NCBI GenBank assembly: GCA_942490825.1
Contig: CALNYG010000013.1
Span: 55,311-119,310, forward strand
Origin: Candidatus Moraniibacteriota bacterium
GTDB taxonomy: Bacteria; Patescibacteriota; Minisyncoccia; Moranbacterales; GCA-2747515
Length of the DNA: 64,000 nucleotides
Reading direction: 5' to 3'
In this document: positions 1-64,000 of the stretch, one piece after another
How the letters are laid out: the number at the start of each line of letters is the position of its first letter
How positions within the stretch are numbered: position 1 is the first letter of the stretch
Made by a program: the position numbers and the translations under genes
The notes under the pieces: generated by a model
Seen by the model: the letters and a program-made list of their open reading frames with translations, nothing else
Told to the model about the DNA's origin: nothing
The model's database searches: none

Positions 1-977
1 ATAAGTTACACTTCGACGAGAAGAATTAGAATAAACGAAGGTTTAAGTACAGTCAAAAAAGAAAACAAAATAAAAAATACTTCTCACAAAGAGAAAGAAA
101 AGAACATTATGGAGAATTAGTTCAATTCGATGGTTCATATCATGATTGGCTTGAAAATGAAGAAGAGCAATGCCTGTTACTTGCAGTAGACGATGCTACT
201 AGCGAGATAACTCCAGAACTTGATAAAAATGAAGGTATACAAGCAGTATTTAATTTTTGGAAAGAATACGTACAAGAAAAAGGAAGACCATTAGCTATTT
301 ATCTAGATAAATTCAGTACTTACAAAGTAAATCACAAAAATGCAACGGACAATCAAGAATTCAAGACACAATTTCAAAGAGCTATGAAAGAATTAGATAT
401 ACAAGTAATTTTTGCTAATACGCCTCAAGCCAAGGGAAGAGTAGAAAGAATGAACGAAACTTTACAAGACAGAATGATCAAAGAAATGCGACTAGCTAAA
501 ATAAATAGTATCGAACAAGCCGATGAATTTATTAAAGAAAAATTTACTCCAGAATTTAATAAAAAATTCAATGTTCCCGCAAAGAAAAAAGGAGACCTAC
601 ACAGAAAACTAACTAAGCAAGAAAAAGATAAATTAAATAATATTTTCTCAATTAAAAGCACTAGAAAAATAAGGAATGATTTTGTAGTTCAATATAAAAA
701 TAGATATTTTCAATTAAATGAAATACAACCAACTACAGTTTACAAAAAGGATGAAGTAATTATAGAAGAACATTTAGATGATTCAATTCATATTTCTAAA
801 AAAGATAAATATTTAAGTTTTAAAGAATTACCACATAAACCCAAAAAAGAAAATGAACTAAAATTACCAGCTATCAATAAAAGAAAATCAGATTACACTC
901 CACCAGCAGATCATCCTTGGAGAAGCTACCAATTTAAAAAAGAAAAATTAAAAGCTCAAAAATTAATTAAATTCTAA
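1..977 (+). mobile_element. IS transposase gene (DDE/rve-type, ISNCY-like); 5' end cut by the window edge and reading frame interrupted
   Basis: Frame 3 from ~30 reads RERKEHYGELVQFDGSYHDWLENEEEQCLLLAVDDATSEI...ANTPQAKGRVERMNETLQDR, giving the D, D, E spacing of an integrase-type DDE core. The upstream HTH-like part (ISYTSTRRIRINEGL) is in frame 1. Stops at 27-29 (frame 3) and 118-120 (frame 1) force a -1 frame change somewhere in ~60-110. Confidence 0.75.
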
Positions 978-1019
978 AGGTATGACATTTCTAAAGAAAA
1001 CAAAGGTATGACATTTCTA
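976..1019 (+). repeat. 18-bp direct repeat AAAGGTATGACATTTCTA x2 (976-993 and 1002-1019) overlapping the transposase stop codon (975-977)
   Basis: Two identical 18-mers 26 bp apart, read directly. Possibly part of the IS terminus. Confidence 0.6.
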
Positions 1020-1048
1020 TTGGTAGTTGACACTTTTTAAAAGCGGTA

Positions 1049-1077
1049 TTGACATAGATCAAATAAGATAGTATATT
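1049..1077 (+). promoter_or_regulatory. sigma70-type promoter candidate for the tRNA cluster
   Basis: TTGACA (1049-1054), 17-nt spacer, TATATT (1072-1077), about 30 nt upstream of the first tRNA. A second TTGACA lies at 1027-1032. Confidence 0.5.
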
Positions 1078-1106
1078 TATTTATGTATTCACTGTATGAA
1101 TTTTAC

Positions 1107-1180
1107 AGCGGGGTAGAGCAGTCTGGCAGCTCGTCTGGCTCATAACCAGGAGGTCATAGGTTCAAATCCTATCCCCGCAA
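1107..1180 (+). tRNA. tRNA-Met (anticodon CAT), initiator-like
   Basis: The cloverleaf folds by hand. Acceptor GCGGGG/CCCCGC with an unpaired A1/A72, as in bacterial initiators. Anticodon loop CTCATAA, T-loop GGTTCAAATCC. No encoded CCA. Confidence 0.85.
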
Positions 1181-1246
1181 CAAAGCGCTTAGTTGAAAGT
1201 TGATTATAAGGTTATTTTTTACTTTTCAACTTTGCAAATTGAGTAG

Positions 1247-1320
1247 ACCAGGGTAGCTCAGTTGGTTAGAGCGCGGGACTCATAAGCCCGAGGTCATGAG
1301 TTCAATTCTCATCCCTGGTA
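1247..1320 (+). tRNA. tRNA with CAT anticodon (elongator Met, or Ile2 if lysidine-modified)
   Basis: Acceptor ACCAGGG/CCCTGGT fully paired. D-arm GCTCAGTTGGTTAGAGC, anticodon loop CTCATAA, T-arm ATGAGTTCAATTCTCAT. Confidence 0.8.
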
Positions 1321-1361
1321 CAAATGAGAGTGTTATGTTAAAATTTCCATAGTATTTATTT

Positions 1362-1435
1362 GGGGGCGTAGCTCAGCTGGTTAGAGCGCCTGCCTGTCAC
1401 GCAGGAGGTCGAGGGTTCGAGTCCCTTCGTCCCCG
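1362..1435 (+). tRNA. tRNA-Asp (anticodon GTC)
   Basis: Acceptor GGGGGCG/CGTCCCC, anticodon loop CTGTCAC, T-loop GGTTCGAGTCC, discriminator G. Confidence 0.9.
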
Positions 1436-1440
1436 CAAAT

Positions 1441-1471
1441 AAAAAACAACGATTTTTATCGTTGTTTTTTT
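1441..1471 (+). terminator. intrinsic terminator after the tRNA cluster
   Basis: AAAAACAACGAT-TTTT-ATCGTTGTTTTT: a 12-bp stem running into a T-run. Confidence 0.75.
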
Positions 1472-1525
1472 GTTATTTAAAATAATTATGTTTATTAAAT
1501 TTTTTTTATAGTGTATAATCAAAGT

Positions 1526-2962
1526 ATGAAGCAAAAAATATTTTTTTCAATTTTACTTTTTATGGGCATTTTGATATGTCCGAGTTTAGCCTTAGCTAAA
1601 TATGATTGTTATGTGGATGCTAATGCGGATAGTGATGGGGATGGAAGTAAGGATAAGCCTTTTAATAAAATAAAAGATGCTTTAAATGAAGGAGAAAAAG
1701 ATATATTTATTAAAGAAGGAAAATATAGTGAGAGCATAACCTTGGGAAAGGGTGTGAAAATAAAAGGTGATGGGAATGATACTGTTATTAATGGCGTTGT
1801 TATGAAAGACAATTCCTATATTGAAAGTATTAAAATTGACGGCGGAGGCGTTTTTGTTGGCAGTGGTGATAGTGCTAAATTAAATGATGTTACAATTGTT
1901 AATTCTAATATAGGATTGGAAACTAAAGGAAATGGAACTGTTAAGATTTCAAATTCTTATATATCTGGAAATAGAAAAGGGATATATATACAAAAAGATA
2001 AAGATATAGAAATTATCTCTTCTGAGGTATCTAAAAATAATGAAGAAGGTATAGATATTCGTCAAAATGTTGATGGTATAATTTCAGGTAATAAAATTAA
2101 AAATAATAAAGAAGGTGGGATTGAAGTAATTGCTGGTGGATCAGAATTAAAAATTGCCAATAATTATATTCAAGGAAATAAATCTAGTGGTATAGCTATT
2201 CAATATTATAAAGAAGCAAATAAAAATGGTGCTCTGAGAATTTATGATAATAATATATCATCAAATGGACAATATGCGGTAACTTGTAAAAATCCAAGCG
2301 GTGGGACTCCTGGAGCGAGTTATTGGATGGAATCTGTTAATATGGGAGCAAATAGTCTATCTGGAAATAAAGACGGTGAATTTGCGCCTTTCTGTAAATT
2401 TTCTGATGATACTGTAAATGTTGCAACCAAAACTAAAGAAGAGTTAGAGCAAGAACGATTAAAACAAGAGCAATTAGAACAAGAAAAAAAAGAAGCACAA
2501 TTAAAAGAAGAAGAGGAGGTGTTGAAACAGAAAGAGAAAGAGCAAAAAATGAGGGAGCAGCTTGAGGAGGAAAAGCGATTAGAACAAGAAAGAATCATTA
2601 AAGAAAGAGATATAAAAAAGAACGAGTTTGAAATAATATATTCAGAATTTTTAGCTAAAAATGAAGATGATATTAATTTAAAAAAAGAAATAGAAAATAG
2701 ATCTAAATTATTAACTTATATGGTGGGCCCAGATTATAAAAAATTGAATATTTTAGCAGGTAATGTCTTGACATATGATGATAAATTTGTTAAACTGAAA
2801 AGCTTAAAGAATCAAATTGAAGATGAAGACATTAATAATCAAATAGAAGAAAAAATGAATGATATAAATGATAAAGAAAAAAATATTAAAGAATTTATTA
2901 TAAACGAATTAAATAAATTTAGTTTATTTGGTTGGTTTTTCAATCTTCTCAAACGACCTTAA
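1526..2962 (+). CDS. secreted parallel beta-helix repeat protein with a C-terminal E/K-rich coiled-coil
   Basis: ATG at 1526 gives the signal peptide MKQKIFFSILLFMGILICPSLALA; the track start at 1511 is GTG. Repeated NxIxxNxxxGI units (ISGNRKGIYI, VSKNNEEGIDI, IKNNKEGGIEV, IQGNKSSGIAI). Residues ~300-370 are an EQ/EK heptad-like tract. Confidence 0.65.
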   Translation: MKQKIFFSILLFMGILICPSLALAKYDCYVDANADSDGDGSKDKPFNKIKDALNEGEKDIFIKEGKYSESITLGKGVKIKGDGNDTVINGVVMKDNSYIESIKIDGGGVFVGSGDSAKLNDVTIVNSNIGLETKGNGTVKISNSYISGNRKGIYIQKDKDIEIISSEVSKNNEEGIDIRQNVDGIISGNKIKNNKEGGIEVIAGGSELKIANNYIQGNKSSGIAIQYYKEANKNGALRIYDNNISSNGQYAVTCKNPSGGTPGASYWMESVNMGANSLSGNKDGEFAPFCKFSDDTVNVATKTKEELEQERLKQEQLEQEKKEAQLKEEEEVLKQKEKEQKMREQLEEEKRLEQERIIKERDIKKNEFEIIYSEFLAKNEDDINLKKEIENRSKLLTYMVGPDYKKLNILAGNVLTYDDKFVKLKSLKNQIEDEDINNQIEEKMNDINDKEKNIKEFIINELNKFSLFGWFFNLLKRP

Positions 2963-3061
2963 AAATACTTTTTTACTAAATTTATTTAGTTGACATTACT
3001 AAAAAAAATAATTTAGTAAAATTTTTCATTAACTAATTTTTTATAAAATATTACCCTACAT

Positions 3062-4063
3062 ATGATGACAATTTTAATTTTTACCCTGTTGATTTTTTTA
3101 TCAGCTTTTTTTTCAAGTAGTGAGACAGCTTTCTTTTCATTATCTCCAGCTAAGATTCATTCGATGCGGAAAGAAAGTATGCGGTGTGCTAGTTTGGTTG
3201 ATAAATTAAAAAGTGATCCTCATAGATTGCTTATTACTATATTAATTGGAAATAATATAGTAAATCTTTTCACAGCTTCCTATGCAACTGTTGTAGCAAC
3301 TAACTTTTTTGATTCATCTGCTTTGGGAATTTCTACTGGACTTACAACTTTAATCATTTTGATTTTTGGTGAGATAATTCCAAAGTCATTTGCTTATGCT
3401 AAAAATATTTTATTTGTGCAAATAAGTGCATGGCCAATTTATTTTTGTAGTATAGTATTTTTTCCAATAGCTTGGTTTTTAAATAAAATAAGTAAAATTT
3501 TTCAAAAGATTGCGGGTATTAAAGATGAAGGAGAAAGAGTCACGGTGGATGAAGTTATGTTTATGAGTAAGATAGGTACGGAGCAGGGTGAAATAGATAA
3601 GTATGAACATGAGATGATTGAAAATGTATTTGGTTTTGATAAAATTTCAGCTGGAGATATAATGACAAAATGGGATGATGTAGTAGTTCTCTCAGGCGTT
3701 GTTCCTGTTGAACAAATTGCCCACTTTGTTTCTCAAGAGAGTCATTCACGATATCCAGTGTATGATGGTAAAAATGAGAAAAATATTATAGGGTATGTTC
3801 ATTTGAAGCATGTTATGAAGGCTTTAAATTCTGATGAAAGAGATAGGTCACTTGCTGATTTTGCAATTCCTATAAAGAAAGTGTCAATTGATATGACTAT
3901 TGAGCGTATTTTCAAAATAATGTTAAAAAATAAGTCACATGCATTCTTAATTTATGAAGGCAGTCAGGAAAATCTAGTTGGATTATTGACACTAGAAAAT
4001 GTTATTGAAGAAATTTTAGGTGAAATTAAAGATGAGACAGATCATTGGAAAGTTAAAAAATAG
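3062..4063 (+). CDS. CNNM/DUF21 + CBS-pair membrane protein (TlyC/CorC-like transporter family)
   Basis: N-terminal TM helices containing the GEIIPKS motif, followed by two CBS-like repeats. No CorC_HlyC C-terminal domain is apparent. Confidence 0.75.
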   Translation: MMTILIFTLLIFLSAFFSSSETAFFSLSPAKIHSMRKESMRCASLVDKLKSDPHRLLITILIGNNIVNLFTASYATVVATNFFDSSALGISTGLTTLIILIFGEIIPKSFAYAKNILFVQISAWPIYFCSIVFFPIAWFLNKISKIFQKIAGIKDEGERVTVDEVMFMSKIGTEQGEIDKYEHEMIENVFGFDKISAGDIMTKWDDVVVLSGVVPVEQIAHFVSQESHSRYPVYDGKNEKNIIGYVHLKHVMKALNSDERDRSLADFAIPIKKVSIDMTIERIFKIMLKNKSHAFLIYEGSQENLVGLLTLENVIEEILGEIKDETDHWKVKK

Positions 4064-4217
4064 AGCAATAATTTTATTTTATTATGGAGGAAAAGAATAA
4101 TTTTTAGGGTTTAAATTTGAAATAAATTAAGATTTTTTTGCTTAAAAATATTTTTTGTTATATAATTGAAGTATAAAATTAAAATAAAAAATAATAATTA
4201 AAAACAAAAATAAAAAT

Positions 4218-4661
4218 ATGAAAATGGATGATGAATTAGTTAAAAAAATAATTGTTGTTACTCTAGCGACATTTTCTTTTCTGGCAGTTACTTTTATATT
4301 CTATAGCCAAGACAAGCGTTTGGAAGAGGTTAGTTTGCAGGAGGTTATAACTAAAGATAAAGATTCTGATGGAAGAAAAGTTAAAAAATCCATTGAAGAT
4401 TTTTCTGGAAGGAAATATGTTTGTGATAACGGACAATTTATTTTTATAGATATCTATACTGGTAACGGAGGATATAAAGCTGATGTTGCCGTGGCTAATG
4501 CTGACGGTCATTATGGTATGGCATATTTAACTGAAGTTATTGGTGTTGGTAAAGATAAAAAATTTGAAGATAGTTATAATAATCAGTTGTTGTTGTCAGA
4601 TGATAATGCAAAAGTTTATGTAAATGATGTTTTAATTGCTGAAGGCTGTATTAAGAGATAA
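4218..4661 (+). CDS. hypothetical membrane-anchored protein
   Basis: ORF with one N-terminal TM segment (IIVVTLATFSFLAVTFIFY). No family recognised. Confidence 0.4.
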   Translation: MKMDDELVKKIIVVTLATFSFLAVTFIFYSQDKRLEEVSLQEVITKDKDSDGRKVKKSIEDFSGRKYVCDNGQFIFIDIYTGNGGYKADVAVANADGHYGMAYLTEVIGVGKDKKFEDSYNNQLLLSDDNAKVYVNDVLIAEGCIKR

Positions 4662-4796
4662 TTTTTAGTTAGTATTAAATATATTTTTATAATCAACGGT
4701 AGAATATAAGTTCATCTTATTGAGTTTTTAAAAATAAGTTTAGAGTTTATTTGTATAATCCTAATCTGTCTAACTAAATTTAGTTTTTTGTGAGAT

Positions 4797-4824
4797 TTGA
4801 CAAAAAAATAATTATTGATATAGT
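4797..4824 (+). promoter_or_regulatory. sigma70-type promoter candidate upstream of greA
   Basis: TTGACA (4797-4802), 16-nt spacer, TATAGT (4819-4824). Confidence 0.55.
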
Positions 4825-4880
4825 GAGTATCTAACATACTAGATAGTGTGTTTTTAATTTATTAAAAATAAAGTAAATTT

Positions 4881-5336
4881 ATGTCACGTTTGATTACTGA
4901 ATCAGGTTTGGAAAAGTTAAAGCAAGAATTGAAAGATAGAAATACTGTTACTCGACAAAATATTGCAAATGCTATAAAAGAAGCTAAAGAGCAGGGTGAT
5001 TTATCAGAAAATGCAGAATATAGTGCAGCTAAACAACAACAGGCTGAGAATGAGGCTAGAATTGCTGAATTAGAGATGATGATAAAAATTGCTAAAGTTG
5101 CTAAGCGTGATAAAAAAGATTCATCAGCTCAAATTGGTTCAAAGGTTACTGTTAAAACAGGAGGCAAGGAAATGGTTTTTGAAATAGTAGGTATCAATGA
5201 ATCGGATCCATCCACTAATAGGATTTCGAATGAATCGCCCATTGGGAGTGCTTTAATCAGTAGGAAAGAAGGTGATGAAGTCGAAATTATTGTTCCAAAT
5301 GGCTCAATGAAGTATGAGATTATAGCGGTTAATTAA
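4881..5336 (+). CDS. greA: transcription elongation factor GreA
   Basis: 151 aa. N-terminal coiled-coil with GDLSENAEYSAAKQQQ, C-terminal FKBP-like domain ISNESPIGSALISRKEGDEV. Confidence 0.9.
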   Translation: MSRLITESGLEKLKQELKDRNTVTRQNIANAIKEAKEQGDLSENAEYSAAKQQQAENEARIAELEMMIKIAKVAKRDKKDSSAQIGSKVTVKTGGKEMVFEIVGINESDPSTNRISNESPIGSALISRKEGDEVEIIVPNGSMKYEIIAVN

Positions 5337-5366
5337 TGTGAAGTAAGCCTTATTCGAAGTTAGGGC

Positions 5367-5395
5367 TTGACAAGATTTTATTAGATGTTATTATA
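5367..5395 (+). promoter_or_regulatory. sigma70-type promoter candidate for the infA-rplQ block
   Basis: TTGACA (5367-5372), 17-nt spacer, ATTATA (5390-5395). Confidence 0.5.
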
Positions 5396-5527
5396 TACTT
5401 AAGTTCAAAAATTGATAATTGTATATAAATTGAGTGCAGGTTTTCAATCTTTTTTTACAGGATATAGGATTGACTTATTAATGAAAATCACCTCTGTTTT
5501 TTTGTTGTTTTGAACTTAAAACTATTT

Positions 5528-5743
5528 ATGAGTAAAAAAGAAACTATAAAATTAGAAGGCGTTGTAGAAGAGACTTTACCAAGTACTACGTTTAGGGTAA
5601 AGTTAGATAACGGTCATGAAGTTCACGCTCATATTTCTGGTCGCATGAGAGTTAATTATATACGACTTTTGCCAGGAGATAGGGTTTTAGTAGAAATGAG
5701 CCCTTACGACTTAACTAAAGGACGTATCACTCAGAGATTGTAG
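5528..5743 (+). CDS. infA: translation initiation factor IF-1
   Basis: [41 protein letters not shown]... is a typical S1-fold IF-1. ATG 5528 is preferred over the track's TTG at 5510. Confidence 0.9.
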
Positions 5744-5793
5744 TTTTTTGCTATTATAGAAAGATTCAGTATTAATTTATAATATTTTTAGAA

Positions 5794-5907
5794 ATGAAAG
5801 TTAGAGCATCAGTTAAGAAAATATGTAAAGATTGTAAAGTGATTCGTCGTAGAGGAAGGGTTTATGTTATTTGTGTAAATCCTAAACATAAACAAAGACA
5901 AGGTTAA
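5794..5907 (+). CDS. rpmJ: 50S ribosomal protein L36 (not in the ORF track)
   Basis: Hand translation gives [37 protein letters not shown], at the canonical position between infA and rpsM. Confidence 0.9.
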
Positions 5908-5934
5908 TTTTATTTTTTATTTTTTTATAGTGTT

Positions 5935-6324
5935 ATGATTCGTATAGCTGGTACAAATATTCCAGATGAAAAATGTATAGAGATTTCTCTTACTTATATT
6001 TTTGGAGTTGGTCTTTCGACTAGTCAGAAAGTTCTTAGTGGATTAGGGATTGACCCTACGATTAGGACTAAAGATATTTCAAAAGTTGATGCTGACAAAA
6101 TACGTGATATGATTGAGAAGAATTATCGAATAGAAGGAGAATTAAGGCATGAAAGAAAAATGAATGTTCGTCGATTAAAAGAAATTGGATGTTATAGAGG
6201 TTTACGTCATCAAGTTGGGTTGCCATCTAGAGGACAAAGAACTAAAACTAACAATAGAACGGTTAGAGGTAATAAGCGAGTAACTGCAGGTAGTGGTAAA
6301 GCAGGATCTGCTTCTAAGACTTAA
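5935..6324 (+). CDS. rpsM: 30S ribosomal protein S13
   Basis: MIRIAGTNIPDEKCIEISLTYIFGVG...YRGLRHQVGLPSRGQRTKTN, and gene order. Confidence 0.92.
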   Translation: MIRIAGTNIPDEKCIEISLTYIFGVGLSTSQKVLSGLGIDPTIRTKDISKVDADKIRDMIEKNYRIEGELRHERKMNVRRLKEIGCYRGLRHQVGLPSRGQRTKTNNRTVRGNKRVTAGSGKAGSASKT

Positions 6325-6355
6325 AATTATTTTTTATTTGAAATTTCATTAATTT

Positions 6356-6807
6356 ATGAGTGAAGATATTACAAAAAAAGAAGGGATTATTGAGAATAAA
6401 GAAGATAAGACTTCTTCAGATATTCCTACTAAACCAGTAAAAAAAGGAAGAGTAAGCGACAAATTCACAAAGGTCAGGCACATATTCAATCAACTTACAA
6501 TAATACTATAGTTACGATTACAGATTTGAATGGTGCGGTATTAGGTTGGTCTAGTGCAGGATTGTTAGGATTTAAAGGAGCAAAAAAATCTACTCCATAT
6601 GCAGCTTCCCAGGTTGTAGCTGATGTAGTTGAAAAGATTCAAAGATATAGCGTCAAAGAGTTACAGATCTTTGTCAAAGGTGTAGGAGGCGGTCGTGATT
6701 CAGCAATGCGCGCTTTAGCAGCTAGAGGATTTAATATATCTCTAATTAAAGATATAACTCCAGTAGCTCATAACGGATGTACAAGACGTAAACCAAGACG
6801 TGTTTAA
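6356..6807 (+). CDS. rpsK: 30S ribosomal protein S11, interrupted by a -1 frame change in an A7 run
   Basis: ATG 6356 (frame 2) reads MSEDITKKEGIIENKEDKTSSDIPTKPVKK. The conserved S11 body KKRKSKRQIHKGQAHIQSTYNNTIVTITDLNGAVLGWSSAG... is in frame 1, beginning just after a stop at 6430-6432. The frames join at A-run 6439-6445. Confidence 0.85.
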
Positions 6808-6834
6808 TTAATTATTTTTTTAGTTTATAGTATT

Positions 6835-7454
6835 ATGGCTCGATACAGAGGACCAAAAGCAAAAATATGCCGTCGTTTCGGTGAAAATCTATATGGTACT
6901 GAGAAGTGCGCAAGAATATTGGAGCGTAAAAATTATCCTCCAGGACAACATGGAAAAAGTTTTTCTAAGAATGTTAGTGAATATGGAAAGCAACTTTTAA
7001 TGAAACAAAAGGCTAAGTTTATTTATGGTGTAATGGAAAACAATTTCGTAAGCATTATAACGATATTAAAAATAGGCAAGGTGTAGTGGGAGATTTATTA
7101 TTGGCTAGACTAGAGCAGAGATTAGATAATGTTGTTTATCGTTTGGGATTTGCTAATACACGTCCACAAGCAAGGCAAATTGTTGGTCATAACATGATTA
7201 GGGTGAATGGTAAAAAGATGGATGTTCCCTCATATGAAGTAAAAGTTGGAGATGAAATTACTGTAAATCCAGGTAAATCTAAAAATGGTTATTTTAAGAA
7301 TCAAGAACAATATATTACTAATAAAAAGAATGTTCCAGTTTGGTTGTCTTTAGACAATAAGGAAATGATAGGTAAGATAGTTGCTTTACCCAAAAAGGAA
7401 GATTCTGATGTGAATATAGATGCTCAAATAATTGTAGAGTTTTATTCTAAATAA
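6835..7454 (+). CDS. rpsD: 30S ribosomal protein S4, interrupted by a -1 frame change in an A4 run
   Basis: Track ORFs 6835-7086 and 7086-7454 are the two halves. Frame 1 gives [19 protein letters not shown]...[10 protein letters not shown]. Frame 0, from 7038, gives [39 protein letters not shown]. One extra A in 7037-7040 would restore a single ORF. Confidence 0.88.
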
Positions 7455-7482
7455 TTTTCTTTATAAATAAACTATAAATAAT

Positions 7483-8187
7483 ATGTCTATAATATCAATT
7501 CCACAAGAAGTTAAATACATAGAGGGAAAAAATAATTCTGGAACAATAGAAATTTTAGGTTGTTATCCTAACTATGGTTCAACAGTTGGAAATTCTATTC
7601 GCAGAGTTTTACTATCTTCTATTGAAGGTGCGGCCGTTACTGCTGTAAAAATTAATGGAGCTTCTCATGAATTTTCTGCTGTTGATGGTGTTATGGAGGA
7701 TGTTATTCAAATCATTCTAAATTTAAAACAAGTTCGTTTTAAGGTTTATTCAGATGAGCTAGTAAAACTTTCTTTAAAAGTTAAAGGTGAGGGGGATGTG
7801 ACTGCTGCTGATATTAAAACTTCTTCTGACGTGGAAGTTGTTAATGTCAAACAACATATTGCAACAATTACTGACAAGAAAGTGGAGTTAGAAATGGAAA
7901 TTAATGTAGGAAAAGGAATTGGATATGTTCCTGTTGAGCAACAAGAAGGTAGAGAAAAAGATTTAGGTTTGATAGCAATCGATGCAGTTTATACTCCAGT
8001 TAAGAGAGTTAACTATAAAGTTGAAAATATGCGTGTAGGTAAGCGAACTGATTATGAAAAAGTTATTTTAGAAGTTGTTACAGATGGAAGTTTGACACCA
8101 AAAGAAGCTTTTGATAGAGCTGTTAGTATTTTAGTGGGGCAGTTTCAATCTCTTGTTTCTTCTGATGAAAAAGTGATCACTGAATAA
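7483..8187 (+). CDS. rpoA: DNA-directed RNA polymerase alpha subunit, N-terminal domain only (234 aa)
   Basis: The alpha-NTD is recognisable (GNSIRRVLLSSIEGAAVTAVKINGASHEFS). The ORF stops where the linker would begin, and rplQ starts 26 nt later. Confidence 0.85.
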   Translation: MSIISIPQEVKYIEGKNNSGTIEILGCYPNYGSTVGNSIRRVLLSSIEGAAVTAVKINGASHEFSAVDGVMEDVIQIILNLKQVRFKVYSDELVKLSLKVKGEGDVTAADIKTSSDVEVVNVKQHIATITDKKVELEMEINVGKGIGYVPVEQQEGREKDLGLIAIDAVYTPVKRVNYKVENMRVGKRTDYEKVILEVVTDGSLTPKEAFDRAVSILVGQFQSLVSSDEKVITE

Positions 8188-8213
8188 GTTAATTTAAGTA
8201 TTTTTATAGAAAA

Positions 8214-8609
8214 ATGAAACATTGTAAATCAGGTAGACAATTTGGAAGAGTAGCATCTCAAAGAAAAGCTCTTTTAAGCTCAATGTTAACGAGTTTGATT
8301 GTTCACGAAAAAATTGAAACAACCGAAGCAAAAGCTAAAGAATTAAAAAGTGTGTTTGATAGAATTATCACTAGAGCTAAAAGGGCGGATGGAAAAATGG
8401 AACTGGTAAGGAAGTTAGAGGATAAATTGCCTGTTGTAGCTATTGATAAAGTTAAAGATGAATTGTTGGATAGAATGAGTGGTAGAAAAAGTGGTTATAC
8501 TCGTGTTATAAAAATGTCTCCTAGAAAAAGCGATGGCGCTCGTAGAGCTATTATAGAATTTGTTGATAAAAAAGAAAAAGAGACAAATTCTAAAAATGAT
8601 AGTGAATAG
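8214..8609 (+). CDS. rplQ: 50S ribosomal protein L17
   Basis: MKHCKSGRQFGRVASQRKALLSSMLTSLIVHEKIETTEAKAKEL, and gene order. Confidence 0.9.
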   Translation: MKHCKSGRQFGRVASQRKALLSSMLTSLIVHEKIETTEAKAKELKSVFDRIITRAKRADGKMELVRKLEDKLPVVAIDKVKDELLDRMSGRKSGYTRVIKMSPRKSDGARRAIIEFVDKKEKETNSKNDSE

Positions 8610-8693
8610 TGATAAGATGTCAGAAATGAAAAATCTTTCACTTGTGAAGATAGATTTGTAAAATGTTAAATTTATTGATAAGGATTAATAGTT

Positions 8694-9083
8694 ATGAATA
8701 GACAATATCATCTTTTTGATGCAAATAATAAAGTTTTAGGGAGATTTGCTACAGAAGTAGCGGGTGTTTTACGTGGAAAAAATAAGGTAGATTATACACC
8801 TCATATCGATGGTGGTGATATTGTGGTTATTATCAATGCTAATAAAGTAAGACTAACAGGTAATAAAGAAAATGATAAAAAGTATTATCATTATACTGGA
8901 TATGCTGGTGGAATTAAAGATATATCTGTAAAACAACAGAGAGAAAAAGATGCTAGTAAGATAATTTCTCGAGCAGTAGATGGGATGCTTCCTAAAAATA
9001 AGTTAGGTAATCAGATGAAAAAACGTTTGTTTATTTTTAATGAGGATAATCATAAATATACAATTGATATTAATCACGAGTAA
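8694..9083 (+). CDS. rplM: 50S ribosomal protein L13
   Basis: LFDANNKVLGRFATEVAGVLRGKNKVDYTPHIDGGDIVVIINA...MLPKNKLG. Confidence 0.9.
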   Translation: MNRQYHLFDANNKVLGRFATEVAGVLRGKNKVDYTPHIDGGDIVVIINANKVRLTGNKENDKKYYHYTGYAGGIKDISVKQQREKDASKIISRAVDGMLPKNKLGNQMKKRLFIFNEDNHKYTIDINHE

Positions 9084-9134
9084 TTTTGATTATGAAGATA
9101 AGAATTAATTTTTTTGAAAGAATTTTATAAAGTT

Positions 9135-9599
9135 ATGGCAACTAAGAAAACTCAAGTTAAAGAAAAAAAGAATAAAGCTAATGTAAATTTTAAAGGTCAG
9201 TACTTTTGTGCTGTGGGTAGACGTAAGACTGCTGTTGCTCAGGTTAGAGTGTATTTAAATGATGAAGCAGAAGCTAATAATAGTCAATTTATAGTTAATG
9301 AAAGAGAAATGTCAAATTATTTTCCATTAGCATCTCAGCAGGATATTTTCTTGAGTCCGTTGAAAGTTGCTGGTTTTGATGGCAAATGTGCAGTTTCAGT
9401 TTTAGTTAAAGGTGGTGGTTTAACTGGTCAAGTTGATGCTATTAAATTAGGAATCGCTAGAGCTTTAGTTAAATTTGATGAAGAGCTTAGAGCTGTATTG
9501 AAAGCTGAGGGATTTTTGACTAGGGATGCTCGTAAAGTTGAGCGTAAAAAGCCAGGTCTTCGAAAGGCTCGTCGTTCTCCACAATGGTCAAAACGATAA
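9135..9599 (+). CDS. rpsI: 30S ribosomal protein S9
   Basis: GRRKTAVAQVRV...GGGLTGQVDAIKLGIARAL...RKKPGLRKARRSPQWSKR. ATG 9135 is preferred over the track's TTG at 9114. Confidence 0.9.
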   Translation: MATKKTQVKEKKNKANVNFKGQYFCAVGRRKTAVAQVRVYLNDEAEANNSQFIVNEREMSNYFPLASQQDIFLSPLKVAGFDGKCAVSVLVKGGGLTGQVDAIKLGIARALVKFDEELRAVLKAEGFLTRDARKVERKKPGLRKARRSPQWSKR

Positions 9600-9607
9600 T
9601 CTTTATT

Positions 9608-9635
9608 TTTCAGACTAATATTTCTGAAAGTTTTT
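9608..9635 (+). terminator. terminator-like hairpin after rpsI
   Basis: TTTCAGA-8 nt-TCTGAAA followed by GTTTTT. Confidence 0.45.
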
Positions 9636-10007
9636 CTGTGGATTAGTTATTTTTGATATTGATTTATATTTGCAGATCAATTTATTGAATGGTGTTAAGC
9701 AATAATTCTTTTTTGAATTATTCTTTACCACTTTTAGTAATACTTTTAAAGTATACTTTTTAGAAAATTGTAAAAACTCTAAAGCTTACGAGTTTGATCT
9801 TTAAGTACTTTTTAGAATTGTTAAGAAAATTTTATATGCTATTATTTTTTATTTATTTATAATAAATAGTGATAAATATTTTTTTATTAATTAATTATGA
9901 TTAATTAAATTCTTTGAAATAACTTTGTAATTAATTTAAGATTGGTGAGTTTTTAGTTTTTAAAATATTTTTTTAAAAAATATTGTATTTAATAATTTAA
10001 CTTATAT

Positions 10008-12032
10008 ATGAAAGAAATAAAACAGACCTCTAAAAAATCGACTTATAATAGGTCGGCTAGTTCTGGAGGTAATAAAAATTTTGTGAGTAGAACAGCTCAA
10101 AAAAATGTTCAAAAATTACAAGAAGTAAAGCAACAAAAAGCTTCTTCGAAGAAAAATGTTCAAAAAGTAGATGATAAATCAACTAGAGATAGTTCTAAAA
10201 CTGATAAAAATCAGACTCAGCAACAAAAAAACTCTAGTAAGAAAAAAGGGAAAAAACGCGGAAATAGAAGACCAGTATTGCAAACTAATGCGGATAGGGT
10301 TATTCGTGCTACTAAATCGGATGGTGATCAAAGAGAATTCTTTGTGCCAAAGATAGAAAAAGATACGTTGCGTATTATTCCACTTGGAGGACAGGAAGAA
10401 GTTGGTCGTAATATGGTTGTGTTTGAATACGGCGAAGATATTGTAGTTGTGGATATTGGCATGCAGTTTCCAGAAGAAGATATGCCAGGAATAGATTATA
10501 TTGTTCCTAATGCTAATTATTTGAAAGGTAAAGAAAAAAATATTCGCGGTGTAATTTTTACGCATGGTCACTTAGATCATATTGGAGCAGCACCAATTAT
10601 CTTAAAAGAGTTAGGTTATCCACCAGTTATTGCTCGTGATTTAACTTTAGCTTTGATTAAAAAAAGATTGGAAGATGGTGATCCGGGTGCAAGTGATAGA
10701 ATTAAAACAATCAGTGTTAAAAATATTAATCAAAAAATTAGATTAGGATCTTCATTTCGAGCTAATTTCTTTGAAGTTGACCATTCAATTATGGATTCAA
10801 TGGGAGTAGCCTTAGAAACTCCAGTTGGTACGCCAATTCATTTTGGTGATTGGATGATTAGTCATGATCCTGTTAGTGGAGAGGTAACTGAATATAGTGA
10901 ATTATCTAAATTAGCTGAGCCTCGTATTTTAATGTTAGAAAGTTTAGCTGTTTCATATTCAGAGAAAAAGATTGTTACTGAGAAAGAAATTCAGAACAAC
11001 TTAGAAGGTTTAGTTGCTAAAGCTCCAGGTAGGATTATTATTGGTTCTTTTGCTTCACAAGTTCAAAGAATTAAGTTGCTTCTTGAATTTGCTCAGAGAA
11101 TTGGTAAAAAAGTAGCTTTGGATGGGTATTCAATGAAAACAAATGTGGAAGTGGCTAAACAATTAGGTTATTTTAACATTAATTCAGATTTGATTATTCC
11201 TGTTAATGATATTGATAAATATCCTGATAATAAGATACTAATTCTATGTACAGGTTCTCAAGGTGAGCATAATGCTGTATTTAATAGAATAGTAACGGAT
11301 AATCATAGATTTATTAAATTACAAAAGAAAGATACAGTAGTCTTTTCATCTTCAGTGATTCCAGGAAATGAGAGAACTATTCAGCGTTTGAAGGATAATA
11401 TGTATCGTAAGTGTGATAATGTTATTCATTCTGATATTATGAATACTCACATTGGAGGACATGCTACTTTAGAAGATATGCATACTGTTATGGAACAGGT
11501 TAAACCCCAGTATTTTATGCCAGTTTATGCTAATTATTACATGCTTAAAGAAGCTGGAAAACAGGTTGTTAAAAAAGGATTCCCAGAAGATAAAGTTCTA
11601 ATTTTGGACAATGGTTCAATATCTGAATTTACTAAACAAGGCTCTAAAATTCGTAAAGAAAAAGCTGACACTAGTTATGTATTTATTGATGGATTAGGTG
11701 TTGGTGATATTGGACATGTAGTTTTACGTGATCGACAAATGCTTTCTCAAGATGGTATGTATGTGATTACGGTATTGATTGATAGTAAAACTAAGGATGT
11801 TATTGGAAATATGCAGATTACTTCTCGTGGATTTATTTTTGTTAAAGATAATTTTGATTTGATTAATGAGACTAAGCGGAAAGTTCAGAAGATTATTAAA
11901 GATACTACTAGTAAGGACACTAAGATGGATTGGAGAGTGGTTGAAAATAATATTCGTGATCGAGTTGGTGAGTATCTTTTCCAAAAGACTCAAAGACGAC
12001 CGATGGTTTTGCCAGTTGTGATTGAAGTTTAG
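10008..12032 (+). CDS. rnj: ribonuclease J (metallo-beta-lactamase/beta-CASP) with a ~110-aa K/Q/S-rich N-terminal extension
   Basis: LRIIPLGGQEEVGRNM, HGHLDHIGA (HxHxDH), a beta-CASP region and a C-terminal domain. Residues 1-110 are low complexity. Confidence 0.85.
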   Translation: MKEIKQTSKKSTYNRSASSGGNKNFVSRTAQKNVQKLQEVKQQKASSKKNVQKVDDKSTRDSSKTDKNQTQQQKNSSKKKGKKRGNRRPVLQTNADRVIRATKSDGDQREFFVPKIEKDTLRIIPLGGQEEVGRNMVVFEYGEDIVVVDIGMQFPEEDMPGIDYIVPNANYLKGKEKNIRGVIFTHGHLDHIGAAPIILKELGYPPVIARDLTLALIKKRLEDGDPGASDRIKTISVKNINQKIRLGSSFRANFFEVDHSIMDSMGVALETPVGTPIHFGDWMISHDPVSGEVTEYSELSKLAEPRILMLESLAVSYSEKKIVTEKEIQNNLEGLVAKAPGRIIIGSFASQVQRIKLLLEFAQRIGKKVALDGYSMKTNVEVAKQLGYFNINSDLIIPVNDIDKYPDNKILILCTGSQGEHNAVFNRIVTDNHRFIKLQKKDTVVFSSSVIPGNERTIQRLKDNMYRKCDNVIHSDIMNTHIGGHATLEDMHTVMEQVKPQYFMPVYANYYMLKEAGKQVVKKGFPEDKVLILDNGSISEFTKQGSKIRKEKADTSYVFIDGLGVGDIGHVVLRDRQMLSQDGMYVITVLIDSKTKDVIGNMQITSRGFIFVKDNFDLINETKRKVQKIIKDTTSKDTKMDWRVVENNIRDRVGEYLFQKTQRRPMVLPVVIEV

Positions 12033-12095
12033 TTTGTAGCTTAAATTGAAAAGTCTATAAAGTCGAAAGTGCAACTTATAGGTGGACAATAAATA

Positions 12096-12130
12096 AAAAA
12101 CGATAAATTTTAAATTTATCGTTTTTTATT
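12096..12130 (+). terminator. intrinsic terminator after rnj
   Basis: AAAAACGATAAATTT/TAAATTTATCGTTTTT palindromic stem followed by a T-run. Confidence 0.7.
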
Positions 12131-12195
12131 TGAAGAAAAGTCGAGTTTTTGTTATTATAGGTAAATGGAAGGGATAATAAATTAAATGGTGAAAT

Positions 12196-13383
12196 ATGAA
12201 AAAAAGGACTTTTTCAGGGGTACAACCAAGTGGTGATTTACACATTGGGAATTATTTAGGGGCGATTAAAAATTGGGTGGAGCTTCAGGATAATTATGAA
12301 TCGATTTTTTGTATTGTTGATTTGCATGCGATTACTGTTCCGCAGGATCCGAAGGAATTGCGAAAGAAGATTATTGAGATTGCGAAGATTTATATTGCGG
12401 CGGGAATTGATCCGAAGAAATCTTCTATTTTTGTGCAGTCGCAAGTTAAGGAGCATTCTGAATTAATGTGGATCTTAAATACGATTACGAAGAATGGAGA
12501 TTTAACTAAAATGACACAGTTTAAAGATAAATCTGGTGTGGATTTTGATAAACTTGAATTAGTTTTAAAAGAGGCAGAAAAACAGAGATGGAATGATATG
12601 GATGTAGATAGTAGAAAAAGAGCGGAAGATGAATTTAAAAGGGTTTCGGAAGAACAATCACCAGTTGAAGCTTTTAGACAAACTTTTGACATAGCTCGTT
12701 CAGCAACTTACGAAGATGCAAGAAAATATTTTCAAAAATTCAAAGAAGACTTTAATTCAATTGGAGTTGGCTTATATGATTACCCTGTTTTGATGGCGGC
12801 GGATATATTACTTTATAATACGGCGATTGTGCCGGTGGGAGAAGATCAGTTGCAACATGTTGAACTTGCACGAACTTTAGCACGACGATTCAATCATCAA
12901 TTTGGAGAAACTTTTATTGTTCCTGAAGCGGAAATTAAAAAAGAAGGAAAACGAATTATGGGACTAGATAATCCAGAAAAGAAAATGAGTAAGTCAGCAG
13001 AAAGTATTTATAATTACATTGCACTTAATGACGAAGCTGATGTTATTCGTAAAAAGATTCGAAAAGCCGTAACAGATAGTGGTAGTGAAATTGTATATCA
13101 AGATGACAAGCCAGCTTTGAAAAATTTAATTAATATTTATAGTTTACTTTCTGAAAAATCAATTCCAGAAATTGAGGAAATGTATAAAGGAAAAGGCTAT
13201 GGTGATTTTAAAAATGATTTGGCGGAGGTTGTGGTAGATTTTATTACTCCTTTTCAAGAGCGACTTAATGCGATTAGTGATGAGGAAGTTATGAAAATTT
13301 TAGCAGATGGTGCGGATAAAGTTCGAAAGATTGCAGAAGAAAAAATGAAAGAAGTTAAAGAGAAGGTTGGCTTTTTAGTTTAA
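12196..13383 (+). CDS. trpS: tryptophan--tRNA ligase with a ~70-aa internal insertion
   Basis: FSGVQPSGDLHIGNYLGA (HIGH-type motif), KMSKS at KKMSKSAES, YPVLMAADIL. 395 aa, versus the ~330 aa usual for bacterial TrpRS. Confidence 0.9.
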   Translation: MKKRTFSGVQPSGDLHIGNYLGAIKNWVELQDNYESIFCIVDLHAITVPQDPKELRKKIIEIAKIYIAAGIDPKKSSIFVQSQVKEHSELMWILNTITKNGDLTKMTQFKDKSGVDFDKLELVLKEAEKQRWNDMDVDSRKRAEDEFKRVSEEQSPVEAFRQTFDIARSATYEDARKYFQKFKEDFNSIGVGLYDYPVLMAADILLYNTAIVPVGEDQLQHVELARTLARRFNHQFGETFIVPEAEIKKEGKRIMGLDNPEKKMSKSAESIYNYIALNDEADVIRKKIRKAVTDSGSEIVYQDDKPALKNLINIYSLLSEKSIPEIEEMYKGKGYGDFKNDLAEVVVDFITPFQERLNAISDEEVMKILADGADKVRKIAEEKMKEVKEKVGFLV

Positions 13384-13387
13384 TTTT

Positions 13388-13409
13388 AAAAAGCCCGTGC
13401 GGCGAGCAC
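13388..13409 (+). repeat. GC-rich intergenic repeat, copy 1 (AAAAAGCCCGTGCGGCGAGCAC)
   Basis: Read directly. Its A-run and GCC pair with GGCTTTTTA at 13369-13377, and the loop contains the trpS stop codon. Confidence 0.8.
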
Positions 13410-13456
13410 AATTTAATTTAGAATTATTAATTAATAATTAAAAAAAAGATAGTAAA

Positions 13457-14779
13457 ATGAAGATTACAATAATAGGAACGGGTTATGTAGGTTTGGTTAG
13501 TGGAACATGTTTTGCTGATGCAGGTAATGATGTTATGTGTATTGATTTGGATAAGAAAAAAATAGAAGGTTTAAAAAATGGTGCGATGCCAATTTATGAG
13601 CCAGGACTAGAAAAGTTAGTTAAGAAAAATTATAAATCAGGAAAATTAAATTTTTCTACTAATATTGCGAAAGGAATTAAATTTGGTGACATTATTTTTT
13701 CAGCAGTGGGAACTCCTCCAGATAAGGATTTCCGAGCAGATTTGTCAGCAGTTAAAGCAGTGGCAAAAAGCTTTGGGCAAAATGCTAATAAGTTTAAAGT
13801 TTTCGTAAATAAATCTACAGTGCCAGTTGGGACAGGAAAAATGTGCAAGCAAATTATTGAAAAAGAATTAAAAAAGCGAAAGAAAAATGTTAATTTTGAA
13901 GTTGTTTCTAATCCTGAATTTTTACGAGAAGGTTCAGCAATTAAAGACACAACCAAGCCAGATCGTGTAGTAGTTGGAACAGAAAGTGAAAAGGTAAAAG
14001 AGATGATGAAAGAACTTTACAAACCATTCGTTACTAAGAAATCTCCTTTGATTTTCACGGATATTGAAAGTGCGGAAATTATCAAATATGCTTCCAATTC
14101 ATTTTTAGCGACAAAGATTTCTTTTATAAATGAAATTGCTAATTTTTGTGAAAAGGCAGGGGGAAATGTTGAGGAAGTAGCTAGTGGAATGGGATTGGAT
14201 AGTCGTATCGGTCCGAAGTTTTTAAATGCAGGAATTGGTTATGGAGGGTCTTGTTTTCCAAAGGATGTGCAAGCCTTGATTCAAACTGGAAAACAAGTTG
14301 GTTATGATTTTCGTATTTTGAATGCAGTGGAAAGTATTAATAAGAGTCAAAAAGGTAAGCTTTTTAATATTCTTAAAGAAAAAATGCCTAAGATGGAAGG
14401 TAAAACAGCGGCTATTTTAGGGCTTGCTTTTAAGCCAGAGACTGATGATATGCGTGACGCTCCATCTATTAAAATTATTAAAAAACTTCAAGCTGAAGGT
14501 GTGAACATCAAAGCTTTTGATCCAGTTGCCGTAGAAAATGCTAAAAATTATTTTTCTAAAGTAAATCTTAATTTTTCAGAAACTGCTTATGATGCAATTG
14601 AGGATGCTGATGTTGTTCTAGTTTTGACAGAGTGGAATGAGTTTAGAAAGCTAGATTTGAAAAAGGTTGAGAAATTGATGAAAGGTAATTTGGTAATTGA
14701 CGGAAGAAATATTTTCTCAATAGAAGATTTGAATAAAGCTGGATTACAAGGTACGTGTATCGGTTGTTTACAAAATTAG
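13457..14779 (+). CDS. ugd: UDP-glucose 6-dehydrogenase
   Basis: MKITIIGTGYVGLVSG (Rossmann fold), GGSCFPKD catalytic Cys motif, 440 aa. Confidence 0.88.
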   Translation: MKITIIGTGYVGLVSGTCFADAGNDVMCIDLDKKKIEGLKNGAMPIYEPGLEKLVKKNYKSGKLNFSTNIAKGIKFGDIIFSAVGTPPDKDFRADLSAVKAVAKSFGQNANKFKVFVNKSTVPVGTGKMCKQIIEKELKKRKKNVNFEVVSNPEFLREGSAIKDTTKPDRVVVGTESEKVKEMMKELYKPFVTKKSPLIFTDIESAEIIKYASNSFLATKISFINEIANFCEKAGGNVEEVASGMGLDSRIGPKFLNAGIGYGGSCFPKDVQALIQTGKQVGYDFRILNAVESINKSQKGKLFNILKEKMPKMEGKTAAILGLAFKPETDDMRDAPSIKIIKKLQAEGVNIKAFDPVAVENAKNYFSKVNLNFSETAYDAIEDADVVLVLTEWNEFRKLDLKKVEKLMKGNLVIDGRNIFSIEDLNKAGLQGTCIGCLQN

Positions 14780-14856
14780 ATTATTGGACATGTAAAATGT
14801 AGATGATTAGACTTGTGAAGATATTGTGATAATGTTTTCGAAGTTGTTTTCTTGCA

Positions 14857-14884
14857 GTAGAGTTCAGGTATACCTGAACTCTAC
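14857..14884. repeat. 28-bp perfect palindrome GTAGAGTTCAGGTATACCTGAACTCTAC (possible terminator of ugd)
   Basis: Self-complementary over all 28 nt. Not followed by a clear T-run. Confidence 0.6.
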
Positions 14885-14940
14885 TAACGGGAAAATAAAA
14901 AAACTTTTTAAAAAATAATTCTTTAAAAATAAATAAAAAC

Positions 14941-15525
14941 ATGAAGAAAATATTGGTAATTAAAGGACATCCAAAAGAAGAGGGTTTTTGTAATACTCTG
15001 GCGGATAGGTATATTAAGGGTGTAAAGACTGCAAAAAATAAAGTGGAAGTTGTGAATGTGGGGGATCTGTGTGTTGAGAGATTTATTAAATTCGAACATA
15101 AGAGTAATCCTGATTTACCTTTGGATTTTATTAAGGTTCAAAAATTAATAACTTGGGCAGATCATTTGGTTTTTGTTTATCCAATTTGGTGGGCAACTCC
15201 TCCAGCGATGATGAAGCTTTTTTTGGAAGTTATTTTGACTTCAGGTTTTGCTTATAAATATAAAGCTCCAATTCATGGTATTATTCCGAGTTGGGATGAA
15301 TTATTGTCTGGTAAAACTGCCCGATTGATTGCTACAATGGATTCTCCATCTATTTTTTATAAATGGATTTTACGTGATCCTTCTTATAAAATGATGAAGG
15401 CTAATTTGAATTTTTGTGGGATTAAACCTGTGAAAAGGAGTTATTTTGGTTCGGTTAAATTGTCTTCTGATGAGAAGAAAAAGAAGTGGTTGGAGAAGAT
15501 TTATCGGGTTGGGATGAAGGAGTAA
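14941..15525 (+). CDS. flavodoxin-like fold NAD(P)H dehydrogenase (quinone) family protein
   Basis: MKKILVIKGHPKEEGFCNTLADRY...ADHLVFVYPIWWATPPAMMKLF is typical of the Flavodoxin_2/NQO family. Confidence 0.7.
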   Translation: MKKILVIKGHPKEEGFCNTLADRYIKGVKTAKNKVEVVNVGDLCVERFIKFEHKSNPDLPLDFIKVQKLITWADHLVFVYPIWWATPPAMMKLFLEVILTSGFAYKYKAPIHGIIPSWDELLSGKTARLIATMDSPSIFYKWILRDPSYKMMKANLNFCGIKPVKRSYFGSVKLSSDEKKKKWLEKIYRVGMKE

Positions 15526-15542
15526 ATAAATTATATATTTTT

Positions 15543-16460
15543 ATGAAAGAGCAGATTAGTAATAAAGGGGAAGAATTGAAAAAGGAATATCACTTTGATG
15601 AGAAAAATGAATATTTTTCAATTATATTTAATTTTTTTCCTGCTATGATAGCAGGTATAGTAGTTTATTTTTCTTTTTTAGAATTTAGAAGTGAGGGTTT
15701 TTATGGAGATATAGTACCAATATTGTTTGTAGGTATATTTAGTATAATATTTTTTAAGTTTTATATTGATTTTTTTAAAAAAATATCTTTAAGAAAAAAA
15801 TATCGTTCTAGGGAATCATTTATTGAGGAGATTAGTTATAATCAAGATGTTTCAATGAAAGAAGCTAGATCTATTTTAGATGAAAAGAATAGGATCAGAA
15901 TTGAGATAATAAAAGAAGATGAGATTTCAGGCGATTTTTTAAAGGTATTTCAGTATATCGAAAAAACAATAGAATTTTATATTTGGTCTATATTCAGTTT
16001 TTTGACAATTGCGGTTTTATGTCTGGCAGCAATTTATTTTGTGCTACAATCAAATAATTTGTATAAGGAAGTTGGATTTTATTTTACTAATGAATTAAAT
16101 CAAATTATTCATAAAACAGCTGGACAAATTTTCATGGAAGGCTTTTTTAAAAATATTCGTTTTTTTATTTATGAATCCATACTTATAACTTTATTAGCTT
16201 TTTGTCTTAAAAAAATATCAAATTATATTTCTATGATTGAAGTTTACAAAGAATGGAAAGTTCTTTTAATTATGGATATTCAAAGACAATATAAAACAGC
16301 TAATGAAAATGAGAGAGGAATTGTTTCAAAAGAATTTCAACATAATTTTACTGAAAGACTGAAAAGACATGAAGAATGCTTATTGAATAACAAAGAAAAT
16401 ATAGAAATAAAAACAACCCCCGACAGATTAAATGGATTATTTTCAAAGACAAAGAAGTAA
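15543..16460 (+). CDS. hypothetical multi-pass membrane protein
   Basis: ATG 15543 is preferred; the track's GTG at 15486 overlaps the previous gene. Several hydrophobic segments, no family recognised. Confidence 0.4.
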   Translation: MKEQISNKGEELKKEYHFDEKNEYFSIIFNFFPAMIAGIVVYFSFLEFRSEGFYGDIVPILFVGIFSIIFFKFYIDFFKKISLRKKYRSRESFIEEISYNQDVSMKEARSILDEKNRIRIEIIKEDEISGDFLKVFQYIEKTIEFYIWSIFSFLTIAVLCLAAIYFVLQSNNLYKEVGFYFTNELNQIIHKTAGQIFMEGFFKNIRFFIYESILITLLAFCLKKISNYISMIEVYKEWKVLLIMDIQRQYKTANENERGIVSKEFQHNFTERLKRHEECLLNNKENIEIKTTPDRLNGLFSKTKK

Positions 16461-16465
16461 AAAAC

Positions 16466-16550
16466 ATGCTCAAAAAAATCCTAAAAAACATTCAGTTACA
16501 ACAAATTCCGACCACTCCAAAAAGAAATCATCAACAATATTTTTAACAAG
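16466..16550 (+). pseudogene. decayed duplicate of the recQ 5' end
   Basis: ATGCTCAAAAAAATCCTAAAAAACATTCAGTTACAACAAATTCCGACCACTCCAAAAAGAAATCATCAACAAT aligns with recQ 19093-19170 at roughly 80-85% identity with a 2-nt gap. It encodes FSYNKFRPLQKEIINN versus FGYNKFRPLQKEIIDN. Confidence 0.8.
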
Positions 16551-16574
16551 TTTGAAAGATCATAAAATATACCA

Positions 16575-17507
16575 TCATTCAATAAAACCCTTTTCTTTAA
16601 GTAGCTCTATTAGTTTCTCATTAAATATCACTACACCATCTTGATTCATATGATTAGAATCAAAAAAATAAGTCGAATCATCAAGATCCAAAATATTATT
16701 AAAATTAATATATTCCCCATAAGAACTCATTTTCTCATCAAAATATTCAGGATTAATATATGAATTATAATAATCATGCGTCATAGGAGCTTGTATTAAT
16801 ATAAAATCTATATTATTTGATTTAAATATATGTAAAATATCTTCAAATGCATTGATTTGATTTTTATTAATCTCAATCTCTTTTTCTTCAATCTCCTCAA
16901 GTTCATAATGCATAATTTCTTTTTCAACAAAACCTCCTGAGATATAGGTGTCATTAATTTTAATTTTTTTCTCAATGAATTTATCATTTAAATTAAAAAA
17001 ATCTTTATAAAATCCAAAAATAGCAGTATTGAGTGTCTTCATATGTTTTATTTTAGCCAACATTTTTAATGTCTCTATATCATTCTTATCATTTGCAATT
17101 AAATCCAATGATGATTCAACTCCTTCACTTGTAAAAGTATTTGGAAAAACTTCAAATATCACTAATTTTGGATTCAACTCCTTTAAATATCTATTGATTA
17201 GAACTTTAGTTTGGATAGGAGTTTGACTGCTTGATCCCAAATTAAAAACTTTCAATCCCTTTTCTTCATAGAGTCTGACATCGAATCCACGATATGAATG
17301 AGATGAGCCTAAAAATAAAATATCAACGTCTTTGAAATCTTTTACTTCATTCATTCTAGAATACATATGTCCATAGGATCCTATTCTATAATTTAAGTTA
17401 GGTGTAAAATTTTGAGGAAACAGTGTTCCCCAAACGCAAGTTAATATTACATATACGAAAAATGAGAATAAAATAAATTTAATAAGTGAAAGTATAAAAT
17501 ATTTCAT
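16575..17507 (-). CDS. DltD/AlgX-like (SGNH-type) accessory protein of an MBOAT O-acyltransferase
   Basis: N-terminal TM anchor, DILFLGSSHSYRGF block, and a position directly downstream of the MBOAT gene with a 3-nt gap. Confidence 0.5.
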   Translation of the reverse strand: MKYFILSLIKFILFSFFVYVILTCVWGTLFPQNFTPNLNYRIGSYGHMYSRMNEVKDFKDVDILFLGSSHSYRGFDVRLYEEKGLKVFNLGSSSQTPIQTKVLINRYLKELNPKLVIFEVFPNTFTSEGVESSLDLIANDKNDIETLKMLAKIKHMKTLNTAIFGFYKDFFNLNDKFIEKKIKINDTYISGGFVEKEIMHYELEEIEEKEIEINKNQINAFEDILHIFKSNNIDFILIQAPMTHDYYNSYINPEYFDEKMSSYGEYINFNNILDLDDSTYFFDSNHMNQDGVVIFNEKLIELLKEKGFIE

Positions 17508-17510
17508 AAG

Positions 17511-18962
17511 TTAAAATTGAAAATAAATAAAAGGGGTTTCGATTGTTTGCATATACATACCAATAGTAAAGATTATCAATGAATAAAAAGCCCAGCGAAG
17601 AGATCTTCTACAACTCAGACCTAATTTAGCAATTGCATGTTCTTGTTCTCTGCCGAGCCATTCAATAATCAAAAAAATAAATATTAAAAAAGATAAGGTT
17701 ATTACTCCATTCATATCTTTAAGTGCAGGGATTGTAAATAGAGAAAACGAAAATATTCTTGAAATGTAATTTATTGCATGACTAACATTTTCAGCTCTGA
17801 AAAATATCCAAGCAAAAATAGTTAGACCAAAAGTTAATGCCATAAGGAAAAATTCCTTTATGCTTGGTAAATATTTTCCTTTTGCCACAACTTCTAAATT
17901 AGACCTGTTTTTATTAGCTAACAGAAGTGGTAAAAAATAAATTGCATTTAATGCTCCCCAAATTATAAATGTCCAATTAGCACCATGCCAAAATCCACTG
18001 ACTATAAAAATAATAAAAATATTTCTAATTTTTTTCCAAATACTACCACGACTACCACCTAATGGAATATAGAGATAATCTCGAAACCATGTGGAAAGTG
18101 AGATGTGCCAGCGTCTCCAAAACTCTGCGATGTCTCTAGAAAAATAGGGAAATGCAAAGTTTTGCATTAAATTAAAGCCAAAAAGTCTCGATGTACCAAT
18201 TGCTATATCTGAGTAACCTGAAAAATCTCCATAAATTTGAAAGGCGAAAAAAAATGCTCCCAGCACTAAAGTACTACCTGAATAATCACTTGAATTATTG
18301 AAAATTAGATTTGCATATTCTGCACAGTTATCCGCTATCACAACTTTCTTAAATAAGCCCCAAAGTATTTGACGCATTCCATCAATAGATTTTGAATAGC
18401 TAAAAATTCTTTTTTTATGAAATTGAGGGAGTAAATTAGAAGCTCTTTCAATTGGTCCTGCAACTAATTGAGGAAAAAAGCTTACAAAAGCAGAAAATGC
18501 AATAAAATCTTTCGTTGGTTTTATTTTCTTTTTATATACATCTATTGTGTAGCTTAATGTTTGAAATGTGTAGAAACTTATACCTACAGGTAATATTATA
18601 TTTAAAGTATTTGCTTTTATCTCTGTTCCAAATAATGAGAATGCTGTAATAAAATTTTCTAGAAAAAAATTGTAATATTTAAAAAATCCTAAAAATCCAA
18701 GATTAACAAGAATGCTTATCCAAAATAATATTTTTCTTCTTTTGGCATTTTCTTCTTTCGAGAGTTTAATTCCAATAGAATAATCAATGACTGTGCTAAA
18801 AAATATCAATGCTAAAAATTTATAATCCCACCATCCATAAAATAAGTAACTTGTTGCAAAAAGTAAAAGGTTTTGTAACCTTAAGTTTTTGTTTGTTACA
18901 AACCAGTAAAGTATAAAAACTATAGGTAGGAATATTGCAAAATCAATAGAATTAAAAAGCAT
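17511..18962 (-). CDS. MBOAT family O-acyltransferase (AlgI/DltB-like)
   Basis: Multi-pass membrane protein with RRWHISLSTWFRDYLYIPLGGSRG, the conserved His motif of AlgI/DltB. Confidence 0.85.
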   Translation of the reverse strand: MLFNSIDFAIFLPIVFILYWFVTNKNLRLQNLLLFATSYLFYGWWDYKFLALIFFSTVIDYSIGIKLSKEENAKRRKILFWISILVNLGFLGFFKYYNFFLENFITAFSLFGTEIKANTLNIILPVGISFYTFQTLSYTIDVYKKKIKPTKDFIAFSAFVSFFPQLVAGPIERASNLLPQFHKKRIFSYSKSIDGMRQILWGLFKKVVIADNCAEYANLIFNNSSDYSGSTLVLGAFFFAFQIYGDFSGYSDIAIGTSRLFGFNLMQNFAFPYFSRDIAEFWRRWHISLSTWFRDYLYIPLGGSRGSIWKKIRNIFIIFIVSGFWHGANWTFIIWGALNAIYFLPLLLANKNRSNLEVVAKGKYLPSIKEFFLMALTFGLTIFAWIFFRAENVSHAINYISRIFSFSLFTIPALKDMNGVITLSFLIFIFLIIEWLGREQEHAIAKLGLSCRRSLRWAFYSLIIFTIGMYMQTIETPFIYFQF

Positions 18963-19092
18963 TGAATTTAAAATTTATAGGTTAATAGGTAAAGTTTAGA
19001 ATTAAGTCAAGATTTGTAGATTGTGTAAAATTAAGATATATTAAAAGTACATTTAGTGATTATATCATGAAATTTGTAATAATAAATAAATC

Positions 19093-21306
19093 ATGCCACA
19101 AAAAATTCTAAAAAAAACATTCGGTTACAACAAATTCCGACCGCTTCAAAAAGAAATAATAGACAATGTCTTAAATAAAAAAGACACCGTCGTATTAATG
19201 CCAACAGGAGGCGGAAAGTCACTTTGCTATCAAATTCCTGCAATCCACCTTCAAGGATTAACAGTTGTCGTTTCACCTTTGATTTCCTTAATGAAAGATC
19301 AAGTTGATGCTTTGCGACAAAATGGAGTTGAGGCTGCTTTTTGGAATTCGACACTTTCGCTTGAACAACAAAATAAATTACAAGAAAAAATACATAATAA
19401 AGAATTAAATCTTCTTTACATAGCACCAGAAAGATTTGGTGCAAGTGGATTTTTACAATTTTTACAAAATCTTAAAGACGACATTTCACTTTTCGCTATA
19501 GATGAGGCACATTGTATTTCTGCATGGGGACACGATTTTCGTCCAGATTATCGAAATTTACAAGTTCTAAAAAATGATTTTCCGAAAATTCCCATTATTG
19601 CACTTACAGCCACAGCGACGCCGAAAGTTTTACAAGATATAATTTCCAACTTAAATTTAAATAAAGATTTTAAAGTTTTTCAAGGATCCTTTGATCGAAA
19701 AAATTTATTTTATGAAGTGAAAAGAAAACAAAAATCTTTTGATCAAATTTGTTATTTTTTAAATAAAAGAAAAAAAGAATCGGGAATTATTTATTGTTTC
19801 TCACGGAAAAAAGTAGACGCAATGGCTCAAAAGTTAAAACATAAAGGCTTTTCAGTTTTGCCGTACCATGCAGGATTAAGTCCGCAAATTAGAGCAAAAA
19901 ATCAAGATAAATTTATTAAAGATGAAGTGCAAATTATTGTGGCAACGATTGCTTTTGGGATGGGAATTGATAAACCAGATGTGCGTTTTGTAATTCATGA
20001 TAGTTTGCCAAAAAATATTGAAAGTTACTATCAAGAAACTGGGCGAGCGGGACGTGATGGTGATCCAGCACATTGTCTTTTATTTTTTTCTTATGGCGAC
20101 AAGCGAAATATTGAATTTTTCTTTAATGATATTTCGGATGAGTCTGAAAGAAAAAATGCTGAAGAAAAGTTGCAAAAAATGATTGATTTTTGTGAACAGA
20201 AAAGATGTCGTCGGCAAATGCTTTTAAATTATTTTGATGAAGATTTTTCAATTTCACCAGATAGAAGTGACGATGAGGCAAAAAAATGTTGTGATTTTTG
20301 CGTGAATCCTCCCGATGTTTTTGATGCGACGGAAATTTCTTTTAAAATATTTTCAGCGATTGCACGGACTAATCAACGTTTTGGCATGATGACAATTATT
20401 GATATTTTAAAAGGTAGTAAAAATCAAAAAATGGTGGGACGAGGTTTTGAAAAATTGTCAGTTTTTGGAATTGTTACAGATTTTTCTAAAGATGCGATGA
20501 GTGAAATTATTCGACAGTTAATTGATCGAAATTTTTTGCGATTAACAAAAGATGAATTTCCTGTTTTGAAATTAACACAACAGGCAGCTGAAGCAATTTC
20601 ACATAGAAAAATGATTAGTCTTTTTTCAATTAAAAAAGATTTTATTGAATCAAGTACAAATGTTCAGGAAGAATTTGAGTTTGATGAGGAACTTTTTGAG
20701 GACTTACGTATTTTACGAACAAGAATTGCTCAAGAGAAAAATCTTCCACCTTATGTTATTTTTCATGATAAGGCTTTGCGTCAGATTGCAGCAGTTCTAC
20801 CAACTTCGAAAGATGATTTAGAAAATATTTCAGGTATTGGTTCGCGAAAAATTAATGATTATGGTGATGGTGTGATTGAGGTGGTGCAGGATTTTTGTGA
20901 AAGGAAAAAAGTTGATAAAGATGTTCATAAAGATAATATTGATTTTGATGAAATTAATAAGACGGAAGTTAAAATTGCACCACCGAATGGTCGCTCTGAG
21001 GATATTTTAAATTTATTGAAACAAGGTAAGTCTGTTCTGGAGATGACTAATATTTTTGGAATTAAGGAAGGGACAATTTTTGCTCATATTGAACGTTTAA
21101 TTTTTTCAGGTGATATTGAGGGAATTGATTATTTTGTTGATAAAGAAACTCAGATTGTGATCGAGAATGCTTTTGATGGTAATTTTAAACAGAATCTTTC
21201 TGTTATTAAAGAGAGATTGGAGGACGATTTTAGTTATGATGAGATTAGGTTGGTGAGAGTGATTGGATTGAGAAATAAGGAAAAGAAAGTTATAATTAAG
21301 ATATAA
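19093..21306 (+). CDS. recQ: ATP-dependent DNA helicase RecQ
   Basis: FGYNKFRPLQKEII, MPTGGGKSLCYQIPA, DEAHCISAWGHDFRPDY, a Zn-binding C-rich region, an HRDC-like region (LRILRTRIAQEKNLPPYVIFHDKALRQIA) and an extra C-terminal domain. Confidence 0.9.
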   Translation: MPQKILKKTFGYNKFRPLQKEIIDNVLNKKDTVVLMPTGGGKSLCYQIPAIHLQGLTVVVSPLISLMKDQVDALRQNGVEAAFWNSTLSLEQQNKLQEKIHNKELNLLYIAPERFGASGFLQFLQNLKDDISLFAIDEAHCISAWGHDFRPDYRNLQVLKNDFPKIPIIALTATATPKVLQDIISNLNLNKDFKVFQGSFDRKNLFYEVKRKQKSFDQICYFLNKRKKESGIIYCFSRKKVDAMAQKLKHKGFSVLPYHAGLSPQIRAKNQDKFIKDEVQIIVATIAFGMGIDKPDVRFVIHDSLPKNIESYYQETGRAGRDGDPAHCLLFFSYGDKRNIEFFFNDISDESERKNAEEKLQKMIDFCEQKRCRRQMLLNYFDEDFSISPDRSDDEAKKCCDFCVNPPDVFDATEISFKIFSAIARTNQRFGMMTIIDILKGSKNQKMVGRGFEKLSVFGIVTDFSKDAMSEIIRQLIDRNFLRLTKDEFPVLKLTQQAAEAISHRKMISLFSIKKDFIESSTNVQEEFEFDEELFEDLRILRTRIAQEKNLPPYVIFHDKALRQIAAVLPTSKDDLENISGIGSRKINDYGDGVIEVVQDFCERKKVDKDVHKDNIDFDEINKTEVKIAPPNGRSEDILNLLKQGKSVLEMTNIFGIKEGTIFAHIERLIFSGDIEGIDYFVDKETQIVIENAFDGNFKQNLSVIKERLEDDFSYDEIRLVRVIGLRNKEKKVIIKI

Positions 21307-21325
21307 TTTTTTAGTAATATATTCT

Positions 21326-21892
21326 ATGAAAAATTTATTAATAGTAATTACGGGATTTCCAGGAACTGGAAAAACAACTTTTGGTAAAAAAATATCGGAA
21401 GATTTTAACATGCCATTTATTTCAAAAGATGATTTTAAAGAGATTATGTTTGATGGATTTGGATACAAAGATCGTAATTTATCTAAAAAATTTGGTATTG
21501 TTAGTTACGATATTCTTTATCATGTTGCAGAAGCTAATTTAAGAAGTAATAATTCTGTTATCATTGAAACAAATTTTGATCCTAAATTTGCAAATAAGAG
21601 AATTTTAAATTTAAAGAAAAAATATGATTTTGAAATTTTGCAAATAAGATTTTATACAGAAGGCAATGTTCTTTTTGAAAGATTTAAAAAAAGAGCTTTT
21701 TCAGAAAATCGTCATTCAGGTCATTGTGATAGTGAATGTTTAGAGGAATGGCGACCAATACTATTAAAAGGCATGATAGAAGCTTTGGATATAAATGGAG
21801 ATATTGTTGATGTTGATACAACAGATTTTGATAAAATTAATTATAAAGAAGTTTTTGATGTTATTAGTAATAAATTAGGTAATATTAATTAA
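21326..21892 (+). CDS. P-loop kinase-like ATP-binding protein (AAA_33-type)
   Basis: Walker A motif ITGFPGTGKTTFGKKI. 188 aa. Confidence 0.55.
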   Translation: MKNLLIVITGFPGTGKTTFGKKISEDFNMPFISKDDFKEIMFDGFGYKDRNLSKKFGIVSYDILYHVAEANLRSNNSVIIETNFDPKFANKRILNLKKKYDFEILQIRFYTEGNVLFERFKKRAFSENRHSGHCDSECLEEWRPILLKGMIEALDINGDIVDVDTTDFDKINYKEVFDVISNKLGNIN

Positions 21893-21902
21893 ATAAAAAT
21901 TT

Positions 21903-22205
21903 ATGAACAAAAAACAACCGCAGTCAAACAATCAAATAAAACTTGCAGATAATATCGCAGGAGCAGAATATGCAAATATCGCACAAATCATGCATAATAA
22001 AGAAGAATTTCGTTTAATGTTTGCACATATTTTTGAACCGACTGGAAAAGTAGTTGGCAAAGTAACAGTTACGCCCGGGCATTTCAAGAGGATGGTAAAA
22101 GCGATGCAGGAAAATTTAAAAAAGTACGAAGAGCAGTTTGGTGAAATTGAAAAATCAGAAGGTCCTAGTTCTGGAGGGATCGGGTTTGCGGATAGAAAAG
22201 AGTAG
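21903..22205 (+). CDS. DUF3467 family protein
   Basis: GAEYANIAQIMHNKEEFRLMFAHIF...VTVTPGHFKRMVKAMQENLKKYEEQFGEI matches my recollection of the DUF3467 pattern. Confidence 0.65.
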   Translation: MNKKQPQSNNQIKLADNIAGAEYANIAQIMHNKEEFRLMFAHIFEPTGKVVGKVTVTPGHFKRMVKAMQENLKKYEEQFGEIEKSEGPSSGGIGFADRKE

Positions 22206-22211
22206 TTTTTT
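22137..22211 (+). repeat. 75-bp direct repeat, copy 1 (functional 3' end of the DUF3467 gene)
   Basis: TTTGGTGAAATTGAAAAATCAGAAGGTCCTAGTTCTGGAGGGATCGGGTTTGCGGATAGAAAAGAGTAGTTTTTT. About 90% identical to 22541-22615. Confidence 0.85.
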
Positions 22212-22233
22212 ATTAAAAATTAAAAACAATAAA

Positions 22234-22461
22234 ATGAAAAAATGTTCAAATTGTAAAAAGGAATTAGAACCCATATTTATAATCGATGGAACTAACACGT
22301 CAAGCGTTCGAAATGGATTTGTTTTTACTAAGGAAAAACCAACGAAATCATGGACTGGAAGTGTTAATAATGAAGCTGGTGTTGTTCGTGCTTTCTTTTG
22401 TTCTGAATGTAAAAAAGTTGAGTTATATGCGATTGAGGGAGAAAAAGATTTATTTGTATAA
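22234..22461 (+). CDS. small zinc-ribbon protein (75 aa)
   Basis: MKKCSNCKKE...FFCSECKK gives two CxxC pairs. ATG 22234 is preferred over the track's TTG at 22138, which overlaps the previous gene. Confidence 0.5.
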   Translation: MKKCSNCKKELEPIFIIDGTNTSSVRNGFVFTKEKPTKSWTGSVNNEAGVVRAFFCSECKKVELYAIEGEKDLFV

Positions 22462-22540
22462 AATAAATTTAAAATTTTTAAAGTTCAGTTTAAGTTTATT
22501 CTTAAATTGGGCTTTTATTTTTATTTCAATTAATAATGAT

Positions 22541-22615
22541 TTTGGTGAAATTGAAAAGTCAGAAAGTCCTATCTCGGGAGGGATCGGGTTTGCGGATAGA
22601 AAAGAATAGTTTTTT
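22541..22615 (+). pseudogene. 75-bp direct repeat, copy 2 (orphan DUF3467 3' end fragment)
   Basis: Encodes FGEIEKSESPISGGIGFADRKE-stop with no upstream gene body. Same stop-codon context and T6 run as copy 1. Confidence 0.8.
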
Positions 22616-22640
22616 GTGGTACACTAGGTTGTATTAATTT

Positions 22641-23564
22641 ATGAATCGAATTTTTATGAAAAATGTTATCATAACAATCTTAGTATTTTTAGTTTTGATT
22701 TCGAGCGGGATAAGTTTATATTTTTTCAAAGAATTAAATTCTAATAAAATAGAAACGAATGAAAAAGATATTCCTACTATTGAAGATAAAAAAGTAGAGG
22801 AAGAAGTTTTGGATCAGATTTCAGGTAAAGTTAAAAAGACAGGCGAAAAAGAAAAAATTTCAAATCAGAATTTAAAACCTGAAGATGATTTGGCTGTTTA
22901 TAAAAATGAAAAATATAATTATAGTTTTAAATATCCGAAAGATTGGTATCTTTATGAATATTCTGATTATAGAGAAAAATGTCCAACTAAAAGTGATCTT
23001 TTTGGAGTTGAGAAATCTGTTATTTTAAGTAAGAGTGAATTAAAAGGATGCGAGATCGTTGAGGATGGAGAATATAATAGTGCTTTTGGAGGAAATATTT
23101 ATTTTCATGCAATGGACAAGGGAGGAATGGTTAATATTGTTGAAAATCGCTTAAGTAGTTATAATGAAGAATACAAGGAGGCGTTTATTGGAAATGGTAT
23201 AAGGTCAACAAAGTCTGTATTTGAGGGCTCTCCAAGATATACTTACGACTTTAGAGTGGCAAGATTTAATTATAGTATTATAATTAAAAAAGATAATAAA
23301 GAAAATATCGATTCAGAATTGATGAGTTTTTTAGATAGTATAGTTATAGAAGATTATTATTGTGAGACAGATAGTGATTGTGTTATAAAAGAAGAAAAAG
23401 ATACTTGTCTTGAATGTGATAAAAAATTTGTTTGTGTTAATGAGAATTCAGAAATTAATAAGGTAAAAGCTTATTGTGCTAGTCCTAAAAATTATGAAAC
23501 ATGTATAACTTCAATCGTTCCGACAGGGTGTCAGTGTGTTAATAATAGGTGTGAAGATAATTAA
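22641..23564 (+). CDS. hypothetical membrane-anchored or secreted protein with a Cys-rich C-terminus
   Basis: N-terminal TM/signal segment (VIITILVFLVLISSG). C-terminal 70 aa carry about 10 Cys. Confidence 0.4.
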   Translation: MNRIFMKNVIITILVFLVLISSGISLYFFKELNSNKIETNEKDIPTIEDKKVEEEVLDQISGKVKKTGEKEKISNQNLKPEDDLAVYKNEKYNYSFKYPKDWYLYEYSDYREKCPTKSDLFGVEKSVILSKSELKGCEIVEDGEYNSAFGGNIYFHAMDKGGMVNIVENRLSSYNEEYKEAFIGNGIRSTKSVFEGSPRYTYDFRVARFNYSIIIKKDNKENIDSELMSFLDSIVIEDYYCETDSDCVIKEEKDTCLECDKKFVCVNENSEINKVKAYCASPKNYETCITSIVPTGCQCVNNRCEDN

Positions 23565-23581
23565 TATTTCTTTAGCAAATT

Positions 23582-23614
23582 AAAAAACCTCTTTCTTGAT
23601 GATTGAGGTTTTTT
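23582..23614 (+). terminator. intrinsic terminator
   Basis: AAAACCTC-13 nt-GAGGTTTT running into a T-run. Confidence 0.65.
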
Positions 23615-23646
23615 ATTTTGTTGATTTTTTTAAAATTATGTAGTAT

Positions 23647-23664
23647 AGCCCGTGCGGCGAGCAC
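23647..23664 (+). repeat. GC-rich intergenic repeat, copy 2 (AGCCCGTGCGGCGAGCAC + T6)
   Basis: Read directly. Confidence 0.8.
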
Positions 23665-23704
23665 TTTTTTAATCATGCTGAAAAGTTTAAATAAATCATA
23701 AATT

Positions 23705-23733
23705 TTGCCACCATTCCTTAAAATTGCTACAAT
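23705..23733 (+). promoter_or_regulatory. sigma70-type promoter candidate for pheT
   Basis: TTGCCA, 17-nt spacer, TACAAT. Confidence 0.5.
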
Positions 23734-23770
23734 TAGAGATGTAAATTAACTTTTAAAAATATTAATTTTT

Positions 23771-26221
23771 ATGAAATTCTCATACAATTGGCTTAAAGAA
23801 TTAAGCGGAACAAAAAAAACAGCTCAAGAAATAGCAGAACTATTTCTAACACATAGCTTTGAAGTTGAAGAAATTATCGATTTAGGGAAAGGTTTAGAAA
23901 ATGTTGTTGTAGGTGAAGTAGTAGAAGTGGAAAAACATCCTGATGCAGATAAACTAAATGTGGCAAAAGTGAATGTTGGTAACGAAGAATTACAAATTGT
24001 TTGCGGTGCACCAAATTTAAAAGTTGGGCAAAAAGTTCCGGTAGCATTAATCGGAGCAAAATTACCGATGCCAAAAAATAAAGATGGCGTTGATTTTTTT
24101 GAAATTAAAAAAGCAAAATTGCGAGGAGTTGAGTCAAGCGGAATGATTTGTGCAGAAGACGAATTAGAACTTGGTGAAAATCACGAGGGAATTATGGTTT
24201 TGGCTGAAGATGCGGAAGTTGGAAAACCTTTTGCTGAGTATTTAAATTTAAATGACACTGTTTTTGACATTGATATTTTGCCAAATCGTGGTCATGATTG
24301 TTTGAGCTATAACGGAATCGCACGAGAGATAGTTACTTTAGATCAGGATATTTCGGAAGATTTAGAATTTCAAATTTCAAGTTTTAAAAAAAATAATAAT
24401 TTAGCTTCTAAATTAAATTTAGATAATTCAGACTTGTCTGCCGAACAGGTAGGATTAGAAATTAGTCTTGATACAGAAAATTGCAGTCGATATATTGGTA
24501 CAAAAATTAGCAATGTGGAAATCGGTGAATCACCAGAATGGATGAAGGCTCGATTGAAGGCGTCAGGAATGAATTCGATTAACAATTTAGTTGATATTAC
24601 AAATTATGTGATGTTGGAAACTGGTCAGCCATTGCATGCTTTTGATTCACGAGGTTTCGAGAAAATTGCTGTGCGACAGGCGAAAAGTGATGAAAAGTTA
24701 ATTTTACTTAATGATCAAGAAGTGAAGTTAATTGAAGATGATATGGTAATTACTCATGATGGGGAGCCAGTAGGTTTAGCTGGTGTGATGGGTGGGAAAG
24801 ATAGTGGAATCAAAGATGATACAACTAATATTATTTTAGAAAGTGCTAGTTTTCATTCAAGCACAATTCGATTAACTCAGCGACGATATAATTTACAAAC
24901 AGATGCGGCATACCGATATGAGCGTGATATTGATCCTAATTTTGCTGAGCAAGCAGCGGTACGAGCAATTGAGTTGATTCAAGAGTTGTGTGGTGGTGAA
25001 GTTGAAGAAATTAAAGATGTATATTTAGAACCAATTACTTTTTGGTCCGTTAAACTTTCTGTTGAATATGTACAGAAACTTTTAGGTGTAAAAATTTCTA
25101 GTGATGAAGTTGTTAATATTTTGAATCGTTTGGGAATTACTGTTGTTAAAGATTTAGGTGAAGAAAGATTTGCTTGTAAAATTCCAACTCGACGGAGAGA
25201 TTTGAGGACGCAAGAAGATTTAATTGAAGAAATTGGGCGAATTTATGGTTATGATAAGATTACACCAACTCCGATTGTGAGTGATGTTGAAATGCCTCAT
25301 CGAAATGAACAAAGATTTTTTGAGCGAACTTTGAAAGATGTTTGTGTAAGTAATGGTTTTAATGAAATTAAAAGTTATTCTTTCTATGGTAAAGATCAGG
25401 CGGAGATAATTGGTTTAGGTGATAAGAAGCACTTGGCACTTTTGAATCCGTTTAGTTCTGAACAAGATTATTTGCGAAGAAGTTTAATGGTGCATTTATT
25501 ATCTGCAGATAAAAAGAATTTGAGTTATTTTGATCAGGTAAATATTTTTGAAATCGGACGAGTTTATAATCCAACAGAAACTTCTCTTCCGGATGAGCGA
25601 TTAGTTTTCGGAGCAAGTGTGGCGAGCAAAGATAAAAAAGGTGAACAATTTTTTGAACTAAAAGGTTTGCTAGAGGTTTTGTTTGAGCGAGTTGGTTTGA
25701 ATGATTTTTATTTTGATGACTCTGTGGAAAGTGATGAAGAATATTTGATTCCTGCTTTACATCCATCTCGACAGGCTTTGATTAAAAATGGTGAGGGTAA
25801 AATTTTAGGTTGGATTGGTGAGGTTAATCGAAATGCACACAAGCAATTTGGTTTGAAAAAAGTTCGAGCGGCGGTTTGTGAAGTTGATGTTGATGCTTTG
25901 CGGGCGGAGACTGAGAAGGAGAGATTTTTTGAACCGTTGGCGAAGTTTCCTTTTGTGAATCGTGATTTGTCGATGGTTGTTGGTGAAGAGGTTCGAGTTG
26001 GTGATGTTGAGAGGGTGATGTATTTGGCTGGTGGTGATTTGGTGAAGGATGTTGATTTGTTTGATCTTTATGTTAATCCTGAAACTAGTGAACGTTCAAT
26101 GGCTTTTCGGATTACTTTTGGGAATGTTGAGAGGACTTTGAAGTCTGAGGAGGTTGATGAGAAGATTGTTAAGGTTATTGAGAGTGTTGAGGGGGAGTTG
26201 GGGGTTGAGGTTAGGAAATAG
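23771..26221 (+). CDS. pheT: phenylalanine--tRNA ligase beta subunit
   Basis: MKFSYNWLKEL start, tRNA-binding domain (HPDADKLNVAKVNVG), B3/4 and B5 domains, FDX-ACB-like C-terminus. 816 aa. Confidence 0.9.
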   Translation: MKFSYNWLKELSGTKKTAQEIAELFLTHSFEVEEIIDLGKGLENVVVGEVVEVEKHPDADKLNVAKVNVGNEELQIVCGAPNLKVGQKVPVALIGAKLPMPKNKDGVDFFEIKKAKLRGVESSGMICAEDELELGENHEGIMVLAEDAEVGKPFAEYLNLNDTVFDIDILPNRGHDCLSYNGIAREIVTLDQDISEDLEFQISSFKKNNNLASKLNLDNSDLSAEQVGLEISLDTENCSRYIGTKISNVEIGESPEWMKARLKASGMNSINNLVDITNYVMLETGQPLHAFDSRGFEKIAVRQAKSDEKLILLNDQEVKLIEDDMVITHDGEPVGLAGVMGGKDSGIKDDTTNIILESASFHSSTIRLTQRRYNLQTDAAYRYERDIDPNFAEQAAVRAIELIQELCGGEVEEIKDVYLEPITFWSVKLSVEYVQKLLGVKISSDEVVNILNRLGITVVKDLGEERFACKIPTRRRDLRTQEDLIEEIGRIYGYDKITPTPIVSDVEMPHRNEQRFFERTLKDVCVSNGFNEIKSYSFYGKDQAEIIGLGDKKHLALLNPFSSEQDYLRRSLMVHLLSADKKNLSYFDQVNIFEIGRVYNPTETSLPDERLVFGASVASKDKKGEQFFELKGLLEVLFERVGLNDFYFDDSVESDEEYLIPALHPSRQALIKNGEGKILGWIGEVNRNAHKQFGLKKVRAAVCEVDVDALRAETEKERFFEPLAKFPFVNRDLSMVVGEEVRVGDVERVMYLAGGDLVKDVDLFDLYVNPETSERSMAFRITFGNVERTLKSEEVDEKIVKVIESVEGELGVEVRK

Positions 26222-26224
26222 AAT

Positions 26225-27430
26225 ATGGGAAGCTATGCATCATTTAAGATAAAAGATTATGAAGTTCTTTGGATGAAAAGCTACATTAGTCCACTTGTGG
26301 CAAGTCTTTTTATAGAAAGTGATAGGATTGAAAAAGATGATGGTAATGACAAATATAGGTATATCTATTATCAAACAAATGTTGAAACTATAAAAAAGAG
26401 ATTGGATATTATGGGATTTAATCTTGAAACATTAAAATGTGCATTTCATAAATCTAAAAGGTGTAAGTTGGATAATTTAAATGAGAAAAATAATGTAAAT
26501 TTTTTAGATAAATTTACTTTTGAAGAGTATTTAATTGCTTTAAAAAAAATTTATGACAGTAAGATAGATTTTTTCTTAAGTGAAAATAATTTATCGCATG
26601 AGGAAGTAGAAAGGATTAAGGAAGATGATCCATACGTTAAATACGTATTAGAAGAATGTGAAAGTTTTGGTGATTTAAGTATCGAATGTGTATTAAGAGG
26701 ATTTTTAGAAAAAATAGAAGATGACACCAGTGTTTCGGTAGATGTATCAGCGTTAATAGATGCGGGTTATTATGAAGAAAAAGATAAGATAGTTGAAAAA
26801 GAATCAGATATAAATAAAACAATTATTTTCACAGAAGGAAAGTATGATACATCAGTTATAAAACAGAGTATGAAATTATTGTATCCGCAATATGTGAAAT
26901 ATTTTTCATTTTTAGATATCGATTTAGCTAATCTTGAATTAGGATCAACTAGAGTAGTTACATATTTAAAATCTTTTATTTCGGCAGGAATTACAAATAG
27001 GGTTATAGTTTTATTTGATAATGATGTGGAGGGGATTTTTTGTAAAGAAGAGTTATTAAAATTAAAAAAAATTCCGAACAACTTTTGTATTCAAACGTAT
27101 CCCGATATAGATATTGCAAAAAATTATCCGACAAGGGGTCCTGCTGGGATAGAAAAAATAGATATTAATGGATCGGCTTGTAGCATTGAATTATATCTTT
27201 GTGAGAATGTTTTAAGAGAAAATAATGATTTAATTCCAATACAGTGGAAGTCTTTTAATGAAAGGATGGAAAAGTACCAAGGCTCTTTTTCTAGTAAAAA
27301 TAAGAGGCTGATACAGAAAAAGTATAATAATATTTTAAAGGATAAAAAAAATATAGAAAAGTATGACTTTAATAATATGAAGACTTTATTAGAAAGTATT
27401 TTTAGTGCCTTTGATGATAAGGTTTTATGA
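26225..27430 (+). CDS. Toprim-domain protein with an uncharacterised N-terminal domain (HEPN/Toprim-associated-like); putative defence nuclease
   Basis: TIIFTEGKYDTSVI (conserved Glu) and VLFDNDVEG (DxD) about 65 aa apart fit a Toprim fold. The N-terminus MGSYASFKIKDYEVLWMKSY...LFIESDR resembles, from memory, the N-terminal domain annotated as HEPN/Toprim-associated. Starts 3 nt after the pheT stop. Confidence 0.5.
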   Translation: MGSYASFKIKDYEVLWMKSYISPLVASLFIESDRIEKDDGNDKYRYIYYQTNVETIKKRLDIMGFNLETLKCAFHKSKRCKLDNLNEKNNVNFLDKFTFEEYLIALKKIYDSKIDFFLSENNLSHEEVERIKEDDPYVKYVLEECESFGDLSIECVLRGFLEKIEDDTSVSVDVSALIDAGYYEEKDKIVEKESDINKTIIFTEGKYDTSVIKQSMKLLYPQYVKYFSFLDIDLANLELGSTRVVTYLKSFISAGITNRVIVLFDNDVEGIFCKEELLKLKKIPNNFCIQTYPDIDIAKNYPTRGPAGIEKIDINGSACSIELYLCENVLRENNDLIPIQWKSFNERMEKYQGSFSSKNKRLIQKKYNNILKDKKNIEKYDFNNMKTLLESIFSAFDDKVL

Positions 27431-27529
27431 TAATTATAAAGCCAATTTGTAATAGCTACATTTTGAAATACGCAAATCAAACATTCTACAAGTAAAAATA
27501 AATTAATTTTGAGTAATAACTGAAAAATG

Positions 27530-27564
27530 TTAAAATATGTATAGGTAACCTATACATATTTTAA
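27530..27564. promoter_or_regulatory. 35-bp perfect palindrome (17-bp arms, 1-nt centre) 22 nt upstream of the R-M gene
   Basis: TTAAAATATGTATAGGT-A-ACCTATACATATTTTAA, verified base by base. Confidence 0.6.
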
Positions 27565-27585
27565 TTTTCCAAAATATAATTTATT

Positions 27586-30039
27586 ATGACTAATTTAAGA
27601 AAAAATGAAGCAAAAGGAGATATAAATTTATTTAATTTTATCAAAGAAAATAGAATTTACAGTAAAGATTGGACTGTTCAAAAGCAAAATAATAAATTTA
27701 TTCAAGAAATTTTAGATAAAACTAGTAAAAAGGGTAATGGAAATAAAGGTTATCCAGATTTGATTTACGTTAATGAAAATAAAAAATTATTAATTTTAAT
27801 TGAGAATAAAGATCAAATAAAAAGTCATGTTTCTAAAAATGAAGATAATCCTGTGGATTTTGCTGTTGATGGAATAAAGCATTATTTATCTTTTTTTACT
27901 GATGATAAATTATTGGAAGAGAAAGAAACCATTAAAAAATATTTTAAAGATTGGAAGATAATCGGAATTGCTTTTTCGGGAGATATTAATGATGAATATA
28001 ATCATAGACTAGATACATATGTTATTGAAGGTAATAATGTTAAAAATATTAACAAAAATGAAATTTTAGACGAAGAGGATTACTTGGCTTTTTTTGAGAA
28101 CGTCGATTTAGAAAAGATAGCTAATGATATTTCAAAATCTTCAAGTGAGATCAATACTTTGTTAAGAAATTTAGACTCACAGAAAAGACCTGTGCTTTTG
28201 AGTGCTTTAATGGTTTGTTTGTTTGAAAAGCCTACTTTTAGAAACTCTTTTAGAGAAAATTATTCAAATTATGATACTGATTATATTATTTCTAATATAC
28301 CACTTACAGTTGAAAAAATTCTTAAAAGTGAGAATATAACTCAGGAAAAAATAAATGTTCTTATAAATGAGTTAGCTTTCATGAAGACAGATAAGGATTT
28401 AAATGACACTGATATTTTAAAAGATATTTTAGTTGAATTGCAAGATAATGTTATTCCTCTTTTTGATAAAAAAACAAATTATGATATTATTGGAAAATTT
28501 TATGAGGAATTTTTAAGATATGCAGGAATTACAAATGTTAAAAAAGGTATTGTATTAACTCCAAATCACATTGCTACGTTATTTACAGAATTAATTGATA
28601 TAAAAACTGATGATATTTTTTTTGATCCAGCTTGTGGGACGGGAGCTTTTTTGATTGCGGGAATGAATAAACTTATTGATAAAATCAATAATTCTAGTTT
28701 AGTTGATAAGCAAGATAGAATTAAGAATATAAAAAAGAAACAGCTTATCGGATTTGAAAAAAGTAGTACAATGTATTCTTTGGCAATTTCAAATATGCTT
28801 TTTCGAGGAGATGGAAAATCTCAAATTTTTAACGAAGACTTTTTTTCAGAAGAGTCTAAAAAAGTTTTGAAAAATTTAAAGCCTACAATTGGTTTTGTTA
28901 ACCCTCCATACAGTGGCAAAGATAACAAAAAAAATCCTACAAAAAAAGAAATTCAATTTTTGGAGTTAATGTTAGATAATTGTAGTAGATATGGAATTAT
29001 TATCGCTCCACTTTCGACTTTTTTTAAGGATGAAAATTACAGAAATAGGATTTTAACAAAACATACTTTGAAGTACATGATTAATATGCCAAGTGATTTG
29101 TTTCAACCAAATGCTTCAGCTCCTACAGCAATTGCAGTTTTTGAAACAAATGAACCTCATGGCGATAATAAAGTGGTATTTTATGATTTGAAAGACGATG
29201 GTTTTGTTTTGTCTAAAAATAAAGGAAGAACTGATGTTTTTAACAAATGGGGCAGTGTAAAAAAAGAATTGTTAAAAAAAATAAAAAATCCATATGAAAA
29301 TGAAGATTTATTAAAATTGGTATATAAAAAAATAACAGGGGACGATGAGTGGATTATTCAAGCTCATTCAAAAAATAATTATAATGATCTAAATAACGTA
29401 AATTTTGATAAAAATTTAAAAAAGTTTTTAATATTTTATTTTAGACATCGTCTAAATTTAATTAATAAAAAAATTGATGAAATTACTTTAGTGGATATTT
29501 TTCGTAAAAATGGATTATCTAGTAATTCAATTTTAGATAATCATCTCGAATTAAATACAGACACATGGAAAGAATTTAGTTTGACAGATGTTTTTTCTCT
29601 TTCGTTAGGTAAGCCAATTCATAAAATACAAATATTTGAATCAGTTGATGATGGAGTTACTCCGTATATAACAAGAACTGCAAAAAACAATGGGACAGAG
29701 TTATTTTTGGATTCAAGTAATTTAGGAGATAAGGTGTCTAAAGGTAATTGCATTACTATTGGGGCTGAAGGCTTGAAATCATTCTATCAAAAAGAGGATT
29801 TTTTGACGGGTAATAAAATTAACATATTAAGAAATAAAGAAATTAATTTACACAGGGCTTTGTTTATTTGTACAGTTTTAGATTTTATAATAGAAGAAAA
29901 ATATACTTATGGAAGAGCTGTTGTAAAAAACAGATTGGAGAATGAAAAAATAAAACTTCCAGTAGATAAAAATGGAAATCCAGATTGGCAGTTTATGGAA
30001 GATTATATAAAATCATTGCCTTATTCTTCAAGTTTATAA
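27586..30039 (+). CDS. single-chain restriction-modification-specificity enzyme (Type IIG-like: PD-(D/E)xK nuclease + N6-adenine methyltransferase + HsdS-like TRD)
   Basis: N-terminus GYPDLIY...LLILIENKD (PD...ExK). FDPACGTGAFL (SAM motif I) precedes VNPPYSG (motif IV). The C-terminal ~180 aa (KEFSLTDVFSLSLGKPI...) resemble one type I S-subunit target-recognition domain. Confidence 0.7.
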   Translation: MTNLRKNEAKGDINLFNFIKENRIYSKDWTVQKQNNKFIQEILDKTSKKGNGNKGYPDLIYVNENKKLLILIENKDQIKSHVSKNEDNPVDFAVDGIKHYLSFFTDDKLLEEKETIKKYFKDWKIIGIAFSGDINDEYNHRLDTYVIEGNNVKNINKNEILDEEDYLAFFENVDLEKIANDISKSSSEINTLLRNLDSQKRPVLLSALMVCLFEKPTFRNSFRENYSNYDTDYIISNIPLTVEKILKSENITQEKINVLINELAFMKTDKDLNDTDILKDILVELQDNVIPLFDKKTNYDIIGKFYEEFLRYAGITNVKKGIVLTPNHIATLFTELIDIKTDDIFFDPACGTGAFLIAGMNKLIDKINNSSLVDKQDRIKNIKKKQLIGFEKSSTMYSLAISNMLFRGDGKSQIFNEDFFSEESKKVLKNLKPTIGFVNPPYSGKDNKKNPTKKEIQFLELMLDNCSRYGIIIAPLSTFFKDENYRNRILTKHTLKYMINMPSDLFQPNASAPTAIAVFETNEPHGDNKVVFYDLKDDGFVLSKNKGRTDVFNKWGSVKKELLKKIKNPYENEDLLKLVYKKITGDDEWIIQAHSKNNYNDLNNVNFDKNLKKFLIFYFRHRLNLINKKIDEITLVDIFRKNGLSSNSILDNHLELNTDTWKEFSLTDVFSLSLGKPIHKIQIFESVDDGVTPYITRTAKNNGTELFLDSSNLGDKVSKGNCITIGAEGLKSFYQKEDFLTGNKINILRNKEINLHRALFICTVLDFIIEEKYTYGRAVVKNRLENEKIKLPVDKNGNPDWQFMEDYIKSLPYSSSL

Positions 30040-30040
30040 C

Positions 30041-30304
30041 ATGACCTACTACGTCTACATCCTAAAATGTTCCGACCAAACACTCTACACAGGAATCACC
30101 ACAGACCCAAAACGCCGAATCCATGAACACAATAATTCAAATAAACTAGGCGCAAAATACACCCGACCCAGACGCCCCGTAAAACTAGTCTACACCAAAA
30201 AATACCCCACACGCTCAGAAGCAACTAAAGAAGAGATACGAATAAAAAAACTCTCACGTAAACAGAAAGAATCGCTAATAAGCTCATCTAAAAGCTCTTT
30301 TTAA
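30041..30304 (+). CDS. GIY-YIG nuclease family protein (UPF0213-like)
   Basis: YYVYILKCSDQTLYTGITTDPKRRIHEHN...R...E. ATG lies 1 nt after the stop of the R-M gene. Confidence 0.8.
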   Translation: MTYYVYILKCSDQTLYTGITTDPKRRIHEHNNSNKLGAKYTRPRRPVKLVYTKKYPTRSEATKEEIRIKKLSRKQKESLISSSKSSF

Positions 30305-30406
30305 GAAAATGACTATTATAAATAGTTAGACAGTTTTCAAAACAAAAACTATTGCTTTTTTTTCTTTACTATAGTATATTCAAGTTATTATAATTTAAAA
30401 AAATAA

Positions 30407-30631
30407 ATGAATAATATTTATTTAATCGCACAATCAGTAGTTTCAATTCTATTAATAACAGCTATCTTGTTTCAAAATAAAGAAGGTGGTTTAGGCGTAG
30501 TTGGAGGAAGCGTTGGAAGTTCTTACCACACAAAACGTGGATTTGAGAAATTCTTAACACAAAGTACAGTAGTCTTAAGTGCTTTATTCATATTCTTATC
30601 ACTAATAGTAGTGATGATAAAAGCTGGATAG
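30407..30631 (+). CDS. secG: preprotein translocase subunit SecG
   Basis: 74 aa, two TM segments, ILFQNKEGGLG motif. Confidence 0.75.
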   Translation: MNNIYLIAQSVVSILLITAILFQNKEGGLGVVGGSVGSSYHTKRGFEKFLTQSTVVLSALFIFLSLIVVMIKAG

Positions 30632-30704
30632 ATAAAATATCTTTATCGTTTTAATTATTAAATTTTAGTTTATCAAAAATTTTTCTGTTTCTACAATTTT
30701 TTCA

Positions 30705-32384
30705 GTGAGAAAATTGTTTGTTTCTACAAAGCATTTGCCATTACGTAATAAGATAGTGGTAGTTCTATTGTTATTAATTATTTTTGGAGGTCTAGCTTGG
30801 TTTTCTGTCAATCTATTCAAGCATTTAACAGAAAAAATACCAGCTACAGGAGGAAGATATACCGAGGCACTAGTTGGACAGCCAGGCTACTTAAATCCTT
30901 TATTAAATCAAACAAGTCCAATTGTTAGTTTAGTATACAGTGGATTATTTAGTTATGATGCAAACGGTGTGTTAATTACCGATTTAGCGGATAGATATGA
31001 AAGAAGCGAAGATGGAAAAGAATACACTATTTTTCTAAAACAAAATGTTCAATGGCATGATGGTGATCAATTCAATGCTGATGATGTTGTCTTTACTATT
31101 AACTTAATTAAAAATAAAGATTATGGAACAGTCGGTGTTGATTCAGGTTTAAGAATATCTCTTGATGGTGTAAATATCGAGAAGGTTGATGATTTTACTA
31201 TTAAGCTTATTTTGAAAGAAGAACGATTCGATTTTTTACATAGTCTGACAGTTGGAATTTTACCGCAACACAAGTGGTCCGAGATTAGCTTAAGTAGTTT
31301 TTTACTTTCTGATTTAAATAAGAAACCTATTGGAACTGGTCCGTTTGAATTTGTAAAGCGTGATGCTGATGATGATTATGTATCTTCATACACATTACGT
31401 TCAAATAAAGAGTATTATAAAGGTAGACCACGTATAAATAAAGTTGTCTTTAGATTCTATCCAGATCGTACTAGTGCAATTGATGCTTATAATAATAAAG
31501 AAGTTGTAGCGGTTACTGCAAATTCAAAAGATTATTTAGCTAGTGTAATTGACAAAAATACAGAAAAGCAAAAAATGATTTCACCTTTATATTTTGCAGT
31601 ATTTTTTAATCAGAAAAAAAGTGTGCCATTAGCTTATGATGAAGTACGTAAAGCCTTGGCTTTAGCTACTAATAATGAAGAAATTGTAAATCAGGTTTTT
31701 GGTGACATTGCAAATCCTATTTATTCTCCTTTCATGAAAGATTCTTTTGGATATAGTGATAAATATCAACAAGATAAACTTAATATTGAAGAAGCAAATA
31801 AATTACTAGAAGAGAAAGGCTGGAAAATGGAAGATGACGGTATTCGCAAAAAAGATGATGATCGTTTGGAATTTACTTTGCATGTTAGTTCTAATCCATC
31901 TTCGTATGTTCAAATAGCTAATGTTATAAAAAATCAGTGGAAACAAATAGGTGTAGATGTTAAAATTAATGAACATGATAGAGACAGTTTAAATGTTGAT
32001 GTTATTAATCCTCGAGATTTTGAAGCTTTGTTAATGAATCATTCAACTAGATTTTCTGATCCTGATCTTTTGTCTCTATGGCATAGTAAGAGTAGCGATT
32101 CAGGGAATAATTATTCGGGCATGAAAGATGATAAGCTAGATGAAATATTAGAGAAACTTAAAAAAGAAACAGATCAAGAAAAAAGGAAAGAATTATATGA
32201 AAAAACTCAAGAGCAAATTAAGTCTGAAAATCCAGCAATATTCTTATTTGCACCAGGATTTACTTTTGTGCATAGCGGTAGTTTAAAGGGCGTTGAGGCA
32301 GAGAGAATTAATTCAGCTAAGGGAAGATATGCTAATGTTCATCTTTGGTACCTTAAAGAAAAGCATGTTTTAAAAAAGAAATAG
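30705..32384 (+). CDS. ABC transporter substrate-binding protein, family 5 (peptide/nickel type), with no adjacent permease genes
   Basis: N-terminal anchor, then GGRYTEALVGQPGYLNPLL...WHDG..F.ADDVVFT, typical of SBP_bac_5. Confidence 0.7.
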   Translation: MRKLFVSTKHLPLRNKIVVVLLLLIIFGGLAWFSVNLFKHLTEKIPATGGRYTEALVGQPGYLNPLLNQTSPIVSLVYSGLFSYDANGVLITDLADRYERSEDGKEYTIFLKQNVQWHDGDQFNADDVVFTINLIKNKDYGTVGVDSGLRISLDGVNIEKVDDFTIKLILKEERFDFLHSLTVGILPQHKWSEISLSSFLLSDLNKKPIGTGPFEFVKRDADDDYVSSYTLRSNKEYYKGRPRINKVVFRFYPDRTSAIDAYNNKEVVAVTANSKDYLASVIDKNTEKQKMISPLYFAVFFNQKKSVPLAYDEVRKALALATNNEEIVNQVFGDIANPIYSPFMKDSFGYSDKYQQDKLNIEEANKLLEEKGWKMEDDGIRKKDDDRLEFTLHVSSNPSSYVQIANVIKNQWKQIGVDVKINEHDRDSLNVDVINPRDFEALLMNHSTRFSDPDLLSLWHSKSSDSGNNYSGMKDDKLDEILEKLKKETDQEKRKELYEKTQEQIKSENPAIFLFAPGFTFVHSGSLKGVEAERINSAKGRYANVHLWYLKEKHVLKKK

Positions 32385-32393
32385 ATTGAATTG

Positions 32394-32425
32394 AAAAAGA
32401 AACGGCTCAAGGTCGTTTCTTTTTT
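32394..32425 (+). terminator. intrinsic terminator
   Basis: AGAAACG-9 nt-CGTTTCT followed by TTTTT. Confidence 0.7.
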
Positions 32426-32449
32426 GTTTAAATTATTAATTTTAAATTT

Positions 32450-33037
32450 ATGATAAATAAAGAAATAATAAAAAAATCGTTGAAATGGCTTATAGTTTTT
32501 GGAGGGTTATTCACTAGCCTCATTTTTTTGTTTTATAATTATATATTTTTTGGAGAGCATGAAGTTTGTGAAAAATCATCAAAAGTTAAAGCGGACGGCA
32601 GAATTTCGATATCTGAGAAGGGCGTTTGTTTTGAGAGGTCTATTTGTAATCAATTGGAGGAAATTGTTAAATGCAAAAATTTAAATAATGGTTTTGATGA
32701 GCGTGATAGCAAAATTGTAAAAAATTTAAATAAGAATAATTTTAGATTTGAAAATATTGATGCAAGAATTGATAGAATTTTATTTATTTTTAAAGAGGAT
32801 AATTATGCAATATTTTTAGCTAATAAAAAATATTATAAAATTGAGAATATCGACCCAGATACTTTTCAATATCTCGGTGGAAAATATTCAAAAGATAAAA
32901 ATCATGTTTATTACAAAAATGAAATAATTGAAGTAGATTTAGAAACATTTATTTACGAAAGAGGCAATGGAAAAGCAATCGGAAAAGGGCGAGATAAAAA
33001 TGGAACTTGGATTAAGGGAATTTTACAGGACAAATAA
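32450..33037 (+). CDS. hypothetical membrane-anchored protein
   Basis: N-terminal TM segment. The C-terminal DKNHVYYKNEII resembles a DKNYY-type repeat (weak). Confidence 0.35.
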   Translation: MINKEIIKKSLKWLIVFGGLFTSLIFLFYNYIFFGEHEVCEKSSKVKADGRISISEKGVCFERSICNQLEEIVKCKNLNNGFDERDSKIVKNLNKNNFRFENIDARIDRILFIFKEDNYAIFLANKKYYKIENIDPDTFQYLGGKYSKDKNHVYYKNEIIEVDLETFIYERGNGKAIGKGRDKNGTWIKGILQDK

Positions 33038-33069
33038 AATTAAAGTTTTTTAACTTAACTATTGTAGTT

Positions 33070-33090
33070 AAAAGCCCGTGCGGCGAGCAC
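33070..33090 (+). repeat. GC-rich intergenic repeat, copy 3 (AAAAGCCCGTGCGGCGAGCAC)
   Basis: Read directly. Its 5' A-run pairs with TTTTAACT at 33048-33055 (partner AGTTAAAA at 33066-33073). Confidence 0.8.
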
Positions 33091-33111
33091 ATGAATTTTT
33101 TTAAAAGGTAC

Positions 33112-33139
33112 TTGAATAAATATTTAAAAAGAGTAAAAT
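33112..33139 (+). promoter_or_regulatory. sigma70-type promoter candidate for pgi
   Basis: TTGAAT, 16-nt spacer, TAAAAT. Confidence 0.45.
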
Positions 33140-33167
33140 TAAAGCGTTAAATATTAAAATCAAAAAT

Positions 33168-34469
33168 ATGAAATCAATAAGTTTTATAAATCATGATAAT
33201 TCTAGTTACGTTGAGGATAAAGAAGTTCAGCAGAAGATTTTAAAGTCAGTAGAAGTGTTAGAAAATAAAAGCGGTGCAGGGGCAGATTCATTAGGTTGGA
33301 TAGATTTACCTAATGATTATGATAAAGAAGAATATCAAAACATTAATAACGTTGCTGAGGAAATAAGAGAGAACGCAGACGTTTTTATAACAATAGGTAT
33401 CGGAGGATCTTATTTGGGCGCTAGAGCCGTTATAGAGGCGTTGTCGCATCCTTTTCATAACACATTGAATCGTGATGAAAAAAGAAAATCTCCAGAGATG
33501 TATTACGCAGGCATTAATATGAGTGGAGAATATTTAGATGCTTTAGGAGATATTATTGAAAATAAAAGTGTTTACATTAATGTTATTTCTAAATCAGGGA
33601 CAACTTTAGAACCAGCTTTAGCCTTTCGATTTTTTAAAGAAAAATTAGTTAGTAAATATGGCAAAGAAGAAGCGAGTAAAAGAATAATTTGTACCACTGA
33701 TAAAGAAAAAGGAGCGTTAAAAAATGCTTGCAATAAAGAGGATTATCGAACTTTTGTTGTGCCGGATGATGTTGGTGGACGATATTCAGTTTTGACGGCA
33801 GTTGGACTTTTGCCGATTGCAGTGGCAGGGATTGATATTGATGAGTTGATGAGAGGTGCTAGTGATTCAATTGAATTATTTAAAAAACCTTTTGAGGATA
33901 ATCTTTGTTATCAATATGCGGCTTTTCGAACAAAAATGAATACTTTAGAAAAAAAGACTGAGATTATGGCGACTTATGAACCGTCTCTTTATTATTTTTC
34001 TGAATGGTGGAAACAACTTTTTGGTGAGTCGGAAGGTAAAGAAAATAAGGGTATTTTTCCTGCATCAGTTAATCTGACGACTGATTTGCATTCCATGGGT
34101 CAATATATTCAAGAGGGGCAGAGAAATATTTTTGAAACTGTTGTAAGTGTTAATTCATCTTCTTCTGAAAATAAAGTTGTTTCGGATGAAGAGAATTATG
34201 ATGGATTGAATTTTTTGGCGGGTAAATCAATTGATTTGATTAATTGTAAGGCAAAAGAGGGAACTATTAAGGCTCATGTTTCGGGGGATGTTCCAACTTG
34301 CGAAATTATAATGCCTGAGAAAAATGAATATTACTTAGGGCAATTGATTTATTTTTTTGAAAAGGTTTGTGCGATCAGTGCTTATTCTTTGGGTGTGAAT
34401 CCGTTTAATCAGTCTGGTGTTGAGGTTTATAAGAAAAATATGTATGAGTTATTGGAGGATTTGAAGTAG
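33168..34469 (+). CDS. pgi: glucose-6-phosphate isomerase
   Basis: GIGGSYLGARAV, SKSGTTLEP, DDVGGRYSVLTAVGL, GESEGK motifs. 433 aa. Confidence 0.9.
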   Translation: MKSISFINHDNSSYVEDKEVQQKILKSVEVLENKSGAGADSLGWIDLPNDYDKEEYQNINNVAEEIRENADVFITIGIGGSYLGARAVIEALSHPFHNTLNRDEKRKSPEMYYAGINMSGEYLDALGDIIENKSVYINVISKSGTTLEPALAFRFFKEKLVSKYGKEEASKRIICTTDKEKGALKNACNKEDYRTFVVPDDVGGRYSVLTAVGLLPIAVAGIDIDELMRGASDSIELFKKPFEDNLCYQYAAFRTKMNTLEKKTEIMATYEPSLYYFSEWWKQLFGESEGKENKGIFPASVNLTTDLHSMGQYIQEGQRNIFETVVSVNSSSSENKVVSDEENYDGLNFLAGKSIDLINCKAKEGTIKAHVSGDVPTCEIIMPEKNEYYLGQLIYFFEKVCAISAYSLGVNPFNQSGVEVYKKNMYELLEDLK

Positions 34470-34491
34470 GATTTTTTAATTTTAGGAAAAT

Positions 34492-34528
34492 AAAAAAAGA
34501 CATAGGTTTTTGGCTTATGTCTTTTTTT
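34492..34528. terminator. bidirectional terminator between convergent pgi and the 34527-35549 gene
   Basis: AAAAAAGACATA-11 nt-TATGTCTTTTTT, with A/T runs on both sides. Confidence 0.7.
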
Positions 34529-35549
34529 AAATAATATTTTCATCTTTAGCCCAATTTTCTAATTTTTTGATACGTTTTAATGCAATTTTTTGATCTTTTT
34601 TGTTATAGCGTTTTGCATAATTGATTTGCTGTTTTTTCCAACTTGAAAAGCCTCCAACATAATGTTTAATCATTTCTTTTTCAAAATTGATAATCTGTGA
34701 TTCTTTTTCATTTTCTGTAAGGTCAGGAAGGTTTTTTATGTGATTAAATAAATCTTGAGTTTCTTTGTCTTTTTTTGCAATTGTTCTGAAAATTTTAATG
34801 TGTTCAATTGGTAGTATTTTTTCTATTTTTTCAATTTCATGTATGTCTAAGACTGGATAAGGATTATCTATTCCCACTTTTTTATTCCAATCAAATTTTA
34901 TCACGCTGATAGGGTATCTTAAAAGATGTAAAGTTATGATATTGATTATAATTTTTTCATAAGTTTTAATCCAATCTAAAAAAATCTCAGGTTCAAATGT
35001 TTGATGATTAGGTTTATGTGTTCCTAAATAATTTGAGTATTTGTAGCCTTTTGTATGGATGTAATTATGTAAGAAATTCAATTTATTAAATTCTTCAATA
35101 AAATTAAATTTTTTATCAAACTCTTTAATATTCTTATTTAGAAGAAGTATCTTTTTTATTTGTGGAGAATACGGAGTATTTGCTTCTTTAGAATCTTTTG
35201 ATTTGAGCCATTTCTTTATATTTACAGGTCCGTTGTCGTCTATGTTGTAATAAATTGAAAGAAGACCTAATTCAAATCCGCTACGTAAAGACATAAATGC
35301 TTGTTTATAAAAGCCAAATACAGCTAGATTGAATGATATTTGTAATTCTCGCCATGCTTCCATGTGAGGAAAATTATGACCAGAAAAAAAATTTTCAGTT
35401 GTCAGCGGAATAGTTTTCCAAGTACTATTATAAGACCAGCTTAATTCTTCAATTCTTAGTTTTTTATCTTTATTTGATAGAAAAAATTTTTCAGTTTCTT
35501 TTAAAACAACGTTGCTTTTTTCTGGTGTATAAATAAATGGTGAAAACAT
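34527..35549 (-). CDS. hypothetical protein (340 aa), family not recognised
   Basis: Clean ORF 5 nt downstream of the DNPH1-like gene. All-helical-looking sequence with a basic, K-rich C-terminus. Confidence 0.4.
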   Translation of the reverse strand: MFSPFIYTPEKSNVVLKETEKFFLSNKDKKLRIEELSWSYNSTWKTIPLTTENFFSGHNFPHMEAWRELQISFNLAVFGFYKQAFMSLRSGFELGLLSIYYNIDDNGPVNIKKWLKSKDSKEANTPYSPQIKKILLLNKNIKEFDKKFNFIEEFNKLNFLHNYIHTKGYKYSNYLGTHKPNHQTFEPEIFLDWIKTYEKIIINIITLHLLRYPISVIKFDWNKKVGIDNPYPVLDIHEIEKIEKILPIEHIKIFRTIAKKDKETQDLFNHIKNLPDLTENEKESQIINFEKEMIKHYVGGFSSWKKQQINYAKRYNKKDQKIALKRIKKLENWAKDENII

Positions 35550-35554
35550 TTTTT

Positions 35555-35971
35555 TTATTTCAAATACTTATCAATAATCCTCTTCGCAGATTCTAAATTA
35601 TCATACTCTTCATTTACAATATCTTTGCAACCACCAATCATTGCCGACAAACGCTTTCCTTTATTCCCATGCTTTCTATATAAACAAATAACTTTTTTGC
35701 CTCTTTCGATACCTCTACCAATTTCATAACCAACACCTAGACTAGGATTTGTCACTTCTGCAACAATTATATCGCAATTTTCTAGCCATTTCATATCTCT
35801 ATCATGAATAGATTCATCAGTTGTGTGATTTTCACCAAAAGAAGTTAGAGAAGGTTCACCGATATGTTCTGTTAAAACTTCTCCAAAATTTTTAAGATAA
35901 TCAATGATTTTGATATAAATATCTAAATCGTCACGACCGCCCCTAATTGAACCTGCAAAATAAATCTTCAT
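35555..35971 (-). CDS. nucleoside 2-deoxyribosyltransferase-fold protein, DNPH1/Rcl-like (2'-deoxynucleoside 5'-phosphate N-hydrolase family)
   Basis: MKIYFAGSIRGGRDD...VLTEHIG...DIIVAEVTNPSLGVGYEIGR parallels the IYFCGSIRGGR...VVAEVTQPSLGVGYELGR pattern of DNPH1. Confidence 0.7.
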   Translation of the reverse strand: MKIYFAGSIRGGRDDLDIYIKIIDYLKNFGEVLTEHIGEPSLTSFGENHTTDESIHDRDMKWLENCDIIVAEVTNPSLGVGYEIGRGIERGKKVICLYRKHGNKGKRLSAMIGGCKDIVNEEYDNLESAKRIIDKYLK

Positions 35972-36049
35972 ATTTTTTAAAATCTAAATTTATTAAATTA
36001 AAACTAAAAAAAGAGAAAGAAAAACTTTCTCTTTTCATTCTTTAACTAT

Positions 36050-37441
36050 CTATTTCTTCTCAACTCGTCCATATTCATCATCAAAACGAACAATGTCATC
36101 CTCTTCCAAATAACTACCACTCTGAACCTCAATAATCTCCAAGTCAATCTTACCTGGGTTAGCCAAGCGATGCTTATTCAACTGGGGGATAAAAGTGCCT
36201 TCATCTTTAGTTAAAATAAGAGTTTTATCACCATTAACCACTTCAGCTGTACCTTTAATCACAACCCAATGCTCAGCTCTATGATAGTGCATTTGTAAAC
36301 TTAAAATTTTTCCTGGATAAACAGTGATTTTTTTAACCTTATTTTTATCTTCATCAATTAAAACTTCATATTTTCCCCAAGGTCGATGAACGATCATGTT
36401 ATCATCAATTTCTTTATGTCCATTAGTTTTTAAGTAATCAACAACATCTTTAACTTTTTCAGATTCGCCACGTTTTTGAATTAAAATGCTATCGTTGTTT
36501 TCGACTACAATTAAATTATCCACTCCAGTTACTGTAATTAATTTACCAGTTTTACTGTGAATAAAAGTATTTTTTGAATTAATCTTAATGTGCTTAGGAT
36601 TTTCATCTTTTCCATTCTGAATCATTAGATCAGCCAAAGCATCAAAAGATCCAATATCACTCCATCCGAAATCACCTTCAAAAACGATTACTTTTTTAGA
36701 TTTTTCAGAGATCGCATAATCGATTGAGATCGATGGCATTTCGCTAAATTTTTCAGTTAAAGTTTCTAAGTTTTCTTTGAAGTATTCATAAATTTCAGGT
36801 GAATGTTTGCTTAGTTCTTTTTCAAAAGTTTTAAAATTGAAAAAATACATTCCACCATTCCAAACATATTTTCCAGATTTTATATATTTTTCAGCAGTTG
36901 CTTTATTGGGTTTTTCTTTAAATTCTGACACTCGAAAATGTCCAGCTTCTTTTCTTCCTTTTTGAATATAGCCGTAGCCAGTTTCTGGGATGGTAGGGGT
37001 GATGCCGATTGTTCCAATATAATCTTTGTTTTCTTTCATGGCTGCTTTCACTATCTTCGTGTATTCTTTTTCATTATCTATGTAATGATCAGAGGGTAGG
37101 AAAATAACTTGTTTATCACTTCTAATCTTTATCTTTTCTTTTAAGTATTTCATAGCATAAGCTATAGCGGGCGCAGTATTTAAAGCGATGGGTTCTGTGA
37201 TTATTTGATCTTCTGAAAGTTCAGGATAAATTTCTCTTATTTGATTAAGTATGTTGAAATAATTGTCTGTATTAGTAGAAAAATAAATATTTTCTTTAGG
37301 GATGATCTTGCTAATTCTTAAAAAAGTTTCTTGAATTAAAGAATTGTCTCCATATAAATTTAAAAACTGTTTAGGGAAGTTTTTTCGACTTAGTGGCCAA
37401 AGTCGAGTTCCTGAACCGCCACATAATATAACACTGTACAT
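36050..37441 (-). CDS. manC: mannose-1-phosphate guanylyltransferase / mannose-6-phosphate isomerase (bifunctional ManC type)
   Basis: MYSVILCGGSGTRLWPLSR N-terminus, and a C-terminal cupin (RPWGKYEVL...HYHRAEHWVVIKGTA). 463 aa. Confidence 0.88.
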   Translation of the reverse strand: MYSVILCGGSGTRLWPLSRKNFPKQFLNLYGDNSLIQETFLRISKIIPKENIYFSTNTDNYFNILNQIREIYPELSEDQIITEPIALNTAPAIAYAMKYLKEKIKIRSDKQVIFLPSDHYIDNEKEYTKIVKAAMKENKDYIGTIGITPTIPETGYGYIQKGRKEAGHFRVSEFKEKPNKATAEKYIKSGKYVWNGGMYFFNFKTFEKELSKHSPEIYEYFKENLETLTEKFSEMPSISIDYAISEKSKKVIVFEGDFGWSDIGSFDALADLMIQNGKDENPKHIKINSKNTFIHSKTGKLITVTGVDNLIVVENNDSILIQKRGESEKVKDVVDYLKTNGHKEIDDNMIVHRPWGKYEVLIDEDKNKVKKITVYPGKILSLQMHYHRAEHWVVIKGTAEVVNGDKTLILTKDEGTFIPQLNKHRLANPGKIDLEIIEVQSGSYLEEDDIVRFDDEYGRVEKK

Positions 37442-37777
37442 AACATTTTTTTAAATTTCTATAGTATATTTTTACTATAGAATTTAAATAATTTAATAAT
37501 TATTAATTGTGAAATTGAGCACGCCTATATTCTAGTGCTAAATAAATAAAAGGTCAACTTGGAAAATGTTTCAGAAAAAAAACTGATAAAATTTAACTTT
37601 TAATTTTTCTTTGATTGAGTTTTAGAATTAAGTCTAAGTTATTATTTTTAGATATTATATTTTAAAAATGCTTTATGTAAAATTAATTGACGCTTCATAT
37701 TACGACTGAATAAATCTATTTAAATTGAAGAATATTATTAAAAAATAAAATTTATTTTTTAATAATAAGAAATAAAT

Positions 37778-37806
37778 TTGACAAAAAAAATAGTGGATGT
37801 TAATAT
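37778..37806 (+). promoter_or_regulatory. consensus-like sigma70 promoter in the long manC-tuf spacer
   Basis: TTGACA, 17-nt spacer, TAATAT. Lies 300 nt upstream of tuf. Confidence 0.45.
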
Positions 37807-37976
37807 GTTGTTAATGTTTTGAAATGATTTTTGAGAGAGAATATTTGATTAAATGTTTAAGCTGAAAGTTAGAAAGTTTTTGAAAAAAATAAATATTTTT
37901 TAATAACGCTTTCAACTAAACTTTATTCAAATATTTATTTCTAAAGAATATGAGAAACTAAAAAATAAATACACGC

Positions 37977-38005
37977 TTGCACAAGTGAGAAAAATTGTTT
38001 ATAAT
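37977..38005 (+). promoter_or_regulatory. sigma70-type promoter candidate for tuf
   Basis: TTGCAC, 17-nt spacer, TATAAT. Lies ~100 nt upstream of tuf. Confidence 0.55.
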
Positions 38006-38107
38006 AATTATTGTGCTAGTTTTTTTGTTTATAAAATTTTTTTAAATAATTTATTAATATATTTTGCACTTATACGTGGCTAATCGTATAGGTAGCGATA
38101 CAAAGCT

Positions 38108-39298
38108 ATGGCAGAAAAATTTGATCGTAGTAAAGCTCATGTTAATGTGGGTACAATTGGTCACGTTGATCATGGTAAGACTACAACAACAGCAGCTATT
38201 TTACATGTCCTATCAATGAAGGGATTTGCTAAAAAGCAAAACGTTGATGAAATCGATAAGGCTCCAGAAGAAAAAGAGCGCGGTATTACAATTGCAACTG
38301 CTCATTGTGAGTATGAATCAGATACTCGTCATTATGCTCATGTTGATTGTCCAGGACATGCTGATTATATTAAAAATATGATTACTGGTGCGGCTCAGAT
38401 GGATGGTGCTATTCTTATTGTAGCTGCTACTGATGGTCCTATGCCTCAAACTCGTGAACATATTTTACTTGCTCGTCAAGTCGGTGTTCCTGAAATTGTT
38501 GTGTTCATCAATAAAGTTGATATGGTTGATGATAATGATATGATTGAACTTGTTGAAGAAGAAATTCGTGAGTTATTAACAAAGTATGAATTTGATGGAG
38601 AAAATGCAAGTGTTATTAAAGGAAGCGCTATTAAAGCTTTAGAAACATCTAGTATTGATGATGCAGATGCACAACCTATTCTTGAATTAATTGATGCGCT
38701 TGATGAGAAAATTCCACAACCAGAACGTGATACTGAAAAAGACTTTTTAATGCCTATTGAAGATATCTTCTCAATTGAAGGACGTGGTACGGTGGTAACT
38801 GGTAGAATTGATCGTGGAGTTGTTAATGTTAATGATGAAGTAGAAATTGTTGGTTTACGAGATACACAAACAACTACAGTAACTGGAGTTGAGATGTTTA
38901 ATAAATCACTTGATCGTGGTGAAGCTGGAGATAACGCAGGGATTCTTCTTCGAGGTACTAAAAAAGAGGATGTAGAACGTGGTCAAGTTTTAGCTAAACC
39001 AGGAACTATTACTCCTCATACTGAATTTGAAACAGAAGTATATATTTTAACAAAAGAAGAAGGCGGACGACACACGCCTTTCTTTAAGGGATATAAACCA
39101 CAATTCTATATTAGAACAACTGATGTGACTGGTGAGGTTATTCTTCCAGAGGGAACGGAGATGGTTATGCCTGGTGATACAATTACTTTAACTGTGAAAC
39201 TTGGTTCAGATGTTGCTATGGAAGATGGTATGCGTTTCGCTATTCGCGAAGGTGGTCGTACTGTTGGGGCTGGTGTAGTAACTAAGATTATCAAATAA
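38108..39298 (+). CDS. tuf: elongation factor Tu
   Basis: [21 protein letters not shown] motifs. 396 aa. Confidence 0.97.
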
Positions 39299-39401
39299 TC
39301 TTTGATGGTAGAAGTGGAGAGAGAATCTCTAATTGAGATGCTTTCTTCCTTTTCTCATTAATGGTGAGGAAATTTAATTAATGTAGGTTATTATTTTAAA
39401 G

Positions 39402-39725
39402 ATGGCCAAGAAAGATGAAGCGTTGACACGCGTCCGCATCAAAATCAAAGCATACGATAATAAAGTTATCGATAAGTCTGCAAAGCAAATTGTAGAGACT
39501 TCTCAGCGTACAGGAGCTCAGGTAGTAGGTCCAGTGCCTCTTCCAACACATATTAGAAAGATTACTGTTAATCGTTCTACTTTTGTTCATAAAGATGCAA
39601 GAGAGCAATACGAGATGAGAACTCATAAAAGACTTATTGATATTATTAATCCATCTCAAAAAACTATAGAGAACTTGACAAATTTAGATTTGCCAGCAGG
39701 TGTAGATATAGAAATAAAGATGTAA
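39402..39725 (+). CDS. rpsJ: 30S ribosomal protein S10
   Basis: [38 protein letters not shown]. Confidence 0.93.
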
Positions 39726-39831
39726 ATAAGTGTTTTATTTTTGGTTAGTTATTTTTAATTAAAGATGTGTTTCAATAAAGTCCTTTTTAGGAAACTTATT
39801 GAGCTGGATATTTACTTGTTTAGAGGATCTC

Positions 39832-39860
39832 TTGACAAGAAATAAATAATCGTCTACTAT
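39832..39860 (+). promoter_or_regulatory. consensus-like promoter inside the rpsJ-rplC spacer
   Basis: TTGACA, 17-nt spacer, TACTAT. Confidence 0.4.
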
Positions 39861-39879
39861 GAAGTAGAGAAGTGCAATC

Positions 39880-39900
39880 TGGCTTGAATAGCCATTTTTT
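39880..39900 (+). terminator. short hairpin + T6 (attenuator-like) 21 nt before rplC
   Basis: TGGCT-TGAAT-AGCCA followed by TTTTTT. The stem is only 5 bp. Confidence 0.3.
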
Positions 39901-39921
39901 GTTTGTGTTTTAAAGAACATT

Positions 39922-40482
39922 ATGAAATTTATTTTAGGAAAAAAATCTGGGATGACAACTGTATATAAAGAGGACAGAGCTTATAATGTTACTCTTATTG
40001 AAGTTTTACCAAATACTGTTGACAAGGTTTGTAGTGAGGAAAGTGATGGCTATACTTCAGTAAGACTTTCAGTTTCTAAAACTAAGAATGTTGAGTATAA
40101 GAGAGAGTTTAGAATTGAGTCTACAGAAGATTTTAAATTAGGTGAAAACATTGAAGTAGATATTTTTGAATCAGGCGAGAAAGTTAATGTTTTTGGAATT
40201 AGTAAGGCAAAAGGTTTTCAAGGTGTTGTTAAAAGGCATGGATTTGCTGGAGGTCCTGCAACACATGGACATCGTCATGCACTTAGATCTCCAGGTTCAA
40301 TTGGGTCAGCTTACCCACAACATGTTTTAAAAGGGAAGAAGATGGCTGGTCGTATGGGAGGAGACAGAGTAGTGTCTAAAAATTTAGAAGTTGTTTTTGT
40401 GGATAAAGAAAAGAATTTGATTGCATTGGAAGGTGCTGTACCAGGAGTTTCAGGGAGAATTATAGAAATTACGACTGTTTAA
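39922..40482 (+). CDS. rplC: 50S ribosomal protein L3
   Basis: ILGKKSGMTTVY...GFQGVVKRHGFAGGPATHG, and gene order. Confidence 0.92.
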   Translation: MKFILGKKSGMTTVYKEDRAYNVTLIEVLPNTVDKVCSEESDGYTSVRLSVSKTKNVEYKREFRIESTEDFKLGENIEVDIFESGEKVNVFGISKAKGFQGVVKRHGFAGGPATHGHRHALRSPGSIGSAYPQHVLKGKKMAGRMGGDRVVSKNLEVVFVDKEKNLIALEGAVPGVSGRIIEITTV

Positions 40483-40496
40483 TTTTATATAAATTT

Positions 40497-41126
40497 ATGA
40501 TCAAAATTGATGTATACAATTTAAAGGGTAAGGTCACAGGAAATGTTTCATTGCCTGAGGAGATCTTCGGATTAGAGAGTAATAATGACTTAGTTCATCA
40601 GGTATATGTTGCTCAATCAGCTAATCGTCGTTCTGGTACCTCCCACACTAAAACTAGAGGTGATAAAAGAGGAGGAGGAAAAAAGCCTTGGAAGCAAAAA
40701 GGTACAGGAAACGCAAGAACTGGATCTATAAGAAATCCAATTTGGAAAGGTGGAGGTACTATTTTTGGACCTAGTAAGGACATGAATTTTACTAAAACAG
40801 TAAATGCAAAAATGCGAAGGAAAGCTTTATTGATAACTTTGTCTGAAAAAGCTAAATCTGATAAAATTAAAGTTGTTGAGTCGCTTAATTTAGAAGAAAA
40901 AAAGACAAAGTTTTTTGTTGAAATGGTTAAAGGATTAAATTTAAATAAAAGCGCTTTACTAGGCTTTGGAAAAGAAGAGAAAAATAGTTATAGAGCCGCT
41001 AGAAACATAGAAAAGGTTAGAACTTTAGAAGTTGAACAATTAAACGTATTTGATTTGATGAATTCAGAATACTTAGTTATTAGTCAAGATTCAATTGAAC
41101 AGATTAAAGGTAAATATATTTCTTAA
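40497..41126 (+). CDS. rplD: 50S ribosomal protein L4
   Basis: HQVYVAQSANRRSGTSHTKTRGDKRGGGKKPWKQKGTGNARTGSIRNPIWKGGG. Confidence 0.92.
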   Translation: MIKIDVYNLKGKVTGNVSLPEEIFGLESNNDLVHQVYVAQSANRRSGTSHTKTRGDKRGGGKKPWKQKGTGNARTGSIRNPIWKGGGTIFGPSKDMNFTKTVNAKMRRKALLITLSEKAKSDKIKVVESLNLEEKKTKFFVEMVKGLNLNKSALLGFGKEEKNSYRAARNIEKVRTLEVEQLNVFDLMNSEYLVISQDSIEQIKGKYIS

Positions 41127-41143
41127 TTTTATTAATATTTCTT

Positions 41144-41533
41144 ATGGGATTATTTAGTAAGAAGACAACAGAAGATAAAGTTAAAGACGTATCTCCGAAA
41201 GTGTCTGAGAAAGGTGATAGTAAAGATGTAATAAACTCTTTAGTTTCAGATACTGCTCAAAAGGTTATAATTAATCCAATTATGACAGAAAAATCTCATG
41301 CTATGAGTGATAATGGCAAATATTTATTTAAAGTATTTTCAAAAACAACAAAGCGTAGTATTAAAAAAGCAATTGAAGACATCTATAAAGTGAATGTTTA
41401 TAAAATTAATGTTTTAACAGTTTCAAAGAAGAAGAGAACAATTAAGTATGATAGAGGTTATCAGAAGAGTTATAAAAAAGCAGTGGTTACGCTTAAAAAA
41501 GGTCAAAGTATCCCTGTTTTTGAGGGTGTATAG
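41144..41533 (+). CDS. rplW: 50S ribosomal protein L23 (with a ~35-aa N-terminal extension)
   Basis: The L23 core starts at IINPIMTEKS...YLFKV....K..IK.AIE..Y.V.V..INV, and gene order. Confidence 0.88.
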   Translation: MGLFSKKTTEDKVKDVSPKVSEKGDSKDVINSLVSDTAQKVIINPIMTEKSHAMSDNGKYLFKVFSKTTKRSIKKAIEDIYKVNVYKINVLTVSKKKRTIKYDRGYQKSYKKAVVTLKKGQSIPVFEGV

Positions 41534-41557
41534 TTTTATTCAAGATATTTAGATTAT

Positions 41558-42388
41558 ATGGCAATTAAAGTTTACAAAAGAAATAATGCAGCAAGGCGTA
41601 ATATGTCTATTATTAAGCCTGAAAATGTCACAGAAAAAAAACCTGAGAAATCTTTAGTTACTAAACTTAATAAGAAATCAGGACGTTCTAATGGTAAGAT
41701 TTCTGTAAGACATAAAGGAGGGGCTTGTAAGCGTTTATATCGTAAAATTGATTTTGTTCAAGATAAATTTGGTATTTTAGGGACTGTAGCTGCTATCGAG
41801 AAAGATCCAAATAGAAGTGCTTTAATTGCTTTAGTAGTTTATGTAGATGGTGAAAAAAGATATGCTTTAGCTGTCGAGGGTATGAAGTCTGGAGATAAAA
41901 TTTTGTGTTCAGAGGATGCACCAATTAAAAATGGTAATCGAACACAGTTAAAAAGAATTCCAACCGGAACAGTCATATCTTCAATTGAAATGAAAAAAGG
42001 GAAAGGTTCACAAATAGTTCGTAGTGCTGGATCAGGAGCTATGTTAATGAGTATGGATGAAAAGTATGCTCATGTAAAAATGCCTTCAGGTGAGGTGCGC
42101 TTGATTAATATCGAATGTTATGCGACACTTGGACAAGTGAGTAATTTTGAACATAATACAGTTAAAATTGGTAAGGCTGGACGAGCAAGAAGATTAGGAA
42201 AAAGACCAGCTGTACGTGGTTCAGCGATGAATCCAGTTGACCATCCTCATGGTGGTGGAGAAGGATGTCAGCCGATAGGTCTAAAATATCCAAAGACTCC
42301 ATGGGGAAGACCTGCTTTAGGAGTTAGAACTAGAAAAAAAAATAAGATTAGTAGTAAGTATATTGTAAAGTCAAGACATAAGAAATAA
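41558..42388 (+). CDS. rplB: 50S ribosomal protein L2
   Basis: GRSNGKISVRHKGGACKRLYR...MNPVDHPHGGGEG. Confidence 0.95.
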   Translation: MAIKVYKRNNAARRNMSIIKPENVTEKKPEKSLVTKLNKKSGRSNGKISVRHKGGACKRLYRKIDFVQDKFGILGTVAAIEKDPNRSALIALVVYVDGEKRYALAVEGMKSGDKILCSEDAPIKNGNRTQLKRIPTGTVISSIEMKKGKGSQIVRSAGSGAMLMSMDEKYAHVKMPSGEVRLINIECYATLGQVSNFEHNTVKIGKAGRARRLGKRPAVRGSAMNPVDHPHGGGEGCQPIGLKYPKTPWGRPALGVRTRKKNKISSKYIVKSRHKK

Positions 42389-42399
42389 TTTTGTAAATT

Positions 42400-42723
42400 A
42401 TGAGTCGATCACTAAAAAAAGGACCTTTCATTGATGAAAGAGTTATAAAGAAAATTGAAGGAAAAAAACCTCAGGACACAGGGATTATTAAAACTTGGTC
42501 AAGAGCTTGTACAGTTGTTCCTGAAATGATTGGTTTTACATTTGCAGTACATAACGGGAGGAATTTTATTGAAGTATTTATTAATGAAGAAAAGATTGGT
42601 CACAAGTTGGGTGAGTTTTCTAAAACTAGAAAGTTTTCTCGACATGGTGGTAAAATTCAGAAAGATTTAGATCAAGCAACTCGTCAGCGTGAGATTGATG
42701 CATCTAAAGCGACTAAGGGTTAA
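42400..42723 (+). CDS. rpsS: 30S ribosomal protein S19
   Basis: [12 protein letters not shown]...[31 protein letters not shown]. Confidence 0.93.
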
Positions 42724-42742
42724 TTTAATTTAGTTTTAAAGT

Positions 42743-43189
42743 ATGAGTGAAAAAGTAACAGCACAATTGAATAATTTGAGAGTTTCTCCAAGAAAGGTTC
42801 GTTTAGTTACTGATCAAATTAGAGGTTTGAATGCTAATAAAGCATTAATTATATTAGAATATAATTTGAAGAAGCCAGCTGATATAGTTGCAAAGTTAGT
42901 TAGAAGCGCTTTGGCAAATGCAGAGAATAATTTTAATCTAAAAAAAGATGGTTTAATTATTTCTGAGATACAGGTAGGAGAGGGAAAAACTTTGAAACGT
43001 TGGATGCCTAGAGCTTATGGTAGAGCGTCACAGATTTTAAAAAGAACCTCTAAGATTAAGGTTGTCCTTACAGATGAGAAAAGAGAAATAGTTGGAGATA
43101 AAAAAGTAGCAAAGAAAAAAGTAGCTAGAAATAAAGTTAAAAAAGCTACTAAAAAAGCTACTAAAAAAGTAAGTAAAAGTAATAAATAA
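42743..43189 (+). CDS. rplV: 50S ribosomal protein L22 (K-rich C-terminal tail)
   Basis: LRVSPRKVRLVTDQIRGLNANKALIILE...KRWMPRAYGRAS.ILKRTS.I. Confidence 0.92.
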   Translation: MSEKVTAQLNNLRVSPRKVRLVTDQIRGLNANKALIILEYNLKKPADIVAKLVRSALANAENNFNLKKDGLIISEIQVGEGKTLKRWMPRAYGRASQILKRTSKIKVVLTDEKREIVGDKKVAKKKVARNKVKKATKKATKKVSKSNK

Positions 43190-43204
43190 TTTAATTTTCT
43201 TGTT

Positions 43205-43855
43205 ATGGGTCATAAAGTAAATCCAAAAAGTTTGCGAATCGGTATCACTACAGGGTGGAGGTCTCGTTGGTTTGGTGGAAAAAATTATGCAAATTTATTA
43301 CAACAAGATGTCGAATTGCGTCGAGCAGTGATGAAGAAATGGCGACATGCAGCTATTGCTGATGTCGAGGTGGAGAGAAGTTCAGGGGATGTGCATATTA
43401 TTGTTAAAACATCTCGTCCAGGTATGATTATTGGTCGTGGTGGAAGTGGTATTGAGGATTTGACTAAATTTATCAAAAAAACAATTTTTTCAGGAAAGAA
43501 AGTTAATATTAAAGTAGATGTTCAAGAGATTAAGCAATTTGAAGAAAATGCAGCTCTTGTAGCACAAAGCGTAGCTGAACAGATAGAAAAACGTATGCCG
43601 TTTCGAAGAGTGTTGAAAAGTACATTGGATCAGGTTGAGAAAAATCGAAATGTTAAAGGTGTTAAAATTCAAGTTTCAGGTAGATTAAATGGTGCAGAAA
43701 TGTCTCGAGCTGAATGGTTATCAAGAGGAGCAATTCCTCTTCATACATTAAGAGCTGATATAGATTTTGCTCGTGATACAGCAAGAACAATTTATGGAGC
43801 TATCGGAGTAAAAGTTTGGATTTATAAAGGTGAAGTTTTTGAAGATGAGAAGTAA
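43205..43855 (+). CDS. rpsC: 30S ribosomal protein S3
   Basis: MGHKVNPKSLRIGI...RPGMIIGRGGSGIE (KH domain)...GRLNGAEMSRAEW. Confidence 0.95.
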   Translation: MGHKVNPKSLRIGITTGWRSRWFGGKNYANLLQQDVELRRAVMKKWRHAAIADVEVERSSGDVHIIVKTSRPGMIIGRGGSGIEDLTKFIKKTIFSGKKVNIKVDVQEIKQFEENAALVAQSVAEQIEKRMPFRRVLKSTLDQVEKNRNVKGVKIQVSGRLNGAEMSRAEWLSRGAIPLHTLRADIDFARDTARTIYGAIGVKVWIYKGEVFEDEK

Positions 43856-43886
43856 TTTTTATAAAATTTTAAGATAAAAGAGTTTT

Positions 43887-44303
43887 ATGTTAATGCCGAG
43901 AAAAGTAAAACATAGAAAAATGCATCGTGGAGGAAAACTGCGAGGTGACGCGAAACGTGGTAATACCGTAAGTTTCGGTAGTTTTGGAATTAAAGCGGTA
44001 ACTTCAGGTTTGATTACAGCACGACAAATAGAGTCAGCTCGTCGAACAATTACTCGGTATATGCAGAGAACGGGTAAATATTGGATTAGAATATTCCCTT
44101 CTCATCCAATGACTAAGAAGGGAGATGAGACTCCTATGGGTAAAGGTAAAGGTGCAGTTGATCACTATGTTTCTAAAGTAAAGTCAGGTAAAGTTTTATT
44201 TGAGATAGACGGAGTAGCTGAAGAGGCGGCAAGGGAAGCATTTAGATTAGCTGGACATAAGTTAGGAGTGAAAACAAAATTCGTTACTAGGCATGGTGAA
44301 TAA
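43887..44303 (+). CDS. rplP: 50S ribosomal protein L16
   Basis: [15 protein letters not shown]...[39 protein letters not shown]. Confidence 0.95.
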
Positions 44304-44389
44304 TTTCGATTCATGTAATTTAGTAAGAGTATTTACTATTGCGAAGAAAGAATTAAGTGAATAAATTATTAGGGCTAATATTTAATTTT

Positions 44390-44629
44390 ATGTCAGATAA
44401 AAAATCAACAATTATGCAAGGTACTGTAGTGAGTGATGCAATGGATAAAACTATAGTTGTAGCTGTAAATACATTTAAAACGCATAAGAAGTATTTAAAA
44501 AAGTTTAACTTTACTAAAAAGTATAAGGTTCACGATTCAGAGAATAAATATTCAGTAGGGGATGTAGTTGAATTTCAAGGTTGCAAACCTATGAGCAAAG
44601 ATAAAAATTTTATTGTTGTTGAAAATTAA
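44390..44629 (+). CDS. rpsQ: 30S ribosomal protein S17
   Basis: MQGTVVSDAMDKTIVVAVNTFKTHKKYLK...KVHDSENKYSVGDVVEFQGCKPMSKDK. ATG 44390 is preferred over the track's GTG at 44357. Confidence 0.9.
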   Translation: MSDKKSTIMQGTVVSDAMDKTIVVAVNTFKTHKKYLKKFNFTKKYKVHDSENKYSVGDVVEFQGCKPMSKDKNFIVVEN

Positions 44630-44651
44630 GATTTAAATTTATTAAAATAAT

Positions 44652-45023
44652 ATGATTCAGGCAGAAACATGGTTAAAAATTGCAGATAACTCTGGAGCTA
44701 AGGAAATCGAATGCTTTAAGGTTTTAGGTGGCTCTAAAAGACGTTACGCAGGTATCGGTGATATTGTAATCGCTTCTGTTAAGGCTGCTGAGCCAAGGTC
44801 TAACGTTAAAGCTGGGGATGTTGTTAAGGCTGTAATTGTTAGGCAGAGAAAAGCTTTTCGTCGTAAAGATGGATCATATATTAGATTTGATGAGAATGCT
44901 GCAGTCATTGTTGATCCAGATAATAAGGAGCCAAAGGCTACACGTATTTTTGGTCCAATCGCAAGAGAATTAAGAGAAAAAGGTTTTAATAAAATAATCT
45001 CGTTGGCTTCTGAAGTTTTATAA
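44652..45023 (+). CDS. rplN: 50S ribosomal protein L14
   Basis: [39 protein letters not shown]. Confidence 0.95.
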
Positions 45024-45047
45024 TTTATTATAGTTTATTCAAATAGT

Positions 45048-45359
45048 ATGTTAAAGATTAAAAAAGGAGACAATGTGGAAGTTATCACTGGTAAAGATAA
45101 AGGAAAACAAGGTGAGATAATATCTGTTATTCCTGATAGCGAAAAGGTCGTAATTAAGGGTATAAATGTTGTAACTAAACATATTAAACCTAAGCAAAAT
45201 GGAGCAAAAGGAGAACGAATTAAAGTAGAATCTTCAATTCATATTTCGAACGTTATGCTGGTTTGTCCAGAATCAAATAAAAGAACGAGAGTAGGTTTTT
45301 CTGTTAAGGATGGAAATAAAGTTAGAATTTCTAAAAAAAGTAATAAAGAAATTGATTAA
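45048..45359 (+). CDS. rplX: 50S ribosomal protein L24
   Basis: IKKGDNVEVITGKDKGKQGEII (KOW motif), and gene order. Confidence 0.92.
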   Translation: MLKIKKGDNVEVITGKDKGKQGEIISVIPDSEKVVIKGINVVTKHIKPKQNGAKGERIKVESSIHISNVMLVCPESNKRTRVGFSVKDGNKVRISKKSNKEID

Positions 45360-45384
45360 AGTTTTTTAAGTATTATTTTAAATC

Positions 45385-45936
45385 ATGAAAGAATTAAAAA
45401 CTACAAAAGAGATATATAATGATAGCGTAAAAGATTTGCAAAAAAATCTTGGTTTTGATAGTGTGATGATGGTTCCAAAAATAACTAAAATTGTTATTAA
45501 TGCTGGAATTGGTAAAATAACTAAGGAATCAGAAAAAGTTGACGAGGTGTTTGAATCTCTAAGAGATATTACTGGTCAAAACCCAATCAAAACTAAGTCT
45601 AAAAAATCAATCGCTGGTTTTAAAATTCGTGAGAATCAGGATATAGGAGTAAAAGTTACTTTGAGAGGTCAGAGAATGTGGGATTTTATAGATAGGTTGA
45701 ATAACGGTGCGTTGCCACGTGTACGTGACTTTCAAGGGATAGAATTGCGTTCTATTGATAAATCTGGTAATCTAAATATTGGTATCAAAGAACATACAAT
45801 TTTTCCAGAAATTATTGCAGAGAAAGTTAGACATACGTTTGGTTTCCAGGTTACAGTTGTGTCTACTGCAAATAATGGGCAAGAAGCTGAAAAATTATAT
45901 CGTAAGTTAGGATTTCCATTAAAAAAGGAAAATTAG
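45385..45936 (+). CDS. rplE: 50S ribosomal protein L5
   Basis: VPKITKIVINAGIG...ITGQNPIKTKSKKSIAGFKIRE...FPEI. Confidence 0.93.
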   Translation: MKELKTTKEIYNDSVKDLQKNLGFDSVMMVPKITKIVINAGIGKITKESEKVDEVFESLRDITGQNPIKTKSKKSIAGFKIRENQDIGVKVTLRGQRMWDFIDRLNNGALPRVRDFQGIELRSIDKSGNLNIGIKEHTIFPEIIAEKVRHTFGFQVTVVSTANNGQEAEKLYRKLGFPLKKEN

Positions 45937-45958
45937 TATAATTTAATTTTTATATATT

Positions 45959-46144
45959 ATGGCAAAGAAGTCAGTAAAAGCAAGAGCAAATAAAAAACCT
46001 AAGTTTTCATCTCGAAAAGTTAATCGTTGTTGGAAGTGTGGTAGAAAGCATGGTTATTTACGTTATTTTGGTATATGTAGAATTTGTTTTCGTGAATTAG
46101 CAAGTAAAGGTGAGATACCAGGAATACGTAAAAGTAGTTGGTAA
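45959..46144 (+). CDS. rpsN: 30S ribosomal protein S14, type Z (zinc-binding, 61 aa)
   Basis: [38 protein letters not shown], with CxxC...CxxC. Confidence 0.93.
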
Positions 46145-46178
46145 ATTTAAATAAGTTATATTTAAGTGAAATTTAGTT

Positions 46179-46592
46179 ATGATAGACTCAATTAGTGACA
46201 TGTTAACAAGAATTCGTAATGCTCAAAAAGCTGGGCATGAGTTTGCTTTAATGTCTTTTTCAAATGTAAAGATAGCAATTGCTGAGGTTCTTAAAGCAGA
46301 AGAATTTGTTTTAGATGTGGTTAAAGAGCAAAGTGAAGAAAATGAGAAATTTGAAAATATTAAGATAGTCTTGAAATACAATAAATTATCTAGTACAAAA
46401 TTAAGTCCAGTAATTGAAGGTATTAAGCAAGTTAGTAAACAAGGGCAGAGATGCTATGTTAGAAAAAATGATATTAGTAAAGTGAAGAATGGATATGGTA
46501 TTTCAATCATATCAACATCGCAAGGAGTTATGAGTGGAAAAGATGCTAGAAAACGTGGTTTAGGCGGTGAATTAATTTGTGAAGTTTGGTAA
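46179..46592 (+). CDS. rpsH: 30S ribosomal protein S8
   Basis: ISDMLTRIRNAQKAGHE...GISIISTSQGVMSGKDARKRGLGGELICEVW. Confidence 0.95.
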   Translation: MIDSISDMLTRIRNAQKAGHEFALMSFSNVKIAIAEVLKAEEFVLDVVKEQSEENEKFENIKIVLKYNKLSSTKLSPVIEGIKQVSKQGQRCYVRKNDISKVKNGYGISIISTSQGVMSGKDARKRGLGGELICEVW

Positions 46593-46601
46593 TAAAAAAA
46601 T

Positions 46602-47141
46602 ATGAGTAGAATAGGTCAAAAACCAATTAAGATTCCAACAGACGTTATTGTAGATATTTCTGCAGGCGCTGTTACTGTCAAAGGTAAAAAGGGTGAGTTG
46701 AATATACCCCTTCATGATTCTGTTTCTATTAAAACAGAAGAAGGCTCACTTAACGTTTCTCAAAAAAGAAATTCAAAAATTGCACGATCTATGAACGGAA
46801 CAACTGTTCGATTGATTGAAAATATGATCATAGGTGTAGCAAAAGGATTTGAGAGGAAGCTAGAATTGAATGGTGTAGGTTTTAGAATGGCTTTAAAAGG
46901 TAAACAAATAGATTTAGCTTTAGGTTTTTCACATCCTGTACTAGTAGATATTCCTGAGGGGTTAAATGTAAATATTGAAGGTGTAGTAATGACAATTTCA
47001 GGCATTGATAAACAAAAAGTTGGTCAGTTCGCTGCTGAAATTAGAGACTTAAAGCCAGTTGAGCCATATAAAGGTAAAGGATTTAAATACGATGATGAAC
47101 ATGTTCGTCGTAAGGAGGGTAAAAAAGCAGCTTCAGCTTAA
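46602..47141 (+). CDS. rplF: 50S ribosomal protein L6
   Basis: MSRIGQKPIKIP..V...........VKGKKGEL...L.GVGFR....G..I.L.LGFSHPV...EPYKGKG. Confidence 0.93.
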   Translation: MSRIGQKPIKIPTDVIVDISAGAVTVKGKKGELNIPLHDSVSIKTEEGSLNVSQKRNSKIARSMNGTTVRLIENMIIGVAKGFERKLELNGVGFRMALKGKQIDLALGFSHPVLVDIPEGLNVNIEGVVMTISGIDKQKVGQFAAEIRDLKPVEPYKGKGFKYDDEHVRRKEGKKAASA

Positions 47142-47173
47142 TAAAGTTTAAATAGATTTTTTTAAAAATAGTC

Positions 47174-47524
47174 ATGAAACAAGAAACTCGTAACAATAAA
47201 AGATTGTCTAGAGCAAGACGTATTAGAGCTAAGGTTAAAGGTGTTGAAACTAGGCCTAGAGTTAGAGTTTTTAGATCTCTTAAATCTTTTTATGCTCAGG
47301 TTATAGACGATGTAAATGGGAAAACGATTGCACAAGCTAATCTTAAAGATATTAAAGGAGCTAAAAATGATTTAACTGGAGTTGAAAAATTAGGAGTGTT
47401 TTTAGCAAAAAAGTGTTTGGATAGCGATATTAAGGAAATTGTTTTTGATCGTGCTGGTTATAAATACCACGGTAAAGTTAAAGTTTTTGCTGAGGCTTTA
47501 CGTTCAGAAGGATTAAAATTTTAA
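47174..47524 (+). CDS. rplR: 50S ribosomal protein L18
   Basis: RARRIRAKVKG...RPRVRVFRSLKSFYAQVIDD...VFDRAGYKYHGKVKVFAEALRSEGLKF. Confidence 0.93.
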   Translation: MKQETRNNKRLSRARRIRAKVKGVETRPRVRVFRSLKSFYAQVIDDVNGKTIAQANLKDIKGAKNDLTGVEKLGVFLAKKCLDSDIKEIVFDRAGYKYHGKVKVFAEALRSEGLKF

Positions 47525-47539
47525 TTTTTAGTTATATTT

Positions 47540-48082
47540 ATGTCAAATAATTTTAAGAAGAAAAAAGGCGGTAGAAGAAGACCAAAGCCAGAGTTTGAGC
47601 AAAAACTTTTAGATTTAGCTCGAGTTACTCGTGTGGTTAAGGGTGGTCGTCGTTTTCGATTCAGGGCTACTGTTGTAATTGGTAATCGTAAAGGAAAAGT
47701 TGGAGTTGGTGTGTCTAAAGGAACAGATGTTTCTCAGGCTATCCAAAAAGCATTTGCTGATGCTAAGAAGAATGCTATTACTATTCAGTTACATGGAAGT
47801 ACAATTTTACATGATGTAAATCATAAATTAGGTAGTGCTAAAATTCTTTTGAGACCAGCTACTGAAGGTAAGGGTATTATTGCTGGTGGTTCAGTGAGAT
47901 CTGTTGTTGAATTGGCAGGTATTCGTGATATTGTATCTAAATCAATGGGTACAAAAAATAAATTGAATGTTGCTCGAGCTACTGTTGAAGCTCTTAATTC
48001 AATCAAAAAGATTGAGATAGATGAAAAGTTGGATAAAGCTGTTGATGAAAAAGCTGTTTCAGATAAGAAATCTAATAAATAA
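47540..48082 (+). CDS. rpsE: 30S ribosomal protein S5
   Basis: LLDLARVTRVVKGGRRFRFRATVVIGNRKGKVGVGVSKG. Confidence 0.93.
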   Translation: MSNNFKKKKGGRRRPKPEFEQKLLDLARVTRVVKGGRRFRFRATVVIGNRKGKVGVGVSKGTDVSQAIQKAFADAKKNAITIQLHGSTILHDVNHKLGSAKILLRPATEGKGIIAGGSVRSVVELAGIRDIVSKSMGTKNKLNVARATVEALNSIKKIEIDEKLDKAVDEKAVSDKKSNK

Positions 48083-48114
48083 TTTTTAGAATTTAGATAT
48101 TTAAGAAAAAATTT

Positions 48115-48579
48115 ATGCAAATTCATGAATTAGAAACTAAAGAAAGAAAAACTTCTAAGCGAGTAGGGCGAGGAGGTAAGAGAGGTACTTACAGTGGTCG
48201 TGGGATGAAAGGTCAAAAATCTAGAAGTGGTGGAAATGTAGACCCTCTTTTTGAGGGAGGAAGGTCTTCTTTGATTCAGCGTATGAAAAAATTGCGAGGT
48301 TTTAAATCTATTCATGCTAAAAAAAATGTCATTTCTTTGACTGATTTGGAGAAGTCTTTTGTTGATGGGGAAACTGTTTCTGTTTCATCTTTGATGGAGA
48401 AGAAATTATTACGAAAGAGGTTTTCGAGGGATGGTGTTAAGATTGTTTCTAATGGTGAATTATCAAAAAAATTGACTATTTTTGATAATATTTCATTAAC
48501 AAAAGTTACAAAAGAAGCTATTGAGAAAGTTGGAGGAGAAATTATTGAAGCTAAAAAAGAAATTAAAGATAAAAAATAG
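48115..48579 (+). CDS. rplO: 50S ribosomal protein L15
   Basis: KRVGRGGKRGTYSGRGMKGQKSRSGG...FEGG. Starts 32 nt after rpsE, leaving no room for L30. Confidence 0.92.
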   Translation: MQIHELETKERKTSKRVGRGGKRGTYSGRGMKGQKSRSGGNVDPLFEGGRSSLIQRMKKLRGFKSIHAKKNVISLTDLEKSFVDGETVSVSSLMEKKLLRKRFSRDGVKIVSNGELSKKLTIFDNISLTKVTKEAIEKVGGEIIEAKKEIKDKK

Positions 48580-48603
48580 TTTCTATAAAATTTGAGTTTT
48601 CTT

Positions 48604-48637
48604 AAATCCCTACTTTAAGTGGGGATTTTTATTTTTT
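48604..48637 (+). terminator. intrinsic terminator after rplO
   Basis: AAATCCC-11 nt-GGGATTT followed by a T-rich run. Confidence 0.65.
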
Positions 48638-49066
48638 AAATAATACTCTTTACAGTCCTCTTTGATTCTTACCACTATATAATCATAAATCTTCTTTGTT
48701 TTAAAAGAAATAATAATCTAGTGTTAATTTAAAAAATGGATAAAATTCCTTTTTAAAAATATTTAATGGATTCTTATGGCTTAAATGTCATATTTTCTTA
48801 GGTGATTGAAATGACCGTTGCGAGTAGATTTAGTTTTGTTTTTCTTGTTTGATATATTTTCTATTAGAATTTATTTATTTTAGTAGATGAATATATTTTT
48901 ACGAAGAGTTTTTCTGTATTGCGTTTAAATAGTTTTAGTAATATACTAGAAAAAGTTTCAGAAGATGGTTTTTGACATGATTTTTAATGTTTTAAAATAT
49001 GATAAATTAGTGTTTTTTGAAAGATATTGATAATAAGACTTTAAATTTACTTTATAACATGATAAT

Positions 49067-50167
49067 ATGAAAAAAATAATTATACTCGGAGCCACAGGGT
49101 CAGTTGGTCAATCAACTTTTAATGTGGTTCGGCGAAATCCTGATAAGTTTCAAATTGTTGGTGCATCTGCACATAACAACTTTACAGATTTAAAAAAATT
49201 AGCTGATGAATTTAAAATTCCTTTTTTATTTAATACTAAGGAAAAAAGTATTGAAAATTTTTCAGATTTTGTTGAACAGTGTGAACCAGATATTATTTTA
49301 AATGCAATTACAGGATTTGCAGGATTAGAATATTCAATTGAAATTTTGAAAAATAAAATTCCTTTAGCTTTGGCAAATAAGGAGAGCTTGGTTGCTGGTG
49401 GTGAAATTTTAATGCAGCTTTCTAAAGAAATGAAAACGCCAATTTTGCCAGTTGATTCTGAACACTCAGCTATTTTTCAATGTTTATTAAATTCCGCAAA
49501 AGGTGGTGAAGATTATGATTTTAATAAAATTTTATTAACTTGTTCAGGAGGTCCTTTTTACGGAAAAACTTTAGACGATTTACAAAATGTAACATTAGAA
49601 AATGCGTTAGCTCATCCAAATTGGTCAATGGGTGCTAAAATATCGATTGATTCAGCTACTTTGGCAAATAAATGTTTAGAATTTTTTGAAGTGATGCATC
49701 TTTTCGGTGCGACTAAAGATCAAATTGAAATTGTTATTCATCGAGAATCCATTGTTCATTCGATGGTAGAATTTCCAGATTCTTCGGTGATTGCACAACT
49801 TTCTCCGCCAACGATGGAATTACCGATAGCATTTGCGTTAAATTATCCAGATAGATTAGATTGTAGCGTTCCAAGACAGGATTTTAAAAATCTTGATTTA
49901 AGTTTCCGTGAACCAGATAAAAAGGTTTTTCGTATATTGAAAACTTTGGAAGTTTGTACAGAAAATATGCAAAATTATCCAATAGTTTTTAATGCTGTAA
50001 ACGAAGTTTTAGTAGCTGAATTTTTGAATGGTAAAATTAAGTTTGTCGATATTTTTGAAAAATTGGATCAAGTTATTGATAATACTAAATTAGAAACAGT
50101 GGATTCATTGGAGAAAATTTTTGAGATTGATATCAAAGCTAGAAAATTAACACGTGAGATTTTGTAA
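49067..50167 (+). CDS. dxr: 1-deoxy-D-xylulose 5-phosphate reductoisomerase
   Basis: IIILGATGSVGQST, LANKESLV, PVDSEHSAIFQC, HPNWSMG. Confidence 0.92.
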   Translation: MKKIIILGATGSVGQSTFNVVRRNPDKFQIVGASAHNNFTDLKKLADEFKIPFLFNTKEKSIENFSDFVEQCEPDIILNAITGFAGLEYSIEILKNKIPLALANKESLVAGGEILMQLSKEMKTPILPVDSEHSAIFQCLLNSAKGGEDYDFNKILLTCSGGPFYGKTLDDLQNVTLENALAHPNWSMGAKISIDSATLANKCLEFFEVMHLFGATKDQIEIVIHRESIVHSMVEFPDSSVIAQLSPPTMELPIAFALNYPDRLDCSVPRQDFKNLDLSFREPDKKVFRILKTLEVCTENMQNYPIVFNAVNEVLVAEFLNGKIKFVDIFEKLDQVIDNTKLETVDSLEKIFEIDIKARKLTREIL

Positions 50168-50182
50168 AAATAATTATTTTTT

Positions 50183-50878
50183 ATGAATAAAATAAACGAA
50201 AAAGTAACGGCAATAATTCTAGCGGCAGGAATGGGAAGTCGAATGGGTTTAGGTTATAATAAAATATTTTTTGATTTTGAAAAACCATTAATTTGTTACA
50301 CCATTGATTCTTTTGAAAATAATAATAATGTTGATGAAATTATTATTGTTTGTGCAAAAGGTGAGGAAAAAAAGTTTAATGAAATTTTAAATGAGCAAAA
50401 TTATAAAAAAATTTCAAAAATAGTTAAAGGTGGAGAGACTCGTCAAGATTCATCTAAAATTGGCGTGGAAAATAGTGGTGGGGATATTATAATTATTCAA
50501 GATGGAGCACGACCATTTACAACTCAAGCAGTTATTTCTGACTCGATTAAAAGTGCTAAAGAGTTTGGTTCAGCGATCGTGGCGGTTCCATGTAAAGATA
50601 CGGTAAAATTATCTAAAGAGAATGATATTATTAAAGAAACTGTTGATCGGTCAAAGCTCTGGATGGCTCAAACTCCGCAGACTTTTCGGCGTGAAATAAT
50701 ATTGAAAGCTCATCGAGACGCTAAAGAAAATGATTTTATTGGAACGGACGAGGCTTCTTTGATTGAGAGAATGGGTGGTGAAGTGAAATTGGTCATGGGG
50801 AATTATGATAATATTAAAATAACAACAGAAGAAGATTTGCTTTTGGCACGATTAATAATTGATAAATATAAATTATGA
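50183..50878 (+). CDS. ispD: 2-C-methyl-D-erythritol 4-phosphate cytidylyltransferase
   Basis: AIILAAGMGSRMG...VKGGETRQDS...IQDGARPF...QTPQTF. Confidence 0.9.
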   Translation: MNKINEKVTAIILAAGMGSRMGLGYNKIFFDFEKPLICYTIDSFENNNNVDEIIIVCAKGEEKKFNEILNEQNYKKISKIVKGGETRQDSSKIGVENSGGDIIIIQDGARPFTTQAVISDSIKSAKEFGSAIVAVPCKDTVKLSKENDIIKETVDRSKLWMAQTPQTFRREIILKAHRDAKENDFIGTDEASLIERMGGEVKLVMGNYDNIKITTEEDLLLARLIIDKYKL

Positions 50879-51354
50879 TTCGAGTAGGAATTGGACAAGA
50901 TTCTCATCCTTTAAGTTTTATTGAGAAAGAGTTAATTTTAGGCGGAATTAAAATTGATTCTGATTTAGGAATAAATGGAAATTCTGATGGAGATGCGGTT
51001 TTACATGCATTGTGCAATGCTTTAGGCAGTTCAATTGGCGAAGGTTCTCTTAGTGTTTATTCAGATAAGATGTGTTTAGAACAAGGAATTATAGATAGTC
51101 GTGAATATGTTAAATATATTTTTAATAAAGTTAAAGAGAAAAACTTTAAGGTGCAAAATATCTCTATTGCCATGGAAGCTAAACGACCAAAGTTAGAAAA
51201 ACACTTTCCTAAGATGAAAGAAACTATTGCGGGACTTCTTGAGATTGATTCTGATGATGTTGGTATTACAGTAACTAGTGGAGAAGAATTAACATCATTT
51301 GGTAGAGGTGAAGGCATTCAGGTTTTTGCGAATGTTTGTATTGTGAAGAATTGA
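50875..51354 (+). CDS. ispF: 2-C-methyl-D-erythritol 2,4-cyclodiphosphate synthase
   Basis: IRVGIGQDSHPL...SDGDAVLHALCNAL. Its ATG shares an ATGA overlap with the ispD stop. Confidence 0.9.
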   Translation: MIRVGIGQDSHPLSFIEKELILGGIKIDSDLGINGNSDGDAVLHALCNALGSSIGEGSLSVYSDKMCLEQGIIDSREYVKYIFNKVKEKNFKVQNISIAMEAKRPKLEKHFPKMKETIAGLLEIDSDDVGITVTSGEELTSFGRGEGIQVFANVCIVKN

Positions 51355-51396
51355 TTCTTTATTTTACGATATTTTATTTACAGTCTTTTTCGGTTT

Positions 51397-51438
51397 AAAA
51401 GACTGTGCGGCGAGCCTGCCTGTTCGGCAGACAGGTAC
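51397..51438 (+). repeat. GC-rich intergenic repeat, copy 4 (long variant with nested hairpin)
   Basis: AAAAGACTGTGCGGCGAGCCTGCCTGTTCGGCAGACAGGTAC. Its first 9 nt pair with CAGTCTTTT at 51381-51389. Confidence 0.8.
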
Positions 51439-51455
51439 AATTTTAAATTTAAATT

Positions 51456-52322
51456 ATGAAAAAACTTACTAAAAAATCTTATTCACGAATTACATTGGCA
51501 TTGGATGTAATTAAAAAACGTACAAAGGGTGAATTCGCAGGTTTTCACAAATTGGGAATTATTAAACATCAAATAAATTTATTTGATGAAATTGCAGTTT
51601 GTGATTCTGATGAATTAAAAATTGTTTGTGATGATCTAACTGTGCCAACGGATGAAAATAATATTTGTTGGAAAGTGGTTGAATTGTTAAAGAAGGAATT
51701 TGATATTGATAAAAATGTTGTAATTGAAATAAAAAAGAATATTCCGGCACAGGGTGGTTTGGCAGGAGGTTCAAGTAATGCAGCGACGACTTTCAATTTA
51801 TTAAATAAACTTTGGAATTTAAATTTGTCTTTTGATGAATTAGCTAGATTAGGTCAAAAGGTGGGGATGGATGTGCCGTTTTTCTTTATGGGCGGTACAG
51901 CTTTTGATAGTGAAAGTGGGGGTGTTTTAAGAAATATTGAAACAAAAATTAAATTGAATTTTATTTTATTACTTCCAGATTTTGGTGTGTCAACTCCAGA
52001 AGCTTATAAAAATCTTGATTATAATAAAATCGCTCAGAATGTTGATCAAACTAAATTGATGGAAAATTTACTATTGAATAATGAAGAAGATTTTGATTTT
52101 AATGAATTTGTTAAATTGATGCACAATGATTTTGAAATGAGTGTTTTTGAATACCATTCAGAATTACAAAAGTTAAAAAATGAATTATATGAATTAGGTC
52201 TTGAGGGCGTGGTTATGTCAGGCTCAGGATCGACTTTGATTGGGTTGGCTAAAAATAGAGAAGAAGCTTTGAAAATTTGTAAACAGATTTCTTGTCGAGC
52301 AATTGCGGTGGAGAGTTTATGA
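51456..52322 (+). CDS. ispE: 4-diphosphocytidyl-2-C-methyl-D-erythritol kinase
   Basis: GHMP kinase motif IPAQGGLAGGSSNAATT. 288 aa. Confidence 0.88.
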   Translation: MKKLTKKSYSRITLALDVIKKRTKGEFAGFHKLGIIKHQINLFDEIAVCDSDELKIVCDDLTVPTDENNICWKVVELLKKEFDIDKNVVIEIKKNIPAQGGLAGGSSNAATTFNLLNKLWNLNLSFDELARLGQKVGMDVPFFFMGGTAFDSESGGVLRNIETKIKLNFILLLPDFGVSTPEAYKNLDYNKIAQNVDQTKLMENLLLNNEEDFDFNEFVKLMHNDFEMSVFEYHSELQKLKNELYELGLEGVVMSGSGSTLIGLAKNREEALKICKQISCRAIAVESL

Positions 52323-52369
52323 TGATGGTTTTTTTATTAACTTTTGTGGAAATTAATATTTTAAGTTTC

Positions 52370-52410
52370 AAAAGCCTGTGCGGCGAGCCTGCCTGTCGGC
52401 AGACAGGCAC
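52370..52410 (+). repeat. GC-rich intergenic repeat, copy 5 (long variant with nested hairpin)
   Basis: AAAAGCCTGTGCGGCGAGCCTGCCTGTCGGCAGACAGGCAC. Inner 8-bp hairpin TGCCTGTC-GGCA-GACAGGCA at 52390-52409. Confidence 0.8.
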
Positions 52411-52421
52411 TTGAATTATTT

Positions 52422-52449
52422 TTGAAATGATTTTAAATCATGTTATACT
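52422..52449 (+). promoter_or_regulatory. sigma70-type promoter candidate for ispG
   Basis: TTGAAA, 16-nt spacer, TATACT. Confidence 0.45.
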
Positions 52450-52497
52450 AGGTCAGTTGTGTGAAAGCAATATTATTTTACATTTAAGTCAAATATT

Positions 52498-53682
52498 ATG
52501 AAAAACAATTTTAAAGCATTAAAACCTCGACGAAAAACTCGAGTAGTAAAAGTAGGAAATATTGGAATTGGTGGGGATAATCCAATTCGAGTTCAAACAA
52601 TGACTAATACAGATACTTTAGACATTAAAGCTACAGTTGAACAAATTTTAAAATGTGTCAAAGCAGGTTCAGAAATGATTCGTTTAACAACGCAAACACC
52701 AGCACATACAAAAGCATTAGGTAAAATTAGAAAAATTTTGCAAGAAGAACATAATTGTAATATTCCTTTGATTGCGGATACACATTTCAATTTGGATTCA
52801 GCTTATGAAGCAATTAATTGGGCAGATAAAATTCGGATTAATCCGGGTCTTTTTGCTAATAAATTTGCAAGTAAAAAAAGTTTTACGGATGAGGAATATC
52901 AAGAAGCTCTTAATGATGTCGAAGAAACTTTAATTCCATTTATCGAAAAATTGAAAGAAAAAAATATTCCAGTTCGGATCGGCACAAATCATGGGTCATT
53001 ATCTCCTAGAATTTTAGAACGTTATGGAAATACTGCAGAAGGTTTAGTAACTAGCGTTATAGAATATTTGAATATATTCAGAAAAAATGGTTATGAAAAT
53101 TTAGTTGTCGCAATTAAATCTTCAGATCCTTTAGTGATGCTTGAATCTAATCGTTTGTTAGCTTACACACTAGATAAAAATAATATGGATTATCCAATTC
53201 ATTTAGGCGTAACTGAAGCAGGCATGGAAGACGATGGTAGAGCTAAATCAACGATTGGAATTGGAGTGCCTTTGATGGAAGGGATTGGTGATACTTTACG
53301 TGTATCCTTAACTGAAGAGCCAGAAAAAGAAATTCCTGTTTGTTATACAATTTTACAGGCAGTTCAAAGAAGAATTACAAAAACAGAATTTATTTCCTGT
53401 CCTTCTTGCGGACGAACTTTGTTTGATATTGAGCTAGTGACTAAAAAAATAAAGGAAAAAATGAGTCACTTGAAAGGTTTGAAAATTGCGGTGATGGGGT
53501 GTATCGTGAATGGTCCTGGTGAAATGGCTGGATCTGACTATGGTTATGTCGGTGGTGCTCCAGGTAAAGTTAGCCTTTATCATCAAAGTGAATTGGTTAA
53601 GAGAAATGTTCCTGAAGAAGAAGCAATTGATGATTTAATTGAGCTTATTAAAGAAAATGGGGATTGGGTTGATGAGGGATAG
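52498..53682 (+). CDS. ispG: 4-hydroxy-3-methylbut-2-en-1-yl diphosphate synthase
   Basis: VKVGNIGIGGDNPIRVQTMTNT, IRINPG, and C-terminal CPSCGR...C..NGPGE (Fe-S ligands). Confidence 0.92.
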   Translation: MKNNFKALKPRRKTRVVKVGNIGIGGDNPIRVQTMTNTDTLDIKATVEQILKCVKAGSEMIRLTTQTPAHTKALGKIRKILQEEHNCNIPLIADTHFNLDSAYEAINWADKIRINPGLFANKFASKKSFTDEEYQEALNDVEETLIPFIEKLKEKNIPVRIGTNHGSLSPRILERYGNTAEGLVTSVIEYLNIFRKNGYENLVVAIKSSDPLVMLESNRLLAYTLDKNNMDYPIHLGVTEAGMEDDGRAKSTIGIGVPLMEGIGDTLRVSLTEEPEKEIPVCYTILQAVQRRITKTEFISCPSCGRTLFDIELVTKKIKEKMSHLKGLKIAVMGCIVNGPGEMAGSDYGYVGGAPGKVSLYHQSELVKRNVPEEEAIDDLIELIKENGDWVDEG

Positions 53683-53782
53683 TTTTTGATTTAGTACAAT
53701 TATTTTATTTAAAAAATGATCTTGAGGAACAAACACATATTTGATAGAGAAATAAGTTATATAAATTTAGACATTAGAAGTC

Positions 53783-53899
53783 ATGAAAAAAAATGAAAAA
53801 GGAGCTGTTGCTACTGGACATCCAAAAGTTAGTGAGGCAGGCAAAATTATATTAGAATCAGGTGGAAATGCTTTTGATGAAATTATTAGAAGATTTTGA
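53783..53899 (+). pseudogene. 38-codon remnant of a gamma-glutamyltranspeptidase N-terminus
   Basis: MKKNEKGAVATGHPKVSEAGKIILESGGNAFDEIIRRF-stop matches the G.VAT.HP.AS.AG..IL..GGNA.DA N-terminal signature of GGT. The rest of the gene is absent. Confidence 0.6.
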
Positions 53900-53922
53900 T
53901 AAAAAAGTATTTAAATTTAATT

Positions 53923-55032
53923 ATGTCAAAAATAAAAACATCACAGCGGGCAGAAAAAATGTCGGTGAGTGGTATCAGGCGTGTTTTTGAATTGTCTCAG
54001 AGTATGAAAGATACGATTGATTTAAGTATTGGAAAGCCTGATTTTGCAGTACCTGAGATTATTAAAGAAAAAGCCAAACAAGCGATTGACGCTGATCTTA
54101 ATTCATATTCTTTAACAACTGGTATTCCAGAATTACGTCAGGCAGTTGCTCAGAAATTACGTGATAAAAATAAAATTAATGCTAGTGAAGATGAAATTAT
54201 AATTACTTCTGCGGTTTCAGGCGGCATGAGTATTATTTTACCTGTTCTAATTGATCCAGGAGATGAAGTGATTATATTTGATCCATATTTTGTTTCTTAT
54301 AAACAACTAGTATCTTTGTATAATGGCGTTCCAATTATTGTACCAAAAAATGATAATTTTTCACTGAATATTGACTGGTTGCAAAATGCAATTACTGATA
54401 AAACAAAAATAATTATTATCAATTCGCCAGAAAATCCAACAGGACATGTTTGGAGTAAGGATGAATTGAGACAAGTTATTGTGTTAGCTAAAAAATATGA
54501 TCTAACAATTATTTCTGATGAAATTTACGAAGACTTTATTTATGAGGATGATTGCCCACATATTTCACCAGCTTCATTATATGATAAAGTTGTAACTTTA
54601 AATGGTTTTTCTAAATCTCATTCAATGACAGGTTGGCGAGTTGGATATTTGCACGCACCAAAAGAAATTATTGAACAAGCTATTAAGGTGCAACAGTATA
54701 CTTTCGTCTGTGCTCCAACTCCTTTTCAATACGCAGCTCTGAGTGCGTTTGACTGCGATATTTTAGAATACGTAGCTGATTATAAGGAGCGAAGAGATAT
54801 GTTGTATTTGGCGTTGTCTAAAAAGTATGAAATTGTGCAATCACAAGGTGCTTTTTATTTTTTTGTAAAATATCCTAGTGATCCAGATAAATTCATTCAG
54901 TCTTGTTTGGATAATGATTTATTGGTTGTTCCAGGGAATGTATTTAGTGAAAAAAATAATTATTTTCGTATTTCCTTCGCTGCTTCAAAAGAAAATATTA
55001 AAAGGGCTATTGAGGTTTTTGAAAGGCTTTAA
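53923..55032 (+). CDS. class I/II pyridoxal-phosphate-dependent aminotransferase (aspartate aminotransferase-like)
   Basis: INSPENPTG, and NGFSKSHSMTGWRVGY (PLP-lysine motif). ATG 53923 is preferred over the track's TTG at 53896. Confidence 0.85.
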   Translation: MSKIKTSQRAEKMSVSGIRRVFELSQSMKDTIDLSIGKPDFAVPEIIKEKAKQAIDADLNSYSLTTGIPELRQAVAQKLRDKNKINASEDEIIITSAVSGGMSIILPVLIDPGDEVIIFDPYFVSYKQLVSLYNGVPIIVPKNDNFSLNIDWLQNAITDKTKIIIINSPENPTGHVWSKDELRQVIVLAKKYDLTIISDEIYEDFIYEDDCPHISPASLYDKVVTLNGFSKSHSMTGWRVGYLHAPKEIIEQAIKVQQYTFVCAPTPFQYAALSAFDCDILEYVADYKERRDMLYLALSKKYEIVQSQGAFYFFVKYPSDPDKFIQSCLDNDLLVVPGNVFSEKNNYFRISFAASKENIKRAIEVFERL

Positions 55033-55161
55033 AATATTTTTGTAGAAATGTTGGTTTATTGTGTCTGAATATGTTGTATGATTTAGGTTTATTTGAATTC
55101 TGTGACAAGTCTTGATTTTTTCCGTAGTTTTGATATTATAGACTGTATTGAAGTGATTTTT

Positions 55162-55233
55162 GGTCCCATCGTCTAGCGGCTAGGACGCCAGGTTCTCATC
55201 CTGGAAACCGGAGTTCGATTCTCCGTGGGATCA
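55162..55233 (+). tRNA. tRNA-Glu (anticodon CTC)
   Basis: Acceptor GGTCCCA/TGGGATC, D-arm GTCTAGCGGCTAGGAC, anticodon stem CCAGG/CCTGG with loop TTCTCAT, T-loop GTTCGATTC. Confidence 0.88.
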
Positions 55234-55490
55234 CACATTAATATAAAAGGATAGATTTTTCTTACCTGTTTTCTATGTTTTATTAGTTTAAAATAAATTT
55301 TAAAAATTTATTTTAATTTGAATAATATTCTAAAAATTTTATAAAATCTTTTGTGGATATCTTCAGAAGTGCAGTACTTTTTAGTAAATGAAAAAGAAGA
55401 AGTCCATGGTCAAAAATTTCTTTATTGATGATGACTGATAGAAATATTATATTTTATTTAAAATGATTAATTTGAATATCTCCAAGAAGA

Positions 55491-56603
55491 TCAATCCAAA
55501 ATTCCAAATTCATAGGCGTCCATTAAATTTAAAATAGCATGTTGATTTCTATCTACTCGCATATTTTTTGAAGTTTCACTACCTAAAATTCCACCAATTG
55601 CTGCTTTAGGATATTTAGCTTCATTAGTTAATTGAATAGATAAAATATAATCAGCAGCCTCTTTAGAAAAGTTTTTATAACATTCCTTTTTCTCTCTTTC
55701 TGCTAGGTCGTAAGCCATATTAACTCCTTCAGCATGAACAGCAATTACACTGTTAGTTATATTAAATTCAGAACATTTTCCTTTTGGTTTATATGAATTG
55801 AGCATAAAATCATTCATTTCAAAAATAAATTTTTTTACATCTTCGTTTCCAGTAGCTTTATAAAATTTATAGTAAGCTCGACTTTGCCAAGGCGTAAAAG
55901 CAGTATTTGGATTTGCTTTCCAATATTCAGTATAAAAAGGAAAAGCTTTCTCTACAGTTTCTAGATATTTTTCATTTCCATTATATTCATATAATGACAT
56001 TAGAGCCAGGAGTGCTTCTCCTGGATAATAATCTATACCAGTAGCTCGATCAGAAAAAAAGAAAGTCTTCAATCCGCCATGTGATTCTTGTTGATAAATA
56101 ATTCCATTAGCTAATTTTTCTAGTAGATAATTTTTATTAGGATGATCAATTTCCAAAAGAGTTAAAATTGAAAATGCGTTGTAACCTAATTTGATATCGT
56201 CTGGAATTATATCTACATATATAAAATCATCTCCTTCAACATATTCAAAACTGTTTTCAAAATAATTAAATCCTTTTTTGGACAAATTCATTAATTCTTC
56301 ATCTTCAAAATAATTTGCTGCTTTTGCGATAGACCAAAGAGCTCCAGATTCTCTGAGTCGGTGATGTTTTTCAGAATGCTTATTTTCATAGGGGAAATAT
56401 TGATAGTGAATAAAATTTTCATCTTGGTTATTTACAAACCATTGAGCACTAAGTTCAATCGCTTCAACATAAGGATCATTATTGGGGGTTGCTATTATTT
56501 GAGCATCATTTTTAAATGTATTAAAAATAAGTTGATATGTTAGTAATGTAATTGCGAGAAGCGAACAAAAAATTGTGAACTTCCATTGTTTTATAATTTC
56601 CAT
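55491..56603 (-). CDS. membrane-anchored protein, possibly an alpha/alpha-toroid (six-hairpin) fold
   Basis: N-terminal TM segment. Repeated aromatic-rich helical hairpin-like segments (YYPGEALLALMSLYEYNG, WQSRAYYKFYKATG). Assignment is weak. Confidence 0.35.
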   Translation of the reverse strand: MEIIKQWKFTIFCSLLAITLLTYQLIFNTFKNDAQIIATPNNDPYVEAIELSAQWFVNNQDENFIHYQYFPYENKHSEKHHRLRESGALWSIAKAANYFEDEELMNLSKKGFNYFENSFEYVEGDDFIYVDIIPDDIKLGYNAFSILTLLEIDHPNKNYLLEKLANGIIYQQESHGGLKTFFFSDRATGIDYYPGEALLALMSLYEYNGNEKYLETVEKAFPFYTEYWKANPNTAFTPWQSRAYYKFYKATGNEDVKKFIFEMNDFMLNSYKPKGKCSEFNITNSVIAVHAEGVNMAYDLAEREKKECYKNFSKEAADYILSIQLTNEAKYPKAAIGGILGSETSKNMRVDRNQHAILNLMDAYEFGILD

Positions 56604-56697
56604 TTATTGTATTTATTAATCTTTGTTAAGGCTGGTTTATCAATATCTTTATCTTTTATATTATACTATATTTCATATCATAGAGATACTAGGTGAT

Positions 56698-56719
56698 AAA
56701 AAGCCCGTGCGGCGAGCAC
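56698..56719 (+). repeat. GC-rich intergenic repeat, copy 6 (AAAAAGCCCGTGCGGCGAGCAC)
   Basis: Read directly. Lies in a divergent intergenic region. Confidence 0.8.
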
Positions 56720-56735
56720 TATTTTGTTTTAAACC

Positions 56736-56763
56736 TTGAATTAATCTCAATAAGTAGTATAAT
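56736..56763 (+). promoter_or_regulatory. sigma70-type promoter candidate for the 56802 gene
   Basis: TTGAAT, 16-nt spacer, TATAAT. Confidence 0.5.
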
Positions 56764-56801
56764 TACTTTGAGGAGCTAGATAATTTTGAATACTTTTACT
56801 T

Positions 56802-57404
56802 ATGACAGAAATTTTAGAAAATATATTTAAGTCTAAATATCAATTACGTTTGATGCGTTTTTTTGTTTTGAACCCAGAGAAAACAATATCTACGATTGAA
56901 TTGAGAGATAAGTTGCACATTGATGGACGAACAATTTTGAGTGAAATGAGATCTTTATTAAAGATTGGTTTTGTGAAACAAGTTAGTCGGAAAAAACAAA
57001 AGTTTTATACATTTAATGAAACTTTTCCGTATTTTACAGAATTTCAAAATCTTTTTATAAAAGCTAATACTTATCCTCAATGTAAAGAACTTGCGAGTTT
57101 GAAGAAAGTTGGAAGGGTAAAATTGATTATTATTGGTGGAATTTTTGTTAATTATACAAAAGCACGTTTAGATGTTTTGATTGTATGTGATGATATGAGT
57201 CGAACAAAATTAAAGAATTCAATTTCTATTATTGAAGCTGAGATCGGGAAAGAAGTTCGATACATGGCAATTAGTAGTGAAGAATTTAATTATCGCTTAG
57301 ATATGATGGATCGATTTATTATTGAGCTTTTGTCTTCTCCGCATGATATTTTACTTAATAAAGTACCAAAATTGAAAGGATTTATTGTAAATCTTAAAAA
57401 ATAG
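56802..57404 (+). CDS. hypothetical protein with an N-terminal winged-helix-like domain
   Basis: LRLMRFFVLNPEKTISTIELRDKLHIDGRTILSEMRSLLKIGFVKQ looks like a wHTH. The C-terminal half is unassigned. Confidence 0.4.
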   Translation: MTEILENIFKSKYQLRLMRFFVLNPEKTISTIELRDKLHIDGRTILSEMRSLLKIGFVKQVSRKKQKFYTFNETFPYFTEFQNLFIKANTYPQCKELASLKKVGRVKLIIIGGIFVNYTKARLDVLIVCDDMSRTKLKNSISIIEAEIGKEVRYMAISSEEFNYRLDMMDRFIIELLSSPHDILLNKVPKLKGFIVNLKK

Positions 57405-57412
57405 TTTGCTAT

Positions 57413-58510
57413 ATGTCTACGTTTATTATTGTTGGACTTCTTGTTTTAATTGCGGTTCTTATTATTTTTAATATTAAGATTGTTTTACAGGGAAAAGAAG
57501 ATTCTGGTAAAGATGTTCGATTGGGCGTAATTGAAAAACAATTGGATGGTATTACACAGAGCGGTGATAAGATGCGAGAAGTCATGGATAATAAATTAGA
57601 ATTTATTCATAAGTCAGGGCAAAATCAATTTCGTGAAGCACGTGAAATTATTGGTGAGATTACTAGAAGGTCTGATAAATTGATTGAAAATGTAAATGAA
57701 AAATTAGGAAGTTTAGATAAGACTAATCAGAAAATCGTTGACTTTTCTTCGCAATTACAAAATTTACAAGATATTTTAAAAAATCCAAAACAGCGAGGTG
57801 TTTTAGGTGAATTTATTTTAGAACAGGTTTTAGGTAATGTTCTTCCGCCAGATTCTTATCAAATGCAGTATGGTTTTAAAAATGGAGTTATTGTGGATGC
57901 AGCGGTTTTTGTTAAAGATAAAGTTATTCCGATTGATTCAAAATTTTCTTTGGAAAATTATGAAAGAATTATTTATGCTAAACCTGAAGATGATATTGTG
58001 TCTTTGGAAAAAAAGTTTAAACAAGATTTGAAAAATAGGATTGATGAAACTTCTAAATATATTAAACCAGAAGAAGGAACGACTGAATTTGCGTTTATGT
58101 TTATTCCATCAGAGTCAATTTATTATGATTTGTTAGTAAATAAGGTTGGTGTTGCAGGTGTAGACACTCAGAACATGATTGAATATGCCTTTATTAAAAA
58201 ACATGTTGTAATAGTTTCACCAACTTCATTTCTTGCTTATTTACAAACAGTTTTACAGGGATTAAAGGCAATGGAAATTGAAAGTAATGCAAAAGAGATT
58301 CGGACTCGAGTTGATCAATTAAGTCGTCATTGGCGTGTTTTTGACTCGTATGCGGATAAATTAGGTAAAACGTTAACGACTACAGTTAATCATTATAATC
58401 ATATGTACAAGGAGTTAGGTAAGGTTGATAGGGATGTTATGCGAATCACTGAACGAAAAGATAAATCTGTTAATCCTGAAAAAATTGATAAGCCACAGAT
58501 GGATATTTAA
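57413..58510 (+). CDS. rmuC: DNA recombination protein RmuC
   Basis: N-terminal TM segment plus coiled-coil, then NPKQRGVLGEFILEQVL...FAFMFIPSESIYYDLL, typical of the RmuC family. Confidence 0.8.
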   Translation: MSTFIIVGLLVLIAVLIIFNIKIVLQGKEDSGKDVRLGVIEKQLDGITQSGDKMREVMDNKLEFIHKSGQNQFREAREIIGEITRRSDKLIENVNEKLGSLDKTNQKIVDFSSQLQNLQDILKNPKQRGVLGEFILEQVLGNVLPPDSYQMQYGFKNGVIVDAAVFVKDKVIPIDSKFSLENYERIIYAKPEDDIVSLEKKFKQDLKNRIDETSKYIKPEEGTTEFAFMFIPSESIYYDLLVNKVGVAGVDTQNMIEYAFIKKHVVIVSPTSFLAYLQTVLQGLKAMEIESNAKEIRTRVDQLSRHWRVFDSYADKLGKTLTTTVNHYNHMYKELGKVDRDVMRITERKDKSVNPEKIDKPQMDI

Positions 58511-58616
58511 TTTAGATATTTAGATTTGTAGAATGTTAGATTTTTAGAAATACAATAATATTATATTGTATTTGAAACATGTGATTAGTATCTTATAATT
58601 TATTTATTTTAAAAAC

Positions 58617-59003
58617 ATGATGAACAATCAACAACAATTAAATCAGGATCCTTTGCAAAATGTTTCTTTTTGGAATAATGCGATTGTGCATTGGATGATC
58701 ATTGCTAATGTTGTTTTAAATCTGGGTGTGGTGGTTTTACTAGCTTTTTATGTTCACCCGTCTGATGTCTTGATTAAATTACAATATAATGTTTTTTTTG
58801 GAACTAGTTTGCATGTGGAATGGTGGAAGACTTATTCTTTGCCGTTAGTTGGAATGGTATTTTTTGTTATTGACTTATTGATAGGAAATGTGCTTTATTA
58901 TACAAAGGAGAGAATTGCTGCTTATATTATTCTTTTGGGTGCGTTGTTCGCTCATATTGCTTTAGCAATTGCAGCTTTGAGCATTGTTTTGAATAATTTT
59001 TAG
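58617..59003 (+). CDS. hypothetical integral membrane protein
   Basis: Four predicted hydrophobic segments. No family recognised. Confidence 0.4.
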   Translation: MMNNQQQLNQDPLQNVSFWNNAIVHWMIIANVVLNLGVVVLLAFYVHPSDVLIKLQYNVFFGTSLHVEWWKTYSLPLVGMVFFVIDLLIGNVLYYTKERIAAYIILLGALFAHIALAIAALSIVLNNF

Positions 59004-59009
59004 TTTTAT

Positions 59010-59663
59010 ATGAAGCTACTTTTAACATCTGGAGGAATTAGTAACAAATCAATAGAACTAGCTTTAGAAGATTTAGCAGGTAAACCATTAAAAAAATTAA
59101 ATGTTGCTTTTATTCCGACAGCTTCACATTGGGAGAGTGGAGATAAAAGTTGGTTAATTGGAGATTTGGTAATTTGTCAGAGAATTTTTAAGTCTGTTGA
59201 TATTGTTGATATAGCTGTTTTGCCACAAGAAAAGTGGAAAGATCGTTTAAGCGATGCAGATGTTATTTTTATTGAAGGCGGAAATACAGGTTTTTTGAGT
59301 TATTGGATGTATAAATCAGAATTTAATATTTATTTAGATAAAATACTTAGTCAAAAAATTTATGTTGGGGTTAGTGCTGGATCGATGATAATAGGTAAAA
59401 ATATACTTCTTGATTATTCTGAATTACTTTATGGTGAAGTTACTGAAAAATGGATGAATGAAAGATCTATTCCAATTTTAAATTTTTCTATCATACCGCA
59501 TTACAAATCTAATTATTTTGTAAATATTAATGATTTTAATTTACAGAAAATTATAAAAGAAACAGGTGAGGTGATTTATGCATTAGATGATAATTCAGCA
59601 ATAAAAGTTGAAGATGAAAAAATAGAGGTTATTTCAGAAGGAGAATGGAAAAAGTTTAAATAA
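59010..59663 (+). CDS. peptidase S51 (dipeptidase E-like) family protein
   Basis: LLLTSGG...FIPTAS...IFIEGGNT...YVGVSAGSMI (Ser nucleophile context). Confidence 0.7.
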   Translation: MKLLLTSGGISNKSIELALEDLAGKPLKKLNVAFIPTASHWESGDKSWLIGDLVICQRIFKSVDIVDIAVLPQEKWKDRLSDADVIFIEGGNTGFLSYWMYKSEFNIYLDKILSQKIYVGVSAGSMIIGKNILLDYSELLYGEVTEKWMNERSIPILNFSIIPHYKSNYFVNINDFNLQKIIKETGEVIYALDDNSAIKVEDEKIEVISEGEWKKFK

Positions 59664-59676
59664 TAATTTTTTAAAT

Positions 59677-61371
59677 ATGGATAAAACAACCTTTAAATTC
59701 CCAAGTCCAAAGACAACCGTGCCGAGTGAAAAAAAAGCACAAAGAATGTTGGAAGTAATTCCAGCCATTTTAACATGGTCAACTTTAATCGGAATGGTCG
59801 TTTTTTCTTATCTACTGCCAGTATGGATGGCAGTTTTTATAATTGCTTTTGATATATATTGGATTCACAGAACTATTTTCATTTCTTATTATTCAGTCAA
59901 GGCTTATTTTCAGTTGAAAGAAGGTCAGAGAATAGATTGGTTTGAGAGGTGTTCACATGTAAATGAAGTGGAAGATTACAAACAGGAAATTGCCAAAAGA
60001 ATTGTTGATAATGAAAATTTATTAGCAATGATTCATCGTAAAAAATATAAAAAAGAATTAAAACAAGCTATTGATTCAGACAGGAAGTTTCTACAAGAAT
60101 TGAAAAAAATTAACGGTGAAGACGTGATGGATTGGCGGGATATTATTCATGTAGTAGCTTTGCCTACAGCCATAGAGAATGCGGAAAATATTGATCCTGC
60201 TATTGAATCTATTCAAAATAGTATTTTTCCAAATGAACAAATCATTATTCTTTTAGCAACAGAGGAGCGTGAAGATGAGGAAAAACGTATGAAAAAAGTT
60301 AATTTTTTGAAAGAGAAATACGAGGGAGTTTTTAAGGATTTTATAGTTACAACTCATGAAGTGGCTGATGGCGAAATGAAATGTAAGGCTTCTAATATGA
60401 CTTATGCAGCTAGAAAACTTCAAAAATATTTTGATGAAAATGATATTGATTATGAGCGTGTAATCCTTTCTAATTTCGATTGTGAGACTATTACTCATCC
60501 TCAATTTTTAGCAGCTTTAACTTATGCTTACATTATTGAGCCCGATCGATTAAAAAGGGCATATCAGCCAATCCCTCTTTATCATAATAATATTTGGGAC
60601 ACAAATGCTTTTGTTCGAGTGATTGTAACTAGTTCTAGTTTTTGGCATATGTTTCAAACTACTCGAAAAGAAATGGTTACTTTTTCTTCTCATTCAGAAC
60701 CTTTTGCGACTTTAGTTAAATTTGATTTTTGGCCGGTTAATATGATCAGTGAGGACTCAATTATTTATTGGAAGGGTTATAGTTATTATAATAGCGAATA
60801 TTATGTTCGACCAATTCATCTACCAGTTTCAATGGATGCTGTTTTAGCGGAAACTTATTGGGAAACTCTTAAAAATCAGTATAAACAAAAGCGTCGTTGG
60901 GCGTATGGTATTGAGAATTTCCCGATTATTATGCGAGCTATTTGGCCAAATAAAAAAATTAAATTATTCGAAAAATTGCGAGTGGCTTTCGAGATGTTAG
61001 AAGGTCATCATTCATGGGCAACAGCTCCATTTATTTTAGCTTTATTAGGATGGTTACCTTTAATTTTTGGTGGATCAGAATTTAATCAGAGTACACTTGC
61101 TCATAACCTGCCGTTGATTACTCGTTTGTTAATGACTTTAGCGATGAGTGGTTTAATTGTTTCAGTGGCACTTTCATTCTTTCTTTTGCCTAAGCGACCT
61201 GAACATCATTCACGAAAACGATATATTTATATGATGTTGCAGTGGCTTTTAGTTCCAATTATTGCACCAACTTTAGGAGCGATGCCAGCGATTGAATCTC
61301 AAACTAGAATTTTATTTAAAAAATATTTTACGGAATTTTGGGTTACAGATAAGATTAAAAAGAAACAATAG
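59677..61371 (+). CDS. membrane-embedded family 2 glycosyltransferase (processive synthase-like)
   Basis: N- and C-terminal TM bundles around a cytoplasmic GT-A-like region. QKRRWAYG matches the Q(Q/R)xRW motif of cellulose/chitin/hyaluronan-type synthases. Confidence 0.6.
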   Translation: MDKTTFKFPSPKTTVPSEKKAQRMLEVIPAILTWSTLIGMVVFSYLLPVWMAVFIIAFDIYWIHRTIFISYYSVKAYFQLKEGQRIDWFERCSHVNEVEDYKQEIAKRIVDNENLLAMIHRKKYKKELKQAIDSDRKFLQELKKINGEDVMDWRDIIHVVALPTAIENAENIDPAIESIQNSIFPNEQIIILLATEEREDEEKRMKKVNFLKEKYEGVFKDFIVTTHEVADGEMKCKASNMTYAARKLQKYFDENDIDYERVILSNFDCETITHPQFLAALTYAYIIEPDRLKRAYQPIPLYHNNIWDTNAFVRVIVTSSSFWHMFQTTRKEMVTFSSHSEPFATLVKFDFWPVNMISEDSIIYWKGYSYYNSEYYVRPIHLPVSMDAVLAETYWETLKNQYKQKRRWAYGIENFPIIMRAIWPNKKIKLFEKLRVAFEMLEGHHSWATAPFILALLGWLPLIFGGSEFNQSTLAHNLPLITRLLMTLAMSGLIVSVALSFFLLPKRPEHHSRKRYIYMMLQWLLVPIIAPTLGAMPAIESQTRILFKKYFTEFWVTDKIKKKQ

Positions 61372-61465
61372 GTTTGTATTTTTTGTTAGTGTCGTTATTT
61401 TGATGCGAAAAAACTCAGTAAGTTTTTTTATTATTTTAGTTTTAAATTTTAATGATATTTTTTGG

Positions 61466-61521
61466 GGGATTCTTCACTTCATAAATTTATCTATGTTAAA
61501 TTTATTACGTTCAGAATGACA
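61466..61521 (+). repeat. ~56-nt intergenic element, copy A
   Basis: GGGATTCTTCACTTCATAA...TTCAGAATGACA. Its termini are identical to the reverse complement of 62644-62700. Confidence 0.75.
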
Positions 61522-61575
61522 GGTGACTTAAGGGTTTTAAATTTCATAAATCTTAAATCGTAAATCTTCAGGGGT

Positions 61576-62609
61576 ATGTTTCAATTTTACGGATTACCAT
61601 TCGTGATTTCTTTTTTTATTTCAATATCTTTTTGCTTTGTTTTAGTTTATTTTTTTAAAAAAAATAATTGTCAGAATGTTCGCGAAAGCGTAAGGCATAT
61701 TCATGACAATAAACAAATTTCGCGTTTCGGTGGAGCAACGATTATTTTTTCATTTGTTTTAATTTTATTTTTAAATAAAGATATAGTTTTTGATCATCTA
61801 ACTTTAGTAATGTTGATTGGGTTGGTGATAATTTTTATTTTAGGTGTGATTGATGATGTTTGGGAACTAAATTGGAAAATTCAACTTTTTTTTCAAATCA
61901 TAATTATTTTTTTGATTTTTCATTATGGTATCCAAATTGAATTTATTACAAATCCTTTTGGTGGGTTAATTCTATTTAATTCATTAGTTAGCTTTATTTT
62001 TACTTTAATTTGGATGTTAGTTATTATTAACATTGTTAATTGGAGTGATGGAGTAGATGGGTTAATGGGTGGAATTATATTTTTTGCTTCAATTGCTTTA
62101 TTTTTTCTTTCTTTGAGACCCGAAGTAAATCAACCTCCATTAGCTATTATTTCAATCGTATTGTCAGGAAGTATCTTAGGATTTTTAGTTTTAATTTTCC
62201 GCCAGCTAAAATTTTTGCAGGAACGGGAGGGTCTTTTTTTACTGGATTTTTAATTGCGATTTTAGCAATTTTTGCTGGAGCTAAAATTGGGACGACTCTC
62301 TTGGTTTTAATTGTACCACTGACAGATGCGTTATTTGTGGCTTGGCAACGGTGGAGAGAAGGAGTGTCTGTATTTGAGGCGGATACGAGGCATTTACATC
62401 ATCAATTACTTCAATTGGGCTGGTCGCAGAGAAAGATCGTTGTTTCTTATTATTTTATTACTGCTGTTGGTGTGGTCGTGGCACTTTCGACTAGTTCGGT
62501 TAATAAATTTTTTGCATTCGTTTTATTTTTTATGGCAGTTTTAATTTTTTGTTTTGTTGTGAATAGGGTAGTTGAAAAAATTGATAATAAATCAATAATA
62601 AATCAATAA
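61576..62609 (+). CDS. polyprenyl-phosphate N-acetylhexosamine-1-phosphate transferase (WecA/TagO/MraY superfamily), interrupted by a -1 frame change in a T4 run
   Basis: NIVNWSDGVDGLMGG in frame 1. From 62190, frame 0 reads FNFPPAKIFAGTGGSFFTGF...DTRHLHHQLL. Track ORFs 61576-62253 and 62301-62609 are the two parts, and the join is at T-run 62189-62192. Confidence 0.8.
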
Positions 62610-62643
62610 GATAAAAAACTAGATAGTTTTAAATAATATAATT

Positions 62644-62700
62644 TGTCATTCTGAAAGAAATAATTTTTTATTTTATAAAAATTATGTAGTGAAGAATCCC
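62644..62700 (-). repeat. ~56-nt intergenic element, copy B (inverted)
   Basis: TGTCATTCTGAA...GTGAAGAATCCC. Confidence 0.75.
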
Positions 62701-62735
62701 AATAGGTTTTTCTGATATTTTTATTTTAAAGTTTT

Positions 62736-62803
62736 GGGATTCTCTGTGGGAGATTATTCACTTCATAAAATTTTTTACAAAAATCTTGTTACGTTTAGAA
62801 TAA
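62736..62803 (+). repeat. ~56-nt intergenic element, copy C (with a 13-nt internal insertion)
   Basis: GGGATTCT[CTGTGGGAGATTA]TTCACTTCATAAA...TTACGTTTAGAATAA. Forms a long imperfect inverted repeat with copy B. Confidence 0.65.
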
Positions 62804-62827
62804 TTATGGTAATCTGAATATATTACA

Positions 62828-63265
62828 ATGAAAAAATATAGAAAAATTTTACTATTAATTTTAGTTTTGATTATTGGAGCTAGTGTGTTTTTTACTTTTT
62901 TTAAAAAGGAAGAAGTCGTTGATAAAATTAAAATAAATGATCTTGAGTTTTCTGTTGAGATTGTTAGTAATGTCCAGGAGAGGATGAAAGGTTTGAGTGG
63001 GCGAAGTGGTTTATGTGAAAATTGTGGGATGTTGTTTATTTTCGATAAAGTTGATCAATATGGTTTTTGGATGAAAGATATGAATTTTGATATTGATATT
63101 TTATGGATTAAAAACGGGGAAATTGCTTATATTGAAAAAGGTGTTTCTCATGAAACACCTGAGGTTGTTTATAATCCTAATGTTGAGAGTGCTATGGTTT
63201 TAGAATTGGATTCTAGGACAGTTGAAGAGTTTAGGATTGAGGTTGGGGATAAAATTGAGTTTTAA
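62828..63265 (+). CDS. DUF192 domain protein
   Basis: Signal/anchor segment, then GLSGR..L....GMLFIF......FWMKDM.F.IDILWI, as in DUF192. Confidence 0.7.
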   Translation: MKKYRKILLLILVLIIGASVFFTFFKKEEVVDKIKINDLEFSVEIVSNVQERMKGLSGRSGLCENCGMLFIFDKVDQYGFWMKDMNFDIDILWIKNGEIAYIEKGVSHETPEVVYNPNVESAMVLELDSRTVEEFRIEVGDKIEF

Positions 63266-63355
63266 AAAATTGAATGTATTGACAAAACTTTGAAAGTATG
63301 ATTAAATAAAGAGTCTTAGTTCTTTTAAAAAAATAAAATAGGGAGGTTTTTAGGA

Positions 63356-63787
63356 ATGAAAAAAATAGCTATATTTATTGGAAAGTTGCCTTTTGTTGGT
63401 AAATTAGTAATAAGACCAGTAATTTTTGGACTTTATCAGAGTCAGACATTTTATAAAAGGTTAATATACTATTGCTTGTTAGTAGTAATTCTTTTATATT
63501 TTGTTTTTGTTCATGGAAGTCAAATGATTTCAGCTATTAAATATTTTAATTTAAATTCATCTTTTATTCTAAAAGGTGTGTGTTGTGTATTCGCTGTTGT
63601 TAACTTTTGCGTTACATTAACGCAACTATATTTAATTTATCGATCAACCTGTTTTTTCATAAAAGGTAAATATTTGAAAAAAATTCATCATTACAGAGAT
63701 TATTCTTTTTTGGAGAAAGTTATAATGTTTGTTACTACATTAAGTGGGCAAATAATTGCTATCTTTTCTTGCTATCAATTTTTTTAA
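63356..63787 (+). CDS. hypothetical integral membrane protein
   Basis: Four hydrophobic segments. No family recognised. Confidence 0.35.
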   Translation: MKKIAIFIGKLPFVGKLVIRPVIFGLYQSQTFYKRLIYYCLLVVILLYFVFVHGSQMISAIKYFNLNSSFILKGVCCVFAVVNFCVTLTQLYLIYRSTCFFIKGKYLKKIHHYRDYSFLEKVIMFVTTLSGQIIAIFSCYQFF

Positions 63788-63796
63788 AAAATATTT

Positions 63797-63836
63797 AAAG
63801 CTTGCTACAGTTGAATAACTGATGCGAGCTTTTTTT
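63797..63836 (+). terminator. intrinsic terminator
   Basis: AAAGCTTGC-18 nt-GCGAGCTTT (one G-T pair) followed by a T-run. Confidence 0.55.
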
Positions 63837-64000
63837 AATCTTAAGAAGGGTTTATTCTCCAATCCTTGGATTGCCTGACTTTTCGATTGGAATATCTCTC
63901 TTTCGAGCGAAGTAATGAAAGTGGCGAAGCCAGAGCTTGCTCTGAGGATATTTAGTCTTTCTCCAATTCTTCAAAAAAGTATTTATAAATTAAAATAAAT

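Follow-up and report, generated by a model that had tools for sequence, protein, structure and literature searches.

Short imperfect palindromes that are mostly intergenic and present in multiple copies are known from Enterobacteria, Pseudomonas and Stenotrophomonas as the REP/BIME/REPIN-RAYT systems. REPs are species- or genus-specific, and REP/BIME elements are known to be co-opted as RNA-level regulatory structures; for the REP/BIME elements of E. coli, binding by a host protein (a nucleoid-associated protein, gyrase or a recombinase) has been proposed. Other small elements of this general kind are the MITEs derived from DDE transposons (Correia/NEMIS, RUP, Nezha) and the IS200/IS605 elements with the related PATEs; the ends of IS200/IS605 are asymmetric. 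In heterocystous cyanobacteria, Elhai and co-workers reportedly described in 2008 small dispersed repeats of about 21-27 nt that are nested in each other and in larger palindromes; these repeats are said to be confined to one lineage and to have no associated nuclease gene.

Here we compare with these systems three copies of a repeat, denoted A, B and C, in a 64-kb window (the whole stretch of DNA that was analysed) from a representative of Moranbacteria (CPR). The three copies are likely to be non-autonomous REP/MITE-like palindromic elements of a family that is associated with a GIY-YIG nuclease, is spread across phyla and appears to propagate at the DNA level.

Three copies of a palindromic repeat at the wecA locus

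All three copies are located at a single locus, in the two gaps of an operon that consists of a GT gene, a wecA-like gene and a DUF192 gene, and no further copies were found in the 64-kb window. The relevant features of the window are the following.

30041-30304, plus strand: GIY-YIG nuclease gene encoding 87 aa (PF01541, E 1.8e-18), the only one in the window
61391-61416, no strand assigned: possible decayed left arm, GTCGTTATTTTGATGCGAAAAAACTC, that aligns opposite the end of copy B
61417-61465, no strand assigned: spacer-like stretch upstream of copy A, collinear with the B-C spacer and about 74% identical to it
61466-61521, plus strand: copy A, a long-form unit with the exact family termini GGATTCTTCAC...TCAGAATGAC
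61576-62609, plus strand: wecA-like gene (Glycos_transf_4), flanked by copies A and B
62644-62700, minus strand: copy B, another long-form unit, both termini exact, left arm of the B-C doublet
62644-62803, no strand assigned: inverted doublet (foldback) made up of B, the spacer and C, a composite that is typical of the hairpin-unit family
62701-62749, no strand assigned: spacer of the B-C doublet, with a length of 35 nt for a start of C at 62736 and of 49 nt for a start at 62750
62736-62803, plus strand: copy C, right arm of the B-C doublet, in decayed form
62774-62801, plus strand: promoter-like hexamers inside copy C, TTTACA and TAGAAT separated by 16 nt (10/12 match)

Copy A (GGGATTCTTCACTTCATAAATTTATCTATGTTAAATTTATTACGTTCAGAATGACA in full, plus strand) is located between the GT and wecA genes, 55 nt upstream of the wecA ATG, and copy B (reverse complement, GGGATTCTTCACTACATAATTTTTATAAAATAAAAAATTATTTCTTTCAGAATGACA) begins 35 nt past the wecA stop codon. 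The two have exact ends of 13 nt and 12 nt in common: they differ by one base in the outer 19 nt and are identical in the inner 12 nt, whereas the AT-rich centres differ. The termini of copy A were also detected by nhmmer (E 0.006/0.018). The centre of this copy is an AT-rich inner hairpin, CATAAATTTA/TAAATTTAT (folding z = -2.2), almost identical to the centres of units in Moraniibacteriota RS_12_31, L057 and L004, and the centre of copy B is a hairpin as well (z = -2.4). Copy C is a decayed third copy, with two mismatches in the left terminus and a right terminus that has decayed to TTTAGAATAA (three mismatches); its centre is homologous to that of copy A and to the right arm of the doublet in L004. 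The three copies reported in the original prediction are genuine. The insertion of 13 nt that had been ascribed to copy C fared less well: the alignment of C with A does call for an insertion if C starts at 62736, but its size is 14 nt, and an equally good alignment places the left end of C, GAGATTATTCAC, at 62750, with no insertion and a spacer of 49 nt.

Copies B and C together form a foldback (-34.5 kcal/mol, z = -2.1) that is modestly more stable than shuffled sequences, whereas the individual copies show no excess stability over shuffled sequences (z = +0.27 to -1.44). The stretch at 61391-61416, which was not detected by a profile of short units, would place copy A in a second doublet upstream of wecA, a speculative arrangement that is suggested by the alignment with the end of B and by the collinear spacer-like stretch.

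The GT-wecA-DUF192 gene order is retained without the repeats in three Moranbacteria relatives (L120, L122 and L248/L249). The intergenic gaps are 204 and 218 nt in the window, compared to 114 and 42 nt, 337 and 3 nt, or overlapping genes in the relatives, whose intergenic regions are too diverged to align and thus yield no filled/empty site at nucleotide resolution; the overlapping GT, wecA and DUF192 genes are those of the complete genome CP175956.1. Given that the three relatives are compact at this locus, we infer a gain of elements. The reading frame of wecA itself is interrupted by an apparent loss of 1 nt from the T run at 62188.

These comparisons bear directly on the proposal that wecA lies within a 1.2-kb unit with A and B as its terminal inverted repeats, be it a transposon-like composite, an integron-like cassette or an invertible segment. 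A and B are indeed mutually inverted, with exactly one gene between them. The same gene is present between the same neighbours in the three relatives that have no repeats, however, and homology to these relatives runs continuously through wecA; furthermore, the polarity of A (+) and B (-) is the reverse of that in the gene-carrying form of the family, there is no target-site duplication, and there are no attC core sites, GTTCAGA being incompatible with GTTRRRY. A mobile wecA cassette is accordingly very improbable. Because the three relatives keep GT-wecA-DUF192 without repeats, wecA is flanked by the repeats and is not carried by them.

A family of hairpin units found in many bacterial phyla

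Copies A, B and C belong to a dispersed family of tiny palindromic hairpin repeats that is found in many bacterial phyla, in agreement with the earlier description of a MITE- or foldback-like repeat. The basic unit is a 26-nt hairpin, GGATTCTTCRC-TNC-GYTCAGAATGAC, that starts with GGATTC or GTCATT in the profile consensus and consists of a 5-bp stem, a 2x2 T.C/C.T internal loop, 2 bp and a 3-nt loop. The internal loop is invariant (mismatches 8.18 and 9.17) and appears as G.A/A.G on the other strand. The stem, in turn, shows covariation: pair 5-21 is TA in 86 units, CG in 26 and GC in 8; pair 10-16 is GC in 80 and AT in 42; and pair 7-19 is TA in 113 and CG in 13. In the long forms, including the copies in the window, an additional hairpin that is specific to the lineage takes the place of the loop, and the centres of long forms are themselves hairpins (z < -2 in 35%). 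Copies A and B match the family termini at 11/11 and 10/10 positions, and copy C differs by its 2 + 3 mismatches. The 26-nt hairpin is conserved almost base-for-base in CPR, Acidobacteria, Chloroflexi, Bacteroidota, Nitrospinota and Firmicutes.

Both exact termini are present in more than 115 genome stretches from at least 10 phyla among the matches listed in a scan of species-representative genomes, which selected on exact termini, so that these counts are lower bounds. Relaxed matching yields 311 units compared to 3 in shuffled sequence. The termini are exactly conserved across phyla while centres and spacers drift. Most of the units are intergenic (24% are located in stop-free frames of at least 150 aa, compared to 84% of random positions), and they show no fixed relation to any gene class. 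They are found on both strands, in doublets, in dense arrays (26 units in 8 kb in L028) and nested within the loops of other hairpins. Dispersal to unrelated sites is seen within a single genome, Paceibacterota MAG10, in which four foldbacks of about 230 nt are located on four contigs with unrelated flanks. Close Moranbacteria relatives also possess units at other loci (L117, 614-668; L120, 11321-11356), and have none at the wecA locus.

A resemblance that arose by chance in AT-rich DNA, or through a sequencing, assembly or adapter artefact, can be practically discounted. The GC content of the window is 30%, short AT-rich matches are common in such DNA, and statistics within the window are weak (4 matches with at most 2 mismatches, compared to 1.1 expected). 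The conserved parts, however, are the GC-containing termini rather than the AT-rich centre, and chance is excluded by the spread of the family and by the conservation of bases that the search pattern left free, namely C after TCAGAATGA in 131 of the 133 units and GT before TCAGAATGA in 112-117 of the 133, rather than by the statistics of the window. An independent sequencing run (ERR9669538; contig L001) yielded this locus as well, with about 99.8% identity to this part of the window and a 2-nt indel in the loop of C. An adapter origin was considered as well, given that 11 nt of the unit (ACTTCGTTCAG) are presumably shared with a nanopore ligation adapter; it was rejected because the units are found in isolate genomes and in assemblies with different contig-name prefixes (NODE_, k141_), and their centres match the GC content of the host.

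The most common arrangement of the units is the inverted doublet: 66 of the 122 adjacent pairs that are less than 100 nt apart are in the -+ orientation, with the layout (GTCATTCTGA..GAAGAATCC)-spacer-(GGATTCTTC..TCAGAATGAC). In other genomes, 62 such doublets comparable to B-C were identified, and spacers across the family are about 16-60 nt long; B (-) and C (+), separated by 35-49 nt, fall within this range, which bears out the foldback suggested by the original prediction. The same doublet architecture is found in the CPR genomes L004, L018, L002, L013, L072 and L101, and in Acidobacteria the doublet spacer is conserved, at 38 nt. Two successive doublets produce a +- pair at a gene-scale distance. 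Target-site duplications had been reported as absent at the wecA locus, and this holds across the family: in 92 doublets, flanking direct repeats are no more frequent than expected at any k from 1 to 8. The palindrome reaches 1-2 nt past the doublet arms.

The covarying stem raises the question of whether the hairpins act at the RNA level. Under this explanation, they would be host elements, such as a terminator, an mRNA-stabilising 3' hairpin, a processing site or another cis-regulatory structure, that regulate wecA and DUF192, their dispersal being secondary or convergent. The compensatory covariation together with the invariant non-Watson-Crick internal loop fits this possibility, tandem G.A/A.G being a stable RNA motif, and so do the locations of the copies, with B directly after the wecA stop and A and C in 5' leaders. 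In addition, the promoter-like hexamers in copy C are located 27 nt upstream of the DUF192 ATG, and the second of them corresponds to the right terminus of the unit in mutated form. Promoter-like sites in the region are, however, no more numerous than in shuffled sequences, and the hexamers in copy C can only be viewed as a lead to a putative DUF192 promoter. Other observations also speak against regulation at the RNA level. In the window and in 18 unit-bearing loci from other genomes, a search of Rfam 15 detected only tRNAs at the gathering threshold and nothing relevant at E up to 10; no site resembling an intrinsic terminator, with a T run downstream of a GC-rich stem, was detected in 61300-62900; single copies fold no better than shuffles; the units occur on both strands, in inverted doublets and in arrays, with no fixed gene class; and three relatives run the same operon without units. 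Altogether, an RNA-level host function of the hairpins appears unlikely, and the alternative offered in the original prediction, a cis-regulatory RNA common to the 5' and 3' UTRs, found no support. The repeat family itself is unmatched in Rfam, and no published description was found in the openly accessible literature that was searched.

Association with GIY-YIG nucleases and possible modes of spread

The position of the spacer between units is often occupied by a gene for a GIY-YIG nuclease of about 95 aa. Among 80 metagenome loci selected by the GIY-YIG protein alone, a unit is present within 200 nt in 43, and units are present on both sides in 20. The density of units is 2.84 per kb near the GIY-YIG gene compared to 0.156 per kb far from it, an 18-fold local enrichment, and GIY-YIG is the most recurrent family among the ORFs adjoining units (5 loci). 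The canonical gene-bearing layout is (-)unit-gene-(+)unit, in which the GIY-YIG ORF can end in the TGA of an arm; in Acidobacteria, the inner flanks of the gene-bearing copy recur at the ends of the doublet spacer. Elsewhere, units do pair around GIY-YIG genes, as had been surmised for wecA, but with the polarity opposite to that of A and B.

Gene-bearing copies encode nothing but the GIY-YIG nuclease. PF01541 is the sole Pfam domain of this protein, which consists of the catalytic domain and a short tail, with no separate DNA-binding domain, and the closest relatives with solved structures are the uncharacterised UPF0213 proteins 1ZG2 and 1YWL. No viral contig with a GIY-YIG gene beside units was found among 45 loci. 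The nuclease gene may be what propagates the repeats, or it may simply be homing into repeats that were already present.

The latter possibility is central to an explanation in which the units are binding sites of a host DNA-binding protein, such as a nucleoid-associated protein, gyrase or a recombinase, and are maintained by that function, with the GIY-YIG genes merely homing in. The exact conservation of the termini across phyla against drifting centres and spacers would be compatible with such a role, as would the fixed position of the GIY-YIG gene inside doublets, which is expected of a homing target; more generally, strong covariation combined with cross-phylum conservation could reflect a protein-binding or RNA hairpin with a host function. 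Apart from GIY-YIG, however, no candidate for a conserved binding protein is found repeatedly beside the units, and the covariation in the stem points to a folded strand, not a duplex, as the form that is recognised. Furthermore, the unrelated flanks within one genome and the presence or absence of units among relatives would still require a mechanism of spreading. We consider a host binding site quite unlikely as the primary explanation.

For the copies at the wecA locus, the preferred reading remains that of mobile elements of the GIY-YIG-associated family. No gene of the unit-associated GIY-YIG subfamily is located near A, B or C, and because of the lack of a GIY-YIG gene at the wecA locus, the copies in the window are non-autonomous. 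The only GIY-YIG gene of the window is 31 kb away from the repeats, belongs to another subtype and is not accompanied by units. Its product is related to the unit-associated subfamily (hhalign probability 97.8%, 38% identity) and does not contain the C-terminal NPxWxDL tail of that subfamily. The GC content of the gene is 0.39 and its GC skew is -0.42, compared to about 0.28 and +0.3 in the flanks. This gene is a possible trans-acting partner of A, B and C. A weak inverted repeat around it (23 nt, 78%; 29779-29801 and 30290-30312), considered as a candidate pair of arms, was treated as a chance match; its left arm falls within an upstream coding sequence.

The likely history of the locus under the mobile-element reading would involve the insertion of one doublet (B-C) and of a further arm (A, perhaps with a decayed partner) into the two gaps of a compact GT-wecA-DUF192 operon of Moranbacteria. 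The elements would spread at the DNA level, with a folded arm or an extruded cruciform being recognised by a structure-specific GIY-YIG nuclease that acts in trans. Subsequently, either a break at an 'empty' doublet might be repaired from a gene-bearing copy, that is, by homing, or the whole foldback might be excised and then re-inserted; neither route would create a target-site duplication. As local effects, the insertions might insulate the operon, and copy C might provide DUF192 with a new promoter.

If these predictions are valid, the mobile wecA cassette gives way to selfish palindromic repeats that opened two intergenic gaps in a compact operon of cell-envelope genes in a CPR bacterium and from which one of these genes, DUF192, may have gained a promoter. 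Should the link between the units and GIY-YIG be causal, it would define a type of mobile element in which a structure-specific nuclease takes the role of the transposase, and would provide a candidate substrate for the GIY-YIG proteins of the UPF0213/COG2827 family, for which structures have been solved and the function is uncharacterised. The family would also explain many spurious 'hypothetical proteins' in metagenome annotations, given that ORFs that read through units were observed, as were tails such as DSSLRSE.

Comparison with known systems

The hairpin units resemble REP/BIME/REPIN-RAYT systems in being short imperfect palindromes (20-40 nt), mostly intergenic and multi-copy. Like REPs and REPINs, they often occur as inverted doublets with the capacity to fold into a single long hairpin, with no target-site duplication, and as in REP-RAYT systems, the repeats can flank the gene for an associated small nuclease. 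There are also differences. The sequence of the unit is conserved across phyla, and the partner is a GIY-YIG nuclease rather than a Y1 HUH transposase. A RAYT or IS200 partner was considered and rejected given that there is no Y1-like gene among the recurrent neighbours of units; tblastn with an IS200 TnpA probe, a rough test with an approximate probe sequence, produced no match, either in the window or among about 245 loci. Finally, the hairpin unit does not have the conserved 5' GTAG, which is present in all REPs tabulated (PMC2817692).

With DDE-derived MITEs, the units have in common small size, the absence of coding capacity, inverted ends and unrelated flanks, as well as the possible presence of promoter-like sequences. 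The doublet arms correspond to terminal inverted repeats, and the doublets resemble deletion derivatives of a gene-bearing parent. Unlike DDE-derived MITEs, the hairpin-unit family shows no target-site duplication, the parent encodes a GIY-YIG nuclease and no transposase, and each 'terminal repeat' is a structured hairpin with covariation. Similarities to IS200/IS605 and PATEs include the predicted reliance on single-stranded-DNA hairpins, the lack of target duplication and nested insertion in hairpin loops; the distinctions are that no TnpA (Y1) or TnpB gene is found near the units and that the unit ends are symmetric inverted repeats. Integron attC sites are likewise imperfect palindromes that fold in single-stranded DNA and are located between genes, but GTTCAGA has C at position 4, the left end does not contain RYYYAAC, and there is no cassette array, the flanked genes being a conserved operon in the three relatives.

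The free-standing GIY-YIG homing endonucleases (phage T4 Seg, I-TevI) provide a parallel for the gene-bearing form, with a selfish nuclease gene at a defined position in a recognisable target. In contrast to these enzymes, the unit-associated protein is just about 95 aa long and has no separate DNA-binding domain, and its presumed target is a repeated structured palindrome rather than a unique gene. The repeats of heterocystous cyanobacteria are similar to the hairpin units in that the latter are also very small and nested within other palindromic elements.

Taken together, the units, the doublets and the gene-bearing copies might tentatively be considered a previously undescribed superfamily of mobile elements, a nuclease-driven 'homing palindrome' with MITE-like derivatives, although we hold this broader proposal with limited confidence. 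Such elements would have a minimal GIY-YIG nuclease of about 95 aa as their sole protein and the 26-nt hairpin as their ends, and would be distinct from DDE, HUH, serine, tyrosine and Cas1 transposons as well as from REP-RAYT.

Repeat copies at the wecA locus

Three repeat copies of approximately 56 nt surround the wecA-like gene of the window, in an operon that consists of genes for a glycosyltransferase (GT), WecA and a DUF192 protein:

61466-61521, + strand, copy A
62644-62700, - strand, copy B, compared with A as its reverse complement
62736-62803, + strand, copy C, a decayed relative of A and B

As originally predicted, A and B share their ends, namely GGGATTCTTCACT, a single differing base and CATAA at one end and TTCAGAATGACA at the other, and differ in the AT-rich centre. 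Copy C, with the right end TTTAGAATAA, can be aligned either with a 14-nt insertion after GGGATTC or with a true left end GAGATTATTCAC at 62750. No fourth copy was found in the 64-kb window. The stretch containing the 3' part of wecA, B, C and DUF192 is not an assembly artefact because a 1.1-kb contig (L001) from an independent sequencing run (ERR9669538) matches it with approximately 99.8% identity; copy A lies outside this match.

The centres of A and C are nearly identical to those of repeat units in the Moraniibacteriota MAG RS_12_31 (loci L057 and L004), and B, the spacer and C make up an inverted pair, or doublet, of exactly the type that characterizes this repeat family. The notion of a MITE or foldback element thus holds in spirit for B and C. 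This doublet is collinear in alignment with the L004 doublet and also, as a direct repeat, with copy A plus its upstream sequence, where a decayed left arm possibly persists below statistical detection. Single copies fold no better than shuffled sequence, and the B+C foldback folds modestly better (z = -2.1).

By its 564-aa GT, encoded upstream of wecA, the organism belongs to the Moranbacteria/Moraniibacteriota (CPR). The gene order is kept in three syntenic relatives, none of which carries a unit at the locus.

Gene spacing in the GT-wecA-DUF192 operon of the window and its relatives
Window, 59677-63265: GT of 564 aa; GT-wecA gap 204 nt; wecA-DUF192 gap 218 nt
L120: GT protein 94% identical to window; GT-wecA gap 114 nt; wecA-DUF192 gap 42 nt
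L122: GT DNA 93% identical to window; GT-wecA gap 337 nt; wecA-DUF192 gap 3 nt
L248, 10001-13150 (complete Moraniibacteriota genome CP175956.1): GT protein 75% identical; both gene pairs overlap, tight operon

The simplest history is that the window's lineage acquired the elements; the intergenic DNA cannot be aligned between the window and the relatives, and the exact junctions are unreadable. The proposal that wecA is a cassette bounded by inverted repeats is not supported, as wecA is conserved in place in 3 of 3 syntenic relatives that lack the repeats. Furthermore, the A(+)...B(-) polarity is opposite to that of the gene-carrying form of the family, and '+-' pairs at gene-scale spacing are expected from successive doublets (11 of 27 unit pairs 400-3000 nt apart among the matches listed). 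The alternative of a riboregulator shared by the UTRs found no support in Rfam, terminator or promoter scans; an adopted RNA-level role for the repeats is possible.

Several other features of the locus were observed. A promoter-like arrangement of TTTACA, 16 nt and TAGAAT is present in the decayed copy C (62774-62801), 27 nt before the DUF192 start, with a mutated unit terminus as its second hexamer. Because a single change would turn the family terminus TCAGAAT into a good -10 box, promoters could easily arise from units. Relative to L120 and L122, 1 nt is deleted from a T5 run of the wecA-like gene (window 62183-62200, the run ending at 62188), which leaves two ORFs, 61576-62253 and 62301-62609. 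This is a genuine frameshift (pseudogene) or else a sequencing error in the homopolymer. Downstream of DUF192, synteny with the window is lost in all relatives. In a relative with a 96% identical GT protein, three independent assemblies (L118 6266-6336 and the contig ends of L117 and L119) diverge directly after the GT gene, which marks this spot as an insertion hotspot in the lineage. One of these assemblies runs into an ORF starting MKIKCPRCNNKKIVKNGKTHAQK, a sequence that resembles the N-terminal zinc ribbon of an IS1-type transposase.

Hairpin units and their inverted doublets

Further copies outside the locus are present in many phyla. A scan of one genome per species for GGATTCTTCAC, a 25-45 nt gap and TCAGAATGA yielded more than 115 stretches with both termini among the matches listed, for a roughly estimated chance expectation of a few tens. 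The matches listed come from CPR phyla (Paceibacterota, Moraniibacteriota and Absconditabacteria) and from Acidobacteriota, Chloroflexota, Bacteroidota, Ignavibacteriota, Kapabacteria, Nitrospinota, Firmicutes, Caldisericota, Firestonebacteria and Deltaproteobacteria, and include two isolates, Chryseosolibacter histidini and Algoriphagus algorifonticola. In these matches, bases left free by the search pattern are conserved: C directly after TCAGAATGA in 131 of 133, GT directly before it in 112-117 of 133, and T directly after GGATTCTTCAC in 94 of 133. When each terminus was allowed up to two mismatches, 311 units were detected in 116 sources among the matches listed, versus 3 in shuffled sequence. 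The units are mostly intergenic, with 24% located in stop-free frames of at least 150 aa versus 84% of random positions.

The shortest and commonest form of the unit (82 of the 311 among the matches listed) is 26 nt long, GGATTCTTCRC-TNC-GYTCAGAATGAC. Among 141 distinct 26-mers, stem pairs covary (5-21: TA 86, CG 26, GC 8; 10-16: GC 80, AT 42; 7-19: TA 113, CG 13; 4-22: TA 123, CG 8), whereas the mismatches at 8.18 (T.C) and 9.17 (C.T) are invariant; on the opposite strand, they become tandem G.A/A.G beside a G-N-A triloop. Together, the covariation and the invariant mismatches show that a conserved folded structure is under selection, be it single-stranded DNA, a cruciform or RNA. The G-C variant of the apex reads GCGAAGC, which PMC13037366 names as one of the stable DNA 'mini-hairpins'. 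In the long forms, the loop is exchanged for a further hairpin with a base composition like that of the host, and 35% of these centres have z < -2. In some long forms (e.g., L019, L040 and L062), the centre is a paralogous hairpin nested in the unit loop, such as ACCCTGAGCGAAGCCGAAGGGT, built on the same stem/GA/GCGAAGC/GA/stem plan but with another stem, or TCCCGA...TCGGGAC, sometimes with TTCG or TCCG repeated at both junctions; insertions seem to favour the apical loop.

Neighbouring units most commonly form the inverted pair GTCATTCTGA..GAAGAATCC, spacer, GGATTCTTC..TCAGAATGAC. Among the matches listed, adjacent units less than 100 nt apart are oriented '-+' in 66 cases, '--' in 26, '++' in 21 and '+-' in 9, and at least 62 pairs are clear doublets. 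Acidobacteria have a conserved spacer of 38 nt (consensus AGAGGGTGATGGC...GGCGAATATTCTCT), spacers elsewhere measure 16-60 nt, and the same composite is found in CPR genomes (L004, L018, L002, L013, L072 and L101). Beyond the arms, the palindrome runs on for 1-2 further bases; no target-site duplications were found at the doublets, as had been noted for the copies in the window.

Dispersal is indicated by family units at other sites in close relatives of the window organism (L117 614-668 and L120 11321-11356) and by four foldbacks of approximately 230 nt on four contigs of Paceibacterota MAG10, with unrelated flanks. Dense arrays are also observed, with 26 units in 8 kb in Nitrospina sp. LS_NOB (L028, LFLA01000014.1), four copies with a regular period of approximately 214 nt in L115 and 10 units in the Absconditabacteria locus L046; these look like satellite or BIME-like clusters more than single insertions. 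The IMG/VR viral contigs contain 45 unit-bearing stretches (L218, L219, L220, L227, L247 (IMGVR_UViG_3300032401_002140, 55.8 kb) and 40 others), one contig having at least six copies, and cross-phylum spread could be via phages or reflect misassigned host DNA. The closest foreign doublet (L004 1825-6331, RS_12_31) lies within a cell-envelope polysaccharide cluster, with a Wzx-like flippase and a family-2 glycosyltransferase on either side and an O-antigen-ligase-like gene downstream (identities read from translations); that the window has a similar setting may be a coincidence. Spurious ORFs that read through units or doublets cluster across genomes (L041 190-387, L056 6307-6666 and similar) and encode peptides containing, e.g., ...SEESR... 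or ...RMT...; such units probably give rise to false 'hypothetical proteins' that recur in MAG annotation.

Association with GIY-YIG nuclease genes

At loci found via units alone, the most recurrent ORF family beside units is a GIY-YIG protein of approximately 95 aa (Pfam PF01541), which is present at 5 loci from different phyla, in all 5 with units at most about 100 nt away on one side or both. In the reverse test, 80 metagenome loci were picked solely by similarity to the unit-associated protein: a unit lies no more than 200 nt from the gene in 43 of them, units lie on both sides in 20, and unit density is 18-fold higher in this 200-nt zone (2.84/kb) than farther off (0.156/kb). No GIY-YIG gene was found near the units in the 45 IMG/VR stretches, and neither Y1 (RAYT/IS200) nor other transposases are recurrent neighbours of units. 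The usual layout is (-)unit, gene, (+)unit, so that the gene occupies the spacer position of the doublets; in L150, its frame enters the right arm and terminates there, in the TGA of AATGAC. The 38-nt acidobacterial spacer has ends that match the inner flanks of the gene-bearing copy, consistent with either an origin by deletion or an empty site for homing. Among solved structures, the uncharacterised UPF0213 proteins 1ZG2 and 1YWL are the closest.

The window has its own GIY-YIG gene:

30041-30304, 87-aa GIY-YIG protein

This protein is homologous to the unit-associated subfamily, without its C-terminal tail, and no arms were found beside the gene; a role in trans is thus only a possibility. 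The gene begins 1 nt downstream of a restriction-modification-like fusion gene of 817 aa (27586-30039), and its strongly deviant composition (GC 0.39 and GC skew -0.42, versus approximately 0.28 and +0.3 in the surroundings) suggests recent acquisition.

Possible mobility and known systems

The elements probably spread at the DNA level, and the GIY-YIG nuclease would recognise the folded arm or an extruded cruciform. Either the GIY-YIG gene might home into empty doublets by break repair, or whole foldbacks might move; under this scheme, A, B, C and similar copies would be non-autonomous.

No prior description of the family was found in Rfam 15 or in the full-text literature searched, the coverage of which is incomplete. 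With an appreciable but less than even probability, the units constitute a separate and so far undescribed class of palindromic elements driven by a nuclease. In contrast to DDE-type MITEs, they have neither target-site duplications nor a parent transposase; unlike attC sites, they lack core sites and flank cargo that is not variable; and they differ from IS200/IS605 derivatives in lacking TnpA and TnpB. The closest known system is that of REP/BIME/REPIN elements with RAYT, whose architecture and genomic behavior the units share. They have neither of two defining features of that system, the Y1 transposase and the GTAG head, the latter checked against the REP table of PMC2817692.
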